Below are positions 1 to 64,000 of a stretch of DNA of 64,000 nucleotides, piece by piece. Each line of letters opens with the position of its first letter. Position 1 is the stretch's first letter. The translations under genes and the position numbers were made by a program. The notes beneath the pieces are model-generated. The model was not told the origin of the DNA. It did not search any database and was given only the letters and a program-made list of their open reading frames with translations. The stretch is from Octopus vulgaris (lineage: Eukaryota): assembly GCA_951406725.2 (NCBI GenBank), contig OX597814.1, positions 14,694,001 through 14,758,000 of the forward strand, written 5' to 3'.

Positions 1-504
1 ATGTAGTCAACAAGGAAAGATTGTCGATAAGGCAGGAAACATGTACATCAACGGCTTGTCTCTCTCTCTCCTCTCTGTAATGATGAAAGTCACAAGTATG
101 TCAGAATCGATGAGAATGTTGCATACGATGGTGCTGTGACTAAAGCTAGAATAACGAAAGAGTGTTTCTGTAGACATCGGAAATTATGGAAGGCAGAGCT
201 GTCTGCCTTTAACAAATCATATCCCACAATGCTTTTGCAGTATTATGCTAATACCAACAATTGGAACTAAACATTCAATGAGATACGCGCTCTGGACATC
301 AAAACTAGAAAGGTACTGACACCACCGGCAACTTCCACATTAACAGAGACACCGATAGGATTTATGTGAGACGAAGTGATGGCGGTAGAGGCATAAGGTC
401 AGTCCAAATACCCTTTGAATGTGGCATTGTATCACTCAGACAACACCTACTGAACAGTATAGAAAGAACTGAGTACATTGCATGCATAATTCTTCAGAAT
501 TATA

Positions 505-673
505 GGCGTAGGGGTGGCTGTGTGGTAAGTAGCTTGCTTACGAACCACATGGTTCCGGGTTCAGTTCCACTGCGTGGCACCTTGGGCAAGTGTCTTCTGC
601 TATAGCCTCGGGCTGACCAATGCCTTGTGAGTGGGTTTGGTAGACGGAAACTAAAAGAAGCCCGCCGTATATA

Positions 674-712
<39 letters not shown>

Positions 713-958
713 GCGTGTGCGTGTGTGTGTGAGTTTGTGTGTATGTATGTGTTTGTGTTTCTGTGTTTGCCCCCCCCCCCCCAACATCGCTTGACAAATG
801 ATGCTGGTGTGTTTACGTCCCCGTAACTTAGCGGTTCGGCAAAACAGACCGACAGAATAAGTACTAGGCTTACCAAGAAAAGTCCTGGAGTCGATTTGCT
901 CGACTAAAGGCGATGCTCCAGCATGACCACAGTCAAATGACTGAAACAAGTAAAAGAG
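505..958 (+). mobile_element. tRNA-derived SINE, family A (internal microsatellite, GTAAAAGA tail)
   Basis: A-box-like TGGCTGTGTGG and B-box-like GGTTCAGTTCC, CCTTGGGCAAGTG core, central (TG)n, and 3' GACTGAAACAAGTAAAAGAG. Near-identical copies occur elsewhere in the window. Confidence 0.9.
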
Positions 959-1387
959 TGTTGTAAAAGAGATACTGTGCAAGTACTTTGAGAATACAAA
1001 TGTCTCTTGCGACTCAAAGAAGGTTGAACTGACTTATTCAAACAGAAGTTTGGAGGAGAAGCCAATATCATACCAGCTAAATCAATGCATGGGTACATAT
1101 TATCTCGTATACTAGAGGGTAACAGCAGCGTTGACGAGAAGAGTAGCCTCTCCTAAACCTACGATAGATACATTACATCCCACCTAAAACGATATGCCTT
1201 CACTATCCTTGAACAACAGTAGCTACTAAATACTTGGTAAACAAGAGGTAGAAGACACCACCAAACCTCCACGTTGTGATAAAAAAATGTCGGCTCGGCT
1301 ATATCAGTCTGGAAGATATCACCCACACTATCAGCAGCTACACCAAAATGTACCTGCCCCTGAGGCATGATATAGTTACAAAGATTA

Positions 1388-2629
1388 CAAGATGGTATCG
1401 AAACGTTCCCGAACTACTTATTTTTAATTTAAAAAATAACTTATTTACCTAAGTTTTAACATCATCTCTTTCGAAATAGTCACCTTGTGCAGCAATACAC
1501 CGGTCTCAGCGTTCCTACTACCTTTCAAATCCGGCCTGGAAGATGTTTTCCGTAAGAATGTAGATGACCTGCGATTCGCCGTGGATCGCGACAACGGTCT
1601 TAAAACGGTGACCTTTGAACTGCACTTCAATCTTGGGGAAGAGATGGAAGTCCGCAGGTGCTAAATCTGGTGAATAGAGCGGGTGCGGAAGTGATACCTT
1701 ATTGTCTTTGGCGAGAAACTCACGAGTGAGACAGAGAGCATTGTTGTCGTGAAGAATCCAGGGGCGGTTTCGCCGAATGTCATCCCTCAAACCCTTCAAA
1801 ACGTCGGAATCGAACTCTCGATTGACGGGTTGATCTTAGGGAACGAATTCTCGATGCACATACCGCGGATGTTGAAAAAAACGATGAGCATACTCTTGAC
1901 TGAACTGCGGCTCTGTCGTGTCTTCTTCTGCTGTGGAGATGAAGGTCATTTCTGTTGTGACGACTGCTGTTTCGTCTCAAGATAGACCCAACTCTCGTCA
2001 CCGATGATGATCCTCCACATAGAAGATGGGTCATCAGCAGCATGCTGACAGAGATCTTGGCAGACTTCGACGGATACTCTTTCCGCTCAGTGGTCGGCAG
2101 GCGGGGCACAAACTTGGCAGACAGCCCGCATATTCAATTCAGACGTTATGATTGCTTGCGCGGACTCATACGACAAACATCATCAGTAATGTCGTTCATT
2201 GTCCTCCAACGATTCTCATGCACAGCTGCTGAATTTTTTCCACACTCCCGAAGGTGACGCTCGTAGTAGGTCTTCCAGGGACGTTCTTCTACTTTTGAAG
2301 CACCTGTACACTTGAAATATTGTGTACGACCCATTGCCGCAACGCCGTAAGCTTGTCGAAGCACGCTCATTATCTTTGCAGCAGACGTCCTAAGTTTGAC
2401 GAAAAATTTCACGTTGGTTCTTTGTTGCTGCTCATAACAAAATCGCAGACTACAGCATACATGTGATCACAAAAACACAAATTTTACAACTTGCGAAGTA
2501 AACACAGAGATGTCACTCGGCACCCTGCTTCATGATGGTCACTGCTAGCTCTCACTGTGAATGCAACCGTGTGCTGCCATCTGTTGGCGCGCTGCAGAGC
2601 TAGTCCTGGAACGTTTTGATACCACCTCG
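1388..2629 (-). mobile_element. Mariner (Tc1/mariner) DNA transposon, full length with pseudogenised transposase
   Basis: Imperfect ~29-bp TIRs (CAAGATGGTATCGAAACGTTCCCGAACTA / TAGTCCTGGAACGTTTTGATACCACCTCG) flanked by TA (1386-1387, 2630-2631). Minus-strand fragments read WILHDNNA...HPLYSPDLAPADFHLFPK. Confidence 0.93.
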
Positions 2630-3269
2630 TATTTACAATGCTATCCGCAAGAAAGATTGCCTTCAGGTATACATCAAAGGCATGTCAGAACTAATAGGTA
2701 TTCACATTTTAAAAAACAATGATTACTGGTGGAACACCCCCTAATGAAAATATCAGTTCGGTGCAAACTTAACAGACCTGATGTTGTTCTGTTGGACAGG
2801 GAACAAAAGACATACACTGTTGTAGAAGTCAGTTGCCCAGCGGACGTGAATGTATAATCAAAAGACCAGGAAAAAGAGAACATTTCTGGCGAATTAATGC
2901 GGAACTTTCAGCTCTTGTGTCCCGACTATCAAATCCCATACGTTTCTATCATTATAGGTGGATTAAGTTATGTATCAACAAATTTTCACAAAAACCTAGA
3001 TGATATTCGGTTTCACAGAGAAAGAGCAAAAGAAACTGACTCACATTTTCCAAATCAAATTTATTAGTGACGCAATAAATATTTCTAAAACATTCAAAAA
3101 ATTTTCCCTCTGAGATTCTTATGTGAATAGATTCGCACACTTGGAACAATGTATCGACAGTACTACTAACAAACCAGCGCAACGACATATTTACAAACAT
3201 CGGGATCTCTCTGAACTCAAAAAATATTGAACTCTCTCAAAAAGAAATTAAATAAAATTCAAAGCAAAG

Positions 3270-3822
3270 ACATAGATAGATAGATAGATACATACATACA
3301 TACATACATACATACATACATACATACATACATACATACATACACACATACACACATACATACACACATACATGCATACATACATACATACATACATCCA
3401 TCCATCCATCCATCCATCCATACATACATACATACATAAATACATACATGCATACATACATACATGCATGCATACATGCATACATACATACATACATACA
3501 AACATACATACATACATACATACATACATGCATACATACATACATACATGCATACATACATGCATACATACATACATACATACACACACACATACATACA
3601 TACATACGTACGTACGTACATACATACATACACACACATACATACATAGATACATACATACATACATACACACACACATGCATACATACATGCATACATA
3701 CACACATACATACACACACACATACATACATACATACATACATACATACATACATACATACATACATACATACATACATACATACATACATACATACATA
3801 CAGCCATTCTTACGTATGTACA
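3270..3822. repeat. Compound microsatellite (ATAG)n/(ACAT)n/(CCAT)n
   Basis: Directly visible tetranucleotide arrays. They account for the MYVC/HTYI pseudo-ORFs. Confidence 0.97.
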
Positions 3823-4334
3823 TATGTATACAATCAAGAAATCTTAATAAAGAAGTGAGAATGTTTACGTCTTCAAAATTTATTTATTAAAGAATTTTCT
3901 TCATATTAGATTTCGAACGTGTTTCTGTTGGGTAAGTGTCTTGGTATCCTCTGATATGAAAATTTTGTGCACTTAGTTGATTTACATTAAATCACATTAA
4001 GTCCACATTCAAATCTAAAGGAAGACAGTCCTATACATCTTTATTCGAGGTGTTTCTCATACGGATGGGTGAAGCGAAATGAAGATTCATACATTAGATA
4101 TAAGCCGCTAATGTGTACTCCTGGCGACGGAACATAAAAGATCAGTGCAGATATATTGTAGAGATATTAGAGAAATAAAATATATCCATAGATTCTTGTT
4201 TCATTTAAATTTAGAACGATTTTTTGTTACATATTAAGGAAACAGATTAATTTATTATATTTAGTAGAAAGCATCGTAAATAGTTCAGAATGTATTCAGA
4301 AAATTTACCGTTGATATTAAAAATAATATAATAT

Positions 4335-4355
4335 CTTACATATTAAAACTGAAAA

Positions 4356-4432
<77 letters not shown>

Positions 4433-6270
4433 ATTGGTATGTCCTCGTTTTGCGCCAAGACGGCTCGACCGATTTTTCTTAAACTTCACACGCACATTGC
4501 CTATGTGTCTGGGGAGGTTTTAAGTATAAACTGATTTCGAAAAAGTGTTCGAGTAAACGGCGGAGGCATAACATTTGGGTGCGGTTGATCGGCGGGCGTA
4601 ATTATTTTTAAGCTTCCAAGGGAAATAACCCATTCCCTCCTTCGTAAATTATTTGGTAAAAAATGAAACTGAGTATGCTTATTTCTTATTATCTGAACTA
4701 TATTAGTTATTTTCTTAATTCATCCATTACAACGTAAAGGTAGCATATTCTTCCTTAACGCTCCTGGCTGAACAGGCAAAAGGTTCGTAACTAGACTCAT
4801 TCTTGCAAAAGTAAGGCTACAAAAATGTATCGCAATAGTTGTAGCAACTTCGGGCATACCTGCTACTCTGCTCCCTGGTGGTAGGACTGCACACTCTACG
4901 TTTAAGCTTCCCCTTAACCTCGAAAGTTCACCAACGCCTGTTTGCAACTTTTCAAAGACGTCGGACAACGGGCAATTGCTCTCACAATGCCGCCTGATTG
5001 TTTGGGATGAATGCACAATGGCTCACAAGGCATTGGATGGAACTTTGCGAGACATAAAGGAAAACCACGAACCGAATGGGTGTGTCACTGTCTTGCTATC
5101 TGGGGACTTTAGGCAAACATTGCCAGTGATTCCGAAAGGCACAAGGGCGGATGAAGTAACGGCGTGTCTTAAGTCTTCACTTCTATGGGGTCATGTTGTT
5201 ACTTTAAGGTTAGAATCCAGTATGAGAGCGCGCCACCATGAGGACCCATTGTCAGAAGATTTTGCGAGGGACATTCTTCTTGGCAATGGTGAAGTTCCAG
5301 AAGACGGAAATGAAGATGTTAACATAAGTAACATTTCCACAATAGCCAGTACTAACCAGAGTTTTCAGGACCAGGTCTTCCCAGTCCTAAAAGTCCACAA
5401 CTGAGATCTAGATTGGCATTGCCAAAGAGCCATTTTGGATCCTAAAAACTTTGCGGTCAGTGCAATCAACAACAGCCTCTTACTGCGATTGCCTGGTGAC
5501 GTGACAGTCTATAAGTCAGTAGACACCATTCCCAATGAGGATGAGGTAGTTGATTATCCCACTGAATTTTTGAATTCCTAGGAGCCTTCAGGTGTACCTC
5601 CCCATATTCTTAGTCTTAAAGTAGGTAGCCCTGTTATGCTGATAAGGAATTTAAATCCACCGACGTTGGGCAACGGTACACGTCTTGTTATAACAAATTT
5701 ACTTCCCAATGTCATTGAAGCAACGATTATGACTGTCTGTGGCACAGGTCAAGATGTCTTCATACTGTGAATTACCCTTGTGCCTTCAGTTGCTGACTTA
5801 CCGTTCACATTCCGCAGAGTGCATTTTCCAATTAGACTCAGATACGCCATGTCTATTAATAAGTCTCATGGACAATTTCTGTCTGTCGTTGGACTTTACT
5901 TAGCCGAACCGTGCTTTTCATGCAGTCAACTGTACGTTTGCTGCTCAAGAGTGGGTTTTAGGAACTGTTTAGATGCCTTCATCTCCCAGGGGAAAACTAA
6001 AAATGTTGTTTATAAGGAAGATTTGTAGACCTGCCGTACAGGCGCCATATTTCAGTCCTGCGTTATTGCTGTTATAATTTTTATTGGATTATTTTTTCAC
6101 TTGAATGTTGTCGTAATATTACACGTGCGGTTCCCTTAAAGAGTTACTTAGATGTTAGTCTTGCCATAAAGCGTGAAAGGTGCTTAACGGAGGAGGTGTT
6201 AATCGCTTTATTAGTTTTTTAGCCTTTTCGAACTAACGCACCCGGGAAACGCCGAGTACGCCTGCTACTA
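4335..6270 (+). mobile_element. Helitron derivative carrying a degenerate PIF1-family helicase
   Basis: 5' TC start. Helicase motifs ATSGIPATLLPGGRTAHSTFKLP, LIVWDECTMAHK, GDFRQTLPV, LKVGSPVMLIRNL and FPIRLRYAMSINKSHGQ, with stops and frameshifts. 3' GC hairpin CCCGGGAAACGCCGAG followed by a CTAC/CTAG-like end. Confidence 0.88.
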
Positions 6271-6339
6271 TGATATAAAGTAAATGGACAGATTTAAAAG
6301 ATCGAGACAAAGAGGAAACTAATATTGTTTCTCAAGAGA

Positions 6340-7100
6340 ATTTTGGTTGAATGAAGAAGTTTAATGCCAATGCTCTCTGTTGCATTTCTTACCGCAGTTT
6401 GTCAGGAATCGCAGATAGCGGAGCATCCAGATACATTTAAATACATTTACATCCACTCCCTGTAGCGTTTTCAGTTTCTTTGGTAAGATATTGATAACTT
6501 GTGGGCTGTTGATCCTTAAGTCATTACAGTATGTAGTCCTGCTATATTTGGCACTATAATTGTATAGCTCGTAGTTCCTATTCTAGTGGTAGTTTTTCAA
6601 AGTACCCTAGTTATAGCACTGTAACGATCTTCTGGTAGCATAATTTCTAGTGGTGTTGTATAAATCACACGTCTGACAAGGATTGTTCTTCACAAAACGA
6701 GCACAATTTCCTACTCTCACGTCCTGATATCAAAATCCACCCCAGCAACCTTTATCACATCGTTGCCATCTCAGTAATGTGTTCGCAGATTTATAGCGAA
6801 TAGCTCGTAATTTTCAGGCTTTAAATTGCATATTATTTACTTCGGCCTTCTTGTAGACTGGATTAAGTTAATGCCGCGGTTGTTTGGCATGATCAGAATA
6901 CTTCATTACCTGTAATACTTTTATATCATTGGCATAGATTGTGAGAAAGTATGTCTGAGTTGTGTTCGATAGACTCATTACAAACAACAATATCCCTAAG
7001 ACATTTCCCTATGGGATGCCTTTCAAGATCAGGGAGGGCTGTACTAGTTGCATCCGTCTGACTACAACCTTAAAAAAACCCTCATGAGGCACACGTCTAA
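6340..7100 (-). mobile_element. Highly degenerate CR1-like LINE reverse transcriptase fragment
   Basis: Minus strand reads GIP*GNVLGILLFV...IYANDIK (~7020-6920), resembling the GxPQGSVLGPLLF...YADD motifs. Confidence 0.55.
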
Positions 7101-7925
7101 TCTCCAAAATATTTCCAATGTCATATAGTTTCTAACACACCGGCCATTCTAAAGTCGAGCTATATAAAATATATAAGGAGAATATTCCACAATAAAACTA
7201 AGGATGTTTCCGTACAAAGTAATTGTAAAGGGAAAGGCTTTACTCTTCAGATAACCGGTGTTGATAAAATATATTCCAGCAACATAAATGAATCGATTTT
7301 AATTCTCTTCATATTACAAGTTGTCTAATCAAAATGATTATTTTTCAATTAAATCTATAACTTCTATGCACCTAGTCTGCTTAGATTGCATATCTATGCA
7401 AAGCTATTTGTGTACATGACTCAATGAACAATTTTATAATACTGCTTTAGTAGTTTGTGAGCAAATTTTTTTAATAGTTTGAAAGCAGTTTCTAAGTTAG
7501 CGCATTAAATCCACGAAGGGCGATAATTTGCTTAAGGGAGCTAACTACTACACTATGCATTGATTTTTCTCCCCTTAGTTTCTATACTTGAAGCTGTCTT
7601 TTTCTTATTTTCTGGGGGTTTTTTTTCATTCTAACTGTTTGTTACATTCTTAAGCAATTATTGATTGAACAGAATTGAATAGTCAGTGGTATTTGTTACA
7701 CTGAACTATAGAAACTGAGATATGACTTTATTAATGCTCCAAGTAAAATTTCAGGATAGTTTAAAATGATATCAAACATTGACCAAATTTTCTTTTTCCT
7801 CTGATTTTGTTTTGTTTCTCTCATTGAAGTCATTTTGACCATTGTTGCTTTATAAATTAAATAAGTTCGCAGCCACTTACTTAGTGTTTACAAGTCGAAT
7901 AACATCGCGTCTCACTTATTATTCA

Positions 7926-8264
7926 CTAGCAGAGAGTAATAGCCAAAAAATAGCAAAAAATGCATTAAAAATGGAAAAAAAAATTATGGTAATTTTTTTT
8001 TTAATCGTTGACTCATCGTAGACATTTTTAGAGAGTTACTTCCCTTTATTAAAAAAAATATGCATTAAAATGGAAAAAAAAGATGGTAAATTATTTTTAA
8101 AATCGTAGGCTCATCGTAGACGCGCGCTAATACCCAGAAGGGCTCGATATGAATCACGACTATAAGATACCCGGTTTTGGTTAAACTGCATCGCAAAATG
8201 TGGGAGTAGTTAGGAATCTAAATCGGAGTAGACAGACACACAACCTTTCTTTTATATATAAAGA
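7926..8264 (-). mobile_element. Non-autonomous Helitron-like element (same family as 54277-54670)
   Basis: Reverse complement of 54277-54670. TC...CTAG termini on the minus strand; the subterminal hairpin is deleted in this copy. Confidence 0.75.
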
Positions 8265-8517
8265 TTATCTAAGCAATTCCATTTTTCTATGTAAATTTAA
8301 CATTTGAGTCATTGAAATTCTTAAAGGAGGGCCAAATAGGTAATGAGAGAAAAAAATAATAGTCGACGATAATATTTTCTTTATTGTTTCAATAAGTAGG
8401 CAAGACCATTCCAGACAAGTGTAAGTTGTGGTGTGCAAAGAAAAAACAAAGTTCACACTATGATTTGTCGAACCGTAAGCGAACCAATTTCCAAGTAAAT
8501 ATGCATAAATATGCATA

Positions 8518-8930
8518 GGCTCAGGAGTGGCTGTGTGGTAAGTAGCTTGCTTACCAACCACACGGTTCGGGGTCCAGTCCCACTGCGTGGCATCTTGGGC
8601 ATGTGTCTTCTGCTATTGCATCGGGCCGACCAATACCTTGTGAGTGGATTTGGTAGACGGAAACTGAAAGAAGCCTGTCGTATATATGTATATATATATA
8701 TGTGTGTGTGTGTGTGTTTGTGTGTCTGTGTGTGTCCTCCCAACATCGCTCGACAACCGATGGTGGTGTGTTCATGTCCCCGTAACTTAGAGGTTCGGCA
8801 AAAGAGACCGATAGAATAAGTACTAGGCCTTACAACGAATAAGTCCTGGGGGTCGATTTACTCGACTAGAAGGCGGTGCTCCAGCATGGCCGCAGTCAAA
8901 TGACTGAAACAAGTAAAAGACTAAAGAGTA
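8518..8930 (+). mobile_element. SINE family A
   Basis: Full-length match to 505-958. Confidence 0.92.
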
Positions 8931-8985
8931 AATATATATTTGTCACCAAATAGGAAACACTCTATAAATTTGCTCGGGAAACTCA

Positions 8986-9406
8986 CTTTACTCTCTTTTA
9001 CTCTTTTACTTGTTTCAGTCATTTGACTGCGGCCATGCTGGAGCACCGCCTTTAGACGAGCAACTCGACCCCGGGACTTATTCTTTGTAAGCCCAGTACT
9101 TATTCTATCGGTCTCTTTTTCCGAACCGCTAAGTGACGGGGGCTTAAACACACCAGCATCGGTTGTCAAGCAATGCTAGGGGGACAAACACATACACACA
9201 AACACATACACACACACACACACATATATATATATACATATATACGACAGGCTTCTTTCAGTTTCCGTCTACCAAATCCACTCACAAGGCATTGGTCGGC
9301 CCGGGGCTATAGCAGAAGACACTTGCCCAAGATGCCACGCAGTGGGACTGAAACCGGAACCATGTGGTTGGTATACAGCTACTTACCACACAGCCACTCC
9401 TGCGCC
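8986..9406 (-). mobile_element. SINE family A, tail-to-tail with the preceding copy
   Basis: Reverse complement of family A. Confidence 0.92.
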
Positions 9407-10879
9407 TACTGTTAAATGTTGTCATATATGTTCACAGCATTTGTTACTAAGTCAAAGCCGACAGGAAGCGTCGTTGCTTCCTAGGGCTAAACAGCGGTGG
9501 TGTAATTCCCATACGGGACTGTCACGTTATGTTGACAGTATACAACCACTCTATCGCTCCGCCACCGCTCATGTCTCTTTGAGACATTTAGAAATTTTAT
9601 ATTTCTAAAATTTAATATTTCTTATTGTATACAGTGCTCAGATGCAAGAAAAGAAAAAAAGTAACCAAAACTTCATGAACATTATAAAGAATAAAGAATA
9701 AAGAATAAAGAATAAAGAATAAAGAAGTGAACAGCGAATAAGTCTGATTGTACGTTTCTCAACAGTTTCCAGAAGATTGACAAGCCGAGCAAGATAGGAG
9801 TTCAATGTTATAGAGAATGGGGAATTATCAACCTCATTTTTCAGAAGGATTAGTAGCAAGGTGTGCTTGTTTGTTTGTTTGTGTGCGTGTGTGTGTGTGT
9901 GCTCGCGCGCGCACGCGCGTGTGTGTGTGTGTAAGTGTGTGCTTGCGTGTGTGTGTGTGTTAGTGAGTGTTAGTTTAGTAATCTATAGTCGCGTTTGTTG
10001 TTCTCGTTTCTTATCTGCAGGTCAAAGATAATCATACAATTACTTTTAGATATGTACTTCGTGACTAAAAGGAGATTCAATTGCAATTTGTTGTTGTCGT
10101 CATCGTTGTCATAAGTTTTTGTAGTTGATATTGCAACTATAATGTATAATGTTTCGCTTCCCTGCAAATACATTTACTAAAAGTAATTCTAGAAGCGCGA
10201 GAGAAATTAAATCACTTCCTTTTTTGTTTTGAAGACTGAATGTTTTTAATATATTTTGCCTTTGTTGTTACAACACTTCTTTCTTCCTATATTTACTAAG
10301 TCCATTTCACTCTCAACACTAATTAACTACATTTCTCTTTCTCTAATAAAGGGAGGACAAAGCCTGTGCCTCCTTATAACATTTCTCATGGTTGTATACA
10401 CCATGAGGAAATGAGGGAACAATATTCAAGTCTAGGATTTACAACAGATATATTACTTACTAGTAATTTACACTGAAGCGCAAAAAAAATTGAGATTTTA
10501 TCAAATGTTATTTTTATGTTAAACTCTTAAAATTTATTCCAGGGGTGTAAGTGTAAATATTCCAAGACATGCTGATTTATGGCTGAGATCCAAATTCAGG
10601 TAACCTCTCATCTTTCCCTGAAACGAGACACCAAAAACGCAGCTGCGTTGAATGCCGTAGGTGGCAGACGCAAACAATTGTCATGGAAACCGAAATGCAC
10701 GCGCATCTCATGGAGGTTATCGGTATAAAAATCAAATTGAACTGCGTTCCAGGCATTCGTAATTTCTCCGTAAAAGAACAATCGTTGGGTGGTTTAATTT
10801 GTTGAAGGCTTCTGGTCAGATACGTCGAACTACTAAAACTGTTAATTTGTTGCATTTTTTCAAAAACACATAGCTTGTT

Positions 10880-13800
10880 CAGCAAGCTTGAGTTTTTTTG
10901 GGTTTTTTTTGTATCTTCCCCCATTCGGGATGGAAAGTAGGATGCCGGAGATCAACAACGAGAAGGAACGAGCAGAAAGCTACGCGTCGGTGGCTGGTAA
11001 ACAGAACAAGACAGTATCACAGTTGAAAATGAGCGAAATTAAAATCCTCCATATTAATGTAAGTGAATGTTTCCATTATACAGATAGAGAGGGGTCGAAA
11101 GTGAAGTTGATTCCCTCGGAGAAATTAACCAAAAATGTGAAAAGAAAAAGAGTAACGTATGGACGCTTGCGTTTCCTCCGAAAGAAGGTTGAAGTGGATC
11201 CGGAGGAGGTCATTGAAAAATGTCTCAAACCAAGGAAAGAAGTCATCTCCTGCTACACCCATGGTAGGACGTACGGTACAGTGGAGGTAAAATTTGCCAC
11301 TATAGAGGTGGCAGAGAAGCGCACCACTGTACCAATAAGATCAGAAGAATGGCTGCTCCTGCCAACCTACCTAGGGAAGCGAGTCGCTAGGGTAAGGGTT
11401 GGCAGGATTCTGCCAGAGATAGAAGCGGTATGGACTGCAGCAGCCATACTTTCAGGAACAAAAGAAAACCCAATAATTGCACAGGCAACGCGGTCGCAGC
11501 ATTTGAATTGTTGGGGTTATGGCCTGGAATTAGTTGTCCAGCCCACCCAGACACACTTGAGCGGAATTCCGGAAGTGACTGAGTTACGGGAAGAAATTTG
11601 GATCCAACTTGTTATGGCTGTCGCCAGAAGGGGCGCATCTTTTTGATGTGCCCCCAAAAGGAACAAGAACCAAAGAATGTCAAGATCCTGACCAAGCTCG
11701 AAAACGTGGAGGTGGCGGAAGGGACTCAAGGTGCGACTGAAACGGATTTTCTTGAAGGTCGCCCATAAGAATAGCTGAACAAAGTAAATTTCGCCGCTGC
11801 AGATGGTATACTGAGAAAACTCTTAATGTGGGACCCGAAATTTTAAACAAGCACAAATAGGTGTTTCAGAGGGAGGGACACGAATTGAAAGCCACCCTCC
11901 AAAGTGAATGTATAGAAAGCACTATCAAAAAAAATTATTATGTTCAAAAGTCTAGTAATTAAGGAGAAAAAAACTAGAAATAGCATCGAAAGAAGAAGTG
12001 GAGAAATATCTACAGCCTATTTGGTCTGACATTACCTTTGTGACAAGAGGCAAAAGATTTGCAACAATCATTGTGCATTTCAAAAGTGAGGAAAAAGCCA
12101 GGTAACACTCCATCAAACCCTTAAAAACACCCGAGGTAGTGCTGCTACCAACCTACCTAGTAAGGCGCACTTCCAAAATATTGGTGGAAGAAATTTCTCC
12201 CGAGAAAAATGTTACCTGGCCTTGTGCAGCACTCATCATAGGCTTAGAGGATAAAATATCGATCCTCGAAGCCACAAAAATCGAGCAGCTGAATTGTAAA
12301 GGCCAGAGGCTCGAAATAGTCATTCAAGCAGCACCTCATCACTAGATTGGAGAGGAGGCTGAGTTACATGTGATGGTCGAGGGGAGGAGGCCTCGCTGCT
12401 TTAAATGTCCCTCCCCTCCCCAAACCTCCGAACCAACAACCACAGCTGATAAAAAGGATCCATCCATACAGGAAAACACTACCCCAAAAACCGAAAATAA
12501 GGAAACTAAAATACATTGGGCTACTGTAACGCACAAAAACTTAAAAAGGAGAAACACCCAACCCACCCACTCTAGCCCCAGCACCAACAAAAGAAAATCT
12601 CCCCCAGCAGACACAAACGATTTTCAACTCCAACTCTAACAAAAAGTAGTACCGCTCTCAGTCCTGAAAAGGAACTTCCCTCCCCCTCTTCCCAACAGCA
12701 GCCGAGTTCAACTTAATGGCAATAAATACGAAGAATTATTTTTTACCAGTTGAAGTGCAAGATATACCATCTACAGAACCCTATAAAGAACATTACACCA
12801 TCCTACCAGAGGGGATTCAAATTTCTTCCATAGACTGGATAATTACAATATGTTGTGCTCCCGATTCCCCAACGATATAGGCCCTCTAAGAAAGGACTTT
12901 TGTACGTCTATGTACGAGGGCCTAACCAAAGAATCCCCACAAGACTATACTGAGAAGGGATTATATTCCTCTCTCCAACAAAGGTAAGACTTTTTATGGA
13001 TACACTCACTGTAGGATATTTAAATGTACGTGGCCTGGGGTCAGACTGGAAGCAAGGTCGCTTCCTTAATGACATCAGGTCACATACATTGGATGTGATA
13101 GCGGCCACGGAAACCAGACTGAGTGGGATGTGAGCCTTTATCCCCACTCCTGAACGGTTACGGGAAATTTATTTCTCCCTGTCAACCAGTGGGAGGGAGT
13201 GATGTCACAATTCTACTCAGGAAAAATCTGGCTTTCGAGATTAGAACAATTTTTATTGACCGGGAAGGCAGGTTGGTTGTCCTTGGTGTGACGATCAGCA
13301 GTGGTAAAACATTCAGGCTACACCTGCTTCAGGACTAGACAGTCTGACTAATTTAGAAGCCTAGAAAATTTCATAAGCTCGCCTCATACTTTAGTATTTT
13401 TAGGTGACTTTAACACAATCTGCGATGCATGCGCAGATTGTGTTGGCTCGAATCCAAATAGAAAGGGTAACCCATGCTTCACTGCTCTGCTCAGTCGCTT
13501 TCAGCTGACAGACCAGTATAGACTATAATTTCCGGGTGCTCCAGTGTGGATATCGACGAACAGCAACGGAACTTCTAGATCTTATCTAAATAAGATTATA
13601 GTTAGACATAAAGATAAGAATATAGCTAGTTGTCCACAGTTCCACTATGTCGGCTACAGCGATCACAAGCTTGTGTCCTGTACGCTTGTCTTAGACAGGA
13701 TATGTAGACAAGGACTCGGCTACAAGAAACTCAACAGGTCTCTTTTGACCTGTGAGGAGTACAGGAACCGGATTAGTCAGCTAGTGAAGAGGGCACTGAC

Positions 13801-16562
13801 AGATGCCATTATTAACAATAACTAGTGGCGTGCCCTCAAAAGAGCCATTAAGTCTGAGTCAGATTTAGTAAAGAATTAGCAACTTAGAAGAACAGAGTAG
13901 AAAGGGACTTAGTTAAGGCCCTAAAAGGAGCATTGAGGACTGGCAGTGCATCCAAGGTGTTGGCCGCGAGATTGATGCTCAACCAACACCACGATGCTAA
14001 ACACGAAGGGTGCATTATCAGAGCTAGGCTTCGTGCAATTGGACGAGAGGGGATCAACGCTGCGAGAGGGGCCCGTTTCGTAGAGGCTCAACACGGCAAT
14101 GATACCAAAATAAGGTCTATGACGAACAAACACGGGCAATTGGTAAACGAACCAGAGATGTGCAAGGTTTTTTACGAGCATTTCGGCCAGCTTTTGTGGA
14201 TGGGCGATGGACCGGATCGCAAGATGGACCCTACGGATTTCCTCACCGGTTTGCCGCGTCTTTCGGGGCAGGAAGCGGAATGCTGTGAAAAGCTGATCAC
14301 AGCTGCGGAAGTAGAGGATGCTTTGTCGGATTCTCGTGGAGAGAGGTTATCGGGATTGGATGGTCTTCCCTACGAATTTCATTACAGCATGCCAGAATTA
14401 TTTGGGCACTTACGTTTTCACCAATTCGCAGCAGAATAGCTTCATGCCCAAACATGTGATCCGGGGAATGGTGACACTGCTAAGGAAGGACCCAGACAAA
14501 GGGGATCTAGTGAATAACTTTCGGCCCATCACACCGCTGAACGCAGAGTTGAAGATTTTGGCCAAGGTATTAGCAAAAACATTGGTGCGGGTCGTGGATG
14601 GACTCGTCAGGGAGACGCAAACTTGTGCTATCCCCAGCCGGTCCATACACGATATTCTCCATCTTATACGCTATACCTTAGAGCCGGTTAATAAGGTACC
14701 TGGCAAGAATGGGGCACTGGTCCATTTAGATCAAGCTAAAGCTTTCGATAGGATCGGTATCTGGTGACGGTTCTTGCGGCGGTCGCGTTGGGCCCGATCT
14801 TTCACAGTCGGATCATAGCGTTTTACAGCAACAACCACTCGATCAATCGGGTGAACGGTTTCTTTTCGGAACCGTTCTCTATCAAGCGCTCGGTTCGTCA
14901 AAGATGTCTGCTCTCCCCACTTCTGTATGTACTGGCTCTCAAGCCCTTTCTGCGAAAGTTGGAGTGTATGAGTGGCTTCTTGCGAGATCTAGGTTGCGGA
15001 AGATCAGTGACGGCGTACATGGATGACATCACCATCATTGTATCTGAGGCGAGACACCTACAGTGGGTAGGTGAAGCCGTTAAAGAATACGAGGCGGTGG
15101 CAGGAGCAATAATTAACCGGGAAAAGTCGGCCGGTTTGCAGCTCAGCACCTGGAGAGGCAAGTCGTTGCCGTTCAAGAGCATCGTGGGACGTTGGACAGA
15201 CAGTCTGGTGAACAAGCTAGGGATCTGGTTTGGGCCAGACCTCCAGTTAAAGAAAACTTGGAGCGAGATTCACGAGCAGGATAGCCCATCTAACCCAGAT
15301 CTGGTCCGGACGATGGCTATCCCTGAAAGGGATGGCAGAGGTTGCAAATGTGTTTATCGCATCTGTGATCACCTACCTCCTAACCGTCCTGTCTCGTCTC
15401 GATTCGTGGCTTAGCAAGTTGGAACGATTGTTCTTCCGCTTCGTGTGGACCTTTTGTAAGGTGCTCCATCTTTTGCCAACAACCGCTAAAGGGTGGGCTA
15501 AGGATACATTGGCTGATGATGCGCAAGCACGAGCTGAGACTAAGGCATCTTTGGCTTTACCTGGATGGTGAACGGGTGTGGGCTCCGTTCGTCAAACTGT
15601 TGTTTCCTAGGTTCACTAGTTTTAGTGAATTAGAACCATGGATCAAAAGTAGACCAAAGTTGGGTGCTTGGCAGACTGAGTGTCGTAAGGTACTCCTGCT
15701 CCTCTGCCGCACGGGCATGGGCGTTGCTGGTAGCATGGGTTTCACCTCGTCATTCTAAAAATGGTTGGTAGATGCCAAGTGTGATGACGCCCTGAGAGAA
15801 ACCCTCGGCTTTGACGATGGTCAACTAGCCAGCCTGTTCCAAAGGACATTCGGGTCGGGACCCTTGGACAACTTCCAGAGGTCCCTAACCTGGCAATGTT
15901 GCTAAGGAGCCTTACCAGTCCACGATAACTCGCAAGGCACGGAGCCTTATGCTAACCCGCCTGCCCAAGTTGTGGGCGGGAAGTGAAACTGTTCCACACG
16001 CATTTGTCAGTGTTCGAGGATTACAGAGCTGTGGGTTTACGTCGAACGACTGCTGTCACGCCTGGGAAGAGTACAGCTGTCGTCCGAGTTAGTTATAAAG
16101 ATTGTTCTCCCCACTCACTGAACAGAGGAGATAGAGTGTGATTTCTCGTAGGGGTCTCTATAGCGAAAAAGGCTATATATATGGAGGACACGAACGAAAG
16201 GTTTGGTGACAGGTATCTTCATCTCTTTGTTTTCCTTCTACGAAGGAAAATACAGTTAGAGTGGAGGTGTCGTCGGATATGTATGGTAAAAGATGGAAGC
16301 AAGTGGTATACATGTTGGGAATGAAAGATCCTGCGTGTGTGTAGGGCATAACGGGTAAACCAAAATGTCCAGTGGAGGAACGTGTTTTGCGGGGTCGTAA
16401 CAGTCCCCAACACTTCATTGTACTCTTGTATTGTTTGTTTTTCATTCGTCTTATTATCATAAATTCTTAATTCTTCATTTCTATGTATTTGCATACGCTT
16501 CCCGACCCCGTGTTCATGTTGTATCGTCCCCTCTATGTTTGGCCCTCGTGGCTTGAATAAAA
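10880..16562 (+). mobile_element. L1/Tx1-like non-LTR retrotransposon, near full length, pseudogenised (ORF1 + APE-RT ORF2)
   Basis: ORF1-like fragments at 10888-12640. APE start VGYLNVRGL...LDVIAATETRL (~13010-13120) and YSDHKLV. RT motifs NFRPITPLNAELKILAKVLA, DQAKAFDRI, SVRQRCLLSPLLY and YMDDIT. C-terminal CPSC knuckle (~15960). 3' end AATAAAA at ~16556. Confidence 0.9.
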
Positions 16563-16789
16563 TTAATTCGTAATTTGGATGCTGAGTTTGTCGTATTACA
16601 AGTTGCTGGTTATATTAATTGGTATTTTAATTGTTGAATTTGCTGTTTTTCCATTTGTCATGTATTTAAAAAAAAAACACTTGGTTTTACTGCGTTTGAC
16701 AGAATTGTGAACCTTTCTCCTCCTTGTGTGAAGGGGGAAATTATCATTGTTTTTGTGGCGTGTTTATACCCAAAATTATTAGTTGAAAA

Positions 16790-17480
16790 ATGAGTACTTC
16801 TTCTGGCGAGGAGACTATTACTGAACCAATTTTGATCATGCCTATTGAAAAAGAAATGCTGAAAAAAACAGAAATCGAACCAAGAAATAACAAAGTTACA
16901 AATTTTGCAGCGGCAGCTGATGTAAACAGGAAAGACTTGAATATCGACCAAAACAAACTCATCAAGTATAAAGGACTGATTCAAAGAGAATGGCGCGAGG
17001 TGAAAGAGGCTCCTCCCAGTGAAGTGATGCACAACGCGTCCGTTATACTATTGCATATAAATCGTTTATTATTAAGAGCAAGAAATTGGATATGGCGTCG
17101 AAAGACGCTGTGGAGATATGCCTGAAGCCGGTGTGGCAAGATGTCACCTACTTGCCCAGGTGCAAGAGATGTGCAACTATCAAGGTGAGGTTCAAAACTG
17201 AAGAAAAGGCCAGGCAACATTCCACGGCCTCCCTGAAATCTGCAGAGGTGGTCCTCCTACTCACATACCTTGGACGACGCACTTCCAGGATAAGAGTAAG
17301 AGAAAGAGAAATCCCTCCAAAGGTGGATGTTGCCTGGTTGGTGGCGGCACTTGTGATGGGCCTGAAAGATAAAATTTCCATCCTCCAGTCAACCAAAATA
17401 GAGCAACAAAACTGGCTAGGACAAGGGCTAGAGATATTGATACAAGCTGCCCCTGCTGACTTAGAGCAAATTGTGTAGAC
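16790..17480 (+). mobile_element. ORF1 fragment of a second, related L1/Tx1-like element
   Basis: NKVTNFAAAAD and ATIKVRFKTEEKARQHST...LLTYLGRRTSRIRV are homologous to 11770-12345. Confidence 0.8.
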
Positions 17481-18232
17481 TATACATTTAGTATACCTCT
17501 AATTCAATCACCTCTTATATTCGATTCCATATTTTCAATATCTTATACTTATCCACTTGTAATAAAGAAAATAGTCCTTGTTATTGCTTTGATATATACT
17601 ATGTAATCCTACTCACATGAACATTTATTTTAGTTATACGTTCATAGTAGAATGGTTTTATCCTGACCATCTTAATAGTATGCTTAGAAAATGTCTTAAT
17701 AGTTTTTCTTGTGTATTAAAGAATTCCATTATTAGATTTTAAGTTTAATTCCTATCACTCTTCTCTATAGTGATTTAAATTTTCTCAATTTAATATAATA
17801 AATTTGCTAAGTTATGAATCACTACCTCCTGTATCCCTCAATTCTAATTTCCACCCCTAAAACTTATCTCTTATCTCTTATTACTTATCTCTTTTGTTTT
17901 TCCTTATATTCCCCTTTATTTGATAAACAAAGTAATTAACGACCACCCCTATCCTTCCTTCTTCTAGTTACCATCTCTTCCCCATCAGTCATTCCTTTAC
18001 TAGCAGCTCTGCAACATATCCCTTTATGTAGATAAAGCTAGATATATGGTTCGAGTACAAGGAGGGTATAGAAGATTGTATGACATTAATTGATTTATCA
18101 CCATCAACTAGAATAAAGTTAACAACTCCCAATGGATTTTGGATATGGGAGACTTGTGCATTTAAACCATCTGGAGATTTCATCAAGTTGTTAACTTATC
18201 TCCATTCACTCAGCTTTCAAGTTTATACTTAA

Positions 18233-18440
18233 CAAGGCAACTAACTTATAGAATCATTAGCACGCCGGACAAAATGCGTAGCATCATTCGGTCCGTCTTT
18301 ACGTTCTCAGTTCAAATGCCGTCGAGGTTGATTTTACCTTTCATCCTTTCGGTGTCGATAAAATAAGTACTAGCCGCACACTGATGTCGATGTAATCGAC
18401 TAGCCCTCTCCTCTAAAATTTCAGGCCTTGTGCCTATAAT
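18233..18440 (+). mobile_element. SINE family B, diverged copy
   Basis: TTAGCACGCCGGACAAAATGCGTAG...CCTTTCATCCTTTCGGTGTCGATAAAATAAGTAC matches 39032-39254. Confidence 0.8.
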
Positions 18441-18784
18441 ACATATCTATATCCAGGCCTATTCCCTGCTTTTTTTGTTTTTTAGCATTCTTTTATCTTG
18501 ACCCCCACTATTTTCCGTCTGCTACTCTCTAAATTAGAGGCAGGATTAATAAGATATGAATTATTTTCTCAGCTCATTCTCCTATAGATATAACATAAGG
18601 AAACAACGTAATTATTTTAGTTTCTGTTATTGATGTAAATTTGTTGAAAATGGTTTATCCTTTATGTTTGAAATCTCTATTGTCATCTGCATCTGAAGAG
18701 AATATTTTCTTTTAAACTGATATAGTGTTTTCATTCATCAATTAAATGGAGCCACTTGCAACAGCCATAATGTATTTACAATCC

Positions 18785-18805
18785 TTCTCTCCCCCCTCTC
18801 TCTCA

Positions 18806-18850
<45 letters not shown>

Positions 18851-19102
18851 CACACACACACACACGCACATATATGTGTGTGTGTAAGTATATAGACATA
18901 CATATTGAGAGAGAGAAAGATACAGCAGAGAGAGAGAGAGAGAGAGAGAAAGAAAGAAAGAAAGAAGAAAGAAAGAAAAAAGAAAGAAAGAAAGAAAGAA
19001 AAAAGAAAGAAAAAAGAAAGAGAAAAGAAAGAAAAAAAGAAAGAAAGAAAGAGAAAAAAGGAAGAAAGAAAGAAAGAAAAAAAGAAAGAAAGAAAGAGAA
19101 AA

Positions 19103-19138
<36 letters not shown>

Positions 19139-19170
19139 AGGAAGGAAAGAAAGAAAGAAGGAAAGAATGA
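18785..19170. repeat. (CT)n/(TA)n/(CA)n followed by a (GA)n/(GAAA)n polypurine tract
   Basis: Directly visible. It explains the ERKK/FFLS pseudo-ORFs. Confidence 0.95.
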
Positions 19171-19617
19171 CAAAGAGAGTTACATTGTTGGATATCTAGA
19201 TACGCGGCAAAGATCATTTTTATGCAACCTATTCATACACCAGCTAAAAATATGTGTATGGCCGCTTACGAAATACACTTAATGTTGATAAGCTAATATG
19301 TGTATAAGAGAGCTCTGGGTTTTCCGATTTTCTGTATTATAGATACGACTGCTTTCAAATTACTTACAAGTTACAATTCACTCGAGCGTGACTTAAAATG
19401 TTAGCAAAGTAAGAAAGTAGATTAGGTACATTTTACTTTTCACTAAATACTGTTAGTAATAACAACATTTTCTTTTATCTATTTCATGTCACTACCTTAC
19501 TCATATTTTCCATAATAACAAACAACAAGCATTAAGTTAAGTTGCTCTGAAGTACATAAGATTTGAAATCTCTTTCTTACTATTTTATCTACGAAATTGT
19601 TGCTGAAGAACAAAACA

Positions 19618-40889
<21,272 letters not shown>

Positions 40890-40890
40890 G

Positions 40891-40896
40891 AATAAA
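40891..40896 (+). terminator. Candidate polyadenylation signal AATAAA
   Basis: The hexamer lies immediately after the stop codon; its use is not demonstrated. Confidence 0.4.
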
Positions 40897-40959
40897 ATTC
40901 AAAACTTAACATGAATTCATCAAAATACTTCTATAAGAGCCCAACAACAACAACTAATG

Positions 40960-41019
<60 letters not shown>

Positions 41020-41022
<3 letters not shown>

Positions 41023-41291
41023 GTGGAATCTGAAAACAGAAACAATTCCTATCATAGTAGGTGCATTAGGCATGATAAAAAAATATTCAGACAAATACAT
41101 AACAAAAACACCAGGACTTAGAAACACATATAACATACAGAAAATTGCACTACTAGGCACTGCACACATCCTACGCAGAACACTTTCCATACAATAACCA
41201 TCAGAGCATCACAACAAACCATAGCACATACCCAAGGCACACAGAGCTGCGCTCGGTAGTGAAGTGAAAGCACGCTATAAAAATAAAACTA

Positions 41292-41360
<69 letters not shown>
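41020..41360 (+). mobile_element. 3' end of an R4/Dong-like LINE embedded in (AAT)n
   Basis: MWNLKTETIPIIVGALGMIKK...IQKIALLGTAHILRRTLS, flanked on both sides by (AAT)n. Confidence 0.78.
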
Positions 41361-41362
<2 letters not shown>

Positions 41363-41483
41363 GAGACTGAAGTTACTCTCCACGAAGGTAAATATACTGT
41401 TAGAAACAATAAGAAAAATGCGACTGTTGTTGGTAAGAAATAGAGTCAATCTCTATTTATTACCAATAACAGTCGCGCTCTTT

Positions 41484-41523
<40 letters not shown>

Positions 41524-41556
41524 TTTTATAATATGATAATGACTTTAAAAATATAA

Positions 41557-41955
41557 TCTTTTATCTTTTACTTGTTTCAGTCATTAGATTGTGGCCACGC
41601 CGGGCACCACATTGAACAATTTTAGTCGAATGAATAGAGCTCAGTTCTTATTTATTTTTAGCCTGGTATTTTTTCTGATTCTTTCGGCGAACTGCTAAGT
41701 TATGAGGACGTAAGCACGCCAACACCGGTTGTCAAACTGTGGGTGGGAGAACAAACACAGACACAAGGACACATCCGTGGATATATATTATACGACAGCT
41801 TCTTTCCGTTTCCGACCACCAAATCCACTCACAAGGTTTTTGGTCGGCCCGAGGTTATAGAAGAAGACACATGCTCAAGGTGTCACATAGTAAGATTGAA
41901 CCCGGAACCATGTGGTTAGGAAGCAAACTTCTTACCACACTGCCACGCATGCGTC
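41557..41955 (-). mobile_element. SINE family A, older copy
   Basis: Diverged reverse complement of family A. Confidence 0.85.
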
Positions 41956-44119
41956 TAATAAACTTTTTGCCTGTCAGTTTTAAAATAATTTGTCACATCT
42001 GAGTAAGTACAAAAATCTTTTAAGCTATGTTATAATATCTATGTGAACTTTGAACCCTGCATTGTGGCAGGGCGTGTGAGATAATTGTACACCCAGTTTT
42101 GGTGACAGTTTTCTATGAGACAAGGTTCAATTGGATTCTGGAAGCTGTGATTGCCTATTTAGTTTCTGCATTTTGTGCTTTGTGTTAGACATTTGTGAAA
42201 TTATTTTATGCTCCAGTAATTCGCCAGAACTTTTTTGCTTGTCAGTTAAAAAATTTTCTGTATCATATCGAAATCCAACGTTCTACATTCCAAGGTTCGG
42301 AACCCAATGTTGAACAACGAATTGAAATACAAAGTTTATAACATTCCAAGGTTCGAAACTCAAGGTTTAACACCGAATTGATAGACAGATTTTATGAAGT
42401 CACGGTTCGAAATCCACTGTCGAAATCCGACGTTTGAAAACCGAATGTTTACAAAACTGGAAATCTGGATTTTATAAAACCCAACATTTTTGGAAAGCTA
42501 CTTTTGAAAAACCAAGATATGGAGTCCGAACTTCTGAACTGTGTATATATGTTACCCTTGTAACTTTTGACTGCACGTTTGGTGTAGCCTTGGCTGTTTG
42601 TATATATATTTGTTGTAAGCTGTTTTTATGTTGGTGATTAATAATAGGTTTACAAAGAAATCATGGTGTTGTGTTGTTTTAAATTCACCCATTCCACGTT
42701 AATTCTGTGAATTCGGATTATGGCCACCAGGTCGTAACATGGCGTACTTAATTAAGCAAAAGTCATCCTTTGCCGGGGCTCAGTGCACTACTACGTTACA
42801 AACTTCTGTTGCCAAACTTTTATTCAAACATACTAATGCTAAACTACGCCATTTGGAGTACTAACTTTTTAGTTCTTGCCAAGTCTAATGTTTAAAATTG
42901 CGCACCCAAATCTATTCTTAGACACTGTTCATTCTTAGACGGGAATCACTGCGTTTCCGCGTTGAAAAACACTTCAAGGTTTTGAAACCCACTTACTGAC
43001 TGCAGTACCGTAAATCCCTTGAAACTTCGACAATGAAAATACTGCGTTTTTGCTTACTGCATTCAAAGTGAGCCGAAGTCAGGGCGATATTTGAACTCAG
43101 TTAATGCAGTTAGCCCATGTACCAATTTACATTGCACTTAGCTCGATACACTGTGTATGGAATCAGCAAAAAATTGCAGTATTTATATGTTGACGTTTCA
43201 TGGGATTTCCGGTAGCTTCTCCCAATAATCAATTTTAGGTTAAACTCGGTGGTAAGACCGCTACTAAAACATTAATTACGACTGCTATGGTACCCATGTT
43301 ACACTCAAACGTCCTATAGCGGGGACAGGCCGCTTTCCGGCTTTCGATGGATGTCTTACCTTTCATTGCTATCTTATCCTTGAGGAGATCCTGGGCTATA
43401 TTATACTACAGAATTACGCATTTCACACCGCAGGTTACCGTTGACGGGTCAGCCACTTATTGCAGTTCGACCGTGATACGATCTCCATTGCATAATCCCC
43501 GCCTTCTCGTGACCTCGGCCAATTGGTTATCTCCTTATGCACGTGTTTTCGTGTGTCCCTCCGGGTTATTTGACTTACGAGATCGATTTCCCTGTTGCAA
43601 CGGCCCGTCCATTCGCTTCTACAAGCAAACAACCTTCTGGAAAACTTTCTTAGAAGTCCTCCTGGTTAAGACAGTGTTGTGAATCCCACATTTCAGAAAC
43701 ACATCCAACCATTCGATTACTCTGTCTTTCACCTACTTCCCTCACAGTAAGTTGGTCATAGCCACTATTCGGTTTTTGCTTACATACTACCCATACATGC
43801 ATCATGACAACTAATCAACATTCAATCACTCTCCCCATTTTAATGACGGTCGTACTTAACGATTGTTTAAACAGTCCATTCCCCAGAAATGCTCTCTTGT
43901 GAAATACACATTTGATGATTCACTCTCTATGTCTACATCTGATAAACCCAAATATAATCCTACACACCTTTGCAATGCTCACTACAACTTTGCATAATCG
44001 GATAGCGCCGGGCAGCACTGATACAGAGAGGTATACAACACGAGTGACTACATGGACGGATAAACACTTATTTGTCATAGACTTAGTGATGTCGGATTGC
44101 ATTGTCAACTCTAACCTTA

Positions 44120-44271
44120 ACCTAAATAAAACTCTATTAAAAGTTGGAGCGCCCAATTCATTTTTGCACTACCGATTGAGGTCCGGACTACTGTAATGTA
44201 GACTGAAACATAACCAGACCCTCTAAGTATTTACTACTTTGACCCGTGCAACGCCGGGTATTATTGCTAGT
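44120..44271 (+). mobile_element. Helitron 3' remnant
   Basis: LLKVGAP helicase remnant, then CCCGTGCAACGCCGGG hairpin and CTAG|T terminus. The left boundary is unknown. Confidence 0.55.
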
Positions 44272-44659
44272 ACACACACGCACACGCACACAGACACACA
44301 CACACATACACACACACACACACAGACGCACACACGCACACACACGCACGTATACACACGCACGCACACACATGCACACACATATATACTTATATGCCCA
44401 CAGATGCAAATTCACTTACAAGGCATTAGTTGGTACGGCACTATAGTAGAAAACCCTTGCTCAAGGTGACGCACAGTGGGACTAAACCCAAAGCCAGGTG
44501 ATTCCCAAAAGGGCTTCTCATGCCTGCAACTACGACTCTGTGTCCGTCCGTCCGTCCGTCCGTGTGCAGCTGAGTATTTTAGCGCAAATCTTGCTTCAAA
44601 CCTTTATGCGTAATTATAGTTGCTCCTCCACTATCTTATGCGTGCATCACTCTAAGATG

Positions 44660-45700
44660 TATAGGTGAAATAAACATCAGGGGTGCTCCGCCTCAAACAC
44701 AGACTGAAGCAGTTACTCAGAGATTTTGCAAGCTCTTCTAAACCCATTGCAATCCATTGCAACGCTGGTTACACTTCCATATCGTCAGCAGTTATCCCAG
44801 GGTCACAAGCGTTTCGCTTCTTATTCTGTATGCTTTGCACCAGTGGAGTACGAATGACTGAACGAGTCTTTGCCGGCCAACCTGAGTGCCTATATCCTAT
44901 GTGGCTTTCTTCAGCTGACTGGGTTCCAGCCCCATCATCTGTAGGAAATAGCGCACCGACCACGCTGAAAAGGCTCGGTAACCGACTTCAATAGGAAATT
45001 AAACTGGGTACCATCATTTTGGCAAGAACCTTGTCGACTAAGCCCTGATATTTAGTTTTCCTTAGCTGGTGGGAAATATAGAATTTGTCCTCCAAGAGTA
45101 CTGTGAGTTCGATTGCGAAGATTGCTTTCGTATTCTTTGAGAGCAGGAACATATTGGATCGGCGTGATGTTACCGCTGTCTCTTCTGGGAAGACGAATCT
45201 GTCCTTCAGGTTTAATAACATATTTCAGTCAGAAGCTGGATGCAAAATATAAAACGGATCCCCAGCCTTTGTTTTCTTCCTTGGAGCCATGTTGCCATAT
45301 CTTAGTAATCTGATACCGTTTAACTGTGGTGTTGGCTGGTATTTGTTCACCTTTAACCCTTTGCACATCAATCAACTAGGCGGTTTCTACAAGGACCTTG
45401 TCGTGTCTCCACTTGTAGCAGCCTTCAGCCGGTGCCCTAGTGCACTCGATCAAAATGTAGTTACACACCGGTTGCAGGATGAGTCTTCTTTTTCTGTGCC
45501 TCATATTTTAAGGTTATTTGGAGTTGGCAAGAGGTCAGTGATAGCACGTAGAATGAAGGAAGTCTTCCCAGAGTTCCTTCCAAGAAGGCGGATGCTCCAG
45601 TGCCTAGTCACTATATCCAATGTCCCTGGTGTGTAAACTCTACTCCCTTCACCCAGAGATCTTAGTCTATTGAACAACGAATCCTTTGGTAAAAAGGTAA
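44660..45700 (-). mobile_element. 3' fragment of a HERO/R2-group RLE non-LTR element
   Basis: SFILRAITDLLPTPNNLK...SCNRC..., then FAIELTVLLED...RKTKYQGLV (RLE motif). Confidence 0.72.
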
Positions 45701-46071
45701 ATAAGTCAAATATAGACAAACCACAACTGGTGAGTGGGTTTACCCCTTTCGTTACTGTATTTATTTTGAGATGCTCTGTGTTTCTTTCAATTACGGCTAC
45801 GCATTTCGCCCGGCCTGCTAACGTTTCTGCCAGCTCGCTTAGGTTAGAATATATATATATGTTACCAGATAACTGTGCATGCACGTATGTATGTGTTTGC
45901 GCAGGGGCACACATCTATATGTGATTGGGTCTGTGCGCGCGTGCGTGTAAATGAGTGTAAGGGAGAATAATAGTAGGTTTCTAGATCAAGAATTGTTTCC
46001 CCTGAACATTAAAATCAGTGAGGATGGTAATGATGGTGGTGATGGCAGTCGTAGATATCTGAAAAGTTCAC

Positions 46072-46243
46072 GTGTGGCTGTGTGGTAAGTAGCTTGCTTA
46101 CCAACCACATGGTTCCCGGTTCATTCCCACTGCGTTGCACCTTGGGCAAGTGTCTTCTACTATAACCTCCGGCCGACCAAAGCCTCCTGAGTGGATTTGG
46201 TAGACGGAAACTGAAGGAAGCCCGTCGCATATATGTATGTGTG

Positions 46244-46275
<32 letters not shown>

Positions 46276-46309
46276 TACACACACACATACATATATATAT
46301 ATATACACA

Positions 46310-46345
<36 letters not shown>

Positions 46346-46551
46346 TGCATGTATGTATGTATGTGTGTGTATATATTTGTGTGTCTGTGTTTGTTCCCCC
46401 AACATCGCTTGACAACCGATGGTGGTGCGTTTACGTCCCCGTAACTTAGCGGTTCGGCAAAAGTGACCGATAGAATAAGTAATAGGCTTTCAAAGAATAA
46501 GTCCTGGGGTCGATTTGCTCGACTAAAGGCGGTGCTCCAGCATGGCCGCAG
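46072..46551 (+). mobile_element. SINE family A
   Basis: Match to 505-958 with an expanded internal microsatellite. Confidence 0.9.
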
Positions 46552-47345
46552 TGTGTGATTTGTGTGTGTGTGTGTGTGTGTGTACGTGCGTGCGTGTGTG
46601 TATGTGTGTGTGTGCGTGTGTGTATTACACACAGATATACATTCACATAAATACATACAAATACTAGATAGACAGACAGACATGTTGGTAGGTAGGTAGG
46701 TAGGTAGGTAGGTTGGAAGGCCTGAATGAATGCATGTGTCCATATGAATAGAGGTCCGGGGTTTCTTTCGAATTGAGAAACATTGTGGCAATCAGGCAAA
46801 ATTAATCCACACAAAATTAATCCACACAAAATTTATTCACACAAATTTTTGCATATTCAAAATTGCTTACAGAGGCGTAGATATTTTGTAAACTCTACTA
46901 ACACTTTCTTTATATATTTATGTCCCGTGCTCTACAGGACATCAGCTCGTCCTTCAAATATTCCTGTAATGTTTCAGAGAAAGCTGCTAGCACCTCACTT
47001 GACGCTTCACAATGTCTTGAAGAAAAGAATACTGTATGGATCTTGCCACGACCCTTCTCACGGCGGAAAAATACCGATGGAAAAAGCCGTAGAGATAGAA
47101 CGGATTGCCCTTTGTATCTGAGAGTCCTTTTAACGATATTACCTGGAAAGAAGAAAGACAAAATCCACATTGGTAGGGTTTAGACTTAGAGAGGTGGAAC
47201 AAATAGTGCAAGACATTCCGTCGGACCTTCTAAAGAACCCACCAACTCATCACCATTTAACTACAATTAGACAGAAATAAAAATAAGAAATCATGCGACA
47301 AAATTTTAACTTAGCACATTACAGTTTTAGCGTGTATATATATAT

Positions 47346-47417
<72 letters not shown>

Positions 47418-47422
<5 letters not shown>

Positions 47423-49110
47423 ATCCAAACAAGAAAACACAAAAAACAAAAAAAAACACAACAACTCAAGGACGTGGAACAAATAAAGTATTATTGGACG
47501 CTCAGGAAAGAAGGAAAGTAGGAGGGTTTAACGTTTCGAGCGGAGCTCTTCGTCGGAAACATAGGAGAAGGAAAGATCCCGAGAGGGGAAGACAGAGGAA
47601 ATATATATATATATATATATATAAGCTTACCAAGAGCCATTATTTAGAACTGCTCAAAAGGGAGATACATAAGAATTACAGGACCACCAGTAGGAATACT
47701 CTCAGGCAGGCCAACTTAGAAACTAAGAAGACTATGGAGACTTACGGATTACAAATGAAGACGGAACCATTGAACCCCAGACAACCCAGATTTATCTTAA
47801 AGTACCACAAACAGAACTTTCATACTAACCCAGCATTGCGGCTCGTATGCCCTTCCAGTTCAGACATCGGTACCCTTAGTAAATACATATTAGATAAGTA
47901 TATCCCTATATTAATTAATAAATTAAAACTTAGCTTATGGTCCAACTCTGTTCAAGTCGTAGAGTGGTTTACTTCTATTACTGATAAGGCCAACGCTAAA
48001 TTAATCCAATTCGATATATCTAGTTTCTATCCTTCAATCAACCGTATTATACTTAATAAGGCCCAATGGCACGCACACAATAAGGCAGGCCTCTCCAGGG
48101 AGGAAATTAGTGTGATATTGACTGCTAGGAAATCTTTCATCCAGTTCGATAGCAAGTTGTGGGTCCGTAGAGATACCCCTAATGCGTTTGATATAATAAT
48201 GGGAAGTACAGACAGCGCCCAGATAGCCGATTTGGTCGGAATTTATATTCTTTATGAAATGGCCGACCAATTCCCGGACATCTGTGGGGGGTCTTTATCA
48301 CGACGATTGTCTGCTTTACCTCCAAAACGCTTCGAACCAAAAAATACAGAAGGTTAAGAACAGATTAGTTAGGTTTTTTAGTAGAATGGGCTTGCGCATA
48401 GTTATTGACGATGAATTAGCTAAAGCCAACTTCTTGGACATTACCCTCAATCTGCAGAATAACTCATACTTCCCTTATCATAAACCTTCCACTAATCTTA
48501 AGTATATCAGCATTTTCAGTAATCATGCCAAGCTAATTACCGATAATTTAGTTAAAAACATATCTCTGAGACAGTCCAAATTATCTGCTAATGTCGACAT
48601 CTTTAACCAAAAGGCAGACTTCTACAGCGCCGCCTTGTCAAGAGCCGGTTATAAGGAAAAAGTGTCATACATCGACCCAGCTCATTCTAAACCAGCATCT
48701 GCTTCTTCAGATAGTAAAGTTACTCGTAATAGGAATAATGATTTCAATTCTAATAGTGCCAGCACCCCTGTACATAAAATAAATTATTTACGGACTAAGG
48801 GAGGTAAACGCCATGCAACCCCAAATTTCCAACCCAGAAATTTTCCAATTACTATCACAAACAACACTAAGAACAATTCAAAGGCCACAAAAAAATTATC
48901 TGGTTTGTAATACCTTTCGGAAAACAAATTAAATCGAACTTTCTCTTACAGTTCCGTGAAGCCGTTGCTAGGAACTTTCCTAGAAATTCTAGATATTATT
49001 CTATTATCAATTCACACAAGGTCAGAATTGCTTTCTCTAACACTAGGAATCTTTCACAAATTATATCTTCCCATAATACCAAGCTGCTACACAAAGATTC
49101 TTCACCCGTT
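47418..49110 (+). mobile_element. Penelope-like element RT region (one frameshift near 48290), preceded by an inverted pLTR fragment carrying a mini-hammerhead (47526-47560, minus strand)
   Basis: FILKYHKQNFHTNPALRLVCP, IQFDISSFYPSI, FDIIMGSTDSAQIADLVGIYIL, GLYHDDCL, NFLDITLNL, PYHKP and SNHAK. Homologous to the PLE at 24400-26300. Confidence 0.9.
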
Positions 49111-49710
49111 CTTTTGATAAGGGCAGGAGATTTTGTAACATTTGTAACTCTGAACTCTTCCATATTCTTTTCGCTAAGGTTCCCCTAGTAAACACACTCA
49201 TAGAAAAATCGTACAAATGTAAACACTGGCAGAAACACACTTTCTACTCATATAAATGATAACGGTTGTCACTGTGGTTTGAACAATTAGCTTCACATCC
49301 ACCCCACTGCTATAGAGAAATTCTTTCCTAAGCCTTCGAACATTCTTTCAATCAACATACACTTCCCTCTCCACTTGTTCCCTACCTATTACTCCTTTAT
49401 ACCTTCCCTTACTACTATCTATCTTTGACGTCTGTCTCTCTCTCACACACACATACACAAATGCAGTTATACACACACACATACACACACACACAAACAC
49501 ACGCACTCATTAACACAAGCACACACCCACACATTTCCATACATACTGTCCCCTACCCATTATTACTTTATCCCTTTCCTCCCTCCTATCCATTTTTGAC
49601 GTCAATTCTCCTAACGGTTTTTAAAAAAAACACTCATTATCGCTCTGTTTACCATGTAGGCAATCATCGAAAATTTTTTGTTTGTCTTGTTGTCGAGAGA
49701 GAATTTCTTT

Positions 49711-49792
49711 CTTTCCTGATGAGAAGATTGCATAATGCACCCTTTATTCCTTCGGAATGAAAATATGGTGTCTTGGAAACACGTGTCGAGAG
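49711..49792 (+). ncRNA. Type I hammerhead motif (first stem II pair mutated)
   Basis: CUUUC-CUGAUGA-GAAGA...UCUUG-GAAAC-ACGU-GUC^GAGAG. Confidence 0.72.
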
Positions 49793-49996
49793 TAAAGGAA
49801 TTTTGTTAACATCTTAGTTCGACTCCATTCTTTCATTTATTCATATACAACACACAAATTTCTGCACATGAACACGGAGTTTCTACTCTTGACAGGTCGC
49901 TTCAACCGTGTTTTCTGACGTGAATTTGCTACCCAGGTTTCGGTTAAACGAATTTTCCATGCTGACGATAAACATAGGATAATTCATTCACCTACT

Positions 49997-50165
<169 letters not shown>

Positions 50166-50677
50166 TGTGTGTGTATGTGCGTGCAGAAGGTTGAAAAGGA
50201 ACACACGAGTTGATATGTATAAGCAAAATAAGACAAGGTAGAAAATGCTAAAATTATTTTATCATGATGAACATTTTAATACCGGTTTCAGTCTTTATGA
50301 CTTTTTCAACTTAGAGTAAAGTATGAAAAACAAATAAATTGTGGAAAAATGAAATGAAATGTGTTGTTTATAATATTTCTATAGTTTTCACATACAAGGG
50401 ACATTTTCCATTTTTCGGTCTCTCTCTGTCTCTCTTCTTTACTCACGAGTAAACTTATATTCGCATTTTCTACTTTCTTCTATGTTGCTTATATATATAT
50501 ATATATATAAATTAATGGTAAAATATTTCTTTACCTTCACCCATTTAATACAATAAGTAAGTTAATTGCATTGCAATTAAAAACGCTTGAGTATTAATAA
50601 TTTGGGTATTATACCAACAGTATATTGGATAAGTATTATCCCTTAGTGGGTTGAATTCACAACCCCTGACTTACTTG

Positions 50678-50723
<46 letters not shown>

Positions 50724-50735
50724 TAAATATATATG

Positions 50736-50804
<69 letters not shown>

Positions 50805-50881
50805 CAACATATATGTATACAAAAATGCATACGGACATATATATATATACACACATGCATATATACATATATACGTGTGTG

Positions 50882-50959
<78 letters not shown>

Positions 50960-50998
50960 CATAGATAGATAGATAGATAGACAGATAGATAGGTAGAC

Positions 50999-51077
<79 letters not shown>

Positions 51078-51894
51078 CAGATAGCTATCTGTAGTAGACA
51101 ATATAAACTAGATAATGCATTAAAAATAGAACGAGAAAATATATGAAGCAACGTATTTTACATTTAACTTCCTACATACTATGACTACTACGTTCGCAAC
51201 GTAATCCTTCCCACACCCACCCTTTCTTATAAACGGGTAAGTAAACAAACAATAAAAGGAAATATAAGTCATGTTGTTGTTACTATAACTTCTCTTTATA
51301 AATAATAATTTAGCATTCGTAGGATAAATGATAAATTCCCAACGAATTCAATATTTTTTCCTGAATTTAAAAAATTTTATCAGGTAAGTTTTATGTTACA
51401 AAGTGATTTCGCTATGTCAAAGTTTCCTTGGTTGACTCATTAGTATCGAAAAGGAGAACCTATTCACAGACGAAGACAGCACCCTAAGGATATTGTATAT
51501 TTGTTGTGATATGAAGGGTGTCGTCTATCATGAAGTGCTTAAAACACACACACACACAAAAAGGGGAGACGTATAGATTGTGATTCTGCAATCAATAATG
51601 AGGGGAAAGAATTTATTGATTAATTAAATCCAATCAGAGGGAAGAATGATCTTCTACATTCCTCTCTTGACATGCGATAAGAAATTCTTTCCACCCAAAT
51701 ATACAAAAAATACTTCAAAGCGCAATCATTATAATGAGATATCGATATGGATAATTATTTAATTTTCGCTTATTCTTTAAATTATATTATTTACTATATA
51801 TATGTGTATATATATATATATATATATGTATATTACCATGTAGGCAATCATCGAAAATTTTTTGTTTGTCTTGTTGTCGAGAGAGGCTTCCTTT

Positions 51895-51976
51895 CTTTCC
51901 TGATGAGAAGATTGCATAATGCAGCCTTTATTCTTTCGGAATGAAAATATGCTGTCTTCGAAACATGTGTCGAGAG
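51895..51976 (+). ncRNA. Type I hammerhead motif
   Basis: CUUUC-CUGAUGA-GAAGA...UCUUC-GAAAC-AUGU-GUC^GAGAG. Confidence 0.8.
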
Positions 51977-52048
51977 TAAAGGAATTTTGTTAACATCTTC
52001 GTTCGACTCCATTCTTTCATTTAATATATATATGATAATATGTATGTA

Positions 52049-52179
<131 letters not shown>

Positions 52180-52227
52180 AGACAGACAGACAGATAGACA
52201 GACAGACAGACAGACAGACTGACAGAC

Positions 52228-52266
<39 letters not shown>

Positions 52267-52314
52267 CAAACAGACAGACAGACAAATAGATAGATAGATA
52301 GATAGATAGATAGC

Positions 52315-52369
<55 letters not shown>

Positions 52370-52832
52370 ATAGATATCTGTAGCAGACAATATAAACTAG
52401 ATAATGCATTAAAAATAGAACGAGAAAGTACATAAGGCAACGTATTTTACATTCAACTTCCTACTTACTATGACTACTACGTTCGGAACGTAATAATTCT
52501 CATACTTATTATATTATATTTAACTTTTTATACCTTTTTGTTTAGTTAAAAAAAAAATTAAAAATTAAAAAATTTTAAAATATAAAAATTTACAAATATA
52601 TAAATTTTAAAATTTAAAATTTTAATAATTTAAATTTTAAGTTTTATATTTTATATATATACTATATATTATATTAATTATATTTATTTTTTTATGTTTT
52701 GGGTTATGTCTATCACTGTTTGAGTTGCCTAATAGTGGTTTTATCTCTAATTTAATTTATATTTATACTGTGAAATTTGATTTAATCCTAAATTTAATTT
52801 TTCCCTGTAAGTTTGGATATACTCCCTAATAT

Positions 52833-52901
<69 letters not shown>

Positions 52902-53158
52902 CATTTTGCACATTACTTAATCATCGGTATATTATTGTTATTTTATATTATATATCATTTTCTAGATGGTATAATTTAGTTGTTCATTTTGAATTGATAA
53001 AAGGTGTTCTTTTCAAATTTTTATATATATATTATATATTTTGTGAAATTTGATTCAGTATTTCTAAATTGAATTTTCCCTGTAAGTCAGGAATATTATT
53101 CCCTGAAATTATTATTATAGTATATATGTTTAAACCTCGCCAAGATAAATATTTAAAC

Positions 53159-53222
53159 CACCTGATGAATGACTGTAACTCGAAATTTTAAAGAAATTAA
53201 CAGCCATGAAACGATCGTAGTG
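53159..53222 (+). ncRNA. Type I hammerhead motif
   Basis: CAC-CUGAUGA-AUGACUGU...ACAGCCAU-GAAAC-GAUC-GUA^GUG with palindromic stem III ACGAUCGU. Confidence 0.75.
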
Positions 53223-53348
53223 TTATATTAATTATATCTTTTTAATAATTTTGTTATATATTTAAATAATATAAATTAAATAATCTTATGTATTGGCTTA
53301 AGTTTTTCATTGTATGATTTGCCTAATAGTGGTTTTGTCTCTAATTTA

Positions 53349-53434
<86 letters not shown>

Positions 53435-53526
53435 GGAGGAGAAAAATTCACAAAAACACAAAAGATGAAGACAGGTGGTGTAGACAACAAATAGATATAT
53501 TAGTATAACGCTCGGGAAGTGAAAGT

Positions 53527-53562
53527 CTTTAACGTTTCGAGCCTACGCTCTTCCACAGAAAG
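53527..53562 (-). ncRNA. Mini-hammerhead variant
   Basis: CUUU-CUGUGGA-A-GAGC-GUAG-GCUC-GAAAC-GUU-AAAG. Confidence 0.55.
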
Positions 53563-54276
53563 GAACGCAGAAAGAAACAAGGAGAGAAATTAAATGTGCG
53601 ATCTATCATATATATATAAACATATATATATAAATAAATACATACATGTATAGACAGCTGTGGTGTCCTGTACCCATATATACATGTATATATACATATA
53701 GATGTAGGTATGTACATATATGTATGTATGGATATGTTTTATTTATTAAATTTTTAGTATATATATATATACTACATGTTTTCGTTCAAATCATTGCTCA
53801 TCCTTTTACAAAACAATTTTATATTCACAAATTGATTCGAATAGAGAAGCTAGCGTCCACGAAAATTTGACATGACACTCCCTTGTAATTGATGATCACG
53901 TGAATGATAGATGAGTCGGTAAGGGAAGATTACTGTGACAGATACAAGATTCTTTGAATCCATATCCATATCATATAGTTACTTAAAAACTAGTACTGAG
54001 TCCACCAGTAAATTCTCACTAATAATAACTTTTATGTAATATGCATTTATATATATATGCATATATATATGCATATAAATAAATAAGTATTTATATATAT
54101 ATGTGCGCGTGTGTGTGTGTTTGTATGCGTATGTGAGTATGTGTTGTGTATGTGTGAGTATATGTTGTGTGTGTGTGTGTTCCTGTGTATATATTTATGG
54201 AGGTAGATTTATAGATATATGTACGTATATAAAGTATAGAATAATATTATAACCAACGAAATGGTCTATATTTATA

Positions 54277-54670
54277 TCTTTATATATAAAAGTCAAGTTG
54301 TGTGTCTGTCTCCTACGATTTAGATTCCTAACTACTCCCACATTTTGCGGTGCATTTTAACCAAAACCGGGTATCTTATAGTCGTGATTCATATCGAGCC
54401 CGCTGGGTATTAGCGCGCGTCTACGATGAGTCTACGGTTTAAAAAAAAAATTACCATCATTTTTTTCCATTTTAATGCATTTTTTCGCTATTACATAAGG
54501 GAAGTAAATCTCTAAAAATGTCTACGATGAGTCAAAGATTAAAAAAAAAATTACCATCATTTTTTCCCCATTTTAATGCATTGTTTGCTATTTTTTGGCT
54601 ATAACTCTCTAAAAATGCTTATATAGTTATTTCCCTTACAAAACCGAGCAACGCCGGGCGATACTGCTTG
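54277..54670 (+). mobile_element. Non-autonomous Helitron-like element
   Basis: 5' TC, 3' hairpin CCGAGCAACGCCGGG plus CTTG end, inserted between A and T. A second copy lies at 7926-8264. Confidence 0.8.
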
Positions 54671-56155
54671 TTATGAATAAAACGTTTTCCAGTTTTTCAA
54701 TTTCGTCGTGTTTACGTTTCATATTGACTCCCGTTTCCTCCACTAATAATTTAGACCCTCTGTTCACACACACACACAGTTTGTAGCTACTTCAGTCACA
54801 CTTAGTTTATACTTATACAATCCATCTGCACAATCATTTGAACGTTTGAGGACAATCATCGTATTATACAGAATACCACATTCGTGGTTGCAGCCTCTCG
54901 CTGCCTAACAACTTTCTACAGTAACAAACTTTTTCAGTACATAATGACGGAAAAACTGTTGAATCATGAATAATTTTCAGCAACCAGGGAGAGGTTGAGC
55001 GTTCAAGGATGATATCAGTAGAAAGAGAAGATTCTAATGCGCAACTGGTATCGATCATGAAAGGATGAAAGAACATTGCCGGAATCTTTTACATGGCGTG
55101 TAGAGGGTACCGCCACCCTATCGCCTGTTAATATTGATAAAGAAATTTCAGAAAAAGAACTAACTTCATATTTGTATATCAATTTGCGACCAATGATGAT
55201 TCCTTATTTTCAAATTAAACTGTGAGAGAAATTTAAAAGTAAAATCTAATGTAGGTCACACTTATTGAGAAGACTTACATTAGCAGTTGATTTCCATGCA
55301 GGAGTACAACAATGTGTGGAAAATGAAAGCGGTGCATAATATAGAAAGTAGGAGTGGCAGTAGACACATATTTGAATTCCGAAGTTAACAAGGTCAGCTG
55401 TTTATTTGCTTTTATTACTACATTATTAGTCAGAGAATGTAGGGTGAAAGCTAATACTTTTTGGTGTTTAATAACTATTTTGTTTATAGATAAAGCATGC
55501 ATTTTCCAATTGTTCTAAGACTTAAATACGGAACAATTGTGCTGTCACCACGTTGTTCTTTACAATTTTCCTGCAAGCAAAATCGTAAATTAGGGATCAA
55601 TGGTAGTATATATAAAAGACCATGAAAACCTTTTGCTTTAAATGCATTTATTACAAGAAAGAGCTACGTTACTTTGTTTAATGTTTTGCATAGTTAAATA
55701 TGTTTCCGGCTACTGAAACATGGCCTCTTAAAGTGTACTACTGTAAACCGGCACAAGTAAATATCCAAAGAAGAAAATAGGAATTTTAAAAGACCTACGA
55801 GAGTCTTAAAACAATGAAAGGCTGAAGTGTCAGGATATAAAAGATACTAATAACATAGATGTCGACTTTGCTAAACAACCGCTTGTACTTGATTAGATCT
55901 TTACGAGGGACAATAAAATAGCTATAATATTCTCAAAGATGTGTGACATTGTAAAACATCTTACAGACATGTAGTTTGAAATCGTAATATAAATCTAAAT
56001 TTGATTGATAGGTGCGATCTCATACGTATAATATACATGAATAACGTCATATATCTCCATACAATTTTATATATGTATGTATATATGCATGTACACATGT
56101 ATGTATGTATGTATGTATATATCTATATCTATCTATCTGGTTATCTATCTATTTA

Positions 56156-56232
<77 letters not shown>

Positions 56233-56258
56233 ACATACATATACATACATATACATAC

Positions 56259-56328
<70 letters not shown>

Positions 56329-56712
56329 ATAATATTAGGGAATGAATCCAAACTTACACGGAAAAATGAGATTTAGGATTAAATCCACATTTATAGTATA
56401 AATATATTATATTATATTATATTATATTAAATTAGAGATAAAACCACCATTAGGCAAATCAAACAGTGAAAAACATAAGCCAATACATAAAATTAATTTA
56501 AAATATAAAAGTTAAAAATAAAAAATTATTTAAGTAATTTAAACTTATAAATTTTATATATATATACAAATATATATATATATGTATGTAAGAATATTTG
56601 TATATTTATATATTATTTTAATTATTAATTAATTAATTAAGTAATTAATTTTTTAATTTTTTATATATATATATCAAAAGTATTAAAAGTTTAATAAAAG
56701 ATAAAGAGTAAA

Positions 56713-56805
56713 ACACTACGATTGTTTCATGGCTGTACCAATTCGAATAACAATAATTTAAATTCAATTAATAATTCGAGTTATGGTTACAGTCAATCTT
56801 CAGGT
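56713..56805 (-). ncRNA. Type I hammerhead motif, related to 53159-53222
   Basis: AC-CUGAAGA-UUGACUGUA...UACAGCCAU-GAAAC-AAUC-GUA^GUG with a weak stem I. Confidence 0.55.
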
Positions 56806-58246
56806 TAATTGAAATATTTAAAAAATAATCAGAAATATTTAAACAATATTTTTAAGATGTAAATAATATAATAATTTTACTTATAATAAACTCTATTATC
56901 AAACTAGAAACTTAAAACTTAACAATTATGATTATATCCAAATCGATTATATTAATTATTAATTTTAATTTATAAGGTAGGAAACCCACCATTAATTTAA
57001 TATCGGTAATAGTCTATATCTAATTACATAAATATTTTTAAAAAATAACTTTTATATATAAATTATCAATGAAAATATATAAATGTATATAAATATTATA
57101 ATTAAGATCTAAAATAATCTCTATAAATAAATATATATGCACATATAATAAAAACCTAATAAATTAATTTTTCATATTTAAAGATGAAATAGCTAATTTC
57201 AAAAATACAAACAAATAAACTTAAACGAACTTTCGGAAATCTTATGTAAAATACTTATAGAAATAATCATTCGTAGTTATATAGTATCGAATAAATACTA
57301 TAAATACCATAAATATAATTATCAATGGGAATAACTAGCGAATATCAATTTTAAAAGACAATAACTAAGTTATGCTATTAAGTTAGACATGGCCTGGACC
57401 AATCTTTAGTCAAACATATCTAAGTTTATCAAAGTTTATCTAATTTTAATTATAAGAAATTTAAAACTACAATTAATACTATTAATACATGTATATACAA
57501 AAGCCTAACTTTAGACACCTCGTATATTTGCTATCAAACATAAATCTATCGCTAAGTAGTATCTTACGAATAAACTTAAATTTAATATCTAATAATATAG
57601 AAAATTACGATAATTAGATCATTACATAAACAACAATATTTTCAGAAGTAATATTTTATTACACCAAAGACTTATAAAATATTAAAATTTACTATTTAAA
57701 GATCTTAAATTTAAATAAATACCTATCTTAGCGAGGTTTTGTAATGAACAAAAATTTTGAATCGGAAAACTTCTTTACAGCGTTTATAAGAATACTCGTG
57801 GAACTACGTTATTAGCAAAAAAAGAATAAATTGTTGAAGAATTCATTAAGCGTGAGGAACAAATACTCTTTATCAATGAAGATGAATGGTTTATCAGTGT
57901 AAATAGAATGAAGTCACAAATAAAGAATAAAATCACTCTATACTATAAGATTTATTAATAAAATAACTATGATAAATAATACTTAATACAAAATAAATTA
58001 AATAATTTAAATGATTAAAAACCACTAATTATTAAATATATTCTTAAAATCTTATATGATTAATAAATATATAAAAAATTTTTTTTATAGTAACCCCTCA
58101 TCGTACTATAAAGTCTTTCCGCATGCTCTTATAATTATAAGCTAAAATTAGTGATCATAACCAAAATCTCTAAAATACTTATCAAAATTTGCAGTATAAC
58201 TATACATATGTATACATATATACATATATATACATACATATACATA

Positions 58247-58288
<42 letters not shown>

Positions 58289-59153
58289 CACATACATGCA
58301 CACATACATACATATACATATATACACACATATATACACACACATACTGACATACACATATGCACACACATATATACATGTACATACATACAATACTCAA
58401 TATATACACATACACCTATATACACCCACCCACACACACACATAAATATACATATACATATATATACACGCACATCAACATATACACATATATACATACA
58501 CACCTAAACACATAATAATATATCATATAATAAATACGTATATAAATGTCTATATTCATACTACAATACATAAATAGAGGTAAACGTTAAGTTTAATCTA
58601 AATATTTAATATTACTAATCTATACTTCTATATTAAATAAAATAGATTAAATAAACAACTAAATAAATCTATTTCAGATATAAAGAGATTACATACAAAT
58701 AGATTAATTTAACAAAATTATAATTTAACAAAATTATAACAGAAATATAACAAAATATATAAACTTAACTTTATTAAAAGATAAATAAAATTGTAACTTA
58801 CCAAACTCTATATTCAATAAACCTTTAAATATTTATTAAAAAATATATTTAGTAATAAATTTAGTAATAAAATAAACAACTATATATAATCTAACTATAA
58901 TTAAAAACAGAACCTAAATAACTAAAATAAACTAATATAATAAGTACTACATATTACCTGTTATATTTAGAATACTATTACATAAATCAACAAATAAGGA
59001 GCTAATTAAGGCTAATAAATATTCATTATTTATCAAGAAATTTATTATATAAGTAAAGTAACTTGTGTCTGCATTTTATTTTGCGCTCATCCCAAGTATT
59101 CACTAAATTATCATGCTTATAAAATAAAATTTCCTTAAACTCATAAATAACAA

Positions 59154-59213
59154 AAGCCGCGGGCGCGAGCCCGGGTGAAGCCGACCGCGGATGCAGATCT
59201 CGGTGGTAGTAGC
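59154..59213 (+). pseudogene. ~60-bp 28S rRNA-derived fragment
   Basis: AAGCCGCGGGCGCGAGCCCGGGTGAAGCCGACCGCGGATGCAGATCTCGGTGGTAGTAGC closely resembles the conserved eukaryotic LSU segment ending GCAGATCTTGGTGGTAGTAGC (from recall). Confidence 0.8.
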
Positions 59214-59247
59214 TCCTAAGAGCCCATGGCCATGGGCTCTTAGGAGC
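59212..59247. repeat. Perfect 36-bp palindrome
   Basis: GCTCCTAAGAGCCCATGG|CCATGGGCTCTTAGGAGC. Confidence 0.97.
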
Positions 59248-59312
59248 CTCGTCCGATTTGTTTTGCTGCGCCTCTGTTCTGTTTTTGTTTTTGCCAACGG
59301 ATTTCCTATTTC

Positions 59313-59392
59313 TTCCTGAAGAGAAAGACACAATATGGTCTCCTTGTTCAATCGGAATTTGGTAAATTGTGGCTTTTGAAACACGTGTAGAA
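59313..59392 (+). ncRNA. Type I hammerhead motif
   Basis: UUC-CUGAAGA-GAAAG.CACAAU...AUUGUG.CUUUU-GAAAC-ACGU-GUA^GAA. Confidence 0.78.
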
Positions 59393-59447
59393 TGCAATAA
59401 AACGATTTCTGTTCAATCTTCGTTCAACTCCATTTCTTCAATTCACT

Positions 59448-59493
<46 letters not shown>

Positions 59494-59513
59494 GTATTTA
59501 TATATATATATAA

Positions 59514-59562
<49 letters not shown>

Positions 59563-60154
59563 TATATATATAATTGCATGCATAAGAATTATGCAAACTA
59601 CAAGAACTATAGACCTACCCGGCAACCAGATTGATGACACCCCACCCACAAACCCCCCCAATCCCACCGTTCCCCTAGCACCCCCGACTACCTTTTCTCC
59701 TAAGACCTTTCACATATTGTATGTGCACGCTTGTATATGTATATCGTATATATGTATAGAAATGTATGGGTATAGTAGGAATATACGCATGTATTATATG
59801 TGTGTGAGTGTGTGTATGTATGTAAAAATATATATATATATGTATGTGTGTGTGTGTGTGTGTATATATATGTATATATGTATATATGTGTGTATGCATA
59901 TGTATGTGTATATGTATGTGTGTATGTATGTGTATGTATATATAAAATATTATATAATTAGGGCTTAGTAAAATAAATTACTTTGCCACATACTGAACTT
60001 TCTAGAAATAGCAGCCAAATAAGTTTTTTAGCCTTTTCCACTACTTAAAGAAAATTTTCTCTCAGACAATGTTTACTCAAAAAAATAATGGTCCTTTTAC
60101 ATACTGAATACTTGGTGAAATTGATTAATAACTAATTAACTTTACCCTCAATTG

Positions 60155-60236
60155 TTGATATATATACATATATATATATATATACATATGTGTATGTATA
60201 TATGTATATATATATGTATATGTATGTGTATGTATA

Positions 60237-60309
<73 letters not shown>

Positions 60310-60529
60310 TTATTTATATATATATATATATGTGTATATATATATATATATGGATATGTATGTGTATGTATATATATATATATATATGAGTGTACGCGAG
60401 TATGTCGATGTATATGTAGGTATGTAGAGTTATGTGTATGTGCATGTATGTGTGTGTATATACAGATTGTAGATGGGTATATATATGTGTGTGTATGTAT
60501 GCATATGTATATGTATATATATGTGTGTG

Positions 60530-60568
<39 letters not shown>

Positions 60569-60911
60569 GTATATGTGGGTATGTAGAGTTATACGTATGT
60601 GCATGTGTATATGTATATGTATATGTATATGTATGTGTATGTGTATGTATGTACATATATGTGTGTGTGTGTGTATATGTATGTATATGTGTATATATGT
60701 GTGTGTGTGTAGGTGTGGGTATATATATATGTGTGTGTGTGTATGTATATATATATATGTATGTGTGTGTGTATGTATATGTATATATATGTGTGTGTAT
60801 ATATATGTGTATGTATATATATACATATATGTGAATGTGTGTGTATGTGTACATATGTGTATGTGTGTATGTGTGTGTGTATATATATGTATATATATAT
60901 ATATGTGTATG

Positions 60912-60942
<31 letters not shown>

Positions 60943-61021
60943 GTATGTGTGTAAGTGTGTGTATATATGTATATGTAAGTGTGTGAGTGTGTATGAGTAT
61001 GTATGTATGTTTGCACACATG

Positions 61022-61062
<41 letters not shown>

Positions 61063-61185
61063 ATATATATATGTATGTATGTGTGTATGTATATGTATGT
61101 GTGTGTGTGTATATATGTATGTGTGTATGTGTATGTGTGTATATGTATATGTATGTGTATGTATGTATGTGTATATGTATATATA

Positions 61186-61228
<43 letters not shown>

Positions 61229-61283
61229 GTGTGTATGTGTATGTGTGTGTAAGTATATGTATGTATATATGCGTGTATGTGAG

Positions 61284-61360
<77 letters not shown>

Positions 61361-61582
61361 ATATATGCGTGTATGTATATGTATGTATGTATATATGTGT
61401 GTGTATGTGTATGTGTATATGGACATATGTGTAAGTATGTGTATATATAATGAAGGGTGAAATTAATTAATTTGGAATAATTATCAATTACACCAAGTAG
61501 TCTTCGGCATGTAAAAGTCATTCGAGGAGAATAATTATCAATTACACCAAGTAGTCTTCGAAGGCTATTACTTACTATTACT

Positions 61583-61671
<89 letters not shown>

Positions 61672-62037
61672 AAGTTTATATGTATGTATCCGTCTGTATA
61701 ATAGGTAACTGCACGTATATATACTTAATATTTATTATTTATTATTTATTATTTATTTTTTGAGTATGCATGTATGAATAACTGCACGTATATATATTTT
61801 ATTACTTATTTTTTGAGTATGCATGTAAGTATGAACATAAGGAGTGGCGTGTGTGTGTGTGTATGTGTAAGCATAGATATATGTATACTTTTACGCATGT
61901 GTGTACTTATGTGTATATATGGATGCGCGTGTGTGTGTGTGTGTATGGGTACGCATGTATATGTGTATGTGCGTGTATGTGTATATGTGTATGTATGTGT
62001 GTGTGTATATATGTATATGTATGTATGTATATGTATG

Positions 62038-62080
<43 letters not shown>

Positions 62081-62697
62081 GTATATGTATATGTGTATGT
62101 GTATGTATTTGTATGTGTATGCATGCGCGTATATGTATGTATATGTATACGTGTGGGTGTGTGTATGTGTGTATATATGTATGTATGTATGGGTGTATGT
62201 ATGTATGTATGTATGCGGATATGTATATATATATATATGTGTGTGTGTATGTGTATATATATATGCGTATATATATGTATGTATTTGTATGTAGGTGTAT
62301 ATGTATGTGTGTATATATATTTATTGGTGTATATGTATAGACTAGTCTTCTAAGATTGTAGACATGAATCTGTAGGTACGCGTACGTATGTGTATATACG
62401 TGTATGTATGTAGATGTATGTATGTATGAATATAACGCGTGCGTGCGTGTATGTGTATGAGTGTACGAATGAGTGAGTGTGCGTGCTAATGAGTGTGCGT
62501 GCGTGAGTGAGTGCTTGTGCTCAAGTAGAAAGATAAAAGGGACTAGCTGTCGTAGCCAAGATGCTTGTGACCAGCGGTCAAAGATAACAAAAGTAATAAA
62601 TGAAGATAATAAAATTAAAATTAGGGAATGGGTTTGTATTTGTATGTATATGTGTGTATGTGTAGGTATGAATAGGTACACATATGTATGTATATGT

Positions 62698-62732
<35 letters not shown>

Positions 62733-63062
62733 TGTGTATATGTATATATGAGTATATAGGGACTTGTGTGTTGTGTGTGCATGTGTGTATGTGGATATGT
62801 GTGTGTATGTGTGTATGTGTATGTGTGTGTATGTGTATATATTTTTTGTGTGTATGTGTATGTGTGGTCGTGTGTGTGTATATATACATGTGTGTGTGTA
62901 TATGTATATGCATGTATATGTGTATGTATATATATATATATATATATGTATATGTAGATATATGTATGTATATGTGTGTGTGTATATATATATATATATA
63001 TGGGTGTGTGTGTATGTATACGTGTGTGTGTGTGTGTATATATATATACATATGTGTATAGG
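60155..63062. repeat. ~3-kb degenerate (TA)/(TG)/(TATG) alternating purine-pyrimidine tract
   Basis: Directly visible. It is the source of many spurious ORFs. Confidence 0.95.
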
Positions 63063-63289
63063 TATAAGTGAGAATTTCCTTATTTACCTAAAACTCTTTT
63101 CTTCTATATATATATTTTTTTTATTCTTTTTTATTCTTTTATTTATTCTTCTTTCTAATTTACCACTGACTCCTTGACCACTCCCCCAAGTATGATTTTT
63201 TTGCGCTATGCCTACCCCCAAAAAGTCCCCCACCACCACCCCTTTAAACCTGCCTAAATGTATAAATGCCAATACAATTCTTGTTAACT

Positions 63290-63340
63290 AGCTTCCTGAA
63301 GATTTCTCTTGAATGAAACAGTTCTAGTCCTGTAGAAGCT
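63290..63340 (+). ncRNA. Compact type I hammerhead motif with a full stem III
   Basis: AGCUUC-CUGAAGA-UUUC-UCUU-GAAU-GAAACAG-UUCUAGUC-CUGUA^GAAGCU. Confidence 0.8.
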
Positions 63341-63532
63341 CCTTCTATATAATAAATTAATTTTACTCTGCTATGTATTGAGTACCTTATTTACTGTGGT
63401 TAACCCCGAATCAACCCGGGACCTACATATATATATATATATATATATACATATAAATATATATATATATATATCGCCATGATAGATCGTTAGCCACTAC
63501 ACATATTTTCTCTCCTTGTTTTTTCTGTGTCC

Positions 63533-63568
63533 CTTTCTGTAGAAGAGCGTAGGCTTGAAACGTAAAAG
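63533..63568 (+). ncRNA. Mini-hammerhead variant
   Basis: CUUU-CUGUAGA-A-GAGC-GUAG-GCUU-GAAAC-GUA-AAAG. Confidence 0.55.
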
Positions 63569-63617
63569 ACCTTTTCTATTCCATCTGTCATCGCCTTTTG
63601 TTTTTTTCGTAAACTCT

Positions 63618-63666
<49 letters not shown>

Positions 63667-64000
63667 CATATTAGAAGAAACGAAGTACTCAGAAATCTAG
63701 ATGGTTTTATATTTACAGATATTTATTAGTATGTTACATGCTTTTATAAATCATATATCATATATTAACACTTTCGTCCACTCTAGTGGAGTTGTCAAAT
63801 TAAACTTTTGCAGGAATTTTGTCTGTTTTTATGGTATTATTGAGTGTGTAGGGGTGGGGAGAGATGTAAGATAGTACAAGAGGGTGAGGAATGGGGAGAA
63901 AGTGAGAAAGAAAGCGTGTGTGTGTGTGTGTTTGTATCTGAAAGAAGTGTTAAAGAAAAAGAGACGTAAAGGACGAAGAAGGAAAGAAAGAAGAAAAAAT

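Follow-up and report, generated by a model that had tools for sequence, protein, structure and literature searches.

A 28S rRNA fragment and a fold-back palindrome at the 5' junction of a truncated Penelope-like element in Octopus vulgaris: probable by-products of one insertion

Results

Layout of the locus

The locus lies in a 64,000-nt stretch of Octopus vulgaris DNA (hereafter the window; C1:14694001-14758000) within a 2.8-Gb assembly of 227 contigs. A check of the sequence placed an rRNA piece, a palindrome and a hammerhead ribozyme core within 59154-59392, all three adjacent and on one strand. They form part of a larger head-to-head structure between two (TA)n tracts, in which an arm of one Penelope-like family (X, minus strand, ending in its long end) is followed by the 28S piece (plus strand), a short inverted stub (minus strand) and an arm of a second family (Y, plus strand, ending in its short end; Table 1). 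The 3' ends of X and Y both point outward, and there is no host DNA at the X/28S/Y join. The right (TA)n tract, correctly noticed downstream of the hammerhead by a first-pass annotation of the window, also holds a perfect 50-bp palindrome (59481-59530) whose interruptions are mirrored. The sequence is real, its parts are ordinary, and it contains one chimeric junction of an already known kind.

Table 1. Features of the composite locus (positions in the window)
Feature	Position	Strand	Remarks
Left flank, (TATC)n/(TA)n microsatellite	56068..56324	.	Target of the X arm 3' end
Family X Penelope-like arm	56325..59156	-	Truncated on its 5' side, within the last part of the endonuclease coding region; 3' end with long tail
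Family X type I hammerhead core	56717..56803	-	Stem III palindrome altered at one position here
Family X ORF, last codons and stop	59026..59156	-	
Host 28S rRNA fragment, 60 nt	59154..59213	+	Same sense as the Y arm
Inverted family Y stub, 18 nt; fold-back copy forming the left half of the palindrome	59212..59229	-	Precedents at L072, L102 and L186
Perfect 36-bp palindrome	59212..59247	.	Centre is the native 6-nt palindrome of family Y
Family Y Penelope-like arm	59227..59452	+	Last ~226 nt of the pseudo-LTR, to the short (tail-less) 3' end
Family Y pseudo-LTR type I hammerhead	59313..59392	+	Predicted cut after 59389; palindromic stem III 59381-59388
Right flank, (TA)n target	59452..59572	.	

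Two Penelope-like families

Judged by its sequence, the arm to the right of the palindrome is the 3' end of a young, Hydra-like family of Penelope-like elements, which we named Y. The family comprises at least 1,147 arms, as counted by matches to a 29-mer near its 3' end, and a 22-mer adjoining the palindrome has 772 matches. When the genome was searched with 59150-59455, the only full-length match among the best 40 of 1,558 candidates scored was the window itself; the other matches in that set begin at 59227, or, in cases of two copies joined head to head, at 59212. A full-length copy (L193:2902-5613, on contig C26 near 10.44 Mb) carries an intact RT-endonuclease ORF of 903 aa, and the family may still be active. 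This ORF has the RT-type motifs D-I-A-S and Y-R-D-D, a Y-V-G...R motif, and the Hydra-clade motifs SDKT (at 121; DKT in place of DKG) and RIRW (at 35; RWK-type). The linker between RT and endonuclease is Ser/Asn-rich and has a single Cys at the CxCX5C site, and CxxC and xxH motifs are found at the endonuclease end. The N-terminal 480 residues have Atlas neighbours at 0.93-0.97, of whose members 16-84% carry HTH_animal and RVT_1, and the C-terminus has neighbours at 0.95-0.96, one set of which carries GIY-YIG on 11%. Pfam and PDB sequence searches with the full ORF returned no RT or GIY-YIG match, and Pfam searches with three ORF pieces gave nothing useful. Family Y thus combines the features of EN+ Penelope-like elements, namely a single ORF with RT and C-terminal GIY-YIG, pseudo-LTRs, and a hammerhead within the pseudo-LTR. 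The 3' flanks of its copies indicate insertion into (TA)n, not rDNA. Since Y has protein-coding copies of its own, the retrozyme family suggested in the first-pass annotation does not apply; identity with a non-LTR retrozyme was likewise rejected, the locus being a single arm of a protein-coding family with no tandem unit.

The AT-rich DNA to the left of the 28S piece belongs to a second Penelope-like family, X, which the first-pass annotation had overlooked, and the mitochondrial origin considered for this flank was dropped on that account. Other X copies extend past 59156 into an RT-endonuclease ORF (L058). The X and Y proteins are 49% identical in RT; X has the motifs SDKT and IKWK, and its linker Cys pattern reads C-T-C-R in one copy and C-R-D-K-T-K-C in another. 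In the X ORFs (L058, L060 and L065), RT and endonuclease are separated by a long linker rich in Asn, which recalls the N-rich inserts of rotifer Penelope elements. X has its own hammerhead, and the copy in the window ends with a long tail at the left (TA)n, as do five of nine other X ends in being long. Near-private changes number 1 in 226 positions of the Y arm, 7 in 569 of X and 1 in 60 of the 28S piece (X vs Y, Fisher p 0.45).

Further Penelope-like copies were observed in the window. Near-identical hammerheads at 23278 (minus) and 26923 (plus) frame another head-to-head insertion, with RT and endonuclease remnants at about 26282-24400 on the minus strand. A sister family of Y, named Z (~70% amino-acid identity to Y in RT), is represented at 47620-49998 by a long-tailed copy with a hammerhead at 49716 and at 51830-52025 by a short arm with a hammerhead at 51900. 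Tandem X-related 3' ends occupy 52500-53360, where the hammerhead at 53162 has a shorter stem II.

Family Y insertions are two-armed, one arm long and one short

We surveyed 114 other Y insertions (L073-L102, L135-L192 and L227-L275), of which 77 were drawn from the first 100 matches listed for the 22-mer, leaving out duplicates of one insertion and the window itself. The other 37 were taken from the first 100 listed for the 29-mer, and 19 of these were chosen because they were apparently unpaired. Two head-to-head arms were found in 71, one arm in 42 and no 3' end in one; the one-armed count refers to the stretch examined, and some partners lie beyond it. In all 71 two-armed insertions, scored by their outermost arms, a tailed arm (~160 nt longer) is paired with a tail-less one. 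This scoring covers three special cases: L082, whose three arms include an inner short+short pair; L244, with a gap of 190 nt; and L259, for which the contiguous arm was used. Both end types, tailed and tail-less, occur in family Z as well. The rule of one tailed and one tail-less arm fits two start sites on opposite target strands. No tRNA was found at the junction among 24 one-armed junction flanks. In the 5' flank at L169, sequence resembling the RT of another retroelement, which we take to be Penelope/Neptune-like, is fused to the Y arm with matching orientation.

Among the 114 insertions, no Y arm was found to be partnered by an X arm. A single further mixed pair was found (L142:2130-2691, equal to L276); it consists of a Y arm abutting a Z-type arm, both with short ends, and is probably sequential in origin. 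Penelope-like remnants close to L143 and L153 were set aside, since they are not contiguous with the Y arm.

The hammerhead ribozyme

The first-pass annotation had described an intact type I hammerhead about 65 nt beyond the palindrome. A core does begin 68 nt past it, at 59316-59389, with CUGAAGA at 59316-59322, GAAA at 59378-59381, a 12-bp stem II (59323-59334/59366-59377) enclosing a 31-nt loop, and a palindromic stem III (8 nt, 2-nt loop). The type I features CUGANGA/GAAA/UH, three stems and a covarying stem II are all found; as to intactness, the conserved closing pair of stem II (G10.1-C11.1) is replaced by G-U in the window copy, and a monomer fold as a hammerhead is not predicted (z +1.26; stem II pair probabilities 0.00). 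The same G-U occurs in two rows of an older Y subfamily in an alignment of eight rows drawn from Y, this older subfamily and family Z, with G-C in four of the eight. In this alignment the structure pairs in 93% of cells (35-53% for slid controls) and two-sided changes are seen at 5 of the 12 stem II pairs; the covariation score was reached by none of 500 shuffles, a test that is inflated by the relatedness of the rows. At least six further hammerhead cores of this type are present in the window, and the hammerhead at the locus is therefore ordinary. On these sequence grounds it is the type I ribozyme of the family Y terminal repeat, with cleavage predicted, and the assignment of the hammerhead to a Penelope-like terminal repeat made in the first-pass annotation holds.

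The palindrome as a probable fold-back stub

The palindrome is perfect over 36 bp and shares 2 nt with the rRNA piece as originally described; apart from DNA derived from (TA)n, the window contains none longer. It is centred on a hexamer palindrome native to Y, and its left half repeats the following 18 nt in inverted orientation. In a pattern search of the genome, the 20-nt centre occurs at four loci, vs 772 matches of the adjoining 22-mer. At L072, L102 and L186, too, the sequence jumps from a stub to the partner arm; the stub of L072 is 17 nt long and ends within one base of the end of that in the window. Thus, the palindrome is likely to be the usual inverted 5' junction of family Y, that is, an 18-nt fold-back stub left as a by-product of insertion. 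No truncation hot spot at the native hexamer is claimed, the first sample having been picked via a pattern adjoining it.

It could also be that a Y-Y head-to-head pair was inserted first, that its palindrome later broke, and that the left arm was deleted and a scrap of 28S cDNA or rDNA patched in and joined to X. Long palindromes are fragile, which lends this account support, and the genome does contain complete Y-Y pairs with the same hexamer at their centre (L002/L003 and L070). We nevertheless regard such later repair as unlikely, because at L072, L102 and L186 short stubs arose at insertion with the partner arm intact, so that the deletion of a long arm need not be invoked, and because the sense of the 28S piece is the one expected from the same cDNA strand.

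The 28S rRNA fragment is a one-off

The piece recognised as LSU rRNA in the first-pass annotation is indeed such a segment, identical at 59 of 60 positions and in sense orientation to the 28S rDNA of the genome itself, with a single G>A change at 59191. The source match is a tandem rDNA array on contig C20 with a period of ~18 kb, and the array region matches Rfam RF02543 (LSU_rRNA_eukarya) with an E-value of 2.5e-98, the piece corresponding to about positions 1406-1464 of the 3401 of the model. When Rfam was run on the window itself, neither the 60-nt piece nor the hammerhead was called at the gathering score; the matches in the window at E-values up to 10 were to miRNA models only, driven by microsatellites, and were discarded. 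In the units of the C20 array, a stretch of ~520 nt is duplicated inside 28S. Outside the array, dispersed pieces of 28S rDNA number in the dozens and lie on many contigs.

Both the left|28S and the 28S|stub junction have one match in the 2.8-Gb genome at up to one mismatch. No rDNA is present at the junction in any of the 114 other Y insertions, nor in 62 further Y loci that overlap partly with them, and 14 other 28S-matching loci that were inspected all continue as rDNA on both sides, so that there is no family of 60-nt 28S pieces. A 28S-derived SINE or other multi-copy rRNA-headed element was ruled out by the single-copy junction. Two matches to the rDNA unit lying off the junctions were set aside, one of 46 nt, 80% and purine-rich (L250) and one of 25 nt, 1.3 kb from the arm (L005). 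At the right join, the rRNA piece and the palindrome have a 2-nt microhomology in common (GC, 59212-59213), and at the left join 2-3 nt are shared with X, the third base being present in 4 of 26 X copies. An RNA and an rDNA template are indistinguishable from 60 nt of mature rRNA sequence. The (TA)n target would mask any target-site duplication, and the sense orientation together with the microhomology would fit a chimeric insertion of the LINE-1 type.

These observations bear on the original proposal of a functional module, made up of all three parts and belonging to a Penelope-like or retrozyme family, with the rRNA piece guiding the element to ribosomes or rDNA and the palindrome dimerising the ribozyme. 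That the three parts are real, adjacent and on one strand agrees with it. A family module would be expected in more than one copy, and the count of copies retaining all three parts, proposed at the outset as a check, gave precisely the outcome named as refuting: within this assembly, the three-part junction is found at this locus only. Furthermore, the 28S piece is sense and hence does not pair with rRNA, Y targets (TA)n and not rDNA, and the 36-mer folds on itself (predicted -30 kcal/mol) and gives no help to stem II formation in folding predictions. A functional module is accordingly hardly credible, and the added parts are neither needed by nor transmitted in family Y. The dimerising role would, from the predicted structure, belong to the 8-nt palindrome of stem III instead of the 36-bp palindrome.

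As to independent support for the junctions, no bridging piece was found among the matches listed in four public runs (contigs only), in which contigs reaching 59154 and 59213 continue as normal rDNA. Among the 24 public runs listed in a word screen, all of them available as contigs, none contained half of the words, and no empty allele of the composite was seen. The private base of the window at 59346 is absent in three of the four runs, which speaks neither for the presence nor for the absence of the junctions. The lack of bridging contigs is what an assembly mis-join or a library chimera would produce; such an artefact is very improbable, however, in that each part carries its own substitutions relative to its source, both joins show microhomology, and the layout follows the pattern of Y insertions.

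Discussion

Most likely, the stretch studied here is where a single truncated copy of family Y has its 5' junction, the ribozyme coming from its own terminal repeat and the palindrome and the 28S piece being by-products of one insertion. In favour of by-products is that inverted 5' junctions are the norm in Y, as illustrated by the two head-to-head arms in 71 of 114 insertions. The identity, orientation and copy number of the parts and their head-to-head layout were observed directly, and from them we infer a series of steps. The Y endonuclease would nick a (TA)n tract, and reverse transcription would begin at the short 3' end. After ~226 nt, the end of the cDNA, carrying the self-complementary hexamer, would fold back and be extended by 18 nt, giving the palindrome. 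The enzyme would then jump via the 2-nt match onto 28S rRNA and copy 60 nt, and the resulting end would be joined via the 2-3-nt match into X sequence, most likely a pre-existing X copy, with loss of the intervening DNA. By analogy with LINE-1, a template jump onto rRNA during insertion appears to be the best reading and a probable one; template switching had already been suggested in the first-pass annotation, and the one-off sense piece with its microhomologies makes it likely.

Only the last of these steps would differ if X and Y had been inserted together, by twin priming with RNAs of two families. In that event, one (TA)n strand would have been primed on a tailed-start X RNA and the other on a short-start Y RNA, and the two cDNAs joined via the stub and the 28S filler. 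The (TA)n on both sides, the outward 3' ends and the absence of host DNA at the join would all be explained, and a long X with a short Y has the polarity of all 71 two-armed Y-Y insertions; the ages of X and Y are not distinguishable. In addition, in the available text of PMC11167929, purified Penelope protein is described as cutting and extending both strands, with two start sites and a predicted dimer. On the other hand, complementary polarity would arise by chance about 50% of the time, given that five of nine other X ends are long, and the point estimate of divergence makes X older (1.2% vs 0.4%, p 0.45). The lack of an X partner in the other Y insertions, the short+short, probably sequential nature of the sole other mixed pair, and an identity between X and Y of just 49% in RT also argue against joint insertion, as does the rotifer, for which the accessible part of PMC3846280 describes an absence of cross-mobilisation between types of Penelope-like elements. 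Joint insertion is thus possible, and we hold it only tentatively, preferring the joining of the Y cDNA into an X copy already in place.

The C-terminal EN+ Penelope-like elements of the Hydra clade (Craig et al. 2021, PMC8557442) are the closest point of comparison. As in the elements described in the parts of that paper available, Y has RT followed by a C-terminal GIY-YIG-like domain, DKT, RW/KWK near the N-terminus, CxxC and xxH at the endonuclease end, a hammerhead in the pseudo-LTR, (TA)n targets, an inverted 5'-truncated arm, and a tail at one end only. Relative to the same description, Y differs in its size (~3.7 kb), in its long low-complexity linker without a clear CxCX5C, and in its tail of ~160 nt vs 30-40 bp. 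By its motifs, hammerhead and (TA)n targets, Y matches the clade as described there and is called Hydra-like here; the SDKT and IKWK motifs of X are likewise of the type given for the clade.

Palindromes of 18 bp and 38 bp at the 5' ends of pseudo-LTRs of Adineta vaga Penelope elements have been read as self-priming (Arkhipova et al. 2013, PMC3846280, in the portion accessible). From that portion, the rotifer elements resemble the octopus locus in microhomology joins, in unrelated sequence captured beside pseudo-LTRs and in Asn-rich ORF inserts, whereas the rRNA filler and the two-family head-to-head pair are seen only at the octopus locus. For LINE-1, the available text of PMC13174262 reports one-off sense 28S fragments at 5' ends (n = 18, 50-482 nt, 83% sense), read as products of template switching or RNA ligation. 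The octopus locus likewise is a one-off in which a truncated retroelement has a short piece of sense 28S at its 5' end; unlike the LINE-1 chimeras as described there, the carrier is a Penelope-like element, element and rRNA are separated by a fold-back stub, and a target-site duplication would not be readable in (TA)n.

The ribozyme resembles the hammerheads of Penelope-like pseudo-LTRs, as far as these are covered by the accessible part of Cervera and de la Pena 2014 (PMC4209133), in its type I topology, its weak palindromic helix III and the predicted need for a dimer, low monomer activity being known for those described. It differs from them in the longer stem II (12 bp with a 31-nt loop) and in the G-U that replaces the conserved G10.1-C11.1. 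Metazoan non-LTR retrozymes also have type I hammerheads related to those of Penelope-like pseudo-LTRs, according to the available part of bioRxiv 10.64898/2026.07.22.740005; unlike those non-coding tandem arrays, the locus consists of just one truncated arm, from a family that codes for protein. In the openly available main texts that were searched, we found no Penelope-like element joined to rRNA and no two-family head-to-head pair of such elements.

The locus offers one clear example of a Penelope-type RT that, at a 5' junction, likely switched to host rRNA after folding back, in a LINE-1-like manner. More useful than this one-off junction is the side result that long and short arms are paired in 71 of 71 two-armed insertions, as scored, a genomic pattern that agrees with the use of two start sites and the extension of both strands in vitro. 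Mixed-family pairs bear on how the inverted ends of Penelope-like elements form, a question left open in the available text of the Hydra-clade paper (PMC8557442). If the X and Y arms were indeed inserted jointly, a single insertion would have used three RNAs (tailed X, short-start Y and the 28S filler), the inverted arms of Penelope elements would be copied from separate templates, even from families 49% identical in RT, and the strict rule of one long and one short arm would stem from a two-strand priming complex.
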